Below, in pieces: positions 1-64,000 of a DNA stretch of 64,000 bases. The position numbers were made by a program, and so were the translations under genes. This stretch comes from an uncultured Roseicyclus sp. (GTDB lineage: Bacteria > Pseudomonadota > Alphaproteobacteria > Rhodobacterales > Rhodobacteraceae), in the NCBI GenBank assembly GCA_947491935.1, contig CANLLF010000003.1, positions 580,397 to 644,396 of the forward strand, given 5' to 3'. The notes beneath the pieces were generated by a model. It ran no database searches, was not told where the DNA came from, and saw only the letters and a list, made by a program, of their open reading frames with translations. Positions within the stretch are counted from its first letter, which is position 1. Every line of letters begins with the position of its first letter.

Positions 1-295
1 CACGACCGGCTTCACCATGGACTCGGTCCTCGATATCCGCGCGCGCCTTGGCTACGCGCTGAATGACGCTGCGATGGTCTATGGCGCGTTGGGGTATTCC
101 ACCGGCGACGCGACGGACGTAACCAGCTTCGACATGAGCGGTTTCAACTATGGTGTCGGCGCGGAATACAACCTGACCGAGAGTATTTTCCTTGGCGTCG
201 ATTACACCGGGCGGCAGCTTGAAGGCGAGCGGCCAGGCTTCTCCTACGAAGCCGATGTGAATACGCTGACCCTGCGAGCCGGCCTACGTTTCTGA
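1..295 (+). CDS. Outer-membrane beta-barrel protein (Omp25/OMP_b-brl-like), 5'-truncated by window edge
   Basis: Frame open back to the window start; alternating amphipathic strands and C-terminal LRAGLRF (terminal Phe of OMPs); paralogous to the next gene. Confidence 0.8.
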   Translation, partial: TTGFTMDSVLDIRARLGYALNDAAMVYGALGYSTGDATDVTSFDMSGFNYGVGAEYNLTESIFLGVDYTGRQLEGERPGFSYEADVNTLTLRAGLRF

Positions 296-313
296 TCCGG
301 GACGATTAGTTCG

Positions 314-342
314 GGGGCCGCGTCTTCGGGCGCGGCCTCTTT
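314..342 (+). terminator. Intrinsic terminator hairpin
   Basis: ggggccgcgtc-TTCG-ggcgcggcctc (cUUCGg tetraloop) followed by ttt, 18 nt after stop. Confidence 0.65.
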
Positions 343-513
343 CGTTGCGGCCATCGCGGACCAAGCGGAGGGCGGTGTGCAACTAGGGTGTGTGCACGTG
401 GCAACATCGGCGGAAGCCCGCCCATGCTGAAATAGAATCGTCTTACTGGGGCGCGGTGCAGCGGCTATTTTTGACCAATTGAAGATTTATCAAAATTTAG
501 ATGGAGGGCGTCC

Positions 514-1155
514 ATGACACGCTTCGCACTCACCACAACCGCCTTGGTTCTTTCCACGACCGCCTTGGTTCTTTCCACGACCGCCGCTGTCGCAGGCCCG
601 GTCGATGTTCCGCCGCCCCCACCGCCCGTCTACGTGGAAGAGGAGCGTTGCGGCCAATCGTTCGACTGCTTCTATGTCGGTCTCGAATACGGCCTCGGTC
701 AGGCAGACATCACGCGGAACGATCTGCAGACAGTTCCGGTGCCGCTCACCTTCGATCCCGAGGGATCCGTCTGGGGTGGCTTTGCCGGTTACAACGTGCA
801 GAATGGCTCGCTGGTCTATGGCGGTGAGGTTCGCATGCTGCACTTCATCGACGTCTCCGTAGCCGATTTCGAAGTCGACGACGTGATCGATATTCGCGGC
901 CGCATCGGTGTCGCCGCCTCTGAAGACCTCCTGCTCTACGCCGCGGCCGGCTACTCCACGGCCAATGCAACCGCCGGTGGCGTCGATGTGGACCTCGACG
1001 GTTTCAACTTCGGCGCAGGCATCGAATACAACGTGACCGAGCGCTTCTTCGTGGGCGCCGATTTCACGGCCCGTGAAGTGGAGGGCGAAACGCCCGTCTT
1101 CTCCTATGACGGCAGCCTGAACACAGCGACCTTGCGGATTGGTTTCCGGTTCTGA
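514..1155 (+). CDS. Outer-membrane beta-barrel protein (Omp25/porin-like)
   Basis: Signal peptide, Pro-rich linker, CFYVGLEYG...GGFAGYN...YGGE...RGRIG motifs, ends LRIGFRF; RBS ggagg upstream. Confidence 0.85.
   Translation: MTRFALTTTALVLSTTALVLSTTAAVAGPVDVPPPPPPVYVEEERCGQSFDCFYVGLEYGLGQADITRNDLQTVPVPLTFDPEGSVWGGFAGYNVQNGSLVYGGEVRMLHFIDVSVADFEVDDVIDIRGRIGVAASEDLLLYAAAGYSTANATAGGVDVDLDGFNFGAGIEYNVTERFFVGADFTAREVEGETPVFSYDGSLNTATLRIGFRF
538..585 (+). repeat. Perfect 21-bp tandem duplication in the signal-peptide coding region
   Basis: accgccttggttctttccacg at 538-558 and 559-579, plus partial accgcc; encodes TALVLST twice. Confidence 0.95.
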
Positions 1156-1181
1156 TCCCACACACTCACGGCACAGGATTT

Positions 1182-1210
1182 GGGCGGCCTTCCGGGCCGC
1201 CCTTTTTCTT
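1182..1210 (+). terminator. Intrinsic terminator
   Basis: gggcggcc-ttccg-ggccgccc followed by T-tract. Confidence 0.85.
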
Positions 1211-1295
1211 GTGTGGGACGGGACTTGGAGGATTAATCGTTTAGGTCGTGCAAAAACACTGGCCCCGACCGCGCATCAGATTAGGGTCGCCCCCG

Positions 1296-2207
1296 ATGAC
1301 ACGGACCACTCCCCCTCCCCTGGCCGTTCCCTCCAACGTGCCTGCCGCTGCCCTGTGGATGGTCGGCGCAGTGGTCTCGTTCAGTGCCATGGCCATCGCG
1401 GGCCGAGAGGCGAGCGTGGAGCTCGATACGTTCGAGATGATGACCTATCGGTCGATGGTCGGTCTGGCGCTCGTGTTGCTGATCGGGGGCGTCACCGGCC
1501 ATTTGGGTGAGATCCGCACCAACCGCTTGCCCACCCACATCCTGCGCAACATGGTGCATTTCACCGGCCAGAACCTGTGGTTCTGGGCGCTGACGGTGAT
1601 CCCGCTGGCCCAGGTCTTCGCGCTGGAATTCACCGCACCGCTCTGGGTGATGCTGATGGCGGCGCTGTTTCTGGGCGAACGGCTGACGGGCGTGAAGGCT
1701 TTGGCGGGGCTTCTGGGGTTTGTCGGCATCCTGATCGTGGTGCGCCCGGGCAGCGTCCCGCTGTCGCCGGGAATGCTGGCCGCCGCCGCCGCCGCGATTT
1801 TCTTTGCCGCCACGGCGATCTTCACCAAACGGCTGACGCAGGATCAATCCATCACCTGCATCCTGTTTTGGCTGACGGTGATCCAGCTGATCCTCGGTCT
1901 TGGCTTTTGCCTTTACGATGGCGACATTGCGCTGCCGTCCATGGCCTCCCTGCCCTGGGTCATCGTGATCGGTCTGGGCGGCCTGACGGCGCATTTCTGC
2001 ATCACCTCCGCACTGGCGCTTGCCCCCGCCTCCGTGGTGATGCCGATCGACTTCATCCGCCTGCCCGCCATCGCTATTCTAGGCGTCCTGTTCTATGATG
2101 AACCCCTGGAAGCGGCCGTGCTGATCGGTGCCGTCCTGATCTTCGGGGCGAACTATATCAATGTGCTCGCCGAGCACCGGCGCAGCCGTTCAACCGCGGA
2201 ACTGTAG
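1296..2207 (+). CDS. DMT/EamA family transporter
   Basis: About 10 hydrophobic helices, FALEFTAPLWV..LAALFLGE motif, two EamA repeats; start moved to ATG 1296. Confidence 0.85.
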   Translation: MTRTTPPPLAVPSNVPAAALWMVGAVVSFSAMAIAGREASVELDTFEMMTYRSMVGLALVLLIGGVTGHLGEIRTNRLPTHILRNMVHFTGQNLWFWALTVIPLAQVFALEFTAPLWVMLMAALFLGERLTGVKALAGLLGFVGILIVVRPGSVPLSPGMLAAAAAAIFFAATAIFTKRLTQDQSITCILFWLTVIQLILGLGFCLYDGDIALPSMASLPWVIVIGLGGLTAHFCITSALALAPASVVMPIDFIRLPAIAILGVLFYDEPLEAAVLIGAVLIFGANYINVLAEHRRSRSTAEL

Positions 2208-2339
2208 CAAATCTGACACATCCCTCAGCCGAGGTGGCCCATGGCCGACCCTGACGCTGCGGAAGAATTGACCGGATCGGCCCTTTCCCGGCTTTAGTAG
2301 TCCAGACACTCATCGGGACACCTTGTCAGGGAGGCATCC

Positions 2340-3443
2340 ATGACCCGCTACACCACACCAGCCCTCGCGGCCCTATTGGCCACCACGTCACTTGCCTATG
2401 CCGGCGGCATCGACCGCAACGGCTTCAACATCTCGCCCCTCTTCGAGGACGGCGACTACGCTGAATTCAGCTACAGCTACGTGATGCCGGAAGTCACCGG
2501 CGTGAATGCGGCGGGGACGTTTGGCTCCGGCGACATGGCCAATGACTACTCCACCGTCGGTTTCGCCTATCGCACGGACCTGACCGATCAGCTGTCGCTC
2601 GCCTTTGTGTACGACACCGCCTACGGCGCCGACATCACCTACGAAAATGCCCAGGTCGGTTTCCCGTTCCGCAATTTCAATGCAGCGCTGAACGGCACCT
2701 CTGCGGCGGCATATCTCCGCTACCAGATTAACGACAATGTGAGCGTCTATGGTGGCGTGCGCTATGTGGTGATGAACGCGGAGATCAACCTGATTGCAGG
2801 CGGCAACGTCGGCGCGGCCGGGATCGCAGCGAACCAAACGCTGAGCTACGGGGCCGAGGGTGATTTCGGATACACTCTGGGCGCTGCCTACGAGATCCCG
2901 GACATCGCACTGCGCGCCAGCCTGACGTATCACTCCGCAACGAGCTATGAGCACACGATTACCAGTTCGACGGCCCCCACCGCGCTCGGGCCCTATGCCG
3001 CGACCACGTCCTATTCGCTCCCACAATCGCTGACGCTCGATTTCCAGACCGGCGTTGCCGAAGGCACGCTCGTGATGGCCTCGGTGCGCTGGACGGATTG
3101 GTCCGAAGCGGACATCCCGACACAATCGGCCCTGGGCGTAATCTCGAATGACGACGTGTTCACCTGGATGATTGGTGGCGCGCGCCGCTTCACCGACGAT
3201 CTCGCGCTGGTTGGCCGGATCACTTATGAGGCATCCACCGGAGATCCGGCGTCCAACCTGGCCCCCACCGATGGATCGGTCGGCCTGTCGCTGGCCGGCG
3301 TCTACGATCTCTCCGATCAGGTGACCCTGACGGCGGGCATCAACTACACGATGTTGGGGGACGCCACCACCACCGCTGTCGCCAACCAATTCGCGGATAA
3401 CTCGGCACTCGGGTTTGGCTTCCGCGTGGGCTACAACTTCTGA
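2340..3443 (+). CDS. OmpP1/FadL-type outer-membrane transporter
   Basis: Signal peptide then AGGIDRNG hatch motif typical of Rhodobacteraceae FadL-like proteins; ends RVGYNF. Confidence 0.8.
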   Translation: MTRYTTPALAALLATTSLAYAGGIDRNGFNISPLFEDGDYAEFSYSYVMPEVTGVNAAGTFGSGDMANDYSTVGFAYRTDLTDQLSLAFVYDTAYGADITYENAQVGFPFRNFNAALNGTSAAAYLRYQINDNVSVYGGVRYVVMNAEINLIAGGNVGAAGIAANQTLSYGAEGDFGYTLGAAYEIPDIALRASLTYHSATSYEHTITSSTAPTALGPYAATTSYSLPQSLTLDFQTGVAEGTLVMASVRWTDWSEADIPTQSALGVISNDDVFTWMIGGARRFTDDLALVGRITYEASTGDPASNLAPTDGSVGLSLAGVYDLSDQVTLTAGINYTMLGDATTTAVANQFADNSALGFGFRVGYNF

Positions 3444-3463
3444 ACACGGCCACCTATTGATCT

Positions 3464-3498
3464 GAAAACCCCGCGCCCTCACCGGCGTGGGGTTTTTC
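3464..3498 (+). terminator. Intrinsic terminator (possibly bidirectional)
   Basis: gaaaaccccgcgcc-loop-ggcgtggggttttt. Confidence 0.8.
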
Positions 3499-3558
3499 CA
3501 TGCCTGATCCGCAAGTTCCGGGTCGCGCAGGCTCCCGCCGCATCCTAGACCTCTGGCC

Positions 3559-4467
3559 ATGACCCAAACCTCCGTCAGCACCCGCGCATGGATCGAGATG
3601 GCCCTTCTGGCCGTGATCTGGGGCGCGTCGTTCCTGTCGATCAAGGTGGGGTTGGACGAGCTTCCTTTCCTGACCCTCGTGACGCACCGCGTGGTCTGGG
3701 CCTGCCTGATCCTGTGGGCCTACGTCCTGATCCGGCGCCTGCCCGTCCCCGGCAATTGGCGCATCTGGGGGGCGTTTCTGGTAATGGGCCTTCTCAACAA
3801 CGTCATCCCGTTCGCGCTCATGGCGTGGGGCCAGCAATTCATCGAAACGGGCCTGACATCCATCTTTAATGCCGGTACGGCAATCTTCGGGGTGCTCGTG
3901 GCCGCGCTGTTCTTTTCCGATGAACGCCTGACGCTGCGCAAGACCCTCGGCGTTCTGGTCGCCTTCTTCGGCGTGGCCGTCGCCATCGGGCTGGACAGTT
4001 TTCAGGCGTTCGATATCCGCTCGCTCGCGCAGTTGGCCGTGATCGGCGGCACGCTCTCCTACGCCTTCGCCGCCGCTTGGGCGCGCAAGACGATGCAGGG
4101 CCTCAGCCCGCAGGTTTCGGCTGCAGGGATGCTGACGGGCTCAAGCCTGATCCTGCTGCCGGCCGCAATCCTAATCGACGGCCTGCCACAGATCCCGGCC
4201 CTGCCCCGGACCTACGCCGCCATCGCCTATTTCTCGATCATCGGCACCGCCATGGCCTACCTGCTCTACTACCGCGTGCTGGCCAGTGCCGGATCTGGCA
4301 ACACGATGCTGGTGACCCTGATGATCCCTCCCGTGGCCATTGCCCTTGGCACTTGGGTTCTGGACGAACGGCTGGCGCCCTCGGCCTTTGTGGGCTTCGC
4401 GCTTCTGGCGCTCGGGCTCATCATCCTCGATGGGCGGGCACTGGCCCGGTTGCGCCAGCGCGCCTGA
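3559..4467 (+). CDS. DMT/EamA family transporter
   Basis: IWGASFL..K, NNVIPF.LMAWGQQFI.TGL.SI.NA motifs; 10 TM. Confidence 0.9.
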   Translation: MTQTSVSTRAWIEMALLAVIWGASFLSIKVGLDELPFLTLVTHRVVWACLILWAYVLIRRLPVPGNWRIWGAFLVMGLLNNVIPFALMAWGQQFIETGLTSIFNAGTAIFGVLVAALFFSDERLTLRKTLGVLVAFFGVAVAIGLDSFQAFDIRSLAQLAVIGGTLSYAFAAAWARKTMQGLSPQVSAAGMLTGSSLILLPAAILIDGLPQIPALPRTYAAIAYFSIIGTAMAYLLYYRVLASAGSGNTMLVTLMIPPVAIALGTWVLDERLAPSAFVGFALLALGLIILDGRALARLRQRA

Positions 4468-4559
4468 TGACAATTTTACTTGGCCCGCATAGGCAGGCTG
4501 TCGTAACGTCATCTCAGCGGCGGGCTAGCCCTAACCCTAAGATTTGAAAGACGATATTC

Positions 4560-4928
4560 ATGAAAACCCTATTCGCCCTTATCCTCGCGGCCATTTTTCT
4601 GGTGTCCGCGCCCACCCCTTCGACCGCGCAGCAGGTGCAGACCGAGTGGCTGACCTCCGACCAGTATCAGGCCTATTTCAACTCGCAGGTTTCGGGCTCG
4701 GGGCTGGTGCCGACCTATGTGGAAGCCGACGTGTTCCATGGCCAGCTCTACTATTACGCCACGTTTCAGCGCCTCAACGGCATCGGGTGGGCCACCCATC
4801 ACGGCCTGTCGGACGCGTCCTTCAACCAGCGCAACAACCAGTACCTCTCGCAAGGTTATCGGCTGGTCCATCATCAGCGCTTTACCGGCGCCGGACGTGT
4901 GGTGAACCAGGGCGTCTGGCACCGATAG
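4560..4928 (+). CDS. Secreted protein with two bacterial tandem repeat (BTRD1-like / polyglycine-hydrolase-like) units
   Basis: Signal peptide; repeats WLTSDQYQAYFNSQV..GLVPTYV and WATHHGLSDASFNQRNNQYLSQGYRLVHH resemble the W-ARHG-x-YQ-x-F-x-GYR consensus. Confidence 0.6.
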   Translation: MKTLFALILAAIFLVSAPTPSTAQQVQTEWLTSDQYQAYFNSQVSGSGLVPTYVEADVFHGQLYYYATFQRLNGIGWATHHGLSDASFNQRNNQYLSQGYRLVHHQRFTGAGRVVNQGVWHR

Positions 4929-4938
4929 GTCCAAGCCC

Positions 4939-4969
4939 GCTTGCCACGGGCGCAAATCCCGTGGCAAGC
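4939..4969 (+). terminator. 12-bp perfect hairpin after the BTRD1 gene (terminator-like, no U-tract)
   Basis: gcttgccacggg-cgcaaat-cccgtggcaagc. Confidence 0.5.
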
Positions 4970-4976
4970 AACCGGC

Positions 4977-5855
4977 ATGAAACGAATTTACGACAGCCCC
5001 CACACCTTCCGCACCGCGCCGCACAAACGCATCGCGGTCTTTGGCATGTCCGGCCTGGGCAAGACGCGCCTCGCTTCACTGCTCCGGGCAGGCGGTGCGT
5101 GGTTTCACTATTCCGTCGATTACCGCATCGGCACCGCCTATATGGGCGAACACATAACCGATAATTTGAAGAAACAGGCGATGCAGATGCCGCTTCTGGC
5201 GGATCTGCTGCGCTCTGACAGTATCTATATCGGCTCCAACATTACCTTTGGAAACCTTGCACCACTCTCGACCTACCTTGGCAAACCCGGCGATCCGGCC
5301 AAGGGCGGGCTGCCCTTCGCGGAATACAAGCGCCGCCAGGCGCTGCACCGCAGGGCGGAGGTCAACGCGCTTCTGGATACCGGGCCGTTCATACGCCGGG
5401 CCGAGGAGCTCTACGGATACGCGAACTTCATCTGCGATACCGGCGGGTCGATCTGCGAAGTTGTCGATCCCTCCGATCCGAACGACGAGGTTCTGACCGC
5501 GCTCAGCACTCAAACCCTGATGGTCTGGATCGAAAGCCCCGAGGGCCACGATGCGGAGCTGATCCGCCGCTTCAAGGCGGATCCCAAGCCGATCTATTAC
5601 CAGCCCGAGATGCTCGATGCGCTGTGGTCCGGCTATCTGGACGAAACGGGGCTGCACGAAGACGCGGTGGACCCCGACGCCTTCGCCGTCCACGCATTCG
5701 CCAAGGTTATCCACCACCGCGCGCCGCTCTACCGGGCCATGGCGCAAAACTGGGGTGTCACCGTCACCGCCGCGGCGGTCGAGGCCGTGCGCGATAGCCC
5801 CGATGCCGAAGAGATGATCGCCGCCGCCCTTGGCAGCACCCGGCAGACCGCCTAA
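4977..5855 (+). CDS. Uncharacterised P-loop ATPase/kinase-fold protein upstream of metA
   Basis: Walker A GMSGLGKT near the N-terminus; ICDTGGS Walker-B-like motif. Confidence 0.75.
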
Positions 5856-5889
5856 ATCCAGCCCTCACACGACAAAACGGCGCGTTCCC

Positions 5890-6831
5890 ATGCCCATCAA
5901 ACTGCCCGATACCCTGCCTGCCTATGATGTCCTCTCCCGCGAGGGCGTCATGGTCATGCCCGAGGATCACGCGGCCAAGCAGGACATTCGCCCGCTGCGT
6001 ATCGGGCTGTTGAACCTGATGCCCAAGAAGATCCAGACGGAGACGCAATTCGCCCGCCTGATCGGCGCCTCCCCCCTGCAGATCGAGTTTTCGCTGATCC
6101 GCATGTCGGACCATGCCACAAAGACGACCTCCGCCGAGCATATGGAGGCATTCTACCGACCGTTCTCCGAGGTTCAGGCCAGCGGGGAAAAGTTCGACGG
6201 CCTGCTGATCACCGGTGCGCCGATTGAGCATCTGCCCTTCGAGGAGGTCACTTATTGGGATGAGCTGAAGACGGTGATGGACTGGACCCAGACCCATGTG
6301 CATTCCACCTTCGGCATCTGCTGGGGCGGCATGGCGATGGCGTATTACTTCCACGGTGTGAAAAAGCACCTGCTGGAGGCCAAGGCATTCGGCTGCTTCC
6401 GTCACACCAACCGCGCCCCGGCCTCCCCCTATCTGCGCGGGTTTTCCGATGACGTGCTGATGCCGGTCAGCCGCTGGACGGAAGTGCAGGAGGCCGACGT
6501 AGCGAAGGCCGGTCTGAGGACCCTGATCGGCTCTGACGAGGTCGGTCCGGCTTTGGTGGAGGATCGCGATCACCGGGCGCTCTACGTCTTCAATCACTTC
6601 GAATATGACAGTGATACGCTGAAGCAGGAATATGATCGCGACGTGGAGGCCGGCGCACCGATCAATGTGCCGGTAAACTACTATCCGGACGATGACCCAT
6701 CGCGCGATCCGCTCAATCGCTGGCGATCCCACGCGCATCTGCTCTATGGCAATTGGGTGTCCGAACTGTATCTCACCACGCCTTACGAGATCGACCAGAT
6801 CGGCCTGGCCTCGACGGATTTGCGGAGATGA
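5890..6831 (+). CDS. metA: Homoserine O-acyltransferase, MetA family (acetyl-type signature)
   Basis: [21 protein letters not shown], catalytic GICWG, NHFEYD; TGAPIE has Glu at the specificity position. Confidence 0.95.
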
Positions 6832-7772
6832 AGGTGTTGATTGCTGTTGTCCTTCTTCTGGCGATCTTCGCCGCCGCCACCCTGTGGCGCGCCGCCACGC
6901 GTGAGGCGGCGGCCGAGGCCGCCCACCCGCCCGCCGGGCAATTCGTCGAGGTCAATGGCACTCGCGTGCATTACATCGATGAAGGTGACGGCCCCGCACT
7001 CGTCCTGATCCATGGATCCTCGGGCAATGTGAACGATTGGACGTTCGACATGGTCGGCCGCCTGCGAGACCGCTATCGCGTGATCGCGTTTGACCGGCCC
7101 GGCCTCGGCTACACAGATAGGATCGGGCGCAACGCCACCGTGGCCCAACAGGCCAACCTGCTGGCCGATGCGGCCCAGGCCATCGGCGTGGACGCGCCGC
7201 TGGTCATCGGCCATTCCTATGGCGGCGCGATCGCGCTGGGATGGGCGCTGGAGCGGCCTGAGAATCTGTCGGGCCTCGTCGTGCTGGCCGGTGCCACGAA
7301 CCCGTGGGAGGGCGGCGTCGGCACCTATTACACGTTGCTGTCGAACCCCGTCATCGGGCCTGTCATGGCCGCACTTATTGTCGCGTGGGCGCCCGACGAT
7401 CTGGTCAAACGCAGCATCGAGAGCGTCTTCGCGCCGCAAACGGCACCGGACCGTTATGCCGCGCATTTCGGCGCGGGGCTCACACTCCGGCGCTTCTCGC
7501 TATTCGAAAACGCCCTGCAACGCGCATCGCTCCTGCCGCAGATCGAAGCGATGGTGCCCCGCTATCCCGGCATCTCGGTGCCCACGGAGATCCTGCACGG
7601 GGATGCCGACACAACCGTGGGCCTTCAGGTTCATTCCATTCCCCTGAGCAATCAGATCCCCGACAGCAATCTGGTGGTAATGGATGGCGTGGGCCACATG
7701 CCACAACATTCCGATCCTCAAGCGCTCGTCGACGCCATCGACCGCCTCGCCGCCCGTGCAGGCTTACGTTAG
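6828..7772 (+). CDS. Membrane-anchored alpha/beta hydrolase
   Basis: ATGA overlap with metA stop; N-terminal TM; LIHGSSG, FDRPGLG, GHSYGG nucleophile elbow, GVGHMP. Confidence 0.85.
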
Positions 7773-7853
7773 GAAACGCCCGGTTTCATTGCGCAATCGC
7801 CTGAGAATGCCTAATGTAATAACAAATAACATGACCCAAGGCAGGGCCGAGCC

Positions 7854-8738
7854 ATGACCAAACCCTTCGATGGGGCGATCAGCGCCTATTACAAACACGA
7901 CGCGCCCGATTGGGTGCGCGACCAGATCAAGTCGGCCAAGAAGCACCGCGTGCTGGACCCGTCCTTTCCCTACGACGCACGGATGGACAAAGACGCTTAT
8001 GAAGAGCAGCTGGAGGCGCTGCAGATCGAACTGGTCAAGATGCTGGCCTGGGTCCGCGAGACCGGAGAGCGGATCGCGGTTGTGTTCGAGGGCCGCGATG
8101 CGGCGGGCAAAGGCGGTTGCATCAAGCGGATCCGCGAAAACCTGAACCCCCGTGCAGCAAGCGTGGTGGCCTTGTCGAAACCCACCGATCGCGAAGCCAG
8201 CCAATGGTATTTTCAACGCTACATCAGTCACTTGCCCGCTGCCGGTGAGATCCGTCTGTTCGACCGGTCCTGGTATAACCGTGGCGTCGTTGAGAAGGTG
8301 TTCGGCTTTTGCACCGATGAGCAGCGCGAGACGTTTTTTGCCCAACTCCCCGGTTTCGAATCCACGCTGGTGCAGGACGGCATCCACCTGACCAAGATCT
8401 GGCTGAACGTCGGCCGCGCCGAACAGCTGCGCCGCTTTCTGGACCGCGAGGATGATCCCCTTAAGCAATGGAAGTTGAGCTGGATCGACGTCGAAGGCCT
8501 AAAGAAATGGGATCCCTATTCCGATGCCATTGCCGAGACTCTGGAGCGCTCCCACACCCAGGCCGCGCCATGGACGATCATCCGCTCCGATGACAAACGA
8601 CGCGCGCGGCTGGCCGTGATACGCGCAGTGCTTGCGGGCCTTGATTACAAGGGTAAGAAGGACAAGGTTGTCGGCCCACCCGACCCCGCCATCACCGGCG
8701 GACCCGACATGTGGTCCGATCCCGGGGCCGCTGATTGA
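7854..8738 (+). CDS. ppk2: Polyphosphate kinase 2
   Basis: [11 protein letters not shown] Walker [18 protein letters not shown] lid motifs. Confidence 0.95.
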
Positions 8739-8739
8739 C

Positions 8740-9357
8740 ATGCCCAAACGCGGTTACCATCACGGCAACCTCAAACAGGCCCTGGTCGATGCGGCCCTGC
8801 GCCTGATCGAGGAAAAAGGCCCGACCGGCTTTACCCTGTCGGAGGCGGCGAAGAATGCTGGCGTGACGCCCGCCGCCGTCTATCGCCATTTCGAAGGCCG
8901 CGAAGACCTGATCGTGGAATGCGCGCGCCAGGGGCATGAGATCTTTGCCGATCTGATGATCCATGCGTTCAACGGCGGCAAACCCTCTGCGCTTGCGGCA
9001 TTCGAGGCGACCGGCCGCGCCTATCTGGCCTTTGCCCGCAAGTTTCCGGGGCATTACATGGCGATGTTCGAAAGCGGCACGGCGGCCAATGCCACGCCTG
9101 AACTGGCCGCGGCGGCAGGGCGATCCCGCGACGTGCTGGAAAACGCGGCGCAAGCCCTCTCCGAGCATATCCCACCCGAAAAGCGCCCGCCGCCTTCGAT
9201 GTTCTCCGCCCATATCTGGGCCATGAGCCACGGGGTGGTGGAGCTCTTCGCGCGGGGCCGCCCGGGGGCCAATGCGCCCTTCCCGCCCGAGGATCTGCTT
9301 GAGGCCGGGATCGGGATTTACCTGCGCGGCCTCGGCCTGATCACACCGGACACCTAG
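8740..9357 (+). CDS. TetR/AcrR family regulator
   Basis: GYHHGNLKQALVDAA...FTLSEAAK.AGVTPAAVYRHF HTH. Confidence 0.9.
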   Translation: MPKRGYHHGNLKQALVDAALRLIEEKGPTGFTLSEAAKNAGVTPAAVYRHFEGREDLIVECARQGHEIFADLMIHAFNGGKPSALAAFEATGRAYLAFARKFPGHYMAMFESGTAANATPELAAAAGRSRDVLENAAQALSEHIPPEKRPPPSMFSAHIWAMSHGVVELFARGRPGANAPFPPEDLLEAGIGIYLRGLGLITPDT

Positions 9358-9517
9358 GCGGAAGCCCGCCGAAGGCCTGCCGCCCGTATTTTGGGCTTTG
9401 GGCGTGTGGCCCGGTCTGCCTACGCTGTTAGTGCATTTTACGACACATTTTCAGGCCGTCCTCCGGGCGCGTTTTTATTGCTCGGCTTCCGGCCAAAATA
9501 CATTTTGGAGACGTCCC

Positions 9518-10984
9518 ATGACTCATATTCATCATGGGCTCGGTCGCCTGGACCGCTTTACAAAAGCGTGCCTGGACGGCCATGCCCTCAATGACACTCA
9601 CGCAACATCTGTCCTGCCGCAATTCTTCGGTCGCCTCGCGCCCGCCAATCCGCTCGTGTGGAGCGGGGATAACGATGATCTGGTGGCAATATTCGATGCG
9701 CTGATGGCCGACATGCTGGTGACCGACACGCTCGAGGGACCCGCCGATGCGGGGATGACCTTCTTTGGCCAGTTCCTTGATCACGACGTGACGCTCGATG
9801 CCTCCTCGGCCATCGGCACGGTCGCGGATCCACGCAATATCCGCAACATCCGCACGCCCAACCTGGACCTCGATTGTGTCTATGGCGATGGCCCCGAAGC
9901 CAGCCCGCATCTCTATACGAATGTCGGCGGGCATCACGGCTTCATGCTGTTCGGGCGTCAGAACAGCCCGCTGGATCTGGCGCGCAATTGCAAGGGCACC
10001 GCGCTCATCGGTGATCCGCGCAATGACGAGAACATCTTCGTCAGCCAGGTCCAGGGCGCGTTTATCTGCCTGCACAACATCTTGCTGAACGAAGTCATCA
10101 CCAACACCGCGCTTGGCCAAACCGTGAAAGCCAAGGCGATGGAGGGCACGGCAGCCGATGTCTGGAGTGCACAGGTCCTCCCCCCGATGAGCGATTTCGA
10201 GATCGTGCGCCGGTTCATTCGCCTGCATTACCAGTTCATCACCGTCACCGATTTCCTGCCGCAATTCGTGGTGCAGGACATCATAGATGGCTGTATGGCC
10301 AGCGATCCGTTTGGCCCTCACGCGCCGATGATGCCGGTGGAGTTCTCCGGCGCGGCCTATCGCTTTGGCCATGCCACGGCGCAGGACGGCTACCGCCTGC
10401 AACCGGGCGGCGCCGAGCAGCTGTTTTTCGCGAAACAAGGGTTTGGGCCCCGCGATCCGGCCCATGATATCGCGCTTGGCGAATTCTTCGGCCCCGGCGC
10501 GCAAAAGGCCCGGCCCGTGGGGACAAGCGTGGCGGCCTCGCTCTTTGAGCTGCCCTTCGTGACCGACGGGTTCGAGATGCCCGATGGCACGCAGGTGAAC
10601 GCCACGCAGGCCAAGAAGCTGCCGCTCCGCAACGTCCTGCGCGATCGCTTCGCGTTGCATCTGCCCAACGGCCAAAAGCTGGCCGGATTGCTCGGCCACA
10701 CGCCCCTGCCCGTCCCGCAGGCGCTCGCCGATCATCACATCGCCAAAACACCTCTGTGGTTCTATTGCCTGGAAGAGGCCGACGCCGCCGGCGGCAAGCT
10801 CGACAAGGTCGGCGGCACGATCGTCGCCTCCGTCATCGGGCGGCTCCTGCGCTGCGATCCGGAAAGCTACGTCCATATCGACGATTTCCAGCCCCTGCCG
10901 GATTTCGCGACCATGGCCAATCTGGTGAGTTTCGTGGAAACCCATCGCGACGCCCTGCCCCAGAAGCAAGATCTCTGGTGCTAG
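9518..10984 (+). CDS. Animal-type heme peroxidase (peroxidase-cyclooxygenase superfamily)
   Basis: GQFLDHDVT (distal His), GDPRNDEN (distal Arg/Glu), YRFGH (proximal His), TPLWFYCLEEA; RBS ggag at 9507-9510. Confidence 0.85.
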   Translation: MTHIHHGLGRLDRFTKACLDGHALNDTHATSVLPQFFGRLAPANPLVWSGDNDDLVAIFDALMADMLVTDTLEGPADAGMTFFGQFLDHDVTLDASSAIGTVADPRNIRNIRTPNLDLDCVYGDGPEASPHLYTNVGGHHGFMLFGRQNSPLDLARNCKGTALIGDPRNDENIFVSQVQGAFICLHNILLNEVITNTALGQTVKAKAMEGTAADVWSAQVLPPMSDFEIVRRFIRLHYQFITVTDFLPQFVVQDIIDGCMASDPFGPHAPMMPVEFSGAAYRFGHATAQDGYRLQPGGAEQLFFAKQGFGPRDPAHDIALGEFFGPGAQKARPVGTSVAASLFELPFVTDGFEMPDGTQVNATQAKKLPLRNVLRDRFALHLPNGQKLAGLLGHTPLPVPQALADHHIAKTPLWFYCLEEADAAGGKLDKVGGTIVASVIGRLLRCDPESYVHIDDFQPLPDFATMANLVSFVETHRDALPQKQDLWC

Positions 10985-10998
10985 GCTGCTAGACAACG

Positions 10999-11026
10999 AT
11001 CCGGCGGTGCCATTGTACCGCCGGAT
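10999..11026. terminator. Hairpin between convergent peroxidase and sufS genes
   Basis: atccggcggt-gccattgt-accgccggat, perfect 10-bp stem. Confidence 0.6.
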
Positions 11027-11029
11027 GCC

Positions 11030-12253
<1,224 letters not shown>

Positions 12254-12254
12254 A

Positions 12255-12851
12255 TCAGATCGATCCCGTCTCAAGGGTCAGGCCAAGTATGCTCAGCACG
12301 ATGCTGACCACGAAAAGGATGCTCACGAAGCTGACCAGCGTCATGAAAAACACCATCCCCACGGAGGTGAAGCCGTGCAGAACGGTGATGAAATTCGCCA
12401 GCAGCCAGAAGAACAGGCCAATGGCCAGAACCGTGATGATCGCAGCGATGGGCGGCAGCAGCACCAGCAGAACAAGCTGCGCCAACTGCACCAGAAAGAA
12501 GATGAATTGCAGCCATGTGATCAGCGCAAGCGCGCCGTCAAACGTGCCGATCCCGCCGAAGACACGCCCGATATGGGTGATCGCGTGGACGGCGAGGTAC
12601 AGGAAGGCCGCCTGCAAGAGACCCAGGGCAAGCGGGGATTGCCCCGTCAGCGGCCCGGCCTCGGGCGGCGGCGCGATCAGGGCGACGATCTCCCCCATGA
12701 TAAGCGACGCCACGACCATCAGCGCGAAGCACAGGTACAGCGCGGCGCGCGGAGGGGCGAGGCGCAGCACCTCTTCCGCGCCCGCCCGCGGGTCGGTGAC
12801 CGTGTTCCGCGCCAGATGCAGCAGGAACCGCAAATCGAGGATATCGCTCAT
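12255..12851 (-). CDS. YIP1-family membrane protein
   Basis: Five hydrophobic helices, GRVFGG.GTFDGALALITWLQ motif; ATGA overlap with upstream gene. Confidence 0.75.
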   Translation of the reverse strand: MSDILDLRFLLHLARNTVTDPRAGAEEVLRLAPPRAALYLCFALMVVASLIMGEIVALIAPPPEAGPLTGQSPLALGLLQAAFLYLAVHAITHIGRVFGGIGTFDGALALITWLQFIFFLVQLAQLVLLVLLPPIAAIITVLAIGLFFWLLANFITVLHGFTSVGMVFFMTLVSFVSILFVVSIVLSILGLTLETGSI

Positions 12852-13351
12852 GCCGCCCCCTCGCCCGTCGGGTTGGTTTCCGACTCGCGGAAACAGATGC
12901 CCCAGATCGTCAGGATCGCAAAGAGGAGCAATGCGCCAACGAGCTGTTTGGCGGGACCCGGCCCAATGAAGCCGGACACCAGACCATGGAACAACCAGCC
13001 CGGCGTGGTGGCCAGAAGCGTCCAAAACAGCGCCAGGCGCGCCGTGTACCACGTGCCCTTGCCCCGGAACAACATCGCGACGATCCGGCTCAGCGCGGCC
13101 AACGCATAGAACAGGACCGGGGCCCAGAAAAGCCACGCAAACAGCGCCGCCCCGATGCGGGCCTGAAGCGGAATCTCCGGGTCCTCAAAAGCCTGTCGCG
13201 ACAGGTCCGGCCATTGCGCCACAAAGATCAGGCCGCACGCCCCCATCAGGAAGGCCAGCGCACGATCTTCGCGCTGCCCCATCGCCAGATGGCGGCGCAT
13301 CACCTGCCGCGGTCGGCGCCAGGTTGCGACCATATCGGTTGAAACGCTCAT
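12848..13351 (-). CDS. YIP1-family membrane protein
   Basis: TW.RPRQVMRR.L..G.REDRAL, FRGKGTWYTARLALFWTLL motifs; hydrophobic. Confidence 0.75.
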   Translation of the reverse strand: MSVSTDMVATWRRPRQVMRRHLAMGQREDRALAFLMGACGLIFVAQWPDLSRQAFEDPEIPLQARIGAALFAWLFWAPVLFYALAALSRIVAMLFRGKGTWYTARLALFWTLLATTPGWLFHGLVSGFIGPGPAKQLVGALLLFAILTIWGICFRESETNPTGEGAA

Positions 13352-13354
13352 TGC

Positions 13355-14656
13355 TTATCCGCGCCGCCGCCGCTCCAGCCATTCCCGAAGCCGCGCCGCC
13401 ACATCCTCTCGCAAGGCCTCATCTGCGATCTCGTCAATGGCCTCGGCCAGAAAGGCCAGGGTCAGAAGATCCGTCGCCTCGTCGGTCGGCACCCCGCGCG
13501 AGCGCAGGTAGAACAGCGCCGTTTCGTCGATCGCGCCGGTGGTGGAGCCGTGGGAGCAGATCACATCATCGGCATAGATCTCCAACTCGGGCTTGGCCTG
13601 AAAGCTGCTGTCATCATCCAGCAGTAGCGACTGGCTGATCTGGTAGCCGTCGGTTTTCTGCGCGCCTTCCTTGACCAGGATCTTGCCCTGAAACACACCC
13701 TCGGCGCCGTTGCGCAGCACCTTCTTGAACACCTGCCGGCTCTCGCAATCCACCGCATCGTGGGTGATGAAAACCGTATCATCGTGGTGGAACTTGCCGT
13801 AATGGCCATCCCCCAGCGCCGCACCGGCCACATGGGCGGTGGCACGGTCCCCAGCGATTTCAATGACATGCTCGTTGCGCGTCATCACGCCATTGGCGGT
13901 GGTGGTGAAGCTCTTGTAGAGCGCCTCCTTGCCCACCCGGGCGAACATATGGGTGACGGCGCGCCGTTCATGGTCCCGGCCCTGGGCGCGGACATGGTGG
14001 AACGCGCCGGTATCGGCCACGTCGATTTCCATGCATTTGTTGAACCGCGCCGCCGCCGGGCCGACTTCCAGTACTGTCACTTCGGCGCCGGGCTCCACCC
14101 GAACCAGATGGTGCAGGATCGCATCGGAGGTTTCATCGCGATGCAGGTAAATCAGTTCAACCGGTTTTTCCGCTTTTCCGGTTGCCCGGATCACGATGCC
14201 ATCGGTCGCAAATGCGGTGTTCAACGCCGCCAAAGGCCGCGCAACGGGGTCCTGCCCCGCCGTCTCGCGCGTCCCATAGAGGTCCTTGGCCCAGTGGATG
14301 TCCTTGGCCAGCGCGTCTTGCAACCGGTCGATCTCCAAACCGGCCATGGCCAGATCATCGGACTTTTCGGGCGAGAACACGCCGTCGATGAAGACAACCT
14401 TCAGCCGGTCCACCCCCTGGAACAGCGGCACCTCATCGGTCGGTTTGAACACCGCCGCGCGCGGCGCGGCGGCTTGCGTCAACGTGGCCGGATCGGTGTA
14501 GCGCCAGTATTCGTCCCGCCGGGTCGGCAAGCCCATGGCTCGGACACGGCCAAGCGCCGCCTCCCGCGCCTCGCGGGCCCACGCCGCGCCATCGGGCAAT
14601 GTCAGGCCCTCCAATCGGGCCTCCGTCGGATCCTGTTTCTGTGCGGGCGCTGCCAT
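13355..14656 (-). CDS. sufD: Fe-S assembly protein SufD
   Basis: LPTRRDEYWRYT, FQGKILV..GAQKTDGYQ, KPELEIYADDV.CSHG. Confidence 0.95.
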   Translation of the reverse strand: MAAPAQKQDPTEARLEGLTLPDGAAWAREAREAALGRVRAMGLPTRRDEYWRYTDPATLTQAAAPRAAVFKPTDEVPLFQGVDRLKVVFIDGVFSPEKSDDLAMAGLEIDRLQDALAKDIHWAKDLYGTRETAGQDPVARPLAALNTAFATDGIVIRATGKAEKPVELIYLHRDETSDAILHHLVRVEPGAEVTVLEVGPAAARFNKCMEIDVADTGAFHHVRAQGRDHERRAVTHMFARVGKEALYKSFTTTANGVMTRNEHVIEIAGDRATAHVAGAALGDGHYGKFHHDDTVFITHDAVDCESRQVFKKVLRNGAEGVFQGKILVKEGAQKTDGYQISQSLLLDDDSSFQAKPELEIYADDVICSHGSTTGAIDETALFYLRSRGVPTDEATDLLTLAFLAEAIDEIADEALREDVAARLREWLERRRRG

Positions 14657-15411
14657 CACGCCACCTCCGTCAAGATGTCGGCATAGCCGTTCTTCTCAAC
14701 CTCAAGCGCCAGCTCCGGGCCGCCCGATTTCACGATGCGACCATCCGCCATGATATGCACGACATCGGGTGCAATATGATCCAGAAGCCGCTGATAATGC
14801 GTGATAACCAGGAAACCCCGACCCGCATCGCGCAGCGCGTTGACCCCTTCGGAGACCAGCTTCATCGCATCCACGTCGAGGCCGGAATCCGTCTCGTCCA
14901 GGATGCACATCTTGGGTTCCAGCATCGCCATTTGCAGGATCTCGTTGCGCTTCTTCTCACCGCCCGAGAAGCCTACATTTACCGGGCGCTTCAGCATGTC
15001 GGCGTCGATCTTCAGTTCTTTGGCCTTGGCGCGGATCAGCTTCAGGAAGTCACCCGCGCTGATTTCCTCCTCGCCGCGCGCCTTACGCTGCGCGTTCATC
15101 GCCGTGCGCAGGAAGGTCATGTTACCGACGCCGGGGATCTCGACCGGGTATTGGAATGCAAGGAACAACCCCGCCGCGGCGCGCTCTTCGGGGTCCATGT
15201 CGAGCAGGTCTTCCCCTTCCAGCAAAGCCGACCCGCCGGTCACCTCATATCCATCCCGGCCAGACAGCACATAGGACAGCGTCGATTTGCCCGACCCGTT
15301 CGGCCCCATGATCGCATGGACCGATCCGGCCTCCACGGACAGATCCACACCTTTCAGGATCTGCTTGTCTTCTTCTTCAAGTTTGACAGCCAAACCTTTG
15401 ATATCAAGCAT
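14656..15411 (-). CDS. sufC: Fe-S assembly ATPase SufC
   Basis: GPNGSGKST, FQYPVEIPGV, FSGGEKKR, LDETDSGLD. Confidence 0.97.
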   Translation of the reverse strand: MLDIKGLAVKLEEEDKQILKGVDLSVEAGSVHAIMGPNGSGKSTLSYVLSGRDGYEVTGGSALLEGEDLLDMDPEERAAAGLFLAFQYPVEIPGVGNMTFLRTAMNAQRKARGEEEISAGDFLKLIRAKAKELKIDADMLKRPVNVGFSGGEKKRNEILQMAMLEPKMCILDETDSGLDVDAMKLVSEGVNALRDAGRGFLVITHYQRLLDHIAPDVVHIMADGRIVKSGGPELALEVEKNGYADILTEVA

Positions 15412-15543
15412 GTTTCACCTCGTTTGATTGCGAAGGCACAGGGTGTGTGCCGGTAACTGGAGCGGTGCGGCACGCCATCAACAGATGGAAGACCACACCG
15501 TCGGGATCAGGCATGGGCCAGAGCGGGAGGGGCAGTATATCGG

Positions 15544-16341
15544 TCATTCAGCCCGCTCCTCCGGCAACAGAAGAAAGTTAACGTTAGCCGCGTAGTGCTT
15601 GATTTCGCTGGCAATTCCGTACCTTTGGGCCGCTCTCCAGTCGTCGAATGCGGCGGCATTGTCATTGTCGACCTCGATCAGGATCACCGGCCTGCACCGC
15701 GCCACAGTCTCTTCCAGACCGCGCAGAACGGACATCTCCATGCCCTCCACGTCGATCTTAATGAAATCCGGCGTTTCGTCGCGCAGCACGTCATCTGGCC
15801 GCACGGTTGAAATATCACCTTCGCCCGCCACCATCCGCGCCGCACCGAGGTTCTTGTGCCGCTCGGTCATGGCAAAGCCATCCGCGGCCTCGTCCGACGC
15901 GCCGACGCCAATCTGATCAAGCATCACGCGATCTTCCAACCCGTTCAGCAGCACGTTCAGAACAAGTAACCGGTAAGCGAGTGGATTAGGTTCGAACGGA
16001 ATGATCCGCGATGCGCCAAGGCAAAGGCCCGCAAAGAGGGAATGATTGCCCACATTCGCACCAATATCGGCAAACACGCCGCCATGCGGGAGGTGCGCGC
16101 GCATCAGCTCCAGCTCTTCGGGCTCAAAGAACGTGCCGTGGCGATGTTTGCGCTGGATCGGATCCCGTTCCTTGTCGGTCGCAAGGAAAATGCGCTGCCC
16201 CTCCAGCTGCGCCGTGGTGATATCTACGTTGCGAAATCGCACCGCCGCGCCGCCAGCAAGGGCCGGGCGAGCCATGTCGATGTCAAACCTCGTCGGATCG
16301 GGCGCATAGGGCGCCATGACGTTTGCGTCATCCATGGCCAT
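15544..16341 (-). CDS. FkbM-family methyltransferase
   Basis: DIGANVGNHS SAM motif, FEPNP, FIKIDVEGME. Confidence 0.9.
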   Translation of the reverse strand: MAMDDANVMAPYAPDPTRFDIDMARPALAGGAAVRFRNVDITTAQLEGQRIFLATDKERDPIQRKHRHGTFFEPEELELMRAHLPHGGVFADIGANVGNHSLFAGLCLGASRIIPFEPNPLAYRLLVLNVLLNGLEDRVMLDQIGVGASDEAADGFAMTERHKNLGAARMVAGEGDISTVRPDDVLRDETPDFIKIDVEGMEMSVLRGLEETVARCRPVILIEVDNDNAAAFDDWRAAQRYGIASEIKHYAANVNFLLLPEERAE

Positions 16342-16653
16342 CTATTCCAAACTCACCGCGGTGCCCGAGGCCGAGACCATCAGCATGTTGTTGATGACCT
16401 CATAATCGAGATCCACGCCCACAACCGCATTGGCCCCCATCGCCGCGGCCCGGTCTTCCATCTCATCCAGCGCCGTCTTGCGCGCCTTTCCAAGCTCTTC
16501 CTCATAGGCCCCCGACCGCCCGCCGACGATATCCGTGATCGATGCGAACAGGTCCCGGAACACATTGGCCCCCAGGATCGCCTCCCCCACCACGATGCCG
16601 TGGTAGGTGGTGATGCGTCGGCCTTCGATCGACGGTGTGGTTGTGGTGATCAT
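16342..16653 (-). CDS. UPF0145/YbjQ family protein
   Basis: [36 protein letters not shown]. Confidence 0.92.
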
Positions 16654-16657
16654 GGCA

Positions 16658-16852
16658 CTACCTCCGCATGATAAGCTTGGCGGATATGTGGGACACGATC
16701 ACCGCAACCACGGCCGCAAATGCTGCCAGAACCGGCCCGCCGGGTTGCCAGACGCTGTAGGTCAACGCCATCAGCAATGTCACGCCAAGCGCCACCAGAA
16801 GTGCATAGCGGGGGCGCGGTTCCGATCCGCTCAACCAGAATTTCCAATCCAT
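16658..16852 (-). CDS. Small two-TM hypothetical protein (64 aa)
   Basis: RBS gagg before ATG 16852; two hydrophobic segments; in-operon spacing. Confidence 0.6.
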
Positions 16853-16878
16853 CCTCACACCTCCGGCGCCATGCCCAC

Positions 16879-17064
16879 TTAACAGCGGGACCACAAATAC
16901 CAGCTGGGTTGGTTGCAATGAGGGCTGTCGGCAGTGCCCGCTCCAAAATAGGTCGGATCAAGCGGGTTCGACGTATCGCCGCTGCCGAAAAACCCGCCAG
17001 CCATCGTCAGGCCCGCGCCCATGACCAAGATCGCAAGGCCCAGAATGATCCGCTTGCGCGCCAT
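16879..17064 (-). CDS. Small secreted/membrane-anchored peptide (61 aa) with two C-terminal Cys
   Basis: Starts 3 nt after sufB stop; basic N-terminus plus hydrophobic core; ends C-x10-C. Confidence 0.55.
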   Translation of the reverse strand: MARKRIILGLAILVMGAGLTMAGGFFGSGDTSNPLDPTYFGAGTADSPHCNQPSWYLWSRC

Positions 17065-17067
17065 CGC

Positions 17068-18609
17068 TCAGCCAACCGAGCCTTCCAGTGAAATCGCCAC
17101 CAATTGCTGCGCTTCCATGGCGAATTCCATCGGCAGGGCCTGCAACACCTCGCGGGCAAAGCCGTTCACGATCAGCGCGACCGCCTCTTCCTCATCCATG
17201 CCGCGCGACTGGCAATAGAACATCTGGTCGTCATCCACCTTCGATGTCGTCGCCTCATGCTCCACGCGGGAGGAATTGTTCTTCACCTCGATATAAGGCA
17301 CCGTGTGCGCCCCGCATTTGTCGCCGATCAGAAGGCTGTCACACTGGGTGTAGTTGCGGCTGTCCTTCGCCTTCGGGTGCATGGAGACCAGCCCGCGATA
17401 GGTGTTCTGCGCCCGGCCCGCAGAAATCCCCTTGGACACGATCCGCGATTTCGTGCGCTTGCCCAGATGCACCATCTTGGTGCCGGTGTCGGCCTGCTGC
17501 ATGTTGTTGGCAATGGCGATGGAGTAGAACTCGCCCTGGCTGTCATCGCCGCGCAGGATGCAGCTTGGATACTTCCACGTCACGGCGCTGCCCGTCTCCA
17601 CCTGCGTCCACATCACCTTGGAGCGGTCGCCCCGGCAATCGGCACGCTTGGTCACGAAGTTGTAGATCCCGCCCTTGCCGTTCTCGTCGCCTGGATACCA
17701 GTTCTGCACCGTGGAATACTTGATCTCGGCATCGTCATGGGCAACCAGTTCCACCACAGCCGCGTGCAGCTGATGAGTGTCGCGCATCGGCGCGGTGCAG
17801 CCCTCCAGGTAGCTCACGAAGCTGCCCTTATCCGCAATGATCAGCGTCCGCTCGAACTGCCCGGTATTCTCCGCATTGATCCGGAAATACGTACTCAGCT
17901 CCATCGGGCATTTCACACCCGGCGGGATGTAGACGAACGACCCATCGGAAAAGACCGCCGAGTTCAGCGTTGCAAAGAAATTGTCGGTGATCGGCACAAC
18001 CGATCCCAGATATTTCTTCACCAGATCCGGATGGTCCTGGATCGCCTCGGAAATCGAGCAGAAGATCACGCCTACCTTCTTCAATTCGGCCTGAAACGTC
18101 GTGCCCACCGAGACGCTGTCAAACACCGCATCCACGGCCACCTTGCGGCCCTCAGCCGGCGCATCTTCGGCGCCTTCGACACCGGCCAGGATCATCTGTT
18201 CCTTCAGCGGGATACCGAGCTTCTTGTAGGTGTCCAGCAGCTTGGGATCGACGTCATCCAGGCTTTTCGGCTTCTCCGCCATGCTTTTGGGGCGCGCATA
18301 ATAATACTGCGACTGGTAGTCGATGGGCGGGTAATTCACCATCGCCCAGTCCGGCTCTTTCATCTGCTTCCAGCGTTTGAAGGCCTGCAGGCGCCAGTCG
18401 AGCATCCATTCCGGCTCGCCGTTTTTCTCCGAGATCAGGCGCACGATGTCTTCATTCACGCCCTTGGGCGCATAATCCATCTCGATCTCGGTGTTCCAGC
18501 CGTATTTATACGCGCCGCCGAGATCCTTGACCGCATCGACCGTGTCCTGATCGACACCGTCCTTTACCTGGACTTCACCAGCTGCCACATCCGTGTCGAG
18601 AGCGCTCAT
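17068..18609 (-). CDS. sufB: Fe-S assembly protein SufB
   Basis: [43 protein letters not shown]; GGAGG 6 nt before ATG 18609. Confidence 0.97.
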
Positions 18610-18631
18610 CATCCACCTCCAGCTGCACGGC

Positions 18632-19669
18632 CTAGCGTGCGAATTTCCTATCCCGGGCCCGGATCCACGCGTCGCAAAACGCCGCAACCTGTCCTTCACC
18701 CGTGTCCGGCCCCAGCGATACGCGCAGCGCGCAAGCCGCCTGAGCCTCCGAATACCCCATGGCGCGCAGCACGCCCGAGGGTTTGACCTTGCCGCTGGAA
18801 CATGCCGAGCCCGCCGATACGGCAAACCCCGCCAGATCCATCGCCATCACCTGCGTCTCGCCCTTCCACCCTTCGGCGATGAACATGGACGTGTTGGGCA
18901 GGCGGTTTTGGCCTTTCCCGACAAAAATAGTCGCTTTCGCCGCGGCTTCCAGAGTCTTTTCTAGAATATTTCTAAGTTTGTCCACCGGATCCCATACGCC
19001 ATCGGCCAAATCTTGTGCCGCGGCCTGCGCTGCGGCCCCAAATCCGGCAATGCCAATCAGGTTCTCGGTGCCATGGCGGCGGCCCATTTCCTGCCCGCCG
19101 CCCCGGATCTGCGCCTGCAGATCCAGCCCCCGGCGGATCACCAGCGCGCCAATGCCCTTTGGCCCGCCGATCTTGTGGGCCGAGACGAAGGCCATATCGA
19201 TGCCCGCCCAATCGAAGGCGAGCGGAATCTTCCCAAATCCCTGCGTCCAATCGCTGACCGCCAGGCCCTGGGGCAGGTCCTGGACAATCCCGGTCTCGGA
19301 ATTGGCCACCTGCAATGTCGCGTGCGCCGGGTCCGGCACGGCCACCGACCCATCGGCGTCCACGATCAGGTCCTCGTCCACCCAGGCCCGCACCGCGTCA
19401 TGTTCCACACCCGATCCGCTCAACCCCCGCCCGGCCAGCGCCAGGGCCGCCGCCTCCGTCGCGCCCGAGACAAACACGATATCCGCGGATTGCGCCCCTA
19501 ACGCCTCGGCCACCTGCGCCCGCGCGCGTTCCATCATCGCCTTGGCCGCGCGCCCCTCCGAATGGACCGAGGACGGATTGCCCACCAGATCCATGGCCGC
19601 CGCCATGGCCGCGCGCGCCGCCGGCCGCAAGGGCGCGGTTGCATTCCAATCCAGATAGATCCGGCTCAC
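18632..19669 (-). CDS. iscS: Cysteine desulfurase IscS/NifS-like
   Basis: [36 protein letters not shown]. Confidence 0.93.
18960..18976. promoter_or_regulatory. Irr/ICE-like box inside the iscS coding region
   Basis: TCTAGAA-TAT-TTCTAAG vs ICE consensus TTTRGAA-N3-TTCYAAA; sits in an AT-rich, rare-codon patch (CTT AGA AAT ATT CTA GAA). Confidence 0.65.
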
Positions 19670-19707
19670 GCCACTACCCCGTCACGAGATCCGGCACCCG
19701 GTCGATA

Positions 19708-19747
19708 CTTCATATTGGCCCAAAACCTCCCGCCGGAGGCATCCGCC
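19708..19747 (+). repeat. Dispersed intergenic repeat family A, copy 1
   Basis: cttcatattggcccaaaacctcccgccggaggcatccgcc; related copies at 51455 and 59207. Confidence 0.6.
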
Positions 19748-19861
19748 CCATCGCGCGCCATGACCGGCCGGGATGGGTCACGCCGCTCCCACCAACCACC
19801 CGCAAATTTTCGCCAGAAAACTTGCACCGGGCGATGCCGAAGGCAGCGCAATCCCGTCATG

Positions 19862-20320
19862 TCACTCATCGACAAGTTCGAACAGGTTCGGCACGGCCGG
19901 ACAGGGCACCAGATCATTCTTCACCACATCCGACAGGCGCGTCTGGTGCAGGAACACATAGACATGGGCCGAAAACCCTTCCCACAACCGGTTCGTCAGG
20001 CTCTGCGCCCGGCTGCCCGAAGCGCCACCCGAAGCGCCCGCCCCGGTATGCAGCGCCGAAACCGTTTCATCGACCGCCTCGAAGATCTCCACCACCCGGA
20101 TATCCGAGGCCGGCCGCGCCAGCCTGTAGCCGCCGCCGGGCCCACGCACTGAAGATACCAACTCCGCGCGCCTGAGCTTCACGAACAGCTGCTCCAGATA
20201 CGGCAAGGAAATGTCCTGACGCTGCGACAGGTCCGACAGGGGCGCCAACGCGCCCTCGGGCAGAAGCGCCAGATCCGCCATCGCGACCATCGCGTACCGT
20301 CCCTTGGTGCTGAGTTTCAT
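19862..20320 (-). CDS. iscR: Rrf2-family regulator IscR (Rhodobacteraceae type, single C-terminal Cys)
   Basis: MKLSTKGRYA, SLPYLEQLF.KLRR..LV.SVRGPGGGY; heads the iscS-suf operon. Confidence 0.93.
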   Translation of the reverse strand: MKLSTKGRYAMVAMADLALLPEGALAPLSDLSQRQDISLPYLEQLFVKLRRAELVSSVRGPGGGYRLARPASDIRVVEIFEAVDETVSALHTGAGASGGASGSRAQSLTNRLWEGFSAHVYVFLHQTRLSDVVKNDLVPCPAVPNLFELVDE

Positions 20321-20477
20321 ACCGACCGCTCCCTGATCTTGCCTCGTCTGGCCAAGTTTGGGCCGCCCCCGACCAAAATCATAATCGCCGCGTTCAAACG
20401 CGCTTGAATGATTGACCTTTCGGCGCCCCACGCTTAACTGCGATGCAACCCTGCGGCAGAGCACGCGCCGCATCCAA

Positions 20478-20515
20478 TTTGGAATCGTTCTAGGGAGAGC
20501 GGCCCGGCGCGTCAA
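20478..20515 (-). promoter_or_regulatory. sigma70-type promoter of iscR-suf operon with ICE/Irr box over the -10
   Basis: Minus strand TTGACG(20515-20510)-N17-TAGAAC(20492-20487); TTTGGAA-TCG-TTCTAGG at 20478-20494. Confidence 0.7.
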
Positions 20516-20567
20516 GAAACGCGCGCCCCTTCCCCCTTTGACGCACGACGTGAAGTAGGAGACGCGG

Positions 20568-21221
20568 ATGCCCGAGGTCATTTTCCCCGGACCTGAAGGC
20601 CGCCTTGAAGGGCGCTACCACCCCCAGAAACCCAAAGACGCGCCGATTGCGATCATCCTGCACCCGCACCCGCAATTCGGCGGCACGATGAACAACCGCG
20701 TCGTCTACAACCTGCACTACGCGTTTCATCAGATGGGGTTCACCGTGCTGCGGTTCAATTTCCGTGGCGTGGGCCGGTCCCAGGGCGAATACGACCAGGG
20801 CATCGGCGAGCTGTCCGATGCCGCGTCCGCCCTTGATTACCTGCAATCGATGAACCCCAATTCCAAGCATTGCTGGGTGGCGGGGTTCTCGTTCGGCGCG
20901 TGGATCGGGATGCAGCTTCTGATGCGGCGGCCCGAGATCACCGGGTTCATCTCGGTCAGCCCGCCCGCGAACATGTATGATTTCTCGTTTCTTGCGCCCT
21001 GCCCGTCCTCGGGCCTGATCATCAACGGCACGTCGGATCGTGTGGCCAAGCCGCAAGATACGCGCATCCTCGTGGACAAGCTGCACGAGCAAAAGGGCAT
21101 CACCATCACCCACCAGGAGATGGAAGGCGCGGGCCATTTCTTCGAGGATCCGTTCATGGATCCGATGATCGACAGCGTGCAGACCTATGTGCGCCGCCGT
21201 CTGACAGAAACCACGCGGTAG
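20568..21221 (+). CDS. Alpha/beta hydrolase (conserved divergent partner of iscR)
   Basis: GPEGRLEGRY, HPHPQFGGTM, RFNFRGVG.S, GFSFG elbow. Confidence 0.9.
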   Translation: MPEVIFPGPEGRLEGRYHPQKPKDAPIAIILHPHPQFGGTMNNRVVYNLHYAFHQMGFTVLRFNFRGVGRSQGEYDQGIGELSDAASALDYLQSMNPNSKHCWVAGFSFGAWIGMQLLMRRPEITGFISVSPPANMYDFSFLAPCPSSGLIINGTSDRVAKPQDTRILVDKLHEQKGITITHQEMEGAGHFFEDPFMDPMIDSVQTYVRRRLTETTR

Positions 21222-21225
21222 ATCC

Positions 21226-21507
21226 ATGGGCCTGGCCAACGACCTTGCCGAACAGCTTGCGCTCGACGCGTGTAACGCGGCGCTGGAACTGGGTGATGAT
21301 ACCCTGCCCGAAACGATTGCGCAGGTTGTCGGCGCGTCGTCCCCGACCACAGAAGAACTGTACCGCACGGCCGTGCGGGTTATCCAGGCCGAACGCCGCG
21401 CGCGCAAGGTGCTTGAAGAGCGGAAGAAGGCGGCTGGCAAATCTGCAGGCTTGGACGATGACGGCCCGGGGCCCATCTCCGATACGGCCTCCGAGAGCGC
21501 GGAATAG
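21226..21507 (+). CDS. Hypothetical protein
   Basis: 4 nt after previous stop; helical, host-like codon usage; GASSPTTEE motif. Confidence 0.7.
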   Translation: MGLANDLAEQLALDACNAALELGDDTLPETIAQVVGASSPTTEELYRTAVRVIQAERRARKVLEERKKAAGKSAGLDDDGPGPISDTASESAE

Positions 21508-21702
21508 CAGCGCGGACTTCAGCGTCGGCGCTTGCCGGCCTCCATGGGTTCAATGCTCCGTCCAGCCAAACCCCTGACGCCAAGTTCAGCAAGACGGCGC
21601 GGTGTCTGCCGCAAACGCGGCAGGGCAACTCCGCGCAATGAAATTGGCGCTAGCTGGTCAGGTCGTCCCTGCTTTCGTCCGCCAAGAAAAGCGCCGGCAG
21701 GG

Positions 21703-23274
21703 TCACGCTGCATTTTCCTGAGCAGCTCCGGACGCCCCCGCGCGGAACGAGAATGTCCCAAGGGACCCGTGCAGCCCGCCAGCCCCATTGGATATCCGCG
21801 CGCCCATGGCCGACAATTCCTCGGTCTTGGCGGCGCAGGAATGGATCACCGTATCGATCTCGCCCAGGGCATCGGCCACATCCTGCACGGCGCGCGATTG
21901 TTCGCTGGCGCGTCGCGACACGTCCGCAACCCGCTGGCTGGCCTGCGACACGGTTTCCTCGATCTCGTCCAGCGCGACACCGGCGCGGTCCACCATAGCC
22001 GCGCCTTCGGCCACGTGGGTCACACTCTTCGAGATCAGCGCCTTCACCTGATTGGCGGCCTCCGACGTTCGGTGAGAGAGCGCCCGCACTTCCGACGCGA
22101 CCACGGCAAACCCGGCACCGGCGGGCCCGGCGCGGGCGGCCTCTACACCCGCGTTGAGCGCCAACAGATTGGTTTGAAACGAAATATCTTCGATGACCGA
22201 GATGATCTTTTCGATCTCGGCGGATGAGGACTTGATCGCCGACATTGCCGTGACGGCCTCGCGCACGATTTCGCCCCCCTCGGCGGCCTTGTTCGACGCA
22301 TCCTGGGCCGACGCATTTACACCGCCGATATCCGCCACCGTGCGCTCCAGGGATGCGGTGAGGGTGCGGATTTCATTGGCCGCTTCCGACACCTGGGCTG
22401 CCTGCCCTTCCAATTGCACCGCCATCTCATCCGTCATCTGGGCGGCGGCATTGGCCTCCGCCTCCACGTCGCAGACCATATCGAAGGTCTCGGACAGGAT
22501 GCGCGACAGGATATCCAGCGCCGTGTTGTAATCCTGCGCCAGTTCACTGAAATCCGCCGAAACCCCATCCGCCATCCGCGCCGACAGATCGCGCCGCGCC
22601 ATCGCATTGAGATTATGGGCCAGCGCCGCCGTGACATCGCGCGCCGCCTTGTCGGCGGCCTCGGCCTTGCGGCGCAGGCTTTGGGCCTGGGCGGCGGCAT
22701 CCTCCGCCTCGGTCTTTGCCTTGCTGGCCGCCTCCCGTGCCGCCGCCTCGGCCTGTTCCTGCTTGTTCTGACCGATCATGGCGATGGTCAGGAATGTCAC
22801 CTCCAAAACGACAACCGTACCGTGAAGCGCGACGCGTTCGAGGTTCTCTATCAGCCCGAAGGACGGAAAGACAAGCGACGGCACCCAGATACCGAAGAAC
22901 AGATGGTGCAATGCGATTACCGCGGCCGACACGACCAGCGCCGGAACCGATCGCATCAGCGCGACCACGGCAAGCACCACGAAGAACAGCATGTGGCTGT
23001 CCAACTGCCAGAGATGCCCGGTGAAGCTGGCAGTGAACGCAATCGCCTGCCCGGTCAGGGCAATCGCCACGATCACCGGGGACAGCCGCACCTTCACATG
23101 ATCCGCAAGGGTGGCGCAGGTTGCCAGTAATGCCGAGATCACGATCAGCGAAATACCGGGCCCATCGATGACGATATTTGTGCCGGATATCGCGACGATC
23201 ATGCCGATGGTGAAATTCCGCACCATCCGCATCGCCACCGCGCGCGCGTTCTTGCCGCTGACCGAGTCAAACAT
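21703..23274 (-). CDS. Methyl-accepting chemotaxis protein with His-containing multi-TM sensor domain
   Basis: [34 protein letters not shown] signalling hairpin; N-terminal TM bundle with [20 protein letters not shown]. Confidence 0.9.
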
Positions 23275-23611
23275 CTTCAGCGCCTCTTTCGATTGGCAGG
23301 TCCACCCCGCAGATCCGCGCCAGAACCCGCCCATCAAGCAGCAGCCAGGCGCCATGTTGGCGCGCGGCCGGGAGGTCATCCAGTGTCGCCAGAACTGCGA
23401 AGGGCGCGCGCATCGGCCCGATCTCTCGGCCACCGGCCGCACTCACGATGCCCGCCGCGCCGCCCGTCGTCGCCCAAGGCGGGGCCACGACAAGCACGAT
23501 ACCGCCCGGATCGGGGCGCGTGCCGGCCAGAAGCGCCACAGGCGTCGCCAGCGCTATGCAGGACAGGGCCGCCACCAACAGGAGGCCGGATGAGAAAGAC
23601 GATCTATTCAT
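23267..23611 (-). CDS. Small membrane-anchored protein coupled to the MCP
   Basis: N-terminal TM; VVAPPW, AGGR.IG, GAWLLLD..ICG; stop overlaps MCP start by 8 nt. Confidence 0.7.
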
Positions 23612-23639
23612 ATCGCTTTCGGGCCTACACGCCGAGGTG

Positions 23640-23654
23640 CTAAGAAACGTTTAA
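23640..23654 (-). promoter_or_regulatory. CtrA-like box upstream of the MCP operon
   Basis: Minus strand TTAA-acgtttc-TTAG (TTAA-N7-TTAA, one mismatch), 29 bp before start codon. Confidence 0.55.
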
Positions 23655-23718
23655 ATGACACGTGACATCGATGGGCGGGGCGCGCCAAACGCCAGGTAAC
23701 CGCGTCACAGCGCCGCCC

Positions 23719-23734
23719 GTATACAATGGTATAC
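23719..23734. promoter_or_regulatory. Operator-like palindrome upstream of monomeric IDH
   Basis: GTATAC-aatg-GTATAC. Confidence 0.45.
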
Positions 23735-23807
23735 ACCTCTTCCCTTTGGTCGACCAATCGTCTAACAGCAGCGATATCTCAGACCACCGGACCGGAGGGC
23801 ACGCGCC

Positions 23808-26000
23808 ATGACCAACCCAGACATCATCTACACCAAGGTCGACGAGGCGCCTGAACTGGCCTCCGCCTCACTGCTTCCGATCATCCAGCGCTTCGCCAAA
23901 GCCGCCGGGATCAGCGTGGGGACCAAGGATATCTCGCTGGCTGGCCGGATCCTGGCAACCTTCCCCGAGCATCTGGCCGAGGATCAGCGCATCCCCGACG
24001 ATCTCGCCGCTTTGGGTGAATTGGTCAAAACGCCCGAGGCCAACGTCATCAAGCTGCCCAACATCTCCGCGTCCGTCCCGCAACTCGTCGCGGCCGTGAC
24101 CGAATTGCAGGCCAAGGGATACGCCCTGCCCGACTATCCCGAAAGCCCGTCCACCGACGAAGAAAAGGCGATCCGCGCCAAGTATGACGGGATCAAGGGC
24201 TCCGCTGTGAACCCGGTCCTGCGCGAAGGCAACTCCGACCGCCGCGCCGCCGCCGCCGTGAAAAGCTACGCCCAGAACAACCCGCATCGCATGGGCAAAT
24301 GGAAAAGCGACAGCAAGACCCGCGTCGCGTCCATGTCCGGCGGAGATTTCTTTTCCAACGAAGTCTCGGTGACCCTGTCGGAGGCTACCGGCGCCAAGAT
24401 CGTCCTGGAAACCGCCAATGGCGAAACCGTTCTGAAAGAGGGCCTGTCCTACCCCGCCGGCACGGTTGTGGACGCAACCTACATGTCCGCCGCGGCGCTG
24501 GACGCCTTCCTTGCCGAGGAAATCGAGAAGACCAAGGCCGAGGGTGTCCTGTTCTCGCTTCACATGAAAGCCACGATGATGAAGGTCTCCGACCCCATCA
24601 TCTTTGGCCATGCCGTCAAAACCTTCCTTGCGCCCGTGTTCGACGCCCATGGCGACGCGATGAAGGCGCTTGGCGTGAACCCCAATTCCGGGCTCGGTGA
24701 CCTGCTGGAGCGGGTGAAGGACAGCCCCGAAATCTTTGAAGCGATTGATAAATGCATGGCCAACCGCCCGCCGATGTACATGGTCGACAGCGACAAGGGC
24801 ATCACCAACCTGCATGTGCCAAGCGACGTCATTATCGACGCCTCCATGCCCGCCCTGATCCGCGCCGGCGGCAAGGGCTGGGGCCCCGATGGGCAGGAGG
24901 CTGATGCCGTCTGCGTCATCCCCGACAATTCCTATGCCCCGGTCTATGACGAGACCATCGAATTCTTCAAAGCCAATGGCGCGCTCGACCCGGCCACCGC
25001 AGGCACTGTCCAGAACCTCGGCCTGATGGCCCAGAAGGCGGAGGAATACGGCTCCCACCCCACGACCTTCGAGATTGCTGAGGCTGGAACCGTCAAGATG
25101 ATCCTCGATGACGGCACCGTGCTCCACCAACAAGACGTCCAGCCCGGCGATATCTGGCGTTCCGCTTCCGCGCGCAAGGCCCCCATTGAGGATTGGGTGC
25201 AACTGGCCATCAGCCGCCAGAAGGCCACCGGTTACCGCTCCATCTTCTGGCTCGACGAGACCCGCGCCCACGACGCGCAGCTCATCGCTTACGTGAAGCC
25301 CATCCTCGAAGCCGCTGGTGTCGCTGACAAATTTGAGATCATGGCGCCCCGCGAAGCCACCCGCGCCTCGCTTGAAACCATCACGAAGGGTGAGAACACC
25401 ATCGCCATCACCGGAAACGTGCTGCGGGATTACCTGACCGACCTTTTCCCGATCCTGGAACTGGCGACGTCGGCAAAGATGCTCTCCATCGTGAAGCTGA
25501 TGCAGGGCGGCGGATTGTTCGAGACCGGTGCAGGCGGCTCGGCGCCCAAGCACGTCCAGCAGCTCCATGCCGAAAACCACCTGCGCTGGGACAGCCTTGG
25601 CGAATTCTGCGCTCTGGGCGAGAGCTTCAAGTTCCTGGCCGATGCCAAAGGCAATGCGAAAGCCCGCATCCTCGGCGACGCGGTGGAAAAAGCCACCCAA
25701 GGCATCCTCGACGACAACCGCTCGCCGGGCCGCAAGGTCGGCCTGCCCGACAACCGCGACAGCCATTACTGGTTCGCCCGCTATTGGGCCGAAGCGCTGG
25801 CCGCGTCCGACGACGCAGATTTTGCCGCCGAATTCGCCCCCGTTGCCCGGGCCCTGGCCGAGAACGAGGCGACCATCGTCGCCGAGCTTGATGCAGGCGC
25901 CGGTAAACCCGCAGATACCGGCGGTTATTACATGAACGACGGGGAGAAGCTGGCGGCAGTCATGCGGCCATCGGCGACGCTGAATTCAATTATCGGTTGA
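23808..26000 (+). CDS. idh: Monomeric NADP-dependent isocitrate dehydrogenase
   Basis: [52 protein letters not shown]; 730 aa. Confidence 0.97.
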
Positions 26001-26226
26001 GGTGAGTGGAAGCCGCACATCCCCGTGGCGCGGTGTGGCGAACCAACGATCCATTTTGGCACTTTATGGTGGCCACACCCCGCTCCGCTCATGCGATGCA
26101 CCCAGACTGACCAAATCGCCGCGCCGGGGGGCGCCACGGCTATGCGCGGCGGCTTCGCCTTGATTCCGCGCGGGGGCTCCGCTCTAACCGTCCACAATCA
26201 GACCGCGACCGGACAGGACCCACCAC

Positions 26227-27441
26227 ATGACCAAAATCAAAGTCGACAACCCCATCGTCGAGATGGATGGGGACGAGATGACCCGCATCATGTGGGATTT
26301 CATCAAGCAAAAGCTGATCCTGCCCTATCTCGACATCGACCTGCTATACTACGATCTCGGCATCGAATCCCGCGACGCTACCGATGACCAGATCACCATC
26401 GACGCCGCCGAGAAGACCAAGGAAGTGGGCGTCGCCGTCAAATGCGCCACCATCACGCCCGACGAGGCCCGCGTCGAGGAATTCGGCCTCAAGAAGATGT
26501 GGCGCTCGCCCAACGGGACGATCCGCAACATCCTGGGCGGCGTGATCTTCCGCCAGCCGATCATCTGCAAAAACGTCCCCCGCCTTGTCCCCGGCTGGAC
26601 CCAGCCCATCGTCGTGGGCCGCCACGCTTTCGGCGACCAATACAAAGCCACGGATATGAAATTCCCCGGCCCCGGCACGCTGACAATGAAATTCGTGGGC
26701 GTTGACGGCACCGTGGATGAGCGCGAGGTCTACAAGGCCGACGGCCCTGGCGTTTTCATGTCGATGTATAACATCGACAAATCAATCTACGATTTCGCCC
26801 GCGCCTCGCTGAACTACGGTCTCAACCTCGGCTGGCCCGTCTACCTCTCCACCAAAAACACCATCCTCAAGCAATACGATGGCCGCTTTATCGAGATCTT
26901 CAACGAAGTCTTCGAGGCCGAATTCAAGGACGCGTTCGAGGAAAAGAAGATCTGGTACGAACACCGCCTGATCGACGACATGGTCGCCTGCGCGATCAAG
27001 TGGAACGGCGGGTTCGTCTGGGCCTGCAAGAACTACGACGGCGACGTGCAATCCGATGTCGTCGCCCAAGGCTTCGGCAGCCTCGGCATGATGGCATCTG
27101 TCCTGATGACGCCCGATGGCAAGATCGTGGAAAGCGAGGCCGCCCACGGCACCGTCACGCGCCACTACCGCAACCATCAGGAGGGCAAAGCCACCTCCAC
27201 CAACTCCATTGCGTCGATCTACGCCTGGACCGGTGGGCTGAAGCACCGCGCCAAGCTGGATGACAATGCCAAGCTGATGGAGTTCGCCGAAACGCTGGAA
27301 CGCGTGATTGTCGAGACGGTTGAATCCGGCCACATGACCAAGGACCTCGCCCTACTGGTCGGCCCCGATCAAAGCTGGCTGACGACAATGGGCTTCCTCG
27401 AAAAGATCGACGAAAACCTCAACAAGGCGCTGGCCGGCTGA
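26227..27441 (+). CDS. icd: Homodimeric (type II) NADP-dependent isocitrate dehydrogenase
   Basis: [40 protein letters not shown]. Confidence 0.97.
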
Positions 27442-27526
27442 GTTCGGATGCGCCCCATGCGACGCACTCCATTGGCGGATCCCGCTTCGGGTGCGGAGTG
27501 TCGCCGATGATACAAGGACAACCAAG

Positions 27527-29068
27527 ATGAATGGCGCCGAAGCCCTAGTTGAAACCATGCTCGCCTCGGACGTCAGGGTTTGTTTTGCCAATCCGGGAAC
27601 GTCCGAGATGCACTTTGTGGCTGCGTTGGACACGCATCCTGACATGCGCTGCATCCTGTGCCTGTTCGAGGGCGGCGTGACGGGCGCCGCGGACGGTTAT
27701 GCGCGGATGAGTGGAAACGTCGCCGGGACGCTCCTCCACCTGGGTCCGGGGTTCGGCAATGGTTGGGCCAACCTGCACAACGCGCGAAAGGGACAATCGG
27801 GCATCGTTAACGTGGTGGGGGATCATGCCGGCTATCACCTGAAGCACGACGCACCTTTGCAGTCCGATCTTGACGGCGTCGTGGGGTCAATCTCGCATTG
27901 GACGCGCCGCGCGACGGATGGATCAATGGTGGCCCGACTCGGGGCCGATGCGATCCAGGCTGCACGCAACGGACAGATCGCAACGCTGATCCTCCAGGCC
28001 GATGCGGCCTGGGGCGATGGCGGTTCGGGGCCCGTCACGGCGCCACCGCCAACTCCCAAGCACCGCCCCGACGCCGACCGCATCGCGGCCTCCGCCAAAA
28101 CCCTTGAGGAACCGGGCGCCGCATTGCTTGTCGGAGGGGCCGCTATTTTCGGGCCGGGCGCCGAATTGGCCGGACAAATCGCGGCGCGGACCGGGTGTCG
28201 TTTGCTGGCGCCCTTCTTCGCGCCGCGCATCGGTTTCGGCACAGGCGCGGTCGCATTTGAAACGCTTTACTACCCGGCAGAAATGAACGCCGAATTTCTC
28301 AAGGATTTCAAGCGCATCGTTTTGGTGGGCGAGAGCCCGCCCGTGAATTTCTTTGCCTATCCGGGCAAGCCGTCCACGCCGGAACCGCCGGGCTGTGCGA
28401 TTGACCGCCTCTGTTACGAGGATTGGGATGTTCTGGGCACCCTTCAGGCGCTCGCTGATGCCGTCGGAGTGGATGGCACGGAAGCCGTGTCGCGGATTGA
28501 GAACTCCATCCCGGACAGTGAAACAGGCCCGCTAACCCCCGAAGGCATTGGCCGCGGCCTGGCACGGGCCATTCCTGAAGGTGCCATCATGGTGAACGAG
28601 GCCGTCACCGCAAGTGCAGGCATCTGGCCACTCGTCAACACCGCGGCGCCCCATGACCGGTTGAACAATACCGGTGGATCCATCGGTGAATGCCTGCCCA
28701 ATGCCCTTGGCGCCGCTACCGCCTGCCCGGATCGTCCCGTCTTCGCGATATCCGGAGATGGGTCAGCCATGTACCAGCTTCAGTGTCTGTGGACAGCGGC
28801 GCGGGAGCGTATGGACATCACCTTCGTGATCGTCGCCAACAAGGGCTACCAGATCCTGCACCTTGAACTTGCGGCGCAAGGCGCGCCGAAACCCGGGCGC
28901 AACGCCCGCGCGATGTTTGATATCGAAGATCCGTTGCTGGATTGGGTGTCGCTGGCCAAGGGGCATGGCGTGCCGGGCGAACGTGTCGACACCGAAGAGG
29001 CGTTTGCCGCGGCGCTGGCCGCGGCCAAGGCCACGGAGGGCCCCTACCTGATCGAGGCCGTTATCTGA
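27527..29068 (+). CDS. TPP-dependent enzyme, acetolactate synthase large-subunit-like
   Basis: CFANPGTSEMH, LFEGGVTGAADGY, GDGSAMY TPP motif; no small subunit adjacent. Confidence 0.85.
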   Translation: MNGAEALVETMLASDVRVCFANPGTSEMHFVAALDTHPDMRCILCLFEGGVTGAADGYARMSGNVAGTLLHLGPGFGNGWANLHNARKGQSGIVNVVGDHAGYHLKHDAPLQSDLDGVVGSISHWTRRATDGSMVARLGADAIQAARNGQIATLILQADAAWGDGGSGPVTAPPPTPKHRPDADRIAASAKTLEEPGAALLVGGAAIFGPGAELAGQIAARTGCRLLAPFFAPRIGFGTGAVAFETLYYPAEMNAEFLKDFKRIVLVGESPPVNFFAYPGKPSTPEPPGCAIDRLCYEDWDVLGTLQALADAVGVDGTEAVSRIENSIPDSETGPLTPEGIGRGLARAIPEGAIMVNEAVTASAGIWPLVNTAAPHDRLNNTGGSIGECLPNALGAATACPDRPVFAISGDGSAMYQLQCLWTAARERMDITFVIVANKGYQILHLELAAQGAPKPGRNARAMFDIEDPLLDWVSLAKGHGVPGERVDTEEAFAAALAAAKATEGPYLIEAVI

Positions 29069-29214
29069 GCCCCGCGACCCGCCGATCAAACTATGGCAAG
29101 GCAACAGGGCCCCACAAAGCGGGCTTTGGCAATTGTCGGCGTGGCTCCGAATACCGGCCCCAGAGACGGGACTGATCTGTGACTGACTGCTGCTGATAAC
29201 CGGGCGCAGCCACC

Positions 29215-29997
29215 TCAGGCGGCCACCTTCTCCAGCATCCGCACCTCCACCTGCGTGCCCTTTAAGACGGCCACGTGACCGGGCGGCAATTCCGTCCATC
29301 CACCCTGACCCACCTCCAGCGGTTCACTCACAACCGCCCATCCCGCGCGGCTCTCGCTCCAACGGTAATAGACCGACGGCGCAATATGATCCGACGACAG
29401 GCGCAGCGCATAGAGCCGCACGCCGTCCGTCCAGGCCGCGGATGAGCGCAGATGCGGCAGGCAGCCATGGGCGCGCGACATCGCCTCAAGCGTCCGGTGG
29501 GCGTGCAGCATGGCATCGACGGGGGCCTCCTCAAGCCCGGCATGAAGCGCGTAGAGGAACAGCAATTCACTGTCCGTGGCCCCCTTGCGGTACGGGTAGA
29601 GCGCCTCGCTCACGCCCATATCCGCCCGGCGCCGAAACCGATCGAACCCGCCGATCTGGCCATTATGCATGAAGCTCCACCGCCCATGGGCGAACGGATG
29701 GCAATTGTTCCGGCTGGTCGCCGCCCCGGTCGAGGCGCGCACATGGGCCATGAAACAGCCCGATTGCACCGTCCGGCACAAAGCGGCCAGGTTGGTGTCG
29801 GACCAGGCGGGATAGACATCGCGGTAGATGCCCGGTTCGGCCCGGCCGCCATACCAGGCCAGCCCGACGCCATCGCCATTCAGCGCCGTCTTGCATTCCG
29901 TGGCTTCACGGGATTGGTGGATCAGGGAATGGCCGGGCCGCGTGACTAGCTCTTCCATGAAAATCGGCTGGCCCAGATAGGCCGCCCAACGGCACAT
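29215..29997 (-). CDS. Class II glutamine amidotransferase-like (EgtC/YafJ family)
   Basis: N-terminal MCR nucleophile, NGDGVG.AWY, AHVRASTG, NCHPF, FMHNG, TDSE. Confidence 0.9.
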   Translation of the reverse strand: MCRWAAYLGQPIFMEELVTRPGHSLIHQSREATECKTALNGDGVGLAWYGGRAEPGIYRDVYPAWSDTNLAALCRTVQSGCFMAHVRASTGAATSRNNCHPFAHGRWSFMHNGQIGGFDRFRRRADMGVSEALYPYRKGATDSELLFLYALHAGLEEAPVDAMLHAHRTLEAMSRAHGCLPHLRSSAAWTDGVRLYALRLSSDHIAPSVYYRWSESRAGWAVVSEPLEVGQGGWTELPPGHVAVLKGTQVEVRMLEKVAA

Positions 29998-30204
29998 CTA
30001 CTGGCCCCGGTTGTGGGTCTTGGCATACATCTCCGCAATCATCCGGCTGGCCGTCTTTTCAAACAGGCACGGGACCACCGCATGGACCGCCGCCGCGCAG
30101 GAGGCGAGGAACAATTTGCCCGAAAACTTGCCTGCAAAGGCGGCATGTTCGAGGTAGCTTTCGTCGACGCTCTGGGGGTGGTCGAGGAAGACACGGTTGA
30201 TCAT
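29998..30204 (-). CDS. Small protein, DUF6356-like
   Basis: FLDHPQSVDESYLEH...VHAVVP.LFEKTASR pattern. Confidence 0.7.
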   Translation of the reverse strand: MINRVFLDHPQSVDESYLEHAAFAGKFSGKLFLASCAAAVHAVVPCLFEKTASRMIAEMYAKTHNRGQ

Positions 30205-30278
30205 GGGGCTGCTCCTGTTCGCTGATGTGGAGACAGGATGCCATGCACGCCCAATGAAACGATCCCAAATGTTGCGTC

Positions 30279-30322
30279 ATCTGGGCGTGACATGTGGATA
30301 ATTTCCACCCATAATCCCAGAT
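30279..30322. promoter_or_regulatory. Nested inverted repeats in the Lrp/DUF6356 divergent promoter
   Basis: ATCTGGG...GTGGA-TAATT-TCCAC...CCCAGAT abutting the Lrp ATG. Confidence 0.45.
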
Positions 30323-30781
30323 ATGGCAACACTTGATGAAACAGACCGCCGAATCCTCGCCCGTTTGCAGCAGCGCTGCGATGAACCGCTGGAGGAATTG
30401 GGCACCCTTATCGGGCTCAGCCGCAATGCCGTCTGGCGCCGGATCAAGGCGCTGGAGGAGCGCGGCATCGTGACAGGCCGCGTCGCGGTGGTGGATCCCG
30501 CCGCCGTGCGGCTTGGCCTGATGGTGTTCATCCAGGTTCGCGCCGCCCATCACTCCGCCGATTGGCTCGACCAGTTCCGCCGCGCCGTGCGCGCCATGCC
30601 TGAGATCCTGGGCGTCTACCGGATGACCGGTGATCTGGATTACCTGATCCGCGCGCGGGTGGCCGATGTGGCGGATTACGACCGCCTCTACCAGCGCCTC
30701 ATCGACCGGGTGGAGATGGGCGACGTCTCGGCCAGTTTCGTGATGGAGGAGTTGAAAGAGGGGCAGGCCCTGCCCCTCTGA
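30323..30781 (+). CDS. Lrp/AsnC regulator, DecR(YbaO)-like
   Basis: LSRNAVWRRIK HTH; HHSADW..F...V..MPE.LG.YRM.GD.DYL.R..VAD...YD..Y.RL resembles E. coli DecR. Confidence 0.85.
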   Translation: MATLDETDRRILARLQQRCDEPLEELGTLIGLSRNAVWRRIKALEERGIVTGRVAVVDPAAVRLGLMVFIQVRAAHHSADWLDQFRRAVRAMPEILGVYRMTGDLDYLIRARVADVADYDRLYQRLIDRVEMGDVSASFVMEELKEGQALPL

Positions 30782-30826
30782 CCCTCATAAGCCCGGCCTC
30801 TGCAGCGATCCGTCTACCGAACTGGC

Positions 30827-31819
30827 TTATGCATTCACGTCGACGACGACACGGCCCCGGACACCGCCCTTGAGGATCGACCGCCCCAGATCCGGCAGGT
30901 CGCCAAGCGTCGCGGGCTGCACCATGGCCTCCAGCTTGTCCATTGGCAGGTCCCCGGCGATCCGCCCCCAGGCGCGCAGGCGGTTGTCATAGGGCTGCAT
31001 CACCGAGTCGATGCCCAGAAGGTTCACGCCCCGCAACAGGAACGGAATGACCGTCGCCGGAAGCTGCGCACCACCGGCCAGCCCGACCGCGGAGACGGAG
31101 GCGCCGTATTTCATCTGCCCCAGCACGCGGGCCAGCATATCGCCGCCCACGGCATCGACGCAGCCCGCCCATGTCTCGGCCTCAAGCGGGCGCTTCGTGG
31201 TTTCGTTGAGGTCTTCGCGCGGAACGATCCGGCTGGCCCCCAGCGATGTCAGGTAATCCGCCTGCTCCGGGCGCCCGGTGACGGCGGCCACGTTATGGCC
31301 CAGATGGGCAAGGATAGCGGTGGCAACGGACCCCACGCCACCTGCCGCACCGGTCACCAGAACCTCACCATTTCCGGGCGTTAGACCGTGATCTTCAAGC
31401 GCCATCACCGCCAGCATGGCGGTGAATCCCGCCGTGCCCACGGCCATTGCCTGCCGTGTCGTCAGGCCATCGGGCAGCGGCACAAGCCAATCGGCCTTCA
31501 CCCGCGCCTTCTGGGAATAGCCGCCCCAATGGGCCTCCCCCACGCGCCAGCCCGTCAGCACAACCTTGTCGCCGGGGGCGTAGCGGTCATCGTCGGACGT
31601 CTCCACCGTACCCGCAAAATCGATGCCCGGCACGTGGGGGTAAGTCCGCACCAGCCCGCCGCCCGGCCCGATGCACAGACCATCCTTGTAATTGACCGTC
31701 GAATACTCGACCGCGACGGTCACGTCGCCCTCGGGCAGACGGTCTTCGCTGAGGGATTGAACCGAGGCGCGGGTTTTGCCCTCGTCGTCCTTTTCCACCA
31801 CAAGTGCATTGAATGTCAT
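30827..31819 (-). CDS. acuI: Acryloyl-CoA reductase AcuI (YhdH family)
   Basis: VEYSTVNYKDG, PGIDFAG, GTAGFTAML, TGAAGGVGS, PFLLRGVNLLGIDS; directly downstream of dmdA. Confidence 0.93.
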   Translation of the reverse strand: MTFNALVVEKDDEGKTRASVQSLSEDRLPEGDVTVAVEYSTVNYKDGLCIGPGGGLVRTYPHVPGIDFAGTVETSDDDRYAPGDKVVLTGWRVGEAHWGGYSQKARVKADWLVPLPDGLTTRQAMAVGTAGFTAMLAVMALEDHGLTPGNGEVLVTGAAGGVGSVATAILAHLGHNVAAVTGRPEQADYLTSLGASRIVPREDLNETTKRPLEAETWAGCVDAVGGDMLARVLGQMKYGASVSAVGLAGGAQLPATVIPFLLRGVNLLGIDSVMQPYDNRLRAWGRIAGDLPMDKLEAMVQPATLGDLPDLGRSILKGGVRGRVVVDVNA

Positions 31820-31871
31820 CGCATCATCTCCCTCGATCATCACATGAAGAACGCCCCCTAACCTTCGGGGA

Positions 31872-32975
31872 TCAATTCCAGAATCTTTCTTTCACAACGG
31901 CGGCATACTCACCGTAGGGCGATTGCACGCTCAGCTCCGTGCCCGCGTCCCAATGGGTCATGCGGACCATGCCGATGGCAACCCCGCCGCCGAAATCGGG
32001 GCTGATCGCGGCCGACGTCACCTGCCCCACACGCTTACCGCCGGCCATCAGCGGCCACGCCCTGTCACTTCCCGGCAGGGTTTTGGCCTCGATGGCAATC
32101 GGGCGCACCTGTTGCACCGGGCCTTCCTTGGCCACCCGCAGCAGCGCGTCGCGCCCGATGCACCCGATGGCCGTGGCGGTGTTGCAAAACCGGCCAAGCC
32201 CGCATTCATGGGGCGTGTTGTCATCGGTCATATCGTTGCCATAGCTCAGCAAACCGCCCTCGATCCGCTCGATATTGTTCGGGCAACCGGCCCGCACATC
32301 CAGCGGCTTGCCCGCCTCCATCAGCGCATTCCACAGCGGCATCCCGATATCCGCGCCATCCACGTAGATCTCGAACCCGCCCTGTTTGGAATAGCCCGAC
32401 CGCGCAATGGCCAGATCCCGGCCCTGAAACGTGAACCAGCCGAAACGGAAAAAGCGGATGTCACGGATGCTGTCGCCAAAGACCTCCGCCATCAGGTCAT
32501 CGGCTTTCGGCCCCTGTACGGCAAGCGGCGAAATATCGGGCTCATCGACCAGCACGTCCAGCCGGTAGCCCTGCGCCACGCCCTTGACCCACAACAACAA
32601 ATCGCTGTCGGCGATGGAGATCCACCACCGATCCTCGGCCAGTTTCAGCACAACAGGATCGTTCAACATGCCGCCGGTCTCATCGACAACGGGCATGTAA
32701 TAACACTGCCCCGGCAGCATCCCGCGCAGATCGCGCGGCGTGAGCATCTGCACCAGCTTGCCCGCATCGGGCCCGCGCACCTCGACCTGCCGCTCCACGG
32801 ACACATCCCAGATCTGCACCGCCTCCTTCAGGTGGCGGTAATCTTCCTCGGGCGACCGGAACATCGTCGGCAGCAACATGCGATTATAGACCGTGAAGGC
32901 CTTGACGCCCGCGGCTTCGACACCGTCGGAAAACGGTGTGCGGCGGAGGCGACGGGATTGGGAGATCAGGGCCAT
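31872..32975 (-). CDS. dmdA: DMSP demethylase DmdA (GcvT family)
   Basis: SRRLRRTPFS..V...GVKAFTVYNRMLLP, WDVSVERQVE, GGMLNDPVVLK, ERIEGGLLSYG; acuI synteny. Confidence 0.9.
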   Translation of the reverse strand: MALISQSRRLRRTPFSDGVEAAGVKAFTVYNRMLLPTMFRSPEEDYRHLKEAVQIWDVSVERQVEVRGPDAGKLVQMLTPRDLRGMLPGQCYYMPVVDETGGMLNDPVVLKLAEDRWWISIADSDLLLWVKGVAQGYRLDVLVDEPDISPLAVQGPKADDLMAEVFGDSIRDIRFFRFGWFTFQGRDLAIARSGYSKQGGFEIYVDGADIGMPLWNALMEAGKPLDVRAGCPNNIERIEGGLLSYGNDMTDDNTPHECGLGRFCNTATAIGCIGRDALLRVAKEGPVQQVRPIAIEAKTLPGSDRAWPLMAGGKRVGQVTSAAISPDFGGGVAIGMVRMTHWDAGTELSVQSPYGEYAAVVKERFWN

Positions 32976-33049
32976 GGCGGGACTCCTTACCTTGGAGACG
33001 GCAAGACGACCGGGCTAGGCTGTCCCAACCCGTAATGATGGAGGGCGAT

Positions 33050-33514
33050 ATGAACCGGATAATTCTGGCCACCTTGGCCCTTATGGCGACATCGTCCCTG
33101 GCACATGCGCAGGACCATGGCCCGGAGGCGGTTGCCAGTACGATCCTGAACGCATTCGTGGCACGTGATGTCGCCACCATCGGCGCCCATTCCAGTGCGT
33201 TCAATGAAGGGTTCTTTGCCCGGGTTCAGGCCGGAGAGGTCGACGGGTCGTCGGTGTTCAACGGGCTTGAAGGCCGCGCGGCGACGCAGTGGGACGGTCT
33301 GATCCTGCCCGCGCGATATGACGACGGCTACGCCATCGTGCCCTTTGCAATCGAGGTTGGAGATGACGCGCAATCGCTCTCGACGCAATCCCAGGGACGC
33401 CTGATCGCGATCATCCTCACGCTCGACGGCCCCGACGATCGGACCTGGGGCATCGACGATCTCGATGTCGTCCAGCCCGAGGCCTACATGGCCTTCTCCG
33501 AGACCCGCCCCTAA
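33050..33514 (+). CDS. Secreted hypothetical protein, antisense to the surrounding operon
   Basis: RBS ggagg, signal peptide ending AHA, host-like codon usage; stop overlaps the dinB stop. Confidence 0.7.
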   Translation: MNRIILATLALMATSSLAHAQDHGPEAVASTILNAFVARDVATIGAHSSAFNEGFFARVQAGEVDGSSVFNGLEGRAATQWDGLILPARYDDGYAIVPFAIEVGDDAQSLSTQSQGRLIAIILTLDGPDDRTWGIDDLDVVQPEAYMAFSETRP

Positions 33515-34026
33515 CGCCATTCCGGCACCTCGTCGGGCATGAAGGGCAGATCGGTATCGTGGGTCTTGAGGCCAAGGCCTGTCAGCGCGGCGTGAACCTG
33601 CCCGCGATGATGCGTCTGGTGGTTGAACAGCTGGACGATGCACATGGTCTTGGGCATCGCCATCTGCCGCTCGACCGCCATCGAGTACCACGTGACCTCA
33701 CCCTCGAAATCACTGTCATCGGTGGACCAGGCCCAGGCCGCGATGCGGGCGTCGAGCGCCGGGCGGGCCTCCATAAGCGCCGCCCAGTCGTAGCACGACA
33801 TGGAGCCCTTGAGGTCCGCATCGGGCCCCTGCCCGTCATCAAACCGCGCAATCCAGACCAGATCGCCCCACATCAGGTGGCTGAGCGTGCCCCGGATGGA
33901 TCCCCAGAACAGCCCGCGATCCTCCTCGCGCTGCGCGTCGGTCAGCCCGTCGCAGGCCTGGTACATCCACTGGTTCTGCCACGCGTTATAACGCGCCATG
34001 GTGCGGGCATAATCGGGGCCAATCAT
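33511..34026 (-). CDS. DinB/YfiT family protein
   Basis: ARYNAWQN, FWGSIRGTLSHL, FNHQTHHRGQVH. Confidence 0.9.
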   Translation of the reverse strand: MIGPDYARTMARYNAWQNQWMYQACDGLTDAQREEDRGLFWGSIRGTLSHLMWGDLVWIARFDDGQGPDADLKGSMSCYDWAALMEARPALDARIAAWAWSTDDSDFEGEVTWYSMAVERQMAMPKTMCIVQLFNHQTHHRGQVHAALTGLGLKTHDTDLPFMPDEVPEWR

Positions 34027-34740
34027 CTACTTGCCACCCGCGCTGCCGGACCAGTCGATGGGGCAGATCTCGGCCGATTTCCCGCCGAAATCCCACATCT
34101 TGCCAAAATCCCGCACCTTGGATTTCAGGCCCTTGGCGGCGATGATGTCGGGGCCCATCCAGTATTTGGAATTGGTGATCATCACCGGGTGATCCTCCGA
34201 CGCGCCGGTGATCATCTCGATCTCGCCCTGGATCTTGCGCCCGACATAGAGGCCCCGCTTCTTGCCGTCGCGCACGATCTCGACCTTCTCGCGCTCGGCG
34301 CTGACGATGTCGGAGACGAGCAGCGTGAACAGGCCGGTGGTTCCGCCCGCAGCGCCCGAGAAGATCTCAAGGATGCCCTGATAAGCTTTGCCGCTCGCCC
34401 GCTCATCCACGTACGCCGCCACCTGCCAGCCGCCTTCGGCCATCTTGCCGGGGATGTAGACCATGAGGCCGACATTCAAACCGGCCAGGCTTTCGCCCTC
34501 GAAATGGCCTTCATCGATGGCAATCGCCATCCAGGCCTTGCAATCGCCCTCGGTCGGGTCGTGTTTGCCCAGGCTCACGACGCAGGGGCAGAAGACGGTG
34601 CAGGAGCAGTTCAGGAACAGCTCGCCCTTGATCGCCCAATCGCGGGGCTTCATCTGGCGGCGTTTGGGGTTGTCCATGCGCTGATCGATGCGCTGGCTGA
34701 CCGGCAAGCGGTCCGCGTCGGGGCGTTTTTTCACGGCCAT
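34027..34740 (-). CDS. DUF1326 family protein
   Basis: WAIKGELFLNCSCTVFCPC, EGDC, IDEGHFEG..L.GLN, YVDERA. Confidence 0.8.
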   Translation of the reverse strand: MAVKKRPDADRLPVSQRIDQRMDNPKRRQMKPRDWAIKGELFLNCSCTVFCPCVVSLGKHDPTEGDCKAWMAIAIDEGHFEGESLAGLNVGLMVYIPGKMAEGGWQVAAYVDERASGKAYQGILEIFSGAAGGTTGLFTLLVSDIVSAEREKVEIVRDGKKRGLYVGRKIQGEIEMITGASEDHPVMITNSKYWMGPDIIAAKGLKSKVRDFGKMWDFGGKSAEICPIDWSGSAGGK

Positions 34741-34751
34741 GAATGACCCTC

Positions 34752-35627
34752 CTATGTGGCGATGAGCGGCCAGGCGAGCACGCCCAATCCGCCTGCAATC
34801 AATGCCGCCCCCAGGGGCCGCGTGACGTAGTGGCCCACCTCGGGCAGTTTTTCGATAACCATGAACAGCGTGGCGAGGCCCATCCACAGGAGGCTCATCA
34901 TGCCACCCACGAAGCCAAGCGCCATAAAACCCCAGCAGCAGGCCGCGCAATAGAGGCCAAGACCCGCCCCCATGCGTGCGCCACCCTGAAATCCGGTGCG
35001 CCAATAGCCCAGGAAGTAAGTCATCGGCGCGTGGCAGACGCCGTGGCAAACCTCCTTGGCGCGGGTGAACTGGAACGCCCCCACCGCGATCAGAAGGCCG
35101 CCCGCGATCCAGACGGACTGGGCGATGCCCATCCTGTCGATGATGCCCACGCGCAGAAGGCCCAGTTGCGCCACGGCAAAAAGCGCGGCCACGCCGATCC
35201 AGACCATCGAATAGCCCGCCAGCACCCCGAGCCAGCCCGCCCGCGTGCCATTGGCCGACACGATCAGCCGATCATAAGTGGTCAGCGTGGGCACCAGCGT
35301 CGGCAACATCATCGCCGCCATCATGAGCGACCACATGGCCCAGAGCGGGCCGAACCGCGTCATGGCGGACATGTCCATGGCGCCCATATCGTCCATGGCC
35401 ATCGGCATGGCCCCGTCTGCGGGCACCGCGCCATCCATCGGCATCGCACCGTCCGCAGGCATCGCATCGCCCATCTCCATATCCATGGGCATCGTGGACA
35501 TATCCATCGCGGGCCGCCCCAACAGATCAAGGCCCATCCCGGCGCTCATCTGGTAGAGCACCACCCACGACAGCAGGATCCCCCCGAAAAACGTAAGCCA
35601 CAGCACAGATCGGATCGTGTGGGTCAT
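34752..35627 (-). CDS. DUF2182 family putative metal-binding membrane protein with Met-rich loop
   Basis: W.LMMAAMMLP, GAFQFTRAKEVC..VC, GLYCAACCWGFM..FVGGMMSL.WM motifs. Confidence 0.85.
   Translation of the reverse strand: MTHTIRSVLWLTFFGGILLSWVVLYQMSAGMGLDLLGRPAMDMSTMPMDMEMGDAMPADGAMPMDGAVPADGAMPMAMDDMGAMDMSAMTRFGPLWAMWSLMMAAMMLPTLVPTLTTYDRLIVSANGTRAGWLGVLAGYSMVWIGVAALFAVAQLGLLRVGIIDRMGIAQSVWIAGGLLIAVGAFQFTRAKEVCHGVCHAPMTYFLGYWRTGFQGGARMGAGLGLYCAACCWGFMALGFVGGMMSLLWMGLATLFMVIEKLPEVGHYVTRPLGAALIAGGLGVLAWPLIAT
35361..35507 (-). repeat. Met-rich imperfect 18-nt repeats in DUF2182
   Basis: 16 Met in 49 aa; units AMPADG/AMPMDG/AVPADG/AMPMAM. Confidence 0.8.
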
Positions 35628-35699
35628 CCCCGCCCCTCAACTCCGTTGCTCATCGCCCCGGCCACAGGAGGCGGGCGCGATTCCTCTTGCCCAAAGTGA

Positions 35700-35723
35700 T
35701 GTCAGACAATTAAATGTCTGACA
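35700..35723. promoter_or_regulatory. FadR/GntR-type operator between divergent DUF2182 operon and regulator
   Basis: Perfect inverted repeat TGTCAGACA-attaaa-TGTCTGACA ending 1 nt before the regulator ATG. Confidence 0.8.
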
Positions 35724-35724
35724 A

Positions 35725-36477
35725 ATGAAAATCGACCCAAACAACCCCGCCGACCTCTCTGCGCAGATTGCAGCCGCCATCCGTGATGCGATCATTGCGG
35801 GCCGCCTGATCGTGGATGAACGTCTGCCGTCCGAGGCGGAACTGGCCGAGAATTTCGAGGTTTCCCGCCCAACCGTGCGCGAGGCGCTGAAGCGGCTGGC
35901 CGCGCAGAGCCTGATCCGCACGCAACGCGGCGCCTTTGGCGGGGCCTTCGTGAACCGGCTGAGCTTTGAGGATGCCTATAACCAGCATATCACAACCTCG
36001 ACCCTATTGCTGGGGATGAATGGCGTCAGCTTCGATACGGCGTGTGAGGCGCGGTTTGCGCTGGAACGCGCCTGCGCGGCGCTCTCGGCGGAGCGGCGCA
36101 GCGCCGATCATCTGGCCACGATGCGCGCCGAGGCCCTGCGGCAGGCACAGCCCGGCCTGAGCGACGAAGCCTTTTGCGCCTCGGATGTCGCCTTTCACCG
36201 CGCCCTTGTCGATGGCGCGGGCAATCCGGTGATGTCCTATCAACTGGCCGGTGCCGTCGAGGCGATGCAGCCGCTGATGAACATGATCACCTTCACCGCC
36301 CGCAACCGCGCGGAGATCGTGCGGCTGCATTCCGGCATTGCCGATGCGGCCGAGGCGCGGGATGGCGACGCGGTCGCGCACATCCTGACGGAGTTGGAGG
36401 CCTATACGAAAACACTGGCCCAGTCCGTGTTCGCGGCCCGCGCTCAGGCCTCGGGCACCGGCTCCACCGCGCGGTAG
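35725..36477 (+). CDS. FadR/GntR family regulator (probable DmdR)
   Basis: LPSEAELAE.F.VSRPTVREALKRL winged HTH plus FCD domain (SDVAFHRAL); divergent from dmdA operon. Confidence 0.88.
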   Translation: MKIDPNNPADLSAQIAAAIRDAIIAGRLIVDERLPSEAELAENFEVSRPTVREALKRLAAQSLIRTQRGAFGGAFVNRLSFEDAYNQHITTSTLLLGMNGVSFDTACEARFALERACAALSAERRSADHLATMRAEALRQAQPGLSDEAFCASDVAFHRALVDGAGNPVMSYQLAGAVEAMQPLMNMITFTARNRAEIVRLHSGIADAAEARDGDAVAHILTELEAYTKTLAQSVFAARAQASGTGSTAR

Positions 36478-37304
36478 ATCCGCGTCAGGATCGCCGCACC
36501 GGCCAACGTGTTGACCGTGTCGATCACGGCCAGCATCGCACGGATCGTGTATTCCCCGGCGAATGTGATCGTCTCGGAGAAGCCACCCGAAAACAGCACC
36601 AGAAAACCCGCCCCGGTGAGCAGCGCCTGCCCCACCAAGGCGAAGGCGGCAAGCCCGAGGATCGGCCATGTCAGCGCCCGGGTCCGCCGCCAAGACGCCC
36701 GCAGCCCCGGCGCGGTCGCCGCATCGATGGCCACGGCGGGCAGGCCCATGCTGATCCGAAACACCAGGGTGAGATAGGCAAACAACGCCAGGATGCCGAC
36801 CGCAATGCCAGCCACATAGAAGGCGGGCGTGGGTGAGGGATCAAGATAGACATCATAGGACAGCAGGTTCAGGAGCAACTGCCCCAGAAGCGGATCCAGC
36901 ACAGATCCCAGCAGGAACAGCGGAAGCAGGACGCAAAGAAACACCGCCAGCCCCGCAATCACGCTGATGATGATCCAGGCGACGAGATACCGCCCCCAGT
37001 TCCGCCATCTCATCTTCGGCAGAAACGTATCCGGGGTCTCCGCGACGAGCATGTGCCGATGCCAAGAGACCGCAAGCACCGCGAGCAGCAGGAAGAAGGC
37101 GAGCGTCCCGATCACTTCCCCCGGCGGTCCGGTGATCAGCGTTGTATCGTTGAACCATTGCACGTAGGCCCGGCTGAGCGGCACTTCGATCAGCAGATAG
37201 GCCAGAAGCGGCAGCGCGGCGATCCGCAGGACCGCACCGGGGGCGCGGATCAGGTCGGCGATGGCGCCGAAGAACAGGCTTTGGGAGGTGACGGGCGCGG
37301 ACAT
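36444..37304 (-). CDS. Integral membrane hypothetical protein
   Basis: About 6 TM; AVSWHRHMLV.E, YL..RISMGLPAVA motifs; convergent 34-nt overlap with regulator. Confidence 0.7.
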   Translation of the reverse strand: MSAPVTSQSLFFGAIADLIRAPGAVLRIAALPLLAYLLIEVPLSRAYVQWFNDTTLITGPPGEVIGTLAFFLLLAVLAVSWHRHMLVAETPDTFLPKMRWRNWGRYLVAWIIISVIAGLAVFLCVLLPLFLLGSVLDPLLGQLLLNLLSYDVYLDPSPTPAFYVAGIAVGILALFAYLTLVFRISMGLPAVAIDAATAPGLRASWRRTRALTWPILGLAAFALVGQALLTGAGFLVLFSGGFSETITFAGEYTIRAMLAVIDTVNTLAGAAILTRIYRAVEPVPEA

Positions 37305-37443
37305 GGGCCATTCCTTGCGCATTCCGGCCTGGGGCTGCAAGCCGCATTCCGCAGCAGCCCAAATCCCCTTGCCGCACCCCGCGCCGCGCCCTACTGTCTC
37401 CGGCAGTCTGACACTCAAAAACCGCCAACAGGGACAAGATAAA

Positions 37444-38481
37444 ATGACGAGAATCACACTTCTGAGTTCTGCCGCCGCACTGGCCTTTGCGGCCCCCGCT
37501 GCCGCGCAACAGCTCACCGTCTTCGACTATTCCGGGTTCGAAGACCCCTCCTTCCACCAGCCCTATATCGACACACATGGCGCGGGTCCGGAATTCGTGT
37601 TTTTCGGCGATGAGGACGAGGCGTTTCAGCGGCTTCTGGCGGGTTTCCAATCGGATGTGACGCATATCTGCGCGGGCTCCGTGCCGCGCTGGCAGGCGTC
37701 TGGCATCATCGAGGCCTGGGACACCGACCAGATCGCCGCCTTCGAGACGCTGAATGCCGATCTGGTGGGCCAAGACGTGCTTGCGGGCAGCGAGGAGCTG
37801 TTCTTCCTGCCAACCGATTATGGCTCCACCGCCGTGGCGTACAACGCCGATGAACTGGCCGCCGAGGATGTCGCCAGCCTGGAGATCTTCAACAACCCGG
37901 CCTATGCGGGCCGCCTGTCGATCCCCGACAATGTCGATGACGCCTACGCCCTGGCCTATCTCGCCACCGGCGTCACGGATTGGGCGGATGTCAGCGATGC
38001 GGAGTTCGAGGCCGCCACCGATTGGCTGCGCGGCATCCACCAGAACCTGCGCACCTATTGGACCGACCCCGCCGAGATCAGCCAGTTGATGGGTTCGGGC
38101 GAGGTTCTGGCCGCCTGGGTCTGGAACGAAGTGCCCGTGGCTCTGGCCGAAGAAGGCTTCCCCGTGGGCTATGCCCGCAACACCGCCGAGGGCACATCCG
38201 TGTGGCTCTGCGGCTATGTGAACATGGTCGAGGCCCCGTCGGATGAGGCGCTGGCCTATGACTACGTGAACGCGATCCTGTCCGACGGCTCCGCCGGCCC
38301 GCTTCTGGGCAACGGGTTTGGCTCCGCCAATGACGCCGCGCTGCAGGCGCTCGGGGCCGAGGCGATGGAAGCCGCGGGCCTCGGCGAAGTCACGGTTCCG
38401 GTTCTGGCGCAGCTGCCGATTTCCAACGAGCAGCGCGAACGCCAGGCGGAGGCCTTCGAGCGGATCAAGGCCGGGTTCTGA
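37444..38481 (+). CDS. PotD/PotF-type ABC substrate-binding protein
   Basis: Signal peptide; LTVFDYSGFEDP, FLPTDYGST.VAYN, SVWLCGYV; no permease adjacent. Confidence 0.85.
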   Translation: MTRITLLSSAAALAFAAPAAAQQLTVFDYSGFEDPSFHQPYIDTHGAGPEFVFFGDEDEAFQRLLAGFQSDVTHICAGSVPRWQASGIIEAWDTDQIAAFETLNADLVGQDVLAGSEELFFLPTDYGSTAVAYNADELAAEDVASLEIFNNPAYAGRLSIPDNVDDAYALAYLATGVTDWADVSDAEFEAATDWLRGIHQNLRTYWTDPAEISQLMGSGEVLAAWVWNEVPVALAEEGFPVGYARNTAEGTSVWLCGYVNMVEAPSDEALAYDYVNAILSDGSAGPLLGNGFGSANDAALQALGAEAMEAAGLGEVTVPVLAQLPISNEQRERQAEAFERIKAGF

Positions 38482-38505
38482 GCCGCCTTCCCATCCCCGC
38501 AACCG

Positions 38506-38543
38506 GAACGCGCGGTGGCCTTGAGCCCCGCGCGTTTCTTTTT
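38506..38543 (+). terminator. Intrinsic terminator of SBP gene
   Basis: gaacgcgcgg-loop-ccgcgcgtttc followed by ttttt. Confidence 0.8.
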
Positions 38544-38576
38544 GGTTTCAGGATGTTGCAGCACGACGCTCACAAG

Positions 38577-38606
38577 AAAAAACGCGCTTGGGTCGCCCCA
38601 GCGCGT
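38577..38606 (-). terminator. Minus-strand intrinsic terminator
   Basis: ACGCGC-UGGG-GCGA-CCCA-A-GCGCGU-UUUUU. Confidence 0.85.
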
Positions 38607-38771
38607 CTCAGGTAGATTGTCGTTTTTGTCCTGCCGTCCGGCACAACCTTTTTTGTTACTCTTGCCGCCGCAGCCGCGACACGGGTAAGTCGACCGCGGC
38701 CGCAAGAGTGTGAGGTTGGCGAAGTGATTTCCGGATCACTCCGGGCACGCTTCAACCGCTTCGCCAGCCCC
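38577..38771 (-). ncRNA. Candidate ~195-nt structured small RNA (no family recognised)
   Basis: Own promoter TTGTCG-N17-TATACA; 13-bp 5' stem starting at the predicted +1; second long hairpin; A-rich linker; terminator with GCGA tetraloop and U6. Confidence 0.55.
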
Positions 38772-38807
38772 ATATACGTGTATACAGGTTGCGCCATATC
38801 CCGACAA
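38771..38807 (-). promoter_or_regulatory. sigma70-type promoter with overlapping TATAC-N3-TATA(C/T) box
   Basis: -35 at 38807-38802, -10 at 38784-38779, 17-nt spacer; box ACCTGTATACACGTATATG. Confidence 0.55.
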
Positions 38808-38864
38808 GTGAATTCGAATGCAAGATTGTTTTTCGGCTGAAATACGGTTGAAGGGTCCTGGGCA

Positions 38865-39461
38865 TCACCCCCGGGCGCCCGCCTCCTGCGCCAAAAGCCA
38901 CGCCTCCTGATCCTCGCTCTCGACGGCTTCGGGGAAATGGCCGCGCACAATATCCATCGCCTGCACCGCCCCCAAACCGGCCTCCATCAGGGTCCAGGAC
39001 GCCATCAACCCGCTGCGCCCGGCCCCGTATTGGCACGAGAATGCGAGCGTTCCGCCGCCCCGCAATAGGGCCTGCCGCTCGGCGCGCCCATCCTCCCAGA
39101 TTCGCCGCAGATCGTCGGAGGGCACGGAATAGTCAACAATAGGAAAGTGCCGAACGGCCAGGCCCAGACCCTTGGCCGTCCGCTCCAGAAGCGCGAAGCC
39201 GATCTCGTCCAACTCATCCCGCTCGACTAGGACGATGAGCATACGGGTTCCGTGGGCCGCAAGGCCTTTCAACGTGTCCTCGCAGCTTTCCGGTGTGAAT
39301 ACGGCAGATCCGTCAAAGCCGGTATCGAGGCCGGGAAACCCGGCCATGGCAATTTTTCCACCATGGGGATGGGGGATGATCGCCCGGATGGACCCCGGCA
39401 AACCAATTGAATTGTCGATAATTCTTCCTTCAGTCTTCCACGGCTGCACGCAGGCGGCCAC
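38865..39461 (-). CDS. Cys-dependent (CX5R) dual-specificity/tyrosine phosphatase-like protein
   Basis: HFPIVDYSVP (general-acid loop), SCQYGAGRSG P-loop, AVESEDQE; start uncertain. Confidence 0.8.
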   Translation of the reverse strand: MAACVQPWKTEGRIIDNSIGLPGSIRAIIPHPHGGKIAMAGFPGLDTGFDGSAVFTPESCEDTLKGLAAHGTRMLIVLVERDELDEIGFALLERTAKGLGLAVRHFPIVDYSVPSDDLRRIWEDGRAERQALLRGGGTLAFSCQYGAGRSGLMASWTLMEAGLGAVQAMDIVRGHFPEAVESEDQEAWLLAQEAGARG

Positions 39462-39471
39462 TGTGCTTTAC

Positions 39472-39490
39472 ACCTGTATACGGTTATACG
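39472..39490 (+). promoter_or_regulatory. Operator-like box in GntR/phosphatase divergent promoter
   Basis: ACCTGTATACGGTTATACG, 15/19 identical to the box at 38789-38771. Confidence 0.55.
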
Positions 39491-39534
39491 CTTACTATCT
39501 GGGGTGCAATTAAATCGCCGGAGCGTCTGTCACC

Positions 39535-40149
39535 ATGCCCAAACACAATGCCGCTACGATTGCCGATGCGTTGCGCAAACGCATTTGCCTTGAGCCGCCC
39601 ACCGCAAGCCCGGTTCTCCATGAACAGACGCTGGCGATCGAATTCGGCGTCTCCCGCACGCCGGTGCGTCAGGCGCTGCAACGGCTGGCCTATGAGCGGC
39701 TGGTTGAGGTGCGCTCGGGCGTGGGCACGGTCGTCTCCCCTCTCGATGAAGGGCGGCGCGACGATGACATCAAGCTGGCCTTCGCCCTGCTGCGGGTGGC
39801 CGCCGAGATCGAGGGCGACCGGCCGCTTTCGGTTGAGGTGAACACCTATATCAACGCGCTGGAACGGCAGGTCAGCGCGGCGGATACCATCGATCTCGAA
39901 ACCAATTTCACGATCCGGGCCACCTCCCTGCAGATGATCACCGACGAGATGTCGAACGATATCCTGGGCGAGGCGCTGAAAGCCGCCCTCTGGCGGCTGT
40001 TCCGCTGGCGCATGGCCGAGGCCGCCGCGGCACCGTCGGGCATCGACGGGCGGCTGCGCGAGGTCATGGCCCGGATGGCCGCCGCCACCCGCGTCGGCAC
40101 GATGCGCGCTCTTCTGGAGGCCCAGCATCAATCCCCTGCAACCCCTTGA
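39535..40149 (+). CDS. GntR family regulator
   Basis: LHEQTLA.EFGVSRTPVRQALQRLAYE.LV. Confidence 0.85.
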   Translation: MPKHNAATIADALRKRICLEPPTASPVLHEQTLAIEFGVSRTPVRQALQRLAYERLVEVRSGVGTVVSPLDEGRRDDDIKLAFALLRVAAEIEGDRPLSVEVNTYINALERQVSAADTIDLETNFTIRATSLQMITDEMSNDILGEALKAALWRLFRWRMAEAAAAPSGIDGRLREVMARMAAATRVGTMRALLEAQHQSPATP

Positions 40150-40174
40150 AATCAAGGCCGCGCCTCCGTATGTC
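40146..40174 (+). promoter_or_regulatory. Probable ssrA promoter
   Basis: TTGAAA-N17-TATGTC about 25 nt before the acceptor piece. Confidence 0.55.
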
Positions 40175-40197
40175 TTGAGGGTCTCTTCGGGGACTAT

Positions 40198-40497
40198 GGA
40201 CATAAACGCGCTCGTAATAAGCGGATCGGACCCGGGGGCGGTACCCGGCGGCTCCACCAACCACTCCCTCGTTTGGGGACAGATGGGGCCGAAATAGGAT
40301 CGACGAACGTCTAAAGGGGTTAGCTTTGTCCCGGTGAGTTACCACCGTTATCGGTACACATTGTACAGTTGCAAATGACAACCGTGCTCCGGCAATGGCT
40401 CTCGCAGCGTAAGCTGTCCTGAGTCGCCGACTTTAAGCCCAGTTCTCTAGCCAGAGCTGGCGGGGCCCGCCGGAGCCTGGCAACAGAATCCGGCACC
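40198..40497 (+). ncRNA. ssrA: Circularly permuted two-piece tmRNA
   Basis: Acceptor piece ending ...gggggcggtacccggcggctccACCA (40259), spacer, coding piece starting GGGGCCGAAATAGGATCGAC (40285); tag ANDNRAPAMALAA* at 40371-40412; ends approximate. Confidence 0.95.
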
Positions 40498-40773
40498 TTC
40501 AAACAATTCAGGCACCTGGCACCGGAAGCCTGCTTTTGGCCCACAGTGAGCTTTGAGATTTAGCGCGGTTAATCCAGGCCCCGTCGGCGACGCCTTTTGC
40601 GGTGCAAAGACGCTGGGGCAACAGAAGCCTGCACTTTCTCTCAATACCGTCTCATGTCCCGCGCCCGCGCCCGTCTGCTGCGCGTGCCATGCCACTTTTT
40701 TCATCCGCAAGTGATCCGATCGGCCAGACCGCCCGTTTACTTATTATGCAAGCAACAAAAGACCGGACATTCC

Positions 40774-41139
40774 ATGACCGCCATCGACTACATCAACTTC
40801 GCCGTTGCCATCGTAACCATCGGCCTTGGTCTGTGCGGGTGGCTGGCGCCGCGATGGACGATGTCGGTGCTGGATATGAAATCCGGGCCCACTAACATGG
40901 CCTATACCGAGGTGTCGGCCGTGTCCGGATGCCTGTTTGTCGGGATCGGCATGGGCGTGATGATCCTCAACGAGCCGATGGCGTGGATTGCGCTGGGTTT
41001 GGCCTACGGTGGTGCCGCCGTGGGGCGCGTCACCTCGATCCTGCGCGACGACGCGGCCTCGCGCCAAAGCTGGACGTTCTTCGGCACCGAAGCCGCATTG
41101 GCGGCCTGGCTGGTTCTGGCCAACCTGCCCCCGGCCTGA
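40774..41139 (+). CDS. DUF4345-like small membrane protein
   Basis: Four TM; AYTEVSAVSGCLF, GRVTSILRD, EAALAAWL. Confidence 0.7.
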   Translation: MTAIDYINFAVAIVTIGLGLCGWLAPRWTMSVLDMKSGPTNMAYTEVSAVSGCLFVGIGMGVMILNEPMAWIALGLAYGGAAVGRVTSILRDDAASRQSWTFFGTEAALAAWLVLANLPPA

Positions 41140-41231
41140 CGCCGAACGGGCGGCCAGAGCGCGGCTTTCATCTGACGGCGAATCTACTATGGTGAGGCCA
41201 TCAGCTTCCGCTGCCAGAAGTTCGGTGTTCC

Positions 41232-41732
41232 ATGACTGAGACGACCCCCACCATCCCCTACGGCCGCCTGATGCACGAGGCTGTGTGCGGCGTGATCCGG
41301 CAGGTTCTCGATGGTGTGGCGCAAGACGGCCTGCCCGGCGAGCATCATTTCTTCATCACCTTCGACACGCGCAATCCGGGCGTGGACCTCGCCGATTGGC
41401 TGCGCGATCGCTACCCCGAAGAGATGATGATTGTGATCCAGAACTGGTATGACGATCTGGTCGTTACCGAAGACGGCTTTGCCATCACGCTCAATTTCGG
41501 CGATGCGCCCGAGCGGCTCACCGTGCCCTATGATGCGATCCTGACCTTTGTGGATCCATCCGTGGAATTCGGCTGGCGGTTTGAACGCACCGATGAGGAA
41601 GAGGATGGCCCCGACGGCGATCCCCCGGCCCCCGATGACGATCCCGGTGGGGAGCCCGATATCGAGGCCGCGGCCGATGCGCCCCACGATGCCGAAGTCG
41701 TCAGCCTCGACCGGTTCCGCAAGAACCACTGA
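41232..41732 (+). CDS. sspB: ClpXP adaptor SspB (alphaproteobacterial type)
   Basis: GLPGEHHFFITFDT..PGV, YPEEMMIVIQNWY, FVDPSVEFG, C-terminal VVSLDRFRK ClpX-binding motif. Confidence 0.92.
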   Translation: MTETTPTIPYGRLMHEAVCGVIRQVLDGVAQDGLPGEHHFFITFDTRNPGVDLADWLRDRYPEEMMIVIQNWYDDLVVTEDGFAITLNFGDAPERLTVPYDAILTFVDPSVEFGWRFERTDEEEDGPDGDPPAPDDDPGGEPDIEAAADAPHDAEVVSLDRFRKNH

Positions 41733-41764
41733 GCCCAGTATTCCCTGTTTCCCGGAGGCCGAGT

Positions 41765-42325
41765 GTGGCGCGCAGTGATTTTGCCCTGTTCATGGGTCAG
41801 CTTTTTCGCAAACCGCATCAGGTGGTGGCGCTGGCGCCGTCCTCAAGGAGGCTCTGCGCAGAGATGGTCGCGGAGCTGGATCCCGATGGCGGCCCGGTGA
41901 TCGAACTGGGCGCCGGGACCGGCAATATCACGCGCTCCATTCTGGGCGCTGGCATTGCCCCCGAAAACTGCCATTCCATCGAGATGAACCCCGATTTCTG
42001 CGCTCGCCTGCGCGGCAATTTTCCGGGCCTCAACGTCCATCAGATGAGCGCGGGCGATTGCGGCGATCTGGACGTCGAAAACGTGCAGGCCGTCGTATCC
42101 GGCCTGCCGCTCCTGTCGATGCCGGTACAGCTTCAGCGCGATATCCTGACGGGCTTCGCCATGAAGGTGCGGCCCGGCGGGCAATATGTGCAATTCACCT
42201 ACGGCCCCAAGCCGCCCGTCACCCGCGTGGTGCGCGAGGAGTTGGGGCTGGATTGGCGCATGAGCGGCAAGATCTGGTGGAACATGCCGCCCGCCCGCGT
42301 CTACCGCTTCACGCAGGCCGCTTAG
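41765..42325 (+). CDS. pmtA: Phospholipid N-methyltransferase-like class I SAM MTase
   Basis: ALAPSS, VIELGAGTG, VVSGLPLLS, YVQFTYG, NMPPARVY. Confidence 0.75.
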   Translation: MARSDFALFMGQLFRKPHQVVALAPSSRRLCAEMVAELDPDGGPVIELGAGTGNITRSILGAGIAPENCHSIEMNPDFCARLRGNFPGLNVHQMSAGDCGDLDVENVQAVVSGLPLLSMPVQLQRDILTGFAMKVRPGGQYVQFTYGPKPPVTRVVREELGLDWRMSGKIWWNMPPARVYRFTQAA

Positions 42326-42331
42326 GCCGAC

Positions 42332-43210
42332 CTACGCCAGCGGCCCAAGAAACGCCGCCCGCTGCGCGCGGAGCGCCTTGGACAGGTGATCGACCAGAAG
42401 CCGCACCCGCGTGGTGCGCTTGAGGTCCGAATGCAGCAAGATCCAGATCGAGCGGTCGAGAAACGCCTCCGTCCCCGGAACCGGCACAAGATCCGGCATG
42501 TGCTGCGCGAAGATCACCGGAAGTGTGCCCATCCCAAGGCCCGCCCGGACAAGGTTGATCTGCATATAGGCCCCATTGGCGGAATGGCGCAGGGCCGCCT
42601 TGGGAAACGCCGTCTCCTTGCGCCACGCACCGTTGTCACCCCACCCGATCCAGTGCAGCCCTTCGCCCTGCGCGCCGCGGCCCTCCCAATGGGCCTCCAG
42701 GTAGCTTTGGCTCGCATAGGGCCGCGCGGCATATTGCAGGACCTTGCGGCCGGTCACGTCGTCATCCACCGAAAAGCCGACGCGGATCGAGACGTCCACC
42801 TCGGCGCGGGCGAGGTTCTGGATGCGGTTCGATAGGTCGATATCCAGCTCGATCGCAGGGTATTGGGCCGCGAACGCCCCCAGGATCGGCGCGATGATGT
42901 CAAAGGCGAAGGCGGGCGGCATCGTCAGGCGGATGCGCCCGGAGGCCTCGCGGTCGAGGCCCTGAAGCCGCCGCCGCGCCGCGATGACGGAGGCTTCGGC
43001 CTCCTCGGCCTGCGGCAGTAGGGTTTCGCCCGCCTGGGTCAGGACAAGGCCGCGCGGCGTGCGATCAAACAGGCGAACCCCATAGGCCGCCTCAAGGCTG
43101 CGCAGGTGCCGGTCCACCGTCGCATGGGTCGCGCCCATATCCTCGGCCGCCGCGCGCAGCGATCCGCCCCGTGCCACCGACAGGAAATAAGGTAATCCGG
43201 TCCAATCCAT
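42332..43210 (-). CDS. LysR family regulator
   Basis: MDW..L.YFL.VARGGSLRAAA..MG..HATV.RHL..LE...GVRLFDR. Confidence 0.92.
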   Translation of the reverse strand: MDWTGLPYFLSVARGGSLRAAAEDMGATHATVDRHLRSLEAAYGVRLFDRTPRGLVLTQAGETLLPQAEEAEASVIAARRRLQGLDREASGRIRLTMPPAFAFDIIAPILGAFAAQYPAIELDIDLSNRIQNLARAEVDVSIRVGFSVDDDVTGRKVLQYAARPYASQSYLEAHWEGRGAQGEGLHWIGWGDNGAWRKETAFPKAALRHSANGAYMQINLVRAGLGMGTLPVIFAQHMPDLVPVPGTEAFLDRSIWILLHSDLKRTTRVRLLVDHLSKALRAQRAAFLGPLA

Positions 43211-43337
43211 CTGGCCCGTCTAGCACAACAGTGCGCCGAGAGTGGATCGTTTTCTGACCGCACTGTCTGATTCATGGGCGTTCTGGATCGAATTCGCGCC
43301 GCCTAGGTTCTCTTCAACCGAAACAGGAGACCCGATC

Positions 43338-44300
43338 ATGGACCGCCGCACCTTCCTATCCTCCACCGCCGCCATCACCTTGCCGGTGCCCCTGGCGCTC
43401 GGCCCCGGCCTCCTGCACGCTGACGGCCACGGCTTCCCCTACCGCAAGTCGCGCATGGAGATTGCGGGGCACCAGATGGCCTATGTCGATACCGGCGCGG
43501 GCCAGCCCATCGTGTTCCTGCACGGCAATCCGACCTCCTCCTATCTCTGGCGCAACATCATTACATATGTCACCACCACCCACCGCGCGATTGCGCCGGA
43601 CCTGATCGGGATGGGCGACAGCGATCAGCCAGACCTGGCCTATACCTACGCAGATCACGCAGAGCATCTGCACGGGCTTCTCGACGCGCTGGACCTGCAG
43701 GACGTCATCCTCGTCCTACACGATTGGGGCAGTGCGTTGGGCTTCGACTGGGCCGAGCAGAACCGCGACCGGGTCTCGGCCATTGCGTTCATGGAGGCGA
43801 TGCTGCCCCCGGCCATGCCGTTTGCCTCGCTCGACGCCATGGGCCCGCCCGCCAATGAGCTTTTCGCCATGTTGCGGTCCCCGGCGGGGGAGGAGGCCGT
43901 GTTGCAAGGCAATGTCTTCGTCGAGGAAATATTGCGGAATTTCGGAACGCTACAGCCCCTCTCCGATGACGTGATGGCCGCCTACCGCGCGCCCTTTCCT
44001 ACTCCGGCAAGTCGCCGCCCCACCCTGCAATGGCCGCGCGAAGTGCCCATCGCGGGGGAACCCGCCCACACGGCGGAGGTGATCACCCGCTACGGCGCGT
44101 GGATGCTGGAGACTGACCTGCCGAAGCTGATGTTCCACGTCACCCCCGGCGCTCTGATCCCGCCCCCCGCGGCGGCGTTCCTGCAGGCCAACATGACGAA
44201 CCTGACCGCCGTGGATCTCGGCCCCGGCGCGCATTTCATCCAGGAAGACTACCCCGATGAGATCGGCCAAGCCCTGGCCGACTGGACCCTCACTCTCTGA
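43338..44300 (+). CDS. Haloalkane dehalogenase (HLD-II-like) with Tat signal peptide
   Basis: DRRTFL twin-Arg motif; HGNPTSSYLWRN, HDWG (Asp nucleophile/Trp), FMEA (Glu), GAHFIQED (His). Confidence 0.88.
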   Translation: MDRRTFLSSTAAITLPVPLALGPGLLHADGHGFPYRKSRMEIAGHQMAYVDTGAGQPIVFLHGNPTSSYLWRNIITYVTTTHRAIAPDLIGMGDSDQPDLAYTYADHAEHLHGLLDALDLQDVILVLHDWGSALGFDWAEQNRDRVSAIAFMEAMLPPAMPFASLDAMGPPANELFAMLRSPAGEEAVLQGNVFVEEILRNFGTLQPLSDDVMAAYRAPFPTPASRRPTLQWPREVPIAGEPAHTAEVITRYGAWMLETDLPKLMFHVTPGALIPPPAAAFLQANMTNLTAVDLGPGAHFIQEDYPDEIGQALADWTLTL

Positions 44301-44328
44301 ACCCCCTCCCCTCGAAAGGACCCACAAC

Positions 44329-44802
44329 ATGGCTTCCGTTTCCGTGACCCGAACCGTCAACGCCCCGCTCGATCAGCTCTGGGACAGCTGGGATGATCTG
44401 GCCGCGATGGCCGATTTCAACCCGAACCTCAGCCGCTCCTACATGGTGGGCAAGTCCGCGCCCACCGGCATGGGGGCCGTGCGCCACTGCGACCTGTCGG
44501 ATGGAAAGAACTACCTGAAAGAACGCGTTATCGGTTATGATAAGCACCGCAAACTGGTGATCGACATCTTCGAGACATCGATGCCGATGAAGGACGCCAA
44601 GGGCATCTTCGAGTTTCGCGCCCTCGGCCCGACCCGGTCGGAGGTGACGTTCACCATGGAGTTCACGCCGCCCATGGGGATCCTCGGCAAATTGATGCTG
44701 CCGATGATGAGGCCGCAGATGCGGAAATTGCTGGCCAAGGTGGTGGACGGCAACAAGGCCTATGTCGAACGCGGCGAGACGGTGCAGCGCGCCGCCGCCT
44801 GA
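44329..44802 (+). CDS. SRPBCC/polyketide-cyclase family protein
   Basis: VTRTVNAPLDQLWD, GMGAVRHCDL.DG..LKERV. Confidence 0.85.
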   Translation: MASVSVTRTVNAPLDQLWDSWDDLAAMADFNPNLSRSYMVGKSAPTGMGAVRHCDLSDGKNYLKERVIGYDKHRKLVIDIFETSMPMKDAKGIFEFRALGPTRSEVTFTMEFTPPMGILGKLMLPMMRPQMRKLLAKVVDGNKAYVERGETVQRAAA

Positions 44803-44905
44803 TGGCGCAAACATGGCCGCTCGCGCCCCGATCTCGCGGGCGGCTCATGGACATCGCGGCCCGCCCTTGGTTTAACAGCGTCCGACAGGACACTGGAGAG
44901 CCGCG

Positions 44906-46302
<1,397 letters not shown>

Positions 46303-46306
<4 letters not shown>

Positions 46307-46686
46307 GCGATCCGGTCCGGGTCCGGCCGCACCTGATGCTGCAGGGCGGCGTGGCGGGGGAGGCCATCGCGCTCTGGGCCCGTGCCTTCCCCCATCTGGA
46401 GGCCAGCCCACCTGCGGGGCCCGCCGCCCTGTGGCATCTGAGCATTGGGGATTTGTCCTTCACCCTCTTCGACAGCCCCGAGCCGCACGAGTTTGCCCCG
46501 ACGCCGTCGTGGTCCTTTCTGGTCGATCTGCAGACACCCGCGCGCGTGGACGAGGTCTGTTCGGTTCTGGCCGAAGACGGGTCCGTCATGATGCCGGTGG
46601 ATGCCTATGATTTTGCCGAGCGCTTTGCGTGGGTCGAGGATCGCTTCGGCATTTCCTGGCAATTGCGGTACGGGGCGCGTGCATGA
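46303..46686 (+). CDS. VOC/PhnB-like (3-demethylubiquinone-9 3-methyltransferase domain) protein
   Basis: [36 protein letters not shown]; ATGA overlap. Confidence 0.85.
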
Positions 46687-46874
46687 GCGGCAAGGTCGTC
46701 AGCCTGTCCCGCGCCCGCAAGACACGGGCGCGCGATGACAAGCGGCGACAGGCCGATGCCAATGCCGCCAGGCACGGTCGGACAAAGGCGGAGCGCGCGG
46801 CGGATGAGGCCAGGGCAGCAAAAGCCGAACACGCGCTGGACGGGCACAAGACCGAAGGGCCCGAGACGTCATGA
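46683..46874 (+). CDS. DUF4169 family protein
   Basis: VVSL.RARK.RAR...R..ADANAA.HGRTKAER. Confidence 0.85.
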   Translation: MSGKVVSLSRARKTRARDDKRRQADANAARHGRTKAERAADEARAAKAEHALDGHKTEGPETS

Positions 46875-47332
46875 GGTCGCCCCTCAAGCTCGTTGCCACC
46901 AGTGCGATGGCGGTCGCGATCGGGGTCTTCGCAACGATGCAGGCCGCCTTCCAACGCTTTGATTGCACGGCGCCCGATGGATCATCCGTCGACTATTACG
47001 GTACGATCCTGCCTTATCGCACCCGCTTCGATGTCAACAGCGCGGAGGTGCCCGTCCTTTGGCTGCTGCCCTTCATCGTGAATGCCCTGCCGATCATGGT
47101 CATCGCCTGGCTGTTGATCGGCCGCCCTATACTGCGCCGCGGGCGCCCGGAACAGGCGATCAAGGTGAGCATGCTCCTCATCGGTTTCGCGGCGTTTCTG
47201 GTGTGGTTTACGGTCCTGGGCTTCGGCGCCTACCAGATCGAAACGGCAACATTTGGCCCCGACCTCGGCTCAAGCCAATGCGACCGCGCGTTCGGCGTCT
47301 ATGAGGGCGCGGTGTCGAGTTATAGTTTCTGA
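46871..47332 (+). CDS. Hypothetical membrane protein
   Basis: Three TM, two Cys; ATGA overlap upstream, TGATG overlap downstream. Confidence 0.65.
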   Translation: MRSPLKLVATSAMAVAIGVFATMQAAFQRFDCTAPDGSSVDYYGTILPYRTRFDVNSAEVPVLWLLPFIVNALPIMVIAWLLIGRPILRRGRPEQAIKVSMLLIGFAAFLVWFTVLGFGAYQIETATFGPDLGSSQCDRAFGVYEGAVSSYSF

Positions 47333-47565
47333 TGCCCGACGCCCGCCCCCGCAAACGCTCGCTGACATTGCAGGGTCATCGCACAAGCGTTTCGCTTGAA
47401 GATGCGTTCTGGGAGGAGTTGCTGGCACTGGCCGAGGTGCGGGGGCTCTCCGTGAATGCGCTCGTCGCCGAAATTGACGCCGAGCGCGGTGTCTCGGCCG
47501 GGCTCGCCTCGGCCATCCGGGTCCATATCCTACAGCAGTTGAAGAATCGTCTCAGCGACGGGTAA
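47332..47565 (+). CDS. Ribbon-helix-helix domain protein
   Basis: RKRSLTLQGHRTSVSLEDAFW, LASAIRV. Confidence 0.9.
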   Translation: MPDARPRKRSLTLQGHRTSVSLEDAFWEELLALAEVRGLSVNALVAEIDAERGVSAGLASAIRVHILQQLKNRLSDG

Positions 47566-48901
47566 CGCGCAGGCGGATGCCATCTTTCGCGCGCACCGTC
47601 AGGTAGGCCACCGGCACCGGATCCTCCCGCGCGATCCGCTCGAACCGGAACGCCCGGATCAGCATGGCCAGCAAAAGCGGCACCTCAACCATGGCGAACC
47701 CCGCCCCGGTGCAGACGCGCGCGCCCGCGGAGAACGGAATGAACGCCTCACGCATACACTGCTTGCCGTTTTCCGTGTGCCAGCGCCCCGGATCGAAGCC
47801 ATCGGGATTGTCCCAGAGCCGATTGTGCCGGTGCAGGTGCCACGGCGAAATCACGATCTGCGCGCCGGGTCTGATCGGGCGATCCCGGAAGGTCTCAGGG
47901 CGGGTGGTTTCCCGCACCATCATCGGCACCGGCGGATAAAGCCGCAGCGCCTCGCGAAACACGTCGCGGGTGACGCGCAGCTTCGACATCGCGGCGAAGT
48001 CGGCGGCATTGGGCAGACCTGCCGCCTCCGCCGCCACCTTGTCCTGCCAATCCGGGTACCGCGCCAGCAGGTAGAGCGCCCATCCCAGCGCGCTGGCCGA
48101 TGTCTCGTGGCCCGCCAGAAAGAAGATCGCCACCTGATCGACCATCTCCTGCGTCGTGAACCGCTCCCCCGTCTCCGGGTCCTCCGTTGTCATGATCTTG
48201 GTCACCAGATCGTCCGGCGCGGTTCCGGCCTCAATATCCGCCATGCGGTCCTCGGTCAGCCGCGTGATCAGCGCCCGGATCGCCTTGGCGGTGTCCCGCG
48301 TCTCGGCCCGGTGCCCGCGCGGCAGCCAGCGCGGCAGCGGCACGAAGGCGGCCGCGTTCAGGATCGGTTGCGTCCGCTGATAGGCGCGGAACTGATGAAA
48401 CACCTCCGTCGCGATCTCGGCCTCGATGGGCAGGGAAAACAGCGTGCGAAAGATCACATCCGCCGCCGCGTGGCTCATCTCCTCCTCGATCTCCGCCACA
48501 CCTTCCGACATCCGGGCCACCGCCGCCTCTCCCGCCGCCCACATGGCCGGAAACGTATCGCGCAGGCGCCCGCCCTCGAAGGCCGGGTCGATGATGCGGC
48601 GCTGCTTCTGCCACTCCGCGCCATTGGTCAGGAAAACGCTGTTGCCCAGAAGCGGGCGCAGCCCCTCCCCGATCCGGTCGGATTTCGGAAACTCCATCGG
48701 CCGCGCCCTCAGCACCTCCTCCACCAAAGACGGCTGGTTGATCATGTAGGACCGGAAAAACGGCGTCCGAAACTCCGCCATCCAGGCGCGGTAGAGACGG
48801 GCCGGTTGCGCCGACAGGATATCCCGGCGAAAGAGTCGCATATAACGCCAGAGCGAGACACGGTCCGCCCGTGCGACCGGCTTGGGGGGCAGATCCGTCA
48901 T
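47552..48901 (-). CDS. Cytochrome P450
   Basis: AGHETSA I-helix, EALRLYPP, FDPGRW, FSAGARVCTG heme Cys. Confidence 0.95.
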   Translation of the reverse strand: MTDLPPKPVARADRVSLWRYMRLFRRDILSAQPARLYRAWMAEFRTPFFRSYMINQPSLVEEVLRARPMEFPKSDRIGEGLRPLLGNSVFLTNGAEWQKQRRIIDPAFEGGRLRDTFPAMWAAGEAAVARMSEGVAEIEEEMSHAAADVIFRTLFSLPIEAEIATEVFHQFRAYQRTQPILNAAAFVPLPRWLPRGHRAETRDTAKAIRALITRLTEDRMADIEAGTAPDDLVTKIMTTEDPETGERFTTQEMVDQVAIFFLAGHETSASALGWALYLLARYPDWQDKVAAEAAGLPNAADFAAMSKLRVTRDVFREALRLYPPVPMMVRETTRPETFRDRPIRPGAQIVISPWHLHRHNRLWDNPDGFDPGRWHTENGKQCMREAFIPFSAGARVCTGAGFAMVEVPLLLAMLIRAFRFERIAREDPVPVAYLTVRAKDGIRLRVTRR

Positions 48902-50181
48902 GCCGCGATATCGGTGAACCGGTTCACCGGGCGCTCGATCCGGCTCCTGGAGGGCGCGCGGCTGGCAAACCGGTCGGCCAATGTCCTCGGCCCCGCGGTG
49001 ATCCGAAAATAATCGTAGGCATCCGGCGCGTCAGGCAGGTTATCGAAAGCGTTCAGATACTGGAAATGCAGCTCGAACAGCCGCCATTTCAGGGTCGCGC
49101 GCCGCTTGGCGCTGAGCGTCTGACTGAACGCGGCAGACAGGACCAGCGGCCAGTGTTTGCCCTCCGGCGCTACGCCCGACACCGCCACGGGATCGCACAG
49201 CGCAAACGAACACCCGTCGCCCGGCGCCGTCACATCCACCCATGTGATCTCGTCCCGGGTACACAGATAAGCCAGATCGGCGCGCAAACGCGTGGCCCGG
49301 GGCAGGAAGCTCACCATCGGCACCACGTGGCCCAGGGTCAGAAGCGATAAAACCGGGCCATCCTCGGGCACCCGGCCCGAGCGGATGAGGTCGGCCAGCA
49401 CCGAGACGGCGACATAGGCGCCGGAGGAATGGCCGACGATCAGCACCTCGTCCGCGTCACCCTGCAAGACCTCCGCAATCCGGTCGGAAAAGTCGCGCAT
49501 CCGCGCCTCCTGCTCCGGCGGATAGGCCCCGTTCAGGGAGGAGGAGAAGGCGTAATCCTTCATCAGATACCAGGCATAGAGGTGATCGCGCCGGGCGCAC
49601 CATCGCAGGAAGAAAATCAAAGCCATCCATCCCGCAAAAAGTCCAGCTATCGGTGTCACATACCAAAACGCGCCAGCACCCAGCATGATCAGTAGCATCG
49701 AGGATGACACTATTTCCTTGATGAGAAAGCGCGCTCCGAGATGTGTCAAATAGCCCACGAGCCCCGCAATCAATATCGCCAGCAGGCCCTGCCCCAGCAA
49801 CACCGCCACCGGATAGAGCGCCGCAATCACCGGCCCCTTCCTGAGCCGCATCAACCGCCACAGCGCGCCCGAGCCGATATAGGCCCAGGCGGTGCGTACC
49901 AATTGCAGGTAGCTGGCCCCGATCCCGCCCGCCATGCTCCGGCGCACGATATCGGCCCAATACAGCACCTCAAGATCGGTGCTGACCTCCGCCCCCTCGA
50001 TCCGCGCCTGCACGTGCCAGCCGTACCGCGCATCGCTCCCGGACGGTCCTTGAGACAGCTCGTACCCCGAGATCTGCGCTTGATGCGTGCTCTCCCGCCG
50101 ATAGCGTTCGCGATAGGCGCGCGGCGGCACCGGGTCGAAGCCGGGGATATAGAGAACATGTCGGCGTGTGACGTCGCGCAT
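48898..50181 (-). CDS. Membrane-anchored alpha/beta-hydrolase-like protein coupled to the P450
   Basis: RHVLYIPGFDP, IVGHSSGA (GxSxG), LHFQY, YDYF.IT.GP; ATGA overlap with P450; alternative start 50193. Confidence 0.75.
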   Translation of the reverse strand: MRDVTRRHVLYIPGFDPVPPRAYRERYRRESTHQAQISGYELSQGPSGSDARYGWHVQARIEGAEVSTDLEVLYWADIVRRSMAGGIGASYLQLVRTAWAYIGSGALWRLMRLRKGPVIAALYPVAVLLGQGLLAILIAGLVGYLTHLGARFLIKEIVSSSMLLIMLGAGAFWYVTPIAGLFAGWMALIFFLRWCARRDHLYAWYLMKDYAFSSSLNGAYPPEQEARMRDFSDRIAEVLQGDADEVLIVGHSSGAYVAVSVLADLIRSGRVPEDGPVLSLLTLGHVVPMVSFLPRATRLRADLAYLCTRDEITWVDVTAPGDGCSFALCDPVAVSGVAPEGKHWPLVLSAAFSQTLSAKRRATLKWRLFELHFQYLNAFDNLPDAPDAYDYFRITAGPRTLADRFASRAPSRSRIERPVNRFTDIAA

Positions 50182-50223
50182 GAGCGCCAGCATAGGGAAG
50201 GATCGCCGCAGGACTAGGGCAAT

Positions 50224-50979
50224 TCAGCCCAAGGCGCCAAGCGCCGGGAAGGTCTCCAGCAGCCAGAAGGCAAAGGCCGAAAACGCGCCGGTCATCAGCG
50301 CGATGCCAACGGCCACCAGAAGCCCGCCCATGATCCGCTCGATCAGCTTCATGTGCCGCTTCATCCGCGCCATCAGGCCCTGCGCCCGGTCGATGAACGC
50401 CGCGGCCAGCAGGAAGGGCAGGCCAAGGCCAACCGCGTAAACCGCCAGAAGCGTCGTGCCCCGCTGCACGCTCGCCTCGGTCGCCGCAATCGACAGGATC
50501 GCGCCAAGTTGCGGGCCGATGCAGGGCGTCCACCCGAAGGCAAAGGCAAGGCCCAGAACATAGGCGCCGAAGGTCGATCCGCCCTTGTCGCCCGCATCCA
50601 GCCGCGCCTCGCGATCCAGGATCGGGAGGCGGATGATGCCCAGGAAATGCAGCCCGAAAATGATCACGACGGCACCTGAAATACGCGCCAGAAGGATCTG
50701 ATTTTGCAGGAAGAACTGTCCCAGGATCGACGCCGTGAAGCCCAGGAAGATGAAAACCGTCGACAGGCCCAACACGAAAAACAGCGCCGGGATCAGGGCC
50801 TTGCGCCGGGCCGCGCTGGCCTCGGTCTGGATGTCCGTCATGGTGATCCCGCCCATATAGGCTAGGTAAGGCGGCACGATCGGCAACACGCAGGGGCTGA
50901 GGAAGCTCAGCACCCCGGCGGCCAGCGCCACAAGCATCGCGGGCAGAAGCGATGCGTCAAAAAGATCGATCCCGAACAT
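50224..50979 (-). CDS. ccdA: Cytochrome c biogenesis thiol-disulfide transporter CcdA
   Basis: SFLSPCVLP and FGWTPCIGP Cys motifs. Confidence 0.95.
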   Translation of the reverse strand: MFGIDLFDASLLPAMLVALAAGVLSFLSPCVLPIVPPYLAYMGGITMTDIQTEASAARRKALIPALFFVLGLSTVFIFLGFTASILGQFFLQNQILLARISGAVVIIFGLHFLGIIRLPILDREARLDAGDKGGSTFGAYVLGLAFAFGWTPCIGPQLGAILSIAATEASVQRGTTLLAVYAVGLGLPFLLAAAFIDRAQGLMARMKRHMKLIERIMGGLLVAVGIALMTGAFSAFAFWLLETFPALGALG

Positions 50980-51073
50980 GCCTTACCCTTAGTGCGCACC
51001 GGTCCCGCCGTCACGCCGCATTCGGTCACATTCCCGTGGACGCGCCCCAAAAGCCGCACTACCCCTTGGCCCC

Positions 51074-51307
51074 ATGGACTATGTCACCGAAATCGACGCG
51101 CGCGACCTGCTCTGCCCCCTGCCGGTCCTGCGCCTGCGCAAGGCCCTGGCCCACACCACCCCGGGCGCGGTGCTGCACCTCTTGGCCACCGATCCCGCGG
51201 CCGAAATTGACGTGCCCCATTTCTGCACCGAACAGGGCCACGACTTCCTCGGATCGGCATCCCTGTCCAACGGCGTCACCCGCTACCGGGTCAAGGCCAA
51301 AGCCTGA
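51074..51307 (+). CDS. tusA: TusA/SirA-family sulfur carrier
   Basis: IDARDLLCPLPVL, ATDPAAE.DVP.FC. Confidence 0.9.
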   Translation: MDYVTEIDARDLLCPLPVLRLRKALAHTTPGAVLHLLATDPAAEIDVPHFCTEQGHDFLGSASLSNGVTRYRVKAKA

Positions 51308-51454
51308 TCCCCTCCCCTTGGGTCCAGCCCCGCATCCCAAACTCCGCCCTGGCCTCGCCCGGCCTCCCCGCACCAGGCGCTGATCCGAACCCTCTCCGAC
51401 CCACCCAAAGACAATGCCCCGCACGAAGCGGCCCAGTCTATCACCAATCCCGTC

Positions 51455-51494
51455 CTTCCACTGGTCCCCAATACCCCTCCCGGAGGGTCCGCCC
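51455..51494 (+). repeat. Dispersed intergenic repeat family A, copy 2
   Basis: cttccactggtccccaatacccctcccggagggtccgccc. Confidence 0.55.
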
Positions 51495-51570
51495 TCTCCC
51501 CGCGCGCCCAAGCTGATCGGGCGCACCACCCGCGCCGACGGGCCAACGGCCCCCGGCGCGCTCCGCCCAA

Positions 51571-51603
51571 CCCCCGACCGAAGGCTCCGTTTTCGGTCGG
51601 GGG
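51571..51603. terminator. 12-bp hairpin between convergent tusA and potA
   Basis: cccccgaccgaa-ggctccgtt-ttcggtcggggg; no clear U-tract. Confidence 0.45.
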
Positions 51604-51637
51604 CGGGAGCAGTCCGGCGCGGGGCCGGGCGCATCGT

Positions 51638-52717
51638 TCAATCGGGGAACACCACCATCGCCCGCGGGTCCCACCCCACGCGGGTCCGTGCGCCCACATC
51701 AAGCACATCCCGGCCCACCATGTTGCGCATCGAAATCCGCATCGTGGTGTCCATGCCGTCGAGCCGCACATCGTAATAGGTCATGTCCCCGTAATAGACG
51801 ACCTCCTCGATCTCCGCGCTCGCCTCCCGCGCCATGGACGCCTCCCCGTCGTGGAGGATCGATAGCGTCTCTGGCCTGAGCCCCACGGTACAGGCCCCCG
51901 CAACGGGCCCCGCGGGCATCTGGTCGGCCGCCAGGTCCGCCACCCCAAGGCCCGCCGCTTCCACCGACCGGCCCGAAGCCGTGGCCGGCAGGAAATTCAT
52001 CACCCCGATGAAATCGGCCACACGTTTTGTGGCCGGCCGACGGTAGAGCACTTCGGGATCGGCCAGTTGCGCGATCTCACCCTCGAACATCACGGCGATC
52101 CGGTCCGACATCACCAAGGCCTCTTCCTGATCATGGGTGACCAGCACGAAGGTGATCCCGACCTCGCGCTGCAGCTTCATCAGCTCCACCTGCATGTCCT
52201 CGCGCATCTTGCGGTCGAGCGCCGATAGCGGCTCATCGAGCAGCAGGACCTTAGGCTTCAGGATCAGGGCGCGGGCCAGCGCCACCCGCTGCCGCTGCCC
52301 GCCCGAAAGCGCATGGGCCGCGCGGCCCCCCAGATGGCCAAGCCCCACCATCTCCAGCGCCTCCCCAATCGCTTGCGTCTTCTCCCCAACCGACATCGAA
52401 GACCGGCGCAGGCCGAACCCCACATTCTGCTCCACGCTCAGATGCGGAAAAATCGCATAGCTCTGAAACACCATGTTCGTCGGGCGCCTGTTGGGCGGCA
52501 CCCCGGCCATATCCGCCCCGTTCAGCAAGATCGCCCCCGACGAAATCTCCTCGAACCCCGCAATCGCACGCAAAAGCGTGGTCTTGCCACAGCCCGACGG
52601 ACCAAGCAGCGAAAAGAACTCCCCCTCCGCAATCTCCGCCGTGATGCCGCGCAGGGCGTGATAGGCGCCGTAATACTTGTGCACATCCTGCATCTGGATG
52701 AGGGGCGTTGAGCTCAC
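51638..52717 (-). CDS. potA: Polyamine-type ABC transporter ATPase (PotA family)
   Basis: GPSGCGKTT, LSGGQRQRVALARAL, LLDEP, TOBE-like C-terminus; GTGA overlap. Confidence 0.88.
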   Translation of the reverse strand: MSSTPLIQMQDVHKYYGAYHALRGITAEIAEGEFFSLLGPSGCGKTTLLRAIAGFEEISSGAILLNGADMAGVPPNRRPTNMVFQSYAIFPHLSVEQNVGFGLRRSSMSVGEKTQAIGEALEMVGLGHLGGRAAHALSGGQRQRVALARALILKPKVLLLDEPLSALDRKMREDMQVELMKLQREVGITFVLVTHDQEEALVMSDRIAVMFEGEIAQLADPEVLYRRPATKRVADFIGVMNFLPATASGRSVEAAGLGVADLAADQMPAGPVAGACTVGLRPETLSILHDGEASMAREASAEIEEVVYYGDMTYYDVRLDGMDTTMRISMRNMVGRDVLDVGARTRVGWDPRAMVVFPD

Positions 52718-53520
52718 AGGAAACCTCCGGTCTCGGATTGGCCGGTGCGGCGCAGGCCCCGGCGGCGGAAGATGTCGGCCACGATCAGCAGCACGATCGA
52801 CAGCGTCACAAGGATCGTGCCAAGCGCCATGACAACCGGCAGGCGGGCGGGAAAGCGCAACTGCCCCCACAAATAGACCGGCAACGTCGGCTCATTGCCG
52901 CTGAGGAAAAACGCTATGATGAATTCATCAAGCGAGATGATGAAACAGATCAGCAACGACGCGATGATCCCCGGCGTCACAATCGGCAGGATCACAAGGC
53001 GGAACGCCCCGGCCCGCGTTTCCCCCAGATCGACCGCGGCTTCCTCCAGCGACACGTCGAGGCCCGCGAAACTGCCCTGCAGGATCGCGATGGCAAACGG
53101 CATGCACAGCAGCGTATGGCCCAGGATGATCGTGAAGATCGACGCGTTGATCCCCAGTTGCATCAACACCACCAGAAGCGAGATCGCCACGATCACCTCC
53201 GGCAGGACCAGCGGCAACATGATGAAGCCCAGAATGCCGCCCTTCAGCGGGAACTTGTAGCGCGTCACCGCCCGCGCCGCGAACAGGCCCAGACAGGTCG
53301 CCAGCACGGCCACGGAACACGCGATGATCAGCGAATTCAGCGTCGCCTCGTGGAGCGCGGGCGTATTGGCCAGGTCGGCGAACCACCCCAGGGTGAAGCC
53401 GCGCAACGGGAAGGCGATGATCGTGCCGTCATTGAACGCAAACAGCGGCAGCAGGATGATCGGCGCATAGAGAAAGATCAGGTAGAGCCCCGCAAAAAGC
53501 GCCAGAGGCGAGCGTTTCAT
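52714..53520 (-). CDS. potC: ABC permease (PotC family)
   Basis: FLYAPI..L.LFAFN, LEEAAVDLG EAA loop, SLDEFII. Confidence 0.88.
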   Translation of the reverse strand: MKRSPLALFAGLYLIFLYAPIILLPLFAFNDGTIIAFPLRGFTLGWFADLANTPALHEATLNSLIIACSVAVLATCLGLFAARAVTRYKFPLKGGILGFIMLPLVLPEVIVAISLLVVLMQLGINASIFTIILGHTLLCMPFAIAILQGSFAGLDVSLEEAAVDLGETRAGAFRLVILPIVTPGIIASLLICFIISLDEFIIAFFLSGNEPTLPVYLWGQLRFPARLPVVMALGTILVTLSIVLLIVADIFRRRGLRRTGQSETGGFL

Positions 53521-54581
53521 ATCCCCCACCTCCCCTTCGGCACGAACAGCGCAATCAGAACCGCACCGCCCCCCATGATCGCCGCCAACACGCCAAGCGA
53601 CCCCGCCGGGCCAAACCAGTCCGGCCCGTGCAGAAACACCCAGCGCACAATCGCGATGTCGATCACCGCCGCGACGACGGCCAGTACCAGCCCCAGCATC
53701 CCACCGCCAACCCGGTCGCTCAGATGCACCCAGAAGCGGATATGCAGAATGAACCACGCCAGCGTGATCGTGACGGTCAGCATCGCCAGCACCGCCAAGG
53801 TCGCCCCCATCGGCCGGTTCGACAGATCGAAGATCTGCACATAGATCATGTTGGCGATCATCGTGCCCCCCGACCCGCCCACCAGGCGCGGCGTCACGTA
53901 ATCCCCCACCGTCGGGATGAACACGATCAGCACGGCGGCCAGAACCCCCGGCATCGCCAGCGGCAAGGTCACCCGGATAAACGTCATCGTCGTCGCCTCC
54001 CCCAGATCGCGCGCCGCCTCCAGCAGCGAGCGGTCAATCTTCTCAAGGCTCACGAAGATTGGCAGGATGGCAAAGGGCGCAAAGGCATGGGCCAGTGTGA
54101 TGACCACCGCATTGGCGTTGTAGAGGATCCAGCTCAACGGCTCATCGATGATCCCAAGCTCCAACAACGTGCCATTGACCGGCCCGTCATAGGCCAGGAT
54201 CACCCGCCACAGGAAAATCCGGATCAGGTAGCTGGTCCAGAACGGGATGGTGATCAGGAACAGCCACAACGCCTTTTTCTCGGGTTTCACATGGAAGCTG
54301 ATGAAATAGGCAATCGGAAAGGCCAGGATCACGGTCGCCGCCGTCACCAGCCCGGCAATGCGCAGGCTGCGCAGCATCAATTCGCGGTAAAGCGGATCGG
54401 TCAGCGCCTCGGCATAATTCGCAACCGTGAAGGTGCGGTCGATGGTGAGGAAATTCTGCGTCCAGAAACTGAACAGGATGATGGTCAGAAGCGGCACAGC
54501 CAGCAACAGAAGCGCATAAATCAGCGGCGGGCTGATCATCGTCATCCCCCGTCGTGCTTCCGTCGATAATCCGTTTGCCAT
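53517..54581 (-). CDS. potB: ABC permease (PotB family) with C-terminal hydrophobic extension
   Basis: IPFWTSYLIRIF.W, LLEAARDLGE, PTVGDYVTPRLVGG. Confidence 0.85.
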   Translation of the reverse strand: MANGLSTEARRGMTMISPPLIYALLLLAVPLLTIILFSFWTQNFLTIDRTFTVANYAEALTDPLYRELMLRSLRIAGLVTAATVILAFPIAYFISFHVKPEKKALWLFLITIPFWTSYLIRIFLWRVILAYDGPVNGTLLELGIIDEPLSWILYNANAVVITLAHAFAPFAILPIFVSLEKIDRSLLEAARDLGEATTMTFIRVTLPLAMPGVLAAVLIVFIPTVGDYVTPRLVGGSGGTMIANMIYVQIFDLSNRPMGATLAVLAMLTVTITLAWFILHIRFWVHLSDRVGGGMLGLVLAVVAAVIDIAIVRWVFLHGPDWFGPAGSLGVLAAIMGGGAVLIALFVPKGRWGI

Positions 54582-54696
54582 GCCGGCCTGTCCCAGACGC
54601 CGCTTTGAAGGCGAGGATTGCCGTTTGTCCCGCCATCCACAAGGGCGATGTTGAGGGACGCGCACCGCCCGCCCCTCGGATCATGGGACGGACGCG

Positions 54697-54957
54697 TTAG
54701 CTTTCGCTGTCAACCGGGGGCTGTTTTCCGCCGGGAACATCCAGAACCGGCTGAGCGACCGACGCATCACCCGTCGCAGTGCAGGCCGCGTCAACCGCCG
54801 GATCGCAGTCCATGACAGTGACAATTTCAGTGGGTTTGGTCGGGGTCGTCGTCGCGGTCGCAGTGTCCGCACCCGGAGCACCCGTGGCCAAGGCAGGCCC
54901 TGCAAACGCACATGCGGCCAGAACGGCGGTGAAAATGCGTGATCTCGTCGTCATCAT
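54697..54957 (-). CDS. Small secreted Thr-rich hypothetical protein
   Basis: RBS AAGGAG, signal peptide ending ALA, C-x7-C pair. Confidence 0.6.
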   Translation of the reverse strand: MMTTRSRIFTAVLAACAFAGPALATGAPGADTATATTTPTKPTEIVTVMDCDPAVDAACTATGDASVAQPVLDVPGGKQPPVDSES

Positions 54958-55189
54958 CCTCTCCTTTTCACAAATACGATTGGCGGGGATGCATTTCTCC
55001 CCGGCGCGGATTTGGGAAATGCAAAAACGACCTCAAGAAGAGCTCACTGGCTTGTGATCGCGCGCCGTGTCCGGATGCCTCGGATGCGTCAGTGATGTCT
55101 GCACGCCTTGGTCGCCTTCGTCTCGGCATCGGCAAAGGCGCGGTCTAGCGGCCACGCTTGGCGCGCGCATCCACGGCCCGTGGCCGCCG

Positions 55190-56587
55190 TCAATTCCGGG
55201 TCAGCCAGAAACATCCAGCCGGCCCGCCGACATCCTCTGCCTCCACCGCGGCAAGACAACTGCGGATAAGGATGTTCTGCCCGAGCATCCGGCGGGCGCT
55301 TGGGGCAATGAACAGGTAATCCGGCCGCGCCGCGTCCACGGCCAGCACAGTCTCGATATCCGCCAACGCATGCCTCATGTAACCGACATCGCCCGTCTCT
55401 TGCGCCAAGGCTGTCAGAATGTTCACGCGCAAGGCAAGATCACCCACCAGACCGAAGGGAATCTCAGCGCCGGGATCGACCTGTTCCGGCAGCGCCAGAG
55501 ATATGTCGGTCAGGGCCTCATGAAGGTCGGCATTCAGGCGGAACGAGACTTCCGCGCGCCGCGCCCGGGCATGGGTGGCAAGCGACTCGCTCATAACCCC
55601 TTCGGAAGCTGCCTCGATCACGGTAGAAAAGTCGGCGTAGGCACGGTCCCACAGCGCAGCATCGTCACGCTGAAGAAACAGCACATCGGCACGTATCAGG
55701 AGCGCTTCAATCGGGTCGTCATGACTATCCACGAACCTGTCACAGGCCGCGATCTGCGCATCCAAGGTCAGCCGTTCCTCCCAAGCGAGAGCCGCGCGCC
55801 CCGTTATGCAATCGACCATGGCCTGATGCTGGGGGGATGCGGCGAGCTCCAGCGGGTCCGAATATTCCACATGGTTGGTGCGCATCAAGGTCGGCAACCA
55901 GGCACAATCCGCAGGGCCATCGGCCTGCCCCAACGCGATGCGTGTCTGGCAATTCTGAACGATCAGCAGCGCGCGCTGTCCAAACCGGCTCGCCGGATGC
56001 GCCTCAAGCAGCCGATCGATTTCCGCCACGGCCATCGCCAACATCGCCGCGTCATCATCGCGCTGCGCGATCCTGGCCCGCAACGCGATGCTGTGTGGCA
56101 GGAAGCCGCTACCAACGGTGATGGTCCGGTCATTCTCTGCCAATCGCATGGCAATCGCACGGGTCACATCCACCAGTGCCGCGTCGAACTCGCCGAATAG
56201 CTGCGCCCGTAGAACGGACCGACGATGATAATTTCCCGCGGTCCCGTCCCCCATTTCGATCAATTCGGAATAATCGCGATAGGCCTGTTCAAAATTCTCC
56301 CGTGTCACGCCGTCATAATTCAGGTGGATGGCGCGACGGTGCAGGGCCAAGGGGCTGCGCTCGGTCAAACTGACATACGTATTGCAAGCCTCAAGCTGTT
56401 CGTCGAAGGAAAGCAGAATATCGCCCCGACGGTTGCTGTCACCATGACACCCGATGGCCGCAGCCGAGTCCTGTGCCAGCTTCACAGGGGCCAGCGGCGC
56501 GCCATCGTCGGCTCCCGCTCCACCTCCGAGGGTGGTTGCCAACGCCAATCCAAGAATGGCGGCAATGTGAAGTGTGACGGCGCTCAT
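55190..56587 (-). CDS. Secreted TPR-like protein made of two homologous ~200-aa halves
   Basis: RBS ggag; signal peptide; TPR-like A..D.S.LI / AL.D...A helices; Cys pairs bracket each half. Confidence 0.7.
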   Translation of the reverse strand: MSAVTLHIAAILGLALATTLGGGAGADDGAPLAPVKLAQDSAAAIGCHGDSNRRGDILLSFDEQLEACNTYVSLTERSPLALHRRAIHLNYDGVTRENFEQAYRDYSELIEMGDGTAGNYHRRSVLRAQLFGEFDAALVDVTRAIAMRLAENDRTITVGSGFLPHSIALRARIAQRDDDAAMLAMAVAEIDRLLEAHPASRFGQRALLIVQNCQTRIALGQADGPADCAWLPTLMRTNHVEYSDPLELAASPQHQAMVDCITGRAALAWEERLTLDAQIAACDRFVDSHDDPIEALLIRADVLFLQRDDAALWDRAYADFSTVIEAASEGVMSESLATHARARRAEVSFRLNADLHEALTDISLALPEQVDPGAEIPFGLVGDLALRVNILTALAQETGDVGYMRHALADIETVLAVDAARPDYLFIAPSARRMLGQNILIRSCLAAVEAEDVGGPAGCFWLTRN

Positions 56588-56708
56588 GCCTGTCCTCCGC
56601 TCTTGCCACTTCGATGGAGGCGAAAGTCGACGAGCATATGGCAATAGCCGGGCATGGGGTGGGCCAGCGACCTTTGCAAAGGATTAACGCCCCCCCTTTT
56701 GCTTTTCT

Positions 56709-56743
56709 TTCAATATCTTAACCTACCTTGTCACGCGTGATAA
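56709..56743 (+). repeat. Dispersed AT-rich repeat family B, copy 1
   Basis: 28/35 identical to 60666-60700. Confidence 0.65.
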
Positions 56744-56756
56744 CAGCGACCCTGCA

Positions 56757-56791
56757 CAAAAGAAAAGGGCCACCCAACCGGGCGGCCCTTT
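56757..56791 (-). terminator. Intrinsic terminator of rplM-rpsI
   Basis: Minus strand gggccgccc-ggtt-gggtggccc followed by ttttctttt. Confidence 0.88.
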
Positions 56792-56813
56792 CCAAAATCG
56801 ATAAGGCTGAAGC

Positions 56814-57308
56814 TCAGCGCTTGGAGAACTGGAAGCTCTTCCGCGCCTTGGCCTTGCCGTATTTCTTCCGCTCCACCACGCGGCTGTCGCGGGTCAGGAA
56901 GCCGGCGGCCTTCAGAGCCCCGCGCAGGGAGGGCTCATAAAGCTGCAGCGCCTTGGAGATGCCGTGCTTGACCGCACCGGCCTGCCCCGATAGCCCGCCG
57001 CCCTTGACCGTCGCCATGACGTCGAATTCGCCGTCGACACCGGCCACGGTAAAGGGCTGGCGCAGGATCATCTGCAGCACCGGGCGCGCGAAATAGGCGT
57101 CCATCTCTTTGCCGTTCACGGTGACCTTGCCGGAGCCCGGCTTGATCCAGACACGGGCCACCGCATCCTTCCGCTTGCCGGTGGCATAGGACCGACCCAG
57201 CGCGTCGCGCTGCGGTTCACGGTGGATGGTTTCGGCCATGGGGGCGTCAGCTTCAACGCCGTCTACGGCGCCTTTCAGCTCATCGAGCGATGTGAGTGTC
57301 TCGGACAT
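56814..57308 (-). CDS. rpsI: 30S ribosomal protein S9
   Basis: [45 protein letters not shown]. Confidence 0.99.
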
Positions 57309-57802
57309 TATTTCGGATCCCCTGTGTTGAGGGCACTGGCGCTTTGCGAGCGCGTGTTCTTGGCGTTCATCGACGCAACGTCTAGGATCTGGGGATCCTG
57401 GGCCTCATGCGGGTGCTCGGCACCGGCATAGACGCGCAGGTTGGTCATCTGAACGCGGCTCAGCTTGTTGCCCGGCAGCATCCGCTTGACGGCCTGCATG
57501 ACAACGCGCTCGGGGTACTTGCCCTCGAGGATCTGTCCGGTCGTGCGCGACTTGATCCCACCCGGATACCCGGTGTGCCAGTAATTCGGCTTGTCACGCT
57601 TGTTGCCCGTCAGCTGCACCTTGTCGGCGTTGATGACGATGACATTGTCGCCCATATCCATGGAGGGCGTGTAAGACGGCTTGTGCTTGCCGCGAAGACG
57701 CATGGCGATGATCGACGCAAGACGGCCCAGAACCACGCCCTCGGCGTCGATCAGGATCCATGTCTTGTCGATATCCGCCGGCGTGGCAGAGAAGGTTTTC
57801 AT
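57308..57802 (-). CDS. rplM: 50S ribosomal protein L13
   Basis: W.LIDAEG.VLGRLAS, GKHKP.YTP..DMGD, AVKRMLP; TAATG overlap with rpsI. Confidence 0.98.
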
Positions 57803-57875
57803 CGTGTGTCCTTTCGGGGGCCCGATCCGGGCCTGGAAAAACGAAAGAGGGCGCACGCCCCCTGAACATGGGGGT

Positions 57876-57903
57876 GTTCTACGCATCTCCGCGTCCGCGT
57901 CAA
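57876..57903 (-). promoter_or_regulatory. Probable rplM promoter
   Basis: TTGACG-N16-TAGAAC on minus strand. Confidence 0.5.
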
Positions 57904-58035
57904 GGGTTGTGATTGTGGGTTGGGGAAGCAAAAACAAGAACTTACGTATGGGGTTTTATTTTACCCCATCGATTTCGCAAGGTTTTCGCCCCCTCGGTCA
58001 AATTCCCGCCCGAAATCGATACGATCCATGGGCCC

Positions 58036-58716
58036 ATGGTCCGCATGGCCCTCCTCACCGCCTTCGTTCTGCTCACCGCGGCGTGCAACCGCACCACCCA
58101 TACGTGGAACCAGCGCATGACCGTCACGATAGAAACGCCCGACGGCATCGTCAGCGGATCGTCCGTGGTGGAGGTCACAGCGGTCTTCTGTGACCCCGGC
58201 TGCGGCCTTGCTGGCGATATCCAGGTCAACTACAGCCACCGAGGCGAGGCCGTGGCCGTCGAAGTCCTCCCCGGCCAATGGCTCTTCGCGCTCATTGGCA
58301 ACCCTGCGGAGCTGATGTACCGCGCCTCTCCGGACCGGTTCGGTGGCATCCCAAGGCATGATCGGGGCCGGTTGCTCGCCGAGACGCCGCGGCAAACGGA
58401 GGCGGTGGAGTTGACCGGAGGGTTGCGGCCGCATCTGGTGACATTCGCTGACATCACCGTTCCGGCAAGCGTCATGGCTGTCGATGCAGGCAATTTGGCC
58501 GCCGCGTTCGGAGATGGTGTGCGGTTGATGGACGTGACTCTTGAAGTGACGCGGGAGGAGGCGGCGTTCGGCAATGTGACCACGGTGCTGGAATGGCTGG
58601 AGGACGTCTGGCCCAACAGGCTGGATGGACTGCGTTATGGATCGATTGAAAGTCTGTTTCCCTTCGCCAACTCCCTCTCGGCGAATTCTTTTTCGACGGA
58701 AATTGGAGACGAATAA
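58036..58716 (+). CDS. Putative lipoprotein of unknown function
   Basis: Lipobox LTAA-C; WNQRMTVTIETPDG.VSGSSVVEV, GEAVAVEV, LVTFADI..PASV..VD..NLAA.FG.GV.L. Confidence 0.75.
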   Translation: MVRMALLTAFVLLTAACNRTTHTWNQRMTVTIETPDGIVSGSSVVEVTAVFCDPGCGLAGDIQVNYSHRGEAVAVEVLPGQWLFALIGNPAELMYRASPDRFGGIPRHDRGRLLAETPRQTEAVELTGGLRPHLVTFADITVPASVMAVDAGNLAAAFGDGVRLMDVTLEVTREEAAFGNVTTVLEWLEDVWPNRLDGLRYGSIESLFPFANSLSANSFSTEIGDE

Positions 58717-58758
58717 CTTCCCTTGCCCCCGACCCGGCCAACACCCTATCCCCTCCCC

Positions 58759-59184
58759 ATGACAGCCACGCCACCCAACGCCCCCGCCAAGCCCCACCTG
58801 ACCCATCAAAACGGCGAAACCTACGCCGGCACCCACCTGATCATCGACATCACCGGCGGTCGGCACCTCGACGACCCGGCGACCATCGAACAGGCCCTGC
58901 GCGACGCGACTGAGGCCACCGGCGCCACCCTCCTGCACCTTCACACCCACCGCTTCTCCCCCCAGGGCGTCACCGGCATCGCGGTCCTCGCCGAAAGCCA
59001 CATCGCGTGCCACACCTGGCCCGAAATCGGCTACGCGGCCTTCGATATCTTCATGTGCGGCAACACGCAGCCCCACGCCGCCATCGCGGTTCTGAAGCGC
59101 CATTTTTGCACCGACGATATCCAGGTGCGCGAATTGCACCGCGGCGCCGAGGCCATGGCCGCGCCCCACGCACCGCCCCCCTGA
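58759..59184 (+). CDS. speD: S-adenosylmethionine decarboxylase proenzyme family (class 1b)
   Basis: GTHLIIDI, H.FSP.GVTGIAVLAESHI..HTWPE, DIFMCG. Confidence 0.9.
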   Translation: MTATPPNAPAKPHLTHQNGETYAGTHLIIDITGGRHLDDPATIEQALRDATEATGATLLHLHTHRFSPQGVTGIAVLAESHIACHTWPEIGYAAFDIFMCGNTQPHAAIAVLKRHFCTDDIQVRELHRGAEAMAAPHAPPP

Positions 59185-59206
59185 CCAGGCACAACCACCC
59201 TGATCC

Positions 59207-59252
59207 CTTCCATTGGTCAAAAATACCCAAAAGCCCGCCGCAGGCGGTCGCC
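59207..59252 (+). repeat. Dispersed intergenic repeat family A, copy 3
   Basis: cttccattggtcaaaaatacccaaaagcccgccgcaggcggtcgcc. Confidence 0.55.
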
Positions 59253-59320
59253 CGAACGCAGTGAGGGCCACCGCGGTCGCGGGGCGCAAGGGCCCGCAAG
59301 GGCCCGAGCACGCGCCGCTC

Positions 59321-59743
59321 TCAGCCCCGGGGCGGGATCGAATAGGTCATCGACGCGCGCGCCACCGGCTCTTCCATCCCGTCGGAATAGATCAGGCACT
59401 CGCCCACCGCCAGAACGCGCCCCAGCTTCAGCAACCGGCATTCGCAGATCAGGTCGACGCCCGCCACCGGCTTGCGCATGAAATCGAAAGAGCCGCCCGT
59501 CGTCACTGCAAGCGCCTCCCGCCCCGTCATCGCAAGGACCGCCATGTAAACCGACACATCCGCCAGCGCGAACATGGCAGGCCCCGACACCGTGCCGCCG
59601 GGCCGCAAATGGCGCTCGGCCACCGGCATCCGGACCCGTACCGCGCGGTCCGCGACCTCTTCGATCACAAAATCCCCACGCACCTGCGGAAACACCTCGT
59701 CGAGATAAGCCATGATCTCGTCGGCCTGCATGATGATGTCCAT
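59321..59743 (-). CDS. PaaI-family thioesterase
   Basis: HLRPGGTVSGPAMFALAD hotdog motif, KLGRVLAVGE. Confidence 0.92.
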   Translation of the reverse strand: MDIIMQADEIMAYLDEVFPQVRGDFVIEEVADRAVRVRMPVAERHLRPGGTVSGPAMFALADVSVYMAVLAMTGREALAVTTGGSFDFMRKPVAGVDLICECRLLKLGRVLAVGECLIYSDGMEEPVARASMTYSIPPRG

Positions 59744-59813
59744 GGCTCTTTCCCCTTGGCCCCTGCCCGGCTAACTTTCCGCCAAGCCGCCCCAAGCGCA
59801 AGGGAAAGACCAT

Positions 59814-60602
59814 ATGTCCGATACGCTCGTCACCCGTGAAGACCACGGGCCCATTGCCCATCTGACGCTCGAGTCCCCCGGCAATCTCAATGCGCTGAGC
59901 AACGAGATGCTGGCCGCCCTGCAGGCGCGGTTCGACACGTTGGCGGAGGATCGGAACACCAAGGTGATCGTGCTGAAAGGCGCAGGCCGGGCGTTCTGCG
60001 CGGGCCACGATCTCAAGCAGATGCAGGCTGCCCGGCAGGCGGATGATGGCGGCGTGTCGGCCTGGAAGGATCTCTTCGACCGTTGCTCGGCCCTGATGCA
60101 GACCATCCCGCGCCTGCCCCAGCCCGTCATCGCACAGGTCCATGGGCTCGCGGCCGCCGCCGGGTGCCAGCTGGTGGCCTCTTGCGATCTCGCCGTCGCG
60201 GCGGAGGACGCGAAATTCGGTGTGAATGGCGTGAATATTGGCCTCTTCTGCTCCACGCCCATGGTGGCGCTCGGCCGGGTGATGCCCCGCAAACAGGTGT
60301 TCGAGATGCTGACAACCGGCGAATTCCTGACGGCTCCACGGGCGCGGGACGTCGGGTTGATCAACCGCACCGCCCCTGCCGAGGAGTTGGACGCCGCCAT
60401 ACAGGATCTGGCCGAGACGATTGCGGCCAAGCTCGGCTCGGCCGTCAGCATCGGCAAACGCGCCTTCTACGAGCAGGCCGACCTGACGCTGGCCCAAGCT
60501 TATGCCCTGACCGGCGACGTGATGGTCGAAAACATGGTCAATGCGCAGACCGAGGAAGGCATCACCGCCTTCCTCGAAAAACGTCCGCCCGATTGGTCCT
60601 GA
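59814..60602 (+). CDS. Enoyl-CoA hydratase/isomerase
   Basis: AFCAGHDLK, AAAAGCQLVASCDLAVA, GLFCSTPMV. Confidence 0.93.
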   Translation: MSDTLVTREDHGPIAHLTLESPGNLNALSNEMLAALQARFDTLAEDRNTKVIVLKGAGRAFCAGHDLKQMQAARQADDGGVSAWKDLFDRCSALMQTIPRLPQPVIAQVHGLAAAAGCQLVASCDLAVAAEDAKFGVNGVNIGLFCSTPMVALGRVMPRKQVFEMLTTGEFLTAPRARDVGLINRTAPAEELDAAIQDLAETIAAKLGSAVSIGKRAFYEQADLTLAQAYALTGDVMVENMVNAQTEEGITAFLEKRPPDWS

Positions 60603-60665
60603 GCGGCTGGGAAACACGTCAAAAGGACTGAGAAAGGGTAAGCAAGGATCCCTTTTTTCTATTAA

Positions 60666-60700
60666 TTCAAGTTCTTAACCCACCTTATCAACCTTGATAA
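60666..60700 (+). repeat. Dispersed AT-rich repeat family B, copy 2
   Basis: ttcaagttcttaacccaccttatcaaccttgataa; contains perfect TTATCA-N4-TGATAA. Confidence 0.65.
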
Positions 60701-60707
60701 GCCCGCC

Positions 60708-62174
60708 TCACACCCCGAACAACGCCCCGTATTTGGCATCCAGATAATCCAGAAGCGGCGCTTCGCTGATCTCCGCCCCCGTCGCGTGTTCAATCGTCTC
60801 CCGCGGCGTCCGCAACCCGCCATGGCGCTGCACTCGCTCCCGCAACCACTCCAGTGCAGGCGCTGGGTTGCCCTCGGCCAAAGCGTCATCCAGATCCGGC
60901 AGGTCCCGCCGCAACGCCGCATGCAGACAGCCCGCATAGACGTTTCCAAGGGAATAGGTCGGGAAATACCCGAAAAGCCCCACCGACCAATGCACGTCCT
61001 GCAAGACGCCATTGGACGGCCTGTCGACCGCGATCCCGAAATCGCTGGCAAACCGCGCGTTCCACGCCTCTTCCAGATCCGCCACTTCAAGCGCCCCGCC
61101 AAAAAGCTGCCGCTCCAGGTCGAACCGCATCATGATATGCAGGTTGTAATGCACCTCATCGGCCTCGGTGCGGATGAAGCCGGTCTCCACCCGGTTCACC
61201 ACCCGCGCGAAATCCGCTGCATCCGCCGAAAGCGGCCCGAAATGCGCCGCCATGCGCCCGTACAGGTGGCCGGTGAAGGCCGGGGAACGCGCCAGCTGGT
61301 TCTCGTAGATCCGGCTCTGGCTTTCATGCACGCCCATCGACACGCCGTCCCCGATTGCCGTCAGGCGGAACTCCGGGGCGATATTCTGTTCATAGGTGGC
61401 GTGGCCGACCTCATGGATCGTGGAATAGAGGCACCCCATCGGCTCGGCGGGATCCACCCGCGTGGTGATCCGCACATCGGCCCCCGAACCGGAGCTGAAC
61501 GGATGCACCGCCAGATCGAGGCGGCCATTCTCGAACCTGTAACCGAAGCTTTCGGCCATCTCGCGGCTCAGCGCCATCTGGCCGTCTTCCGGGAAGTGGC
61601 CGGTCAGCGGCGACGGCATCTCCGCGCCCGCCAGCCGCTCACGCAGCGCAAGAAGCCGGGGCCGCATCCGGTCGAACAAAGCGGCGATCTCGTCGCCCGT
61701 GGTACCCGGTTCGTAATCCTGCAGCAGGGTGTCGTAGAGGTCCGCGCCATCGGCAATCGCCGCAGCCTCCTGACGGCGCAGATCCACCACCTGTCTCAGC
61801 GTCGGCAAAAAGGCGGCCACGTCCTCCTCGGCCCGCGCCCTGGCCCAGATGCCCTGCGCAACCGAGGTCAGCCGCGCCAGCTCGCTGGCCAGATCGGCGG
61901 GCACCTTGACCGCACGGGCATGGGCGCGTGCAATCTCGCGGAGTTGTGCGGCCTCCGCGTCGGTGCGCGCCTCGGCGGCCGCGAGCCACTCACCCACGCG
62001 CGGGTCCGTCCGGCGGGCATGGAGCACGTCTTCCAGCGCGGCCATCTCGTCGCCCCGCTGCTCGGCCGCGCCCTCGGGCATCATGGTTTCCTGGTCCCAT
62101 CCCAGACGCCCCATGACCTGGCCCAAAGCCTCGGTCTTGCGCTGAAAGCTCAGAAGATCGTCGATTGCCGCCAT
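60708..62174 (-). CDS. Carboxypeptidase, M32 (Taq) family
   Basis: WDQETMMP, HPF, DVRITTR, HEVGH zinc motif, HESQS, IRTEADE, QDVHW. Confidence 0.95.
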   Translation of the reverse strand: MAAIDDLLSFQRKTEALGQVMGRLGWDQETMMPEGAAEQRGDEMAALEDVLHARRTDPRVGEWLAAAEARTDAEAAQLREIARAHARAVKVPADLASELARLTSVAQGIWARARAEEDVAAFLPTLRQVVDLRRQEAAAIADGADLYDTLLQDYEPGTTGDEIAALFDRMRPRLLALRERLAGAEMPSPLTGHFPEDGQMALSREMAESFGYRFENGRLDLAVHPFSSGSGADVRITTRVDPAEPMGCLYSTIHEVGHATYEQNIAPEFRLTAIGDGVSMGVHESQSRIYENQLARSPAFTGHLYGRMAAHFGPLSADAADFARVVNRVETGFIRTEADEVHYNLHIMMRFDLERQLFGGALEVADLEEAWNARFASDFGIAVDRPSNGVLQDVHWSVGLFGYFPTYSLGNVYAGCLHAALRRDLPDLDDALAEGNPAPALEWLRERVQRHGGLRTPRETIEHATGAEISEAPLLDYLDAKYGALFGV

Positions 62175-62179
62175 GCGGG

Positions 62180-63316
62180 TCAGGCCCCTCTTACGGATTG
62201 TGGAAGCGGGTAGCGGGCCAGGAACCGCGCCCGAAGGATGAGTGTGATCAGAATCCCCGCCCCGAATTGGTGCAGGATCGCCAGATACCATGGCGAGGAT
62301 TGCATCACCGTCACGATGCCAAGCACGATCTGCCCGAACATCATCACTGCCATCCAGTCAAAGGCCCGCCTTGTGGCCGTCCGGGCAGAGCGGCGCGCCA
62401 TGATCCACGCCCCGATCCCGAACAGGAACAGAAGATAGCCCGTGATGCGGTGAAAGAACTGCACCGTCCCGTCATTCTCGAACAGGTTGCGGTACCATGG
62501 CTCGATGGCCCACATGTTGGGCGGCGTGAAGGCACCTGCCATCAGGGGCCAGTCGATGTAATTGCGCCCCGCATCGATGCCGGCGACCAGCGCCCCGGTC
62601 AGGATTTGCAGCGCGGTCAGGTGGAGGACCCCCGTGGCCATTCCGGCCAGACGGCGATCCCCCTCGCGCCGGGCGGTCATCAGCTCAGCCTCGGCGCGGC
62701 CAAGCGTCAGAATATACCACGCCATTAGGCCCAGGATCAGGAAGGCAAGACCAAGATGCACCGCCAGTCGGTAGGAGGCGACATCGAACATGCCCGGCGC
62801 CAGGCCCGAATGCACCATCCACCAACCCGCCACGCCTTGCAGTCCGCCAAGCGCGCCTAGAAGCAACAGGCGCCCGGTCCAGCCGGTCGGCACAGACTTG
62901 GTGGCCAAAAGGCCCACGAATCCGACGGCCCAGACAAGCCCAAGCGCCCGCGCCCATTGCCTGTGGCCCCATTCCCACCAATAGATCACCTTGAACTCCG
63001 CAAGGCTCATGCCACGGTTCTGCTCCTGATATTCGGTTGTCGCGCGGTAAGCCTCCAACTCGGCTTCCCATGCGGCCTCATCAAGCGGCGGAATGGCACC
63101 GGTGATCGGCGCCCATTCCGTGATCGACAGGCCGGAATCGGTCAACCGCGTCAGCCCGCCAATGGCAATCTGCACCACCACCATCACGAACAGGATCATC
63201 ACGAAGATCCGGACGCGCCGCCGTCCCCGCCCGCGATCCCGGCTTACGCCACCCGGCGTGGCCGCAGGCTTCCGGGTCTCGCCCACCTCTTCGAAAATGC
63301 TGCGCTGGCCGGACAT
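62180..63316 (-). CDS. ctaA: Heme A synthase (COX15/CtaA type 2)
   Basis: GGLTRLTDSGLSITEW, WWEWGHR, GWWMVHSGL, QFFHR, LAILHQ. Confidence 0.95.
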   Translation of the reverse strand: MSGQRSIFEEVGETRKPAATPGGVSRDRGRGRRRVRIFVMILFVMVVVQIAIGGLTRLTDSGLSITEWAPITGAIPPLDEAAWEAELEAYRATTEYQEQNRGMSLAEFKVIYWWEWGHRQWARALGLVWAVGFVGLLATKSVPTGWTGRLLLLGALGGLQGVAGWWMVHSGLAPGMFDVASYRLAVHLGLAFLILGLMAWYILTLGRAEAELMTARREGDRRLAGMATGVLHLTALQILTGALVAGIDAGRNYIDWPLMAGAFTPPNMWAIEPWYRNLFENDGTVQFFHRITGYLLFLFGIGAWIMARRSARTATRRAFDWMAVMMFGQIVLGIVTVMQSSPWYLAILHQFGAGILITLILRARFLARYPLPQSVRGA

Positions 63317-63436
63317 GGCACAATCCTCTCGTCTCTCGCGCCAGACCTATCCCGCGGACATGGCCCCTTCAAGCGCCCGCGACATCGCGCGCCCCTGCCT
63401 TGCCCCCCGATGCTGGCCTCAAGCACGAGGCGGCCC

Positions 63437-64000
63437 TCAGCCCCTGGGGCGGCGGCCCTCGGCCCATCGCACCATCTGGCGCATCACGCCGTGCAACGTC
63501 TGCACATCCGCGCGGGTCAGATCCAACCGCCCCCACAGATTGCGCAGGGTCAGCTTCATGCTGTCGGCCTTCACCGGCGGCCAGAAGAACCCGGCCTCCT
63601 CCAGCCGCTCCTCATAATGATCCGCCAGCCGTGTCACCTCTTCGCCGGAGGCAAAATCGGTCTTCGCCAATTCCATCACCTGCGGCACCACCTCCGTCGT
63701 CTGTCGCCGCCATTCATAGCCACACAACAACACGCATTGCGCCAGGTTGAGGGAGGGAAACTCCGGGTTCACCGGAACCGAGATGATCGCGTTGGCCGCC
63801 GCGATATCGGCGTTTTCCAGCCCCGCGCGCTCGGGCCCGAACATCACGCCCACCTTGCCGCCTTCCGCCGTGATTGCGCGGGCCTGTTCCATGGCGCGTT
63901 CAGGGCTAACAACCGGCTTGGTCAACCCGCGCTCGCGCGCCGTGGTCGCGAAGACGTAAGTGCAATCTGACAAGGCGCTTGGGACATCGTCGAAGAGGCC
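63437..64000 (-). CDS. trmJ: tRNA/rRNA methyltransferase, SPOUT TrmJ/LasT family, 5'-truncated by window edge
   Basis: FATTARER, MFGPERAGLEN, SLNLAQCV; frame open to window end. Confidence 0.88.
   Translation of the reverse strand, partial: GLFDDVPSALSDCTYVFATTARERGLTKPVVSPERAMEQARAITAEGGKVGVMFGPERAGLENADIAAANAIISVPVNPEFPSLNLAQCVLLCGYEWRRQTTEVVPQVMELAKTDFASGEEVTRLADHYEERLEEAGFFWPPVKADSMKLTLRNLWGRLDLTRADVQTLHGVMRQMVRWAEGRRPRG

Follow-up and report, generated by a model that had tools for sequence, protein, structure and literature searches.

A dmdE-dmdF-dinB unit accompanying dmdA in Roseicyclus and the possible role of DmdE and DmdF in copper handling

In a 64,000-nucleotide stretch of DNA from an uncultured Roseicyclus sp. 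(the window), genes coding for a DUF2182, a DUF1326 and a DinB protein lie on the same strand as the DMSP demethylase gene dmdA and the adjoining acuI, and the question arises what these three genes are and what they contribute to DMSP demethylation. They are encoded on the minus strand with gaps of 11 nt and 0 nt, so that the tight coupling stated in the initial annotation was fully reproduced (Table 1). Genes termed dmdE, dmdF and dinB were described in 2026 as helper genes of DMSP catabolism (Fu et al., EMBO J 2026, PMC12992908). In that work, the DUF2182, DUF1326 and DinB genes were placed upstream of dmdA-acuI under the control of DmdR, and induction by DMSP, de-repression in a dmdR mutant and a requirement for growth with DMSP were shown for the unit in R. 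lacuscaerulensis ITI-1157. Neither the dmdE nor the dmdF mutant grew with DMSP, and deletion of dmdA partially rescued the dmdE mutant (PMC12992908). The "dmdEF" genes under DmdR control mentioned in the initial annotation are the dmdE, dmdF and dinB of this study.

Table 1. Features of the dmd locus, with positions in the window
Feature	Position	Strand	Properties
acuI	30827..31843	-	YhdH-family acrylyl-CoA reductase; TIGR02823, 456 bits (cut-off 297)
dmdA	31872..32975	-	DMSP demethylase; NCBIfam equivalog NF009133, 665 bits (cut-off 410)
orfX	33050..33514	+	154 aa; genus-specific secreted protein, signal-peptide-like N-terminus
dinB	33511..34026	-	171 aa; PF05163 (Pfam DinB) 1.1e-20, PF12867 (DinB_2) 9e-07; starts right after the dmdF stop
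dmdF	34027..34740	-	237 aa; DUF1326 protein, PF07040 1.8e-46; begins 11 nt past the dmdE stop
dmdE	34752..35627	-	291 aa; PF09948 (DUF2182/PpoB2 family) membrane protein; Pfam 2e-55, 188.1 bits (cut-off 28.7)
Met-rich loop coding region of dmdE	35358..35516	-	residues 38-90; 53 aa, 16 Met; predicted periplasmic, after the first membrane helix
18/36-nt tandem repeat within the Met-loop coding region	35399..35475	-	~77 nt; Tandem Repeats Finder
Predicted DmdR operator	35701..35728	-	two 13-bp dmd boxes, TCATTTGTCAGAC + AT + TTAATTGTCTGAC; in the 97-bp dmdR-dmdE gap
dmdR	35725..36477	+	GntR/FCD (FadR-type) repressor, divergent from dmdE; Pfam GntR 4.7e-19, FCD 4e-18

The Roseicyclus block has in common with the locus of R. 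lacuscaerulensis ITI-1157 (PMC12992908) the three Pfam families in the order E, F, DinB, the divergent dmdR, the tandem dmd boxes and dmdA-acuI downstream on the same strand. It differs by a genus-specific antisense gene (orfX) between dinB and dmdA and by a Met-rich loop of DmdE that is enlarged by 18-nt repeats. On the grounds that Pfam families, gene order and the divergent GntR/FCD regulator all match the published unit, the block very probably corresponds, as the Roseicyclus orthologue, to the dmdE-dmdF-dinB unit, controlled by DmdR, that is found with dmdA-acuI in roseobacters. It is thus already known, and the outcome for the window is mainly a correct annotation together with a local variant of the operon arrangement. 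The proposal that the block handles copper is new, since copper is not mentioned in PMC12992908, and it gained some support here. The best overall explanation, which we rate as likely, is the orthologous unit; that DmdE and DmdF form a copper-handling module within it is rated only slightly more probable than not. NCBIfam holds no model for DmdE, DmdF, the DinB of the block or the orfX product, and the acuI product scored 438.8 bits against the AcuI equivalog with a cut-off of 440. Co-occurrence of the DUF1326 gene with dmdA, which had been suggested as a check, was evident: DmdF-type genes were present in 112/131 dmdA-bearing genera (odds ratio 18.6, p = 2e-27), and a PF09948 match (dmdE) was located 0.7-2.6 kb from dmdA in all 57 genera tabulated.

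The two dmd boxes differ from the R. pomeroyi box TTAAATGTCAGAC at 3 and 2 positions, respectively, are spaced by 2 bp as published, and abut the start codon of dmdR. This tandem pair is the only one in the whole 4.65 Mb genome, and transcription would begin at the lone DmdR operator beside dmdE. An isolated palindromic box precedes an acyl-CoA ligase gene (G000:C1:635192). The initial annotation had placed the block upstream of dmdA-acuI, at the head of the DMSP demethylation operon; strand and order were correct, but the genes are not contiguous, because orfX, on the opposite strand, shares 4 nt with the stop end of dinB, tail to tail, and parts dinB from dmdA. The orfX product matched no Pfam or NCBIfam model. 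The gene was found in 15/18 congeners and in none of 37 other genera, and each of the six loci inspected had one or two copies of it between dinB and dmdA; orfX is a genuine gene with a fixed location in the genus. As a consequence, the distance between dmdE and dmdA of ~1.8 kb is unique among the 57 genera tabulated, 35 of which show ~1.25 kb. The designation as head of the operon therefore needs qualifying: the genes are adjacent and on the same strand, with orfX intervening and no terminator predicted, and in this genus dmdA-acuI would come under DmdR only via read-through across the antisense orfX.

Alternatively, orfX may end the dmdE-dmdF-dinB transcript, with dmdA-acuI being transcribed from a DmdR-independent promoter of their own. 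The fixed position of orfX fits such a genus-level uncoupling, as does the finding that the 160 nt preceding dmdA contain no dmd box in this genome and five congeners, and that the genome contains no second tandem pair. A short conserved CTA motif and the ribosome-binding site that precede dmdA might indicate a promoter of its own; a promoter scan of the region gave no sigma-70-type match, which is uninformative for an alphaproteobacterium. However, a scan from dinB to dmdA gave no terminator-like site, transcription of dinB, given the tail-to-tail overlap, necessarily continues into orfX in antisense orientation, and dmdA of roseobacters was reported to be almost universally DmdR-controlled (PMC12992908). 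We regard uncoupling as a tentative possibility only.

DmdE is a member of the PpoB2 family by its Pfam score (188.1 bits versus a cut-off of 28.7) and by the invariance of M102, M106, M107, C198, C227 and C231; the further family invariants are W99, P109, Y139, W143, Q186, K191, P201 and E259. The Pfam name of PF09948, formerly DUF2182, is "PpoB2, copper chaperone". PpoB2 from Marinomonas mediterranea, the founding member of PF09948/COG5486, passes copper specifically to the tyrosinase PpoB1. Like DmdE, it resides in the membrane, has segments rich in Met as well as conserved Cys residues, and works with a partner encoded next door. In contrast to PpoB2, the partner of DmdE is a DUF1326 protein instead of a tyrosinase, no tyrosinase gene is found near dmdE in Roseicyclus, and His195, His199 and His266 of DmdE are specific for the roseobacter clade.

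The Met-rich loop claimed in the initial annotation is present, but the count of 16 Met in 49 residues had to be corrected, as the 49-aa span given there contains 15 and 16 are reached in 53 aa. Tandem Repeats Finder gave a period of 18 with 3.5 copies (68% matches) or of 36 with 2.1 copies (78%), confined to the central ~77 nt, so that 18-nt repeats account for only part of the loop. Upstream of the conserved domain, with the N-terminal helix counted, typical roseobacters have 10-12 Met, whereas 17-28 were counted in the genus Roseicyclus and close relatives. In the AlphaFold model of DmdE, a multi-helix bundle (pLDDT 85.2), the loop is disordered (pLDDT about 50). Both Cys motifs described as in-membrane, C194-x3-C198 and C227-x2-C230-C231, were recovered; the CxxCC motif is indeed part of a hydrophobic helix (residues 212-236), whereas the CxxxC motif is located in a short, more polar one (189-199). 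A sequence search for a solved structure of DmdE gave nothing useful, and the fold search gave no PDB match at E <= 0.001 (best Foldseek E-value 1.3), so that there is no basis for assigning a fold of either the DsbD/CcdA or the Ctr1 type.

Many Pseudomonadota have generic DUF1326-DUF2182 pairs, some of which form a second class within the Rhodobacteraceae. As in dmdE and dmdF, the two families are always adjacent and the Cys and Met residues invariant, whereas the order is reversed with DUF1326 first, DmdE identity amounts to ~38%, and no DMSP-related context is found. Since the neighbours of these pairs are heterogeneous, the pair itself appears to be the functional unit. With the exception of one tyrosinase-DUF2182 pair (locus L040), no copper-resistance or cuproenzyme gene was found among the 93 neighbours from other families and the 103 from Rhodobacteraceae; outside SAR11 and this tyrosinase case, about 200 neighbours of generic pairs were thus free of copper genes.

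DmdF contains the cluster C45-S-C47-x3-C51-P-C53 and the additional C67, as correctly described in the initial annotation, and all five Cys are invariant in 46 diverse homologues. No PDB relative was found by sequence. The AlphaFold model (pLDDT 89.7) gave an acetoacetate decarboxylase-like beta-cone as best PDB fold (TM about 0.4), with no peroxidase or catalase fold in the match list; DmdF thus models as a beta-cone of this type and not as a known peroxidase fold. The five-Cys site could also bind Zn or an Fe-S cluster instead of copper.

Purified DmdF stained for peroxidase in the gel, consumed H2O2 and released O2, and reactive oxygen species were elevated in the dmdF mutant (PMC12992908). 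At face value, these data describe a genuine peroxidase that removes H2O2 arising from demethylation, with an unrelated or unknown role of DmdE and no involvement of copper; AhpC/TSA, DUF899, DJ-1 or glyoxalase proteins encoded next to some generic pairs would fit. However, the fold modelled for DmdF is not that of any known peroxidase or catalase, and the only invariant functional residues of DmdF are the five clustered Cys. Since the assays were run with large amounts of protein and 1.76 M H2O2, with no cofactor or kinetics given (PMC12992908), adventitious metal chemistry may lie behind the activity. Moreover, a peroxidase function of DmdF leaves the constant adjacency and equal essentiality of DmdE unexplained, and we consider it unlikely.

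A further line of evidence comes from SAR11, which was reported to lack dmdE and dmdF (PMC12992908). Contrary to this report, SAR11 carries a DmdE/DmdF-like pair beside SCO1 and PCuAC, with the gene order DmdA-like, SCO1, small lipoprotein, PCuAC, DmdE, DmdF. Among 45 SAR11 loci, obtained in a related-locus search with a single SAR11-like protein as query, about 43 contained SCO1 and 33 PCuAC; in four (L064-L067), DmdE is missing and SCO1 still adjoins DmdF. The cassette, e.g. in Pelagibacteraceae AG-333-C14 (locus L071), shares the E-then-F order with Roseicyclus and directly adjoins the gene of a DmdA-family aminomethyltransferase. The identities to the Roseicyclus proteins are 36-39% for DmdF and 26-31% for DmdE. 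Unlike the roseobacter block, it includes two classical periplasmic copper chaperones, and it lacks dmdR, dinB and acuI. SCO1 proteins may also serve as thiol-disulfide oxidoreductases, and the SAR11 context is therefore no proof of copper.

Taking these data together, we lean towards DmdE and DmdF being a self-contained two-protein copper-handling module. The Met-rich loop of DmdE, which is probably periplasmic as judged from the predicted topology, and the invariant Met and Cys residues in the membrane would acquire a soft metal, with Cu(I) as the likeliest candidate, and DmdE would hand it to the cytoplasmic beta-cone protein DmdF with its five invariant Cys. Metal-loaded DmdF would be the effector, the loss of which would make DMSP demethylation toxic, and the published peroxidase-like activity would arise from the DmdF metal centre.

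A more far-reaching version, which we consider possible though doubtful, is that DmdE and DmdF form an unrecognised Cu(I) import line from periplasmic Cu(I) via the PpoB2-type DmdE to a copper-thiolate site in the cytoplasmic DmdF, whose beta-cone fold would be a new one, aided by SCO1 and PCuAC in SAR11, with the "peroxidase" reflecting chemistry of the copper centre. If so, the demethylation of DMSP, which is its principal sink in the sea, would be copper-dependent in roseobacters and SAR11; this process governs the split of marine sulfur between retention in the food web and loss as the climate-active gas DMS. PpoB2 family membership, the five-Cys non-peroxidase fold of DmdF and the SCO1/PCuAC context in SAR11 make a copper dependence of the pathway testable.

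The conserved Cys pairs of DmdE in or near membrane helices and the Cys cluster of DmdF would also suit a transmembrane thiol-disulfide or electron relay in the manner of DsbD/CcdA instead of a metal carrier, with SCO1, which has a thioredoxin fold, as periplasmic redox partner in SAR11. Such a relay is improbable: the model of DmdE resembles neither DsbD/CcdA nor any other solved fold, as reflected by the best Foldseek E-value given above, and invariant Met residues and a Met-rich loop suit Cu(I) binding better than redox chemistry. In addition, the SAR11 cassette includes PCuAC, a dedicated copper chaperone, and PpoB2, the only characterised member of the family, is a copper chaperone.

The general idea of copper handling put forward in the initial annotation is thus backed by the PpoB2 family, the invariant Met and Cys residues and the SAR11 neighbours SCO1 and PCuAC, but its specific form, a copper delivery reserved for MtoX (SBP56), the copper-dependent methanethiol oxidase that disposes of the methanethiol derived from demethylation, did not hold. 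Apart from the copper dependence of MtoX, this proposal is favoured by the presence in the Roseicyclus genome of an SBP56 gene that follows the gene of an IclR regulator, by the location of SBP56 a few kb from dmdE in the genomes G149, G160 and G245, and by an overall co-occurrence with SBP56 (odds ratio 6.6). Within the dmdA-bearing genera, however, the association of the dmdE-dmdF pair with SBP56 vanished (57/65 versus 55/66, p = 0.62). MtoX as obligate client of DmdE/DmdF was rejected on co-occurrence, as SBP56 is absent from 55 of the 112 genera having both dmdA and dmdF. The SBP56 gene of Roseicyclus lacks the usual SCO1/SenC and MauG neighbours, its product, at 133 bits, falls well short of the cut-off of 650 for the NCBIfam MtoX equivalog, and the generic DUF1326-DUF2182 pairs are devoid of SBP56 neighbours. 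A delivery dedicated to MtoX is accordingly hardly to be expected.

For the third gene of the unit, the references given under "DinB" in PMC12992908 are papers on E. coli DNA polymerase IV. An assignment to this Y-family polymerase (~350 aa) was rejected, as the product has 171 aa and matches only PF05163 and PF12867. Judged by its sequence, it belongs to the four-helix-bundle proteins of the DinB/YfiT type (PF05163) and has a set of conserved His: H50, H136, H139, H140 and H145 are invariant across the orthologues compared, and the PF05163 match coincides with conservation of H50, H136 and H140. The search for a solved structure gave nothing useful beyond the PDB entry 3di5, a DinB-like protein to which the sequence similarity was weak. 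The His metal triad and YfiT-like character proposed in the initial annotation are therefore a better reading of the gene than the published one. DinB would be a metalloprotein of the YfiT type with a His triad and may serve as a thiol transferase for reactive products of the pathway.

The block consists of three tightly packed genes, as the initial annotation had described: dmdF, preceded by a GGAGG ribosome-binding site, starts 11 nt downstream of the dmdE stop codon, and the dinB ATG follows immediately on the dmdF stop. In Ruegeria lacuscaerulensis, the DUF2182 gene has been named dmdE and the DUF1326 gene dmdF, and both are transcribed together with a DinB-family gene and dmdA-acuI as one transcript (Fu et al., EMBO J 2026, PMC12992908). 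These genes are repressed by DmdR, a divergent GntR regulator that occupies two 13-bp dmd boxes (TTAAATGTCAGAC) with a spacing of 2 bp until acryloyl-CoA causes its release; neither dmdE nor dmdF mutants could grow on DMSP, and the dmdE mutant was partly rescued by deletion of dmdA (PMC12992908). Purified DmdF exhibited peroxidase-like activity, and DmdE was labelled "function unknown" (PMC12992908). The 97-bp dmdR-dmdE gap of the window contains TCATTTGTCAGAC, AT, and TTAATTGTCTGAC (35701-35728), the sole tandem dmd-box pair in the entire 4.65 Mb genome. Because of this unique pair, and with matching protein families, the block can be equated with the dmdE-dmdF-dinB unit of that study and is hence already known; the tentative mention of dmdEF under DmdR control in the initial annotation was correct.

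Features of the dmd block and of the SBP56 (methanethiol oxidase family) locus in the source genome
Feature	Position	Strand or orientation	Product or match
dmdE	34752-35627	minus	291 aa; Pfam PF09948, 2e-55
dmdF	34027-34740	minus	237 aa; Pfam PF07040/DUF1326, 1.8e-46
dinB	33511-34026	minus	171 aa; Pfam PF05163/DinB, 1.1e-20
orfX	33050-33514	plus	154 aa; signal-peptide-like N-terminus
dmdA	31872-32975	minus, downstream of block	665 bits vs NCBIfam equivalog (cut-off 410)
acuI	30827-31843	minus, downstream of block	456 bits vs TIGR02823
dmdR	35725-36477	upstream, divergent from dmdE	GntR/FCD regulator (Pfam)
SBP56 locus	G000:C2:538743-541655 (L003 7743-10655)		IclR regulator, then SBP56 gene (465 aa), then 222-aa protein without family match

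The dmd box at 35716-35728 overlaps the annotated dmdR ATG (35725), so that the dmdR mRNA probably has little or no leader, and DmdR would be subject to autorepression. Another dmd-like box, single and perfectly palindromic (AATTGTCAGACAATT, G000:C1:635192-635204), is located outside the window, 35 bp upstream of the gene for an AMP-dependent acyl-CoA ligase of 534 aa and immediately downstream of one for an enoyl-CoA hydratase. This box may represent an extra DmdR target, the ligase perhaps being DmdB- or PrpE-like.

Copper is never mentioned by Fu et al. (PMC12992908), and a copper-handling role of DmdE/DmdF was not found in the searchable literature. The founding member of PF09948, currently named "PpoB2, copper chaperone" in Pfam, is PpoB2 from Marinomonas mediterranea, a specific copper donor for the adjacently encoded tyrosinase; a tyrosinase-DUF2182 pair without DUF1326 was present in one sampled genome (locus L040). 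All Cys motifs of the initial annotation were present, namely C194-x3-C198 and C227-x2-C230-C231 in DmdE and C45-S-C47-x3-C51-P-C53 plus C67 in DmdF. Comparison of 28 diverse DmdE members revealed W99, M102, M106, M107, P109, Y139, W143, Q186, K191, C198, P201, C227, C231, and E259 as invariant; most of these are soft-metal ligands or residues of membrane helices. In nearly all PF09948 members compared, the first helix is followed by MxM-rich segments; His195, His199, and His266 were found only in the roseobacter clade. The five clustered Cys of DmdF are conserved without exception in 46 sequences with identities as low as 27%. Where no DMSP context exists, the adjacency of the pair is kept in reversed order (DUF1326 first). 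Its neighbors there (93 neighbors from other families, 103 from Rhodobacteraceae) were heterogeneous, with at most three occurrences of any family and without copper genes, so that the pair itself would be the unit and apparently has no third, neighbor-encoded client. The generic pairs of Rhodobacteraceae (L004-L015, L042-L061) form a second class with ~38% identity to DmdE, DUF1326 first, and up to four copies per genome, lacking DMSP context and conserved neighbors.

A DmdF relative with 41% identity led to 45 Pelagibacteraceae (SAR11) loci (L064-L108). The cassette, which is conserved and exemplified by L071 (3621-7678), starts with a DmdA-like aminomethyltransferase (top NCBIfam match DMSP demethylase, 353 bits, cut-off 410), followed on the same strand by genes for SCO1/SenC (Pfam 2.9e-34), a Cys-rich lipoprotein of ~80 aa, PCuAC (2.7e-19), a PF09948 protein (1.3e-57), and a DUF1326 protein (8.5e-35); a DAO-GcvT dehydrogenase gene also lies beside it. 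SCO1 was adjacent in 43/45 loci, DmdE in 41/45, and PCuAC in 33/45, and in the four loci without DmdE (L064-L067) SCO1 still adjoins DmdF. This context favors copper. The cassette contradicts the statement that SAR11 lacks dmdE and dmdF (PMC12992908).

The initial annotation had proposed copper/thiol handling with reference to the copper-dependent methanethiol oxidase MtoX. Of 301 genomes of the same family, one per genus, 170 had PF09948, 153 had DMSP-type DmdF (identity of 51% or more), 131 had bona fide DmdA, and 84 had SBP56. DmdF-type genes were clearly associated with dmdA (112 of the 131 dmdA genera; odds ratio 18.6, p = 2e-27). SBP56 and the pair co-occur over all genera (odds ratio 6.6) because both go with dmdA; within dmdA genera, the pair was found in 57/65 with SBP56 versus 55/66 without (p = 0.62). 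SBP56 is absent in half of the genera having dmdA and dmdF, and is sometimes drawn into the dmd cluster (genomes G149, G160, and G245). The source-genome SBP56, which has no evident signal peptide, reached 133 bits versus the NCBIfam MtoX equivalog (cut-off 650), and the SCO1/SenC and MauG neighbors of the methanethiol oxidase gene described by Eyice et al. are not present at its locus. These results do not support a chaperone serving MtoX specifically. The broader assignment of DmdE and DmdF to copper handling is plausible from the family, the Met/Cys invariants, and the SAR11 context, with a probability of about 0.55.

The predicted DmdF model (pLDDT 89.7) gave significant PDB matches to acetoacetate decarboxylase-like beta-cone enzymes only (TM ~0.4, E-value 3e-5), with no peroxidase, catalase, or peroxiredoxin folds among them. 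DmdE was predicted as a helix bundle (pLDDT 85.2) in which the Met loop is disordered, and it had no fold relative in the PDB. In the published DmdF assays, large amounts of protein were combined with 1.76 M H2O2, with neither cofactor nor kinetics given (PMC12992908); the peroxidase-like activity thus appears compatible with bound-metal chemistry and is no proof of a dedicated peroxidase. Residues 1-33 of DmdF (window 34642-34740) form a basic extension of the N-terminus (~33 aa) that was modelled at low confidence. Some DMSP-type DmdF proteins have it, and others begin at ~residue 33; it may serve for docking to DmdE.

The "damage-inducible, oxidative stress" wording for DinB rests on Jarosz 2007 and McKenzie 2003 (PMC12992908), the subject of which is E. 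coli DNA polymerase IV. The dinB product is a member of the Bacillus DinB/YfiT-like four-helix-bundle family (Pfam PF05163, PF12867), which is unrelated and has the name alone in common with the polymerase. The His residues annotated earlier are present (H50, H136, H139, H140, and H145). Newton et al. reportedly counted metal-dependent thiol S-transferases among the DinB superfamily in 2011. By analogy, a thiol S-transferase role against reactive pathway products would fit.

The block lies upstream of dmdA-acuI on the same strand as annotated, but the two are separated by the opposite-strand orfX, which occupies the 535-bp dinB-dmdA interval tail to tail with dinB (4-nt overlap at the dinB stop) and divergent from dmdA over 74 bp. 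Its product is probably secreted and had no match in Pfam or NCBIfam. Open, diverged copies (35-99% identity) were found in 15/18 same-genus genomes and 0/37 other genera, and all six loci inspected had one or two tandem copies on the opposite strand between dinB and dmdA; orfX is a real gene. The gap from the PF09948 (dmdE) match to dmdA, measured in 57 genera of the family, was ~1.25 kb in 35 (E-F-DinB-A), ~0.75 kb in 13 (E-F-A), ~1.5 kb in two, >2.2 kb in six, and ~1.8 kb in one, the source genome only. No dmd box was present in the 160 nt upstream of dmdA in six congeners, where conservation was limited to a short CTA motif and the ribosome-binding site, and no terminator-like site was predicted in the dinB-dmdA interval. 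With orfX in between and no dmd box at dmdA, DmdR control of dmdA would need read-through antisense to orfX; otherwise, dmdA would have grown independent of DmdR. This genus-specific splitting of the operon is locally new, if minor.

The Met-rich loop of 18-nt repeats described initially was confirmed with respect to Met content (16 Met in DmdE residues 38-90), but the tandem repeat is confined to the middle of the coding region (35399-35475; period 18 with 3.5 copies or 36 with 2.1 copies). Counting the N-terminal helix, 17-28 Met precede the conserved domain of DmdE in this genus and close relatives, among them Gymnodinialimonas and Hasllibacter with an expanded loop; the same count gives 10-12 for the typical 262-aa roseobacter DmdE. 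The repeat-expanded loop is likewise a minor, locally new feature.

Follow-up and report, generated by a model that had tools for sequence, protein, structure and literature searches.

Our analysis establishes a structured RNA gene on the minus strand of the window (the whole 64,000-nt stretch of DNA analysed here), together with its strand, its non-coding nature and the conservation of its promoter and operator-like sequence. The element is a known kind of thing, an sRNA, and it is a new family restricted to one clade; it thereby gives the Roseobacter-group bacteria, in which few sRNAs have been characterised, a new RNA family. It extends from 38807 to 38577 and begins with a -35/-10 pair, after which come three structured domains and, at the far end, a U6 terminator. 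The RNA is ~195 nt long in the window and ~190-290 nt in relatives. The first-pass annotation had proposed an unannotated small RNA gene of ~195 nt at this place, and the covariation, together with the conservation in 11 other genomes, shows that it did not arise from chance resemblance. The layout that had been described, a gap between convergent genes with a -35/-10 pair, helices, a long hairpin, a linker and a terminator, holds at all coordinates when the sequence is read directly and folded. The genes and promoter elements of the locus are as follows:

Stop at 38481, plus strand: SBP gene, encoding a PotD-like substrate-binding protein (Pfam/NCBIfam).
38771-38789, minus strand: operator-like box ACCTGTATACACGTATATG, with the core palindrome TGTATACA at 38786-38779.
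38802-38807, minus strand: -35 hexamer TTGTCG, its TTG invariant in 12/12 genomes.
38865-39461, minus strand: PTPase-like gene, encoding a small PTP/DSP-like Cys-phosphatase with the active-site motif CQYGAGR (Pfam PF22785).
39472-39490, plus strand: operator-like box ACCTGTATACGGTTATACG, the second of the two, 54 nt 5' of the gntR ATG in the region of the divergent gntR/PTPase promoters.
39535-40149, plus strand: gntR, divergent from the PTPase gene, encoding a GntR-family regulator of 204 aa (Pfam GntR, 3.8e-15).
40142-40497, plus strand: two-piece alphaproteobacterial (alpha-)tmRNA gene (RF01849, 273.9 bits).

Read directly from the sequence, the convergent SBP and PTPase genes are separated by a 383-bp gap. 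The PTPase gene is upstream of the RNA element on the same strand, and 90 nt lie between its stop codon and the RNA. PDB sequence matches identify archaeal-type PTPs as the nearest solved relatives of this Cys-phosphatase. The start codon of the PTPase gene is uncertain, being either 39461 (GTG, the long form) or 39347 (the 160-aa form on record); in the relatives an ATG is found ~22-28 nt 3' of the box. Judged against 10 relatives, the start of the SBP gene is at 37444 (MTRITLL...) and not at 37261.

With the phosphatase as the anchor, 12 relatives were fetched, and 11 of them keep the gene order, in which gntR and the PTPase gene diverge and the SBP gene converges on the PTPase gene across a gap of 315-445 bp. 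The element is present in this same PTPase/SBP gap in all 11 order-keeping relatives, down to a PTPase identity of 49%. The carriers are a Roseicyclus MAG, five Gymnodinialimonas, Jannaschia sp. EhC01, M385, HKCCE4037, Hasllibacter sp. MH4015 and one further MAG; the window and these 11 carriers make up our alignment. Cultured carriers include G. ceratoperidinii, G. hymeniacidonis, G. ulvae, Hasllibacter sp. MH4015 and the strains M385 and 57CJ19. In a Pseudooceanicola sp. (L013 2297-3576), there is a gntR-PTPase pair without a GTATAC box or the RNA core at the locus; its GntR is 41% identical, and a convergent peroxiredoxin gene follows 22 nt past the PTPase gene. The conserved part consists of the promoter and a core of ~115 nt, whereas neither the spacer from the PTPase stop to the -35 nor the distal tail is conserved. 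Our covariance model R1, derived from this alignment, found one copy per locus, scoring 94-128 bits in the 11 orthologs, and nothing further in the 64-kb window. Two pattern scans for extra copies in metagenome contigs gave none or three chance matches (L008-L010), a scan of viral contigs gave one chance match only (L016, 14.7 bits), and no match to the element was found among the PLSDB plasmids.

The RNA itself can be divided into the following parts:

38655-38775, minus strand: conserved RNA core, formed by domain 1 (P1 and P2) and domain 2 (P3); 115.9 bits with covariance model R1.
38745-38753, minus strand: 9-nt bulge GAAGCGUGC between P1 and P2, invariant in 12/12 genomes.
38731-38744, minus strand: P2 hairpin CCGGA-GUGA-UCCGG, with a GNRA tetraloop in 12/12 genomes.
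38658-38709, minus strand: P3, a long hairpin with compensatory changes at 12/17 pairs.
38688-38681, minus strand: apical loop UUACCCGU of P3, nearly invariant in its UACCCGU part.
38610-38657, minus strand: variable 3' part, in the fold an A-rich linker and another linker with the small P4 hairpin (38647-38628) between them.
38577-38609, minus strand: intrinsic terminator, a GC stem capped by a GCGA loop, with U6 after it (38582-38577), from sequence and fold.

The minimum free energy fold of the element calculated with RNAfold is the architecture described above, at -96.3 kcal/mol; its z-score is -5.6, and none of 200 dinucleotide shuffles folds as well. The P1 helix, GGGGCUGGCGAAG paired with CUUCGCCAACCUC, encloses two inner helices, and its GGGG start is at 38771. 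RNAalifold analysis of the 12-sequence core alignment gave a consensus of 32 pairs. Standard pairs fill 93.2% of the pair cells, compared with 84.0 ± 0.9% in shuffled alignments and 34-46% when the partners are slid by 1-3 columns. Eighteen of the 32 pairs are changed on both sides, compared with 8.5 ± 1.9 after shuffling (0/500 reach 18) and 5-10 after sliding. Sequence and structure are both conserved, with covariation. The same pairs also fix the strand: G-U cells number 44 on the minus (sense) strand and 2 on the opposite one, where non-pairs rise from 26 to 68, and therefore the minus strand of the window is the RNA strand. Between the window and L001 (94% identical), there are 9 substitutions in the RNA, of which 4 are in stems and all keep pairing, 3 are in loops (2 keep GNRA), 1 is in a bulge and 1 is in a linker.

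The single-stranded parts of the core are conserved in a different manner. The bulge, with its flank as U(U/G)GAAGCGUGC, is kept in 12/12 genomes and is unpaired in both the minimum free energy and the consensus folds, making it a candidate seed or protein-contact site. The UACCCGU loop of P3 is unchanged in the 12 genomes except in L003. In P2, one pair covaries from C-G to U-A in 3 genomes, and its loop is found among the 12 genomes as GUGA, GCGA, GUAA, GAAA, GAGA or GCAA, all of them GNRA. The invariant bulge and loop offer precise sites for mutagenesis. Both contain CGUG. A pseudoknot between the bulge and loop 2 was considered by eye, and no convincing complementarity was seen.

The sequence upstream of the core has the features of a promoter that would belong to the RNA alone, as the first-pass annotation had suggested. 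TTGTCG (38807-38802) and TATACA (38784-38779) are separated by a 17-nt spacer, and the GGGG follows 7 nt later. In 12/12 genomes, TTG lies 16-17 nt from TATACA, and an A/T-rich tract just 5' of the -35 stands out in otherwise GC-rich DNA. P1 starts 5-11 nt past the -10 in 9/12 orthologs. From this spacing we infer a start site ~7 nt past the -10, with a predicted 5' end at about 38772-38770. Both the promoter and the terminator escaped a simple consensus scanner, whose rules are broken by the final A of the -10 and by a bulge in the stem of the terminator.

The other end of the RNA is more variable. The terminator that had been described in the window, a stem followed by U6, is there, and a dedicated intrinsic terminator is found in 7/12 genomes. 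These 7 genomes share a 3' module, consisting of the P4 hairpin, an ACCUGARACGCG...CGCGUUUUU(U)CUU terminator with compensatory changes, and U5-6; the hairpin at the P4 position is kept in 7 genomes, with differing sequence. In L004-L006 the tail is longer and unrelated, and a distal bidirectional terminator closes it, and in L002 and L003 no clear sense-strand U-tract terminator was found. The first-pass annotation took the A-rich linker for a contact of Hfq; the A-run of this linker occurs only in the window and L001, and a U-tail is present. Hfq dependence is not well supported. Of additional note, positions 3765-3843 (+) of L004 gave a sub-threshold match to BjrC68, a Bradyrhizobiaceae sRNA, which scored 23.9 bits where 39 is the gathering score (E = 0.029). 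This BjrC68-like stretch in the M385-type long tail could be a second RNA module or a terminator only.

The -10 hexamer TATACA sits within the TGTATACA palindrome, and a related box had been reported at the GntR promoter. We found it at 39472-39490 (+): ACCTGTATACGGTTATACG is identical to ACCTGTATACACGTATATG at 15/19 positions, and the two boxes flank the PTPase gene, ~700 bp apart. GTATAC occurs 4 times in the 64 kb, where 1.47 occurrences are expected. It is present at the sRNA -10 in 12/12 genomes, and the other box lies 50-56 nt 5' of gntR, again in 12/12. Within each locus of 6.5-8.6 kb, GTATAC is found only at the sRNA promoter and in the gntR region; L007, L012 and L015 have one extra GTATAC, located at the sRNA -35. 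The TGTATACA box fits the operator consensus of the FadR subfamily, NyGTM-N0-1-KACNy (PMC4494728). Its core is also identical to that of the operator of Atu1419 from Agrobacterium fabrum, 5'-ATGTATACAT-3', which was proven by EMSA and crystal structures and, in the promoters under its control, overlaps the -10 boxes (PMC7797058). Compared with ATGTATACAT, the sRNA box agrees at 10/10 positions in L002, L004 and L006, at 9/10 in six genomes, and at 8/10 in the window, L001 and L011.

Pfam recognised only the GntR domain, and no effector domain, in the regulator. Its AlphaFold (AF2) model, with a pLDDT of 88.8, matches VanR/FCD structures over the full length in Foldseek, and the top matches are the Atu1419 VanR chains (E = 4e-7). 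GntR thus models as a VanR/FadR-type protein, with a winged helix-turn-helix and an all-helical FCD-like domain. The Atu1419 regulon (PMC7797058) resembles the present one in having the same palindrome over the -10 box, a further copy of the box in the regulator's own promoter region and a regulator of the same modelled fold. It differs in that the two regulators share only ~20% sequence identity, and in that catabolic enzymes are controlled there, whereas a non-coding RNA and a phosphatase would be controlled here. Since the palindrome is shared between the boxes, the model is VanR-like, and the box agrees with the Atu1419 operator and the FadR consensus, control of the sRNA by the neighbouring GntR, already suspected in the first-pass annotation, is well supported. 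With similarly good support, we infer that gntR, the phosphatase gene and the RNA would be repressed jointly by GntR. This provides a ready regulatory hypothesis, in which a VanR-type repressor would act at a defined operator and its regulon would include gntR, the phosphatase gene, the RNA and perhaps icd.

Based on these results, we propose a mechanism to which we give somewhat better than even chances: an sRNA gene with its own start and a GntR-repressed promoter, whose product most likely acts in trans. A sigma-70-type promoter (cTTG-N16/17-TATACA) would start transcription ~7 nt before P1, and the TGTATACA palindrome around its -10 would be the operator for the adjacent VanR/FadR-type GntR. 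Since the operator has a second copy where the gntR and PTPase promoters diverge, gntR, the phosphatase gene and the RNA would all be held off by one repressor, and the binding of a ligand would release all of them. The RNA would then present two invariant single-stranded elements on its two covarying domains, the bulge GAAGCGUGC beside the GNRA hairpin and the apical loop UACCCGU. Through the bulge and the loop, it may pair in trans with mRNAs, the icd start region being one candidate. We put forward the repression by GntR, the action in trans and any target as conditional parts of this scheme; unlike the control by GntR, an action in trans or as a sponge, which the first-pass annotation had proposed, is not well supported.

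The icd lead comes from the only other GTATAC sites in the 64-kb window:

23716-23736 (sites at 23719 and 23729): tandem GTATAC pair cGTATACaatgGTATACacc, ~80 nt 5' of icd.

This intergenic pair has a 114-aa gene/MCP operon (-) on one side and icd (23808-26000, +) on the other; icd encodes a monomeric isocitrate dehydrogenase and has the start region GGAGGGCACGCGCCAUG. Between the Shine-Dalgarno sequence and the AUG of icd, GGGCACGC (23797-23804) is the exact complement of the bulge GAAGCGUGC. Since the complementary 8-mer is found at ~13 loci in 128 kb (both strands), the chance of one such 8-mer in the icd start region is <1%; the icd match is a single 8-mer, and when 66 genes were scanned for pairing energy with permissive settings, icd shared fifth place. 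We regard icd as a weak lead, and it is rather doubtful as a target of the RNA. An apparent match to loop 2 was seen at 47558; it lies antisense to a P450 gene, at the 3' end of that gene, and was rejected.

The neighbouring genes gave no such lead. When the core was compared with the start regions of the SBP, gntR and PTPase genes in 11 genomes, z ranged from -2.0 to +1.5, and none exceeded the shuffled controls. The first-pass annotation had named potD as a possible target, and this idea is unsupported, because there is no start-region complementarity above the shuffles and no GTATAC box at the SBP gene. A different motif, CAGTCTGA / GCCAGTCTGAC, is found upstream of the SBP gene in the window (~37400-37415) and in 10 relatives, in which it lies ~35-45 nt before the SBP start. 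Having this distinct motif and not the GTATAC box, the SBP gene probably answers to another regulator.

Another possibility, to which we assign a modest but real chance, is that the RNA acts via a protein or a ligand in place of base-pairing to mRNAs. Together with the bulge and the loop, the GNRA hairpin would then form a binding surface that titrates a protein, is acted on by one or senses a ligand, and the co-regulated Cys-phosphatase would be one candidate partner. In agreement with this idea, conservation reaches 100% over long single-stranded stretches, whereas the helices covary freely, P2 has a GNRA loop in every one of the 12 genomes, no convincing complementarity to neighbouring genes was seen, and the RNA and the phosphatase gene adjoin and share the operator in 12 genomes. 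However, the seeds of sRNAs just as typically show up as conserved single-stranded stretches. Neither a known protein-binding motif nor an Rfam match was recognised in the RNA, and Pseudooceanicola has the GntR-PTPase pair without the RNA. Even so, the combination of an invariant bulge with a GNRA loop is closer to what is seen in protein-binding or tertiary-folded RNAs than to a typical seed, and these three elements leave room for a protein-linked role of the RNA.

A more specific form of this idea, which we consider improbable, is that the structured RNA works with the co-regulated Cys-phosphatase and is not a base-pairing sRNA. The Cys-phosphatase fold includes RNA 5'-tri/diphosphatases such as PIR1/DUSP11. 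The enzyme could strip the 5' triphosphate from the RNA, switching its stability or activity, or the RNA could bind the enzyme and gate it. If this were true, the locus would be a GntR-controlled module of an RNA and an enzyme, possibly tied to icd and hence to central carbon flow.

The position of the RNA behind the PTPase gene raises the question of whether it is mainly the structured 3' UTR of the PTPase mRNA, serving to stabilise that transcript or to end it, or being released from it by cleavage. In that case the apparent promoter would be an operator site only, for example as the partner of the gntR site in a DNA loop. The RNA is on the same strand, 90 nt past the PTPase stop, and since no terminator separates the two, read-through from the PTPase gene is possible. 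Atu1419-type tetramers can loop DNA between two palindromes (PMC7797058), and the two boxes here flank the PTPase gene, one on each side. An operator alone, however, would need neither the spacing of 16-17 nt to the -35 TTG nor the A/T tract, both of which are kept in 12/12 genomes. P1 begins at the predicted start site, and the spacer from the PTPase stop to the -35 is unconserved even between the window and L001. We therefore hold this explanation to be rather unlikely, and return to the proposed sRNA with its own start.

DapZ and MicL belong to the Type I 3'-UTR-associated sRNAs, a class that is transcribed from a promoter of its own but has its terminator in common with the upstream mRNA. 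The window RNA is like them in that it lies directly 3' of a same-strand gene with no terminator between, appears to have its own promoter, and ends at what would be the terminator of the mRNA too. It is different in that its promoter is intergenic and not within the coding sequence.

Convergent transcription is a further explanation, and a very improbable one: the promoter would fire in the direction of the SBP 3' end, lowering SBP expression by collision or by antisense pairing. The convergent arrangement with the SBP gene is indeed kept in 12 genomes, and L002 and L003 are without a sense-strand U-tract before the SBP terminator. Against this, 7/12 genomes have the dedicated terminator, with a separate SBP terminator after it, and the covarying helices and invariant loops would be left unexplained. 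That the element encodes a small protein, either the ORF at 38570-38950 that overlaps it or a shorter peptide, has next to no probability: a frame is open in the window, but no reading frame is conserved among the 12 orthologs, in which the distance between invariant blocks is 0, 2 or 1 mod 3, stops occur in every frame (in at least 4/12 orthologs each), the ATG is not conserved and substitutions track base pairing and not codons, and with no Pfam hit either, the ORF was ruled out as a gene.

The RNA belongs to none of the families with which we compared it. In agreement with the first-pass annotation, which recognised no Rfam family, covariance-model searches against Rfam 15 gave no match on the element in the window at E <= 10, nor at the gathering score in the 64 kb. 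At four orthologous loci searched at E <= 1, the only matches were the tmRNA and the sub-threshold BjrC68 in the L004 tail. A literature search for the invariant sequences returned unrelated primers only, and none of the described Roseobacter/Jannaschia sRNAs matches the element.

AbcR1/2 are alphaproteobacterial sRNAs that regulate the mRNAs of ABC-transporter binding proteins. The window RNA is likewise an alphaproteobacterial sRNA and stands beside the gene of an ABC-type substrate-binding protein. It differs from AbcR1/2 in having neither an Rfam hit nor a conserved anti-Shine-Dalgarno seed, and its complementarity to the SBP start is not above that of shuffled controls.

The sRNAs known to be controlled by GntR-family regulators include Yfr2 under PMM1637 in Prochlorococcus (PMC6191309) and RydC (PMC11340327). 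They and the window RNA would have in common an sRNA promoter under a GntR-family transcription factor. The differences are that neither shows sequence or structure similarity to the window RNA, and that the regulator in the window is adjacent and appears to be autoregulated via the same box.

On the far side of gntR, the tmRNA gene abuts the end of the GntR gene, and the same arrangement is found in L003, L004, L007 and L011. The 3' flank of ssrA contains direct repeats. In the window (40479-40656), there are 2 copies, 138 nt apart and with 73% identity, and G. ulvae (L012 1602-1960) has at least 3 copies with a 101-nt period and 89-90% identity. The period of these repeats is ~100 nt, and similar steps are seen in L011 and L014. 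They could be remnants of islands that once integrated at ssrA, or else an array of tandem RNAs.
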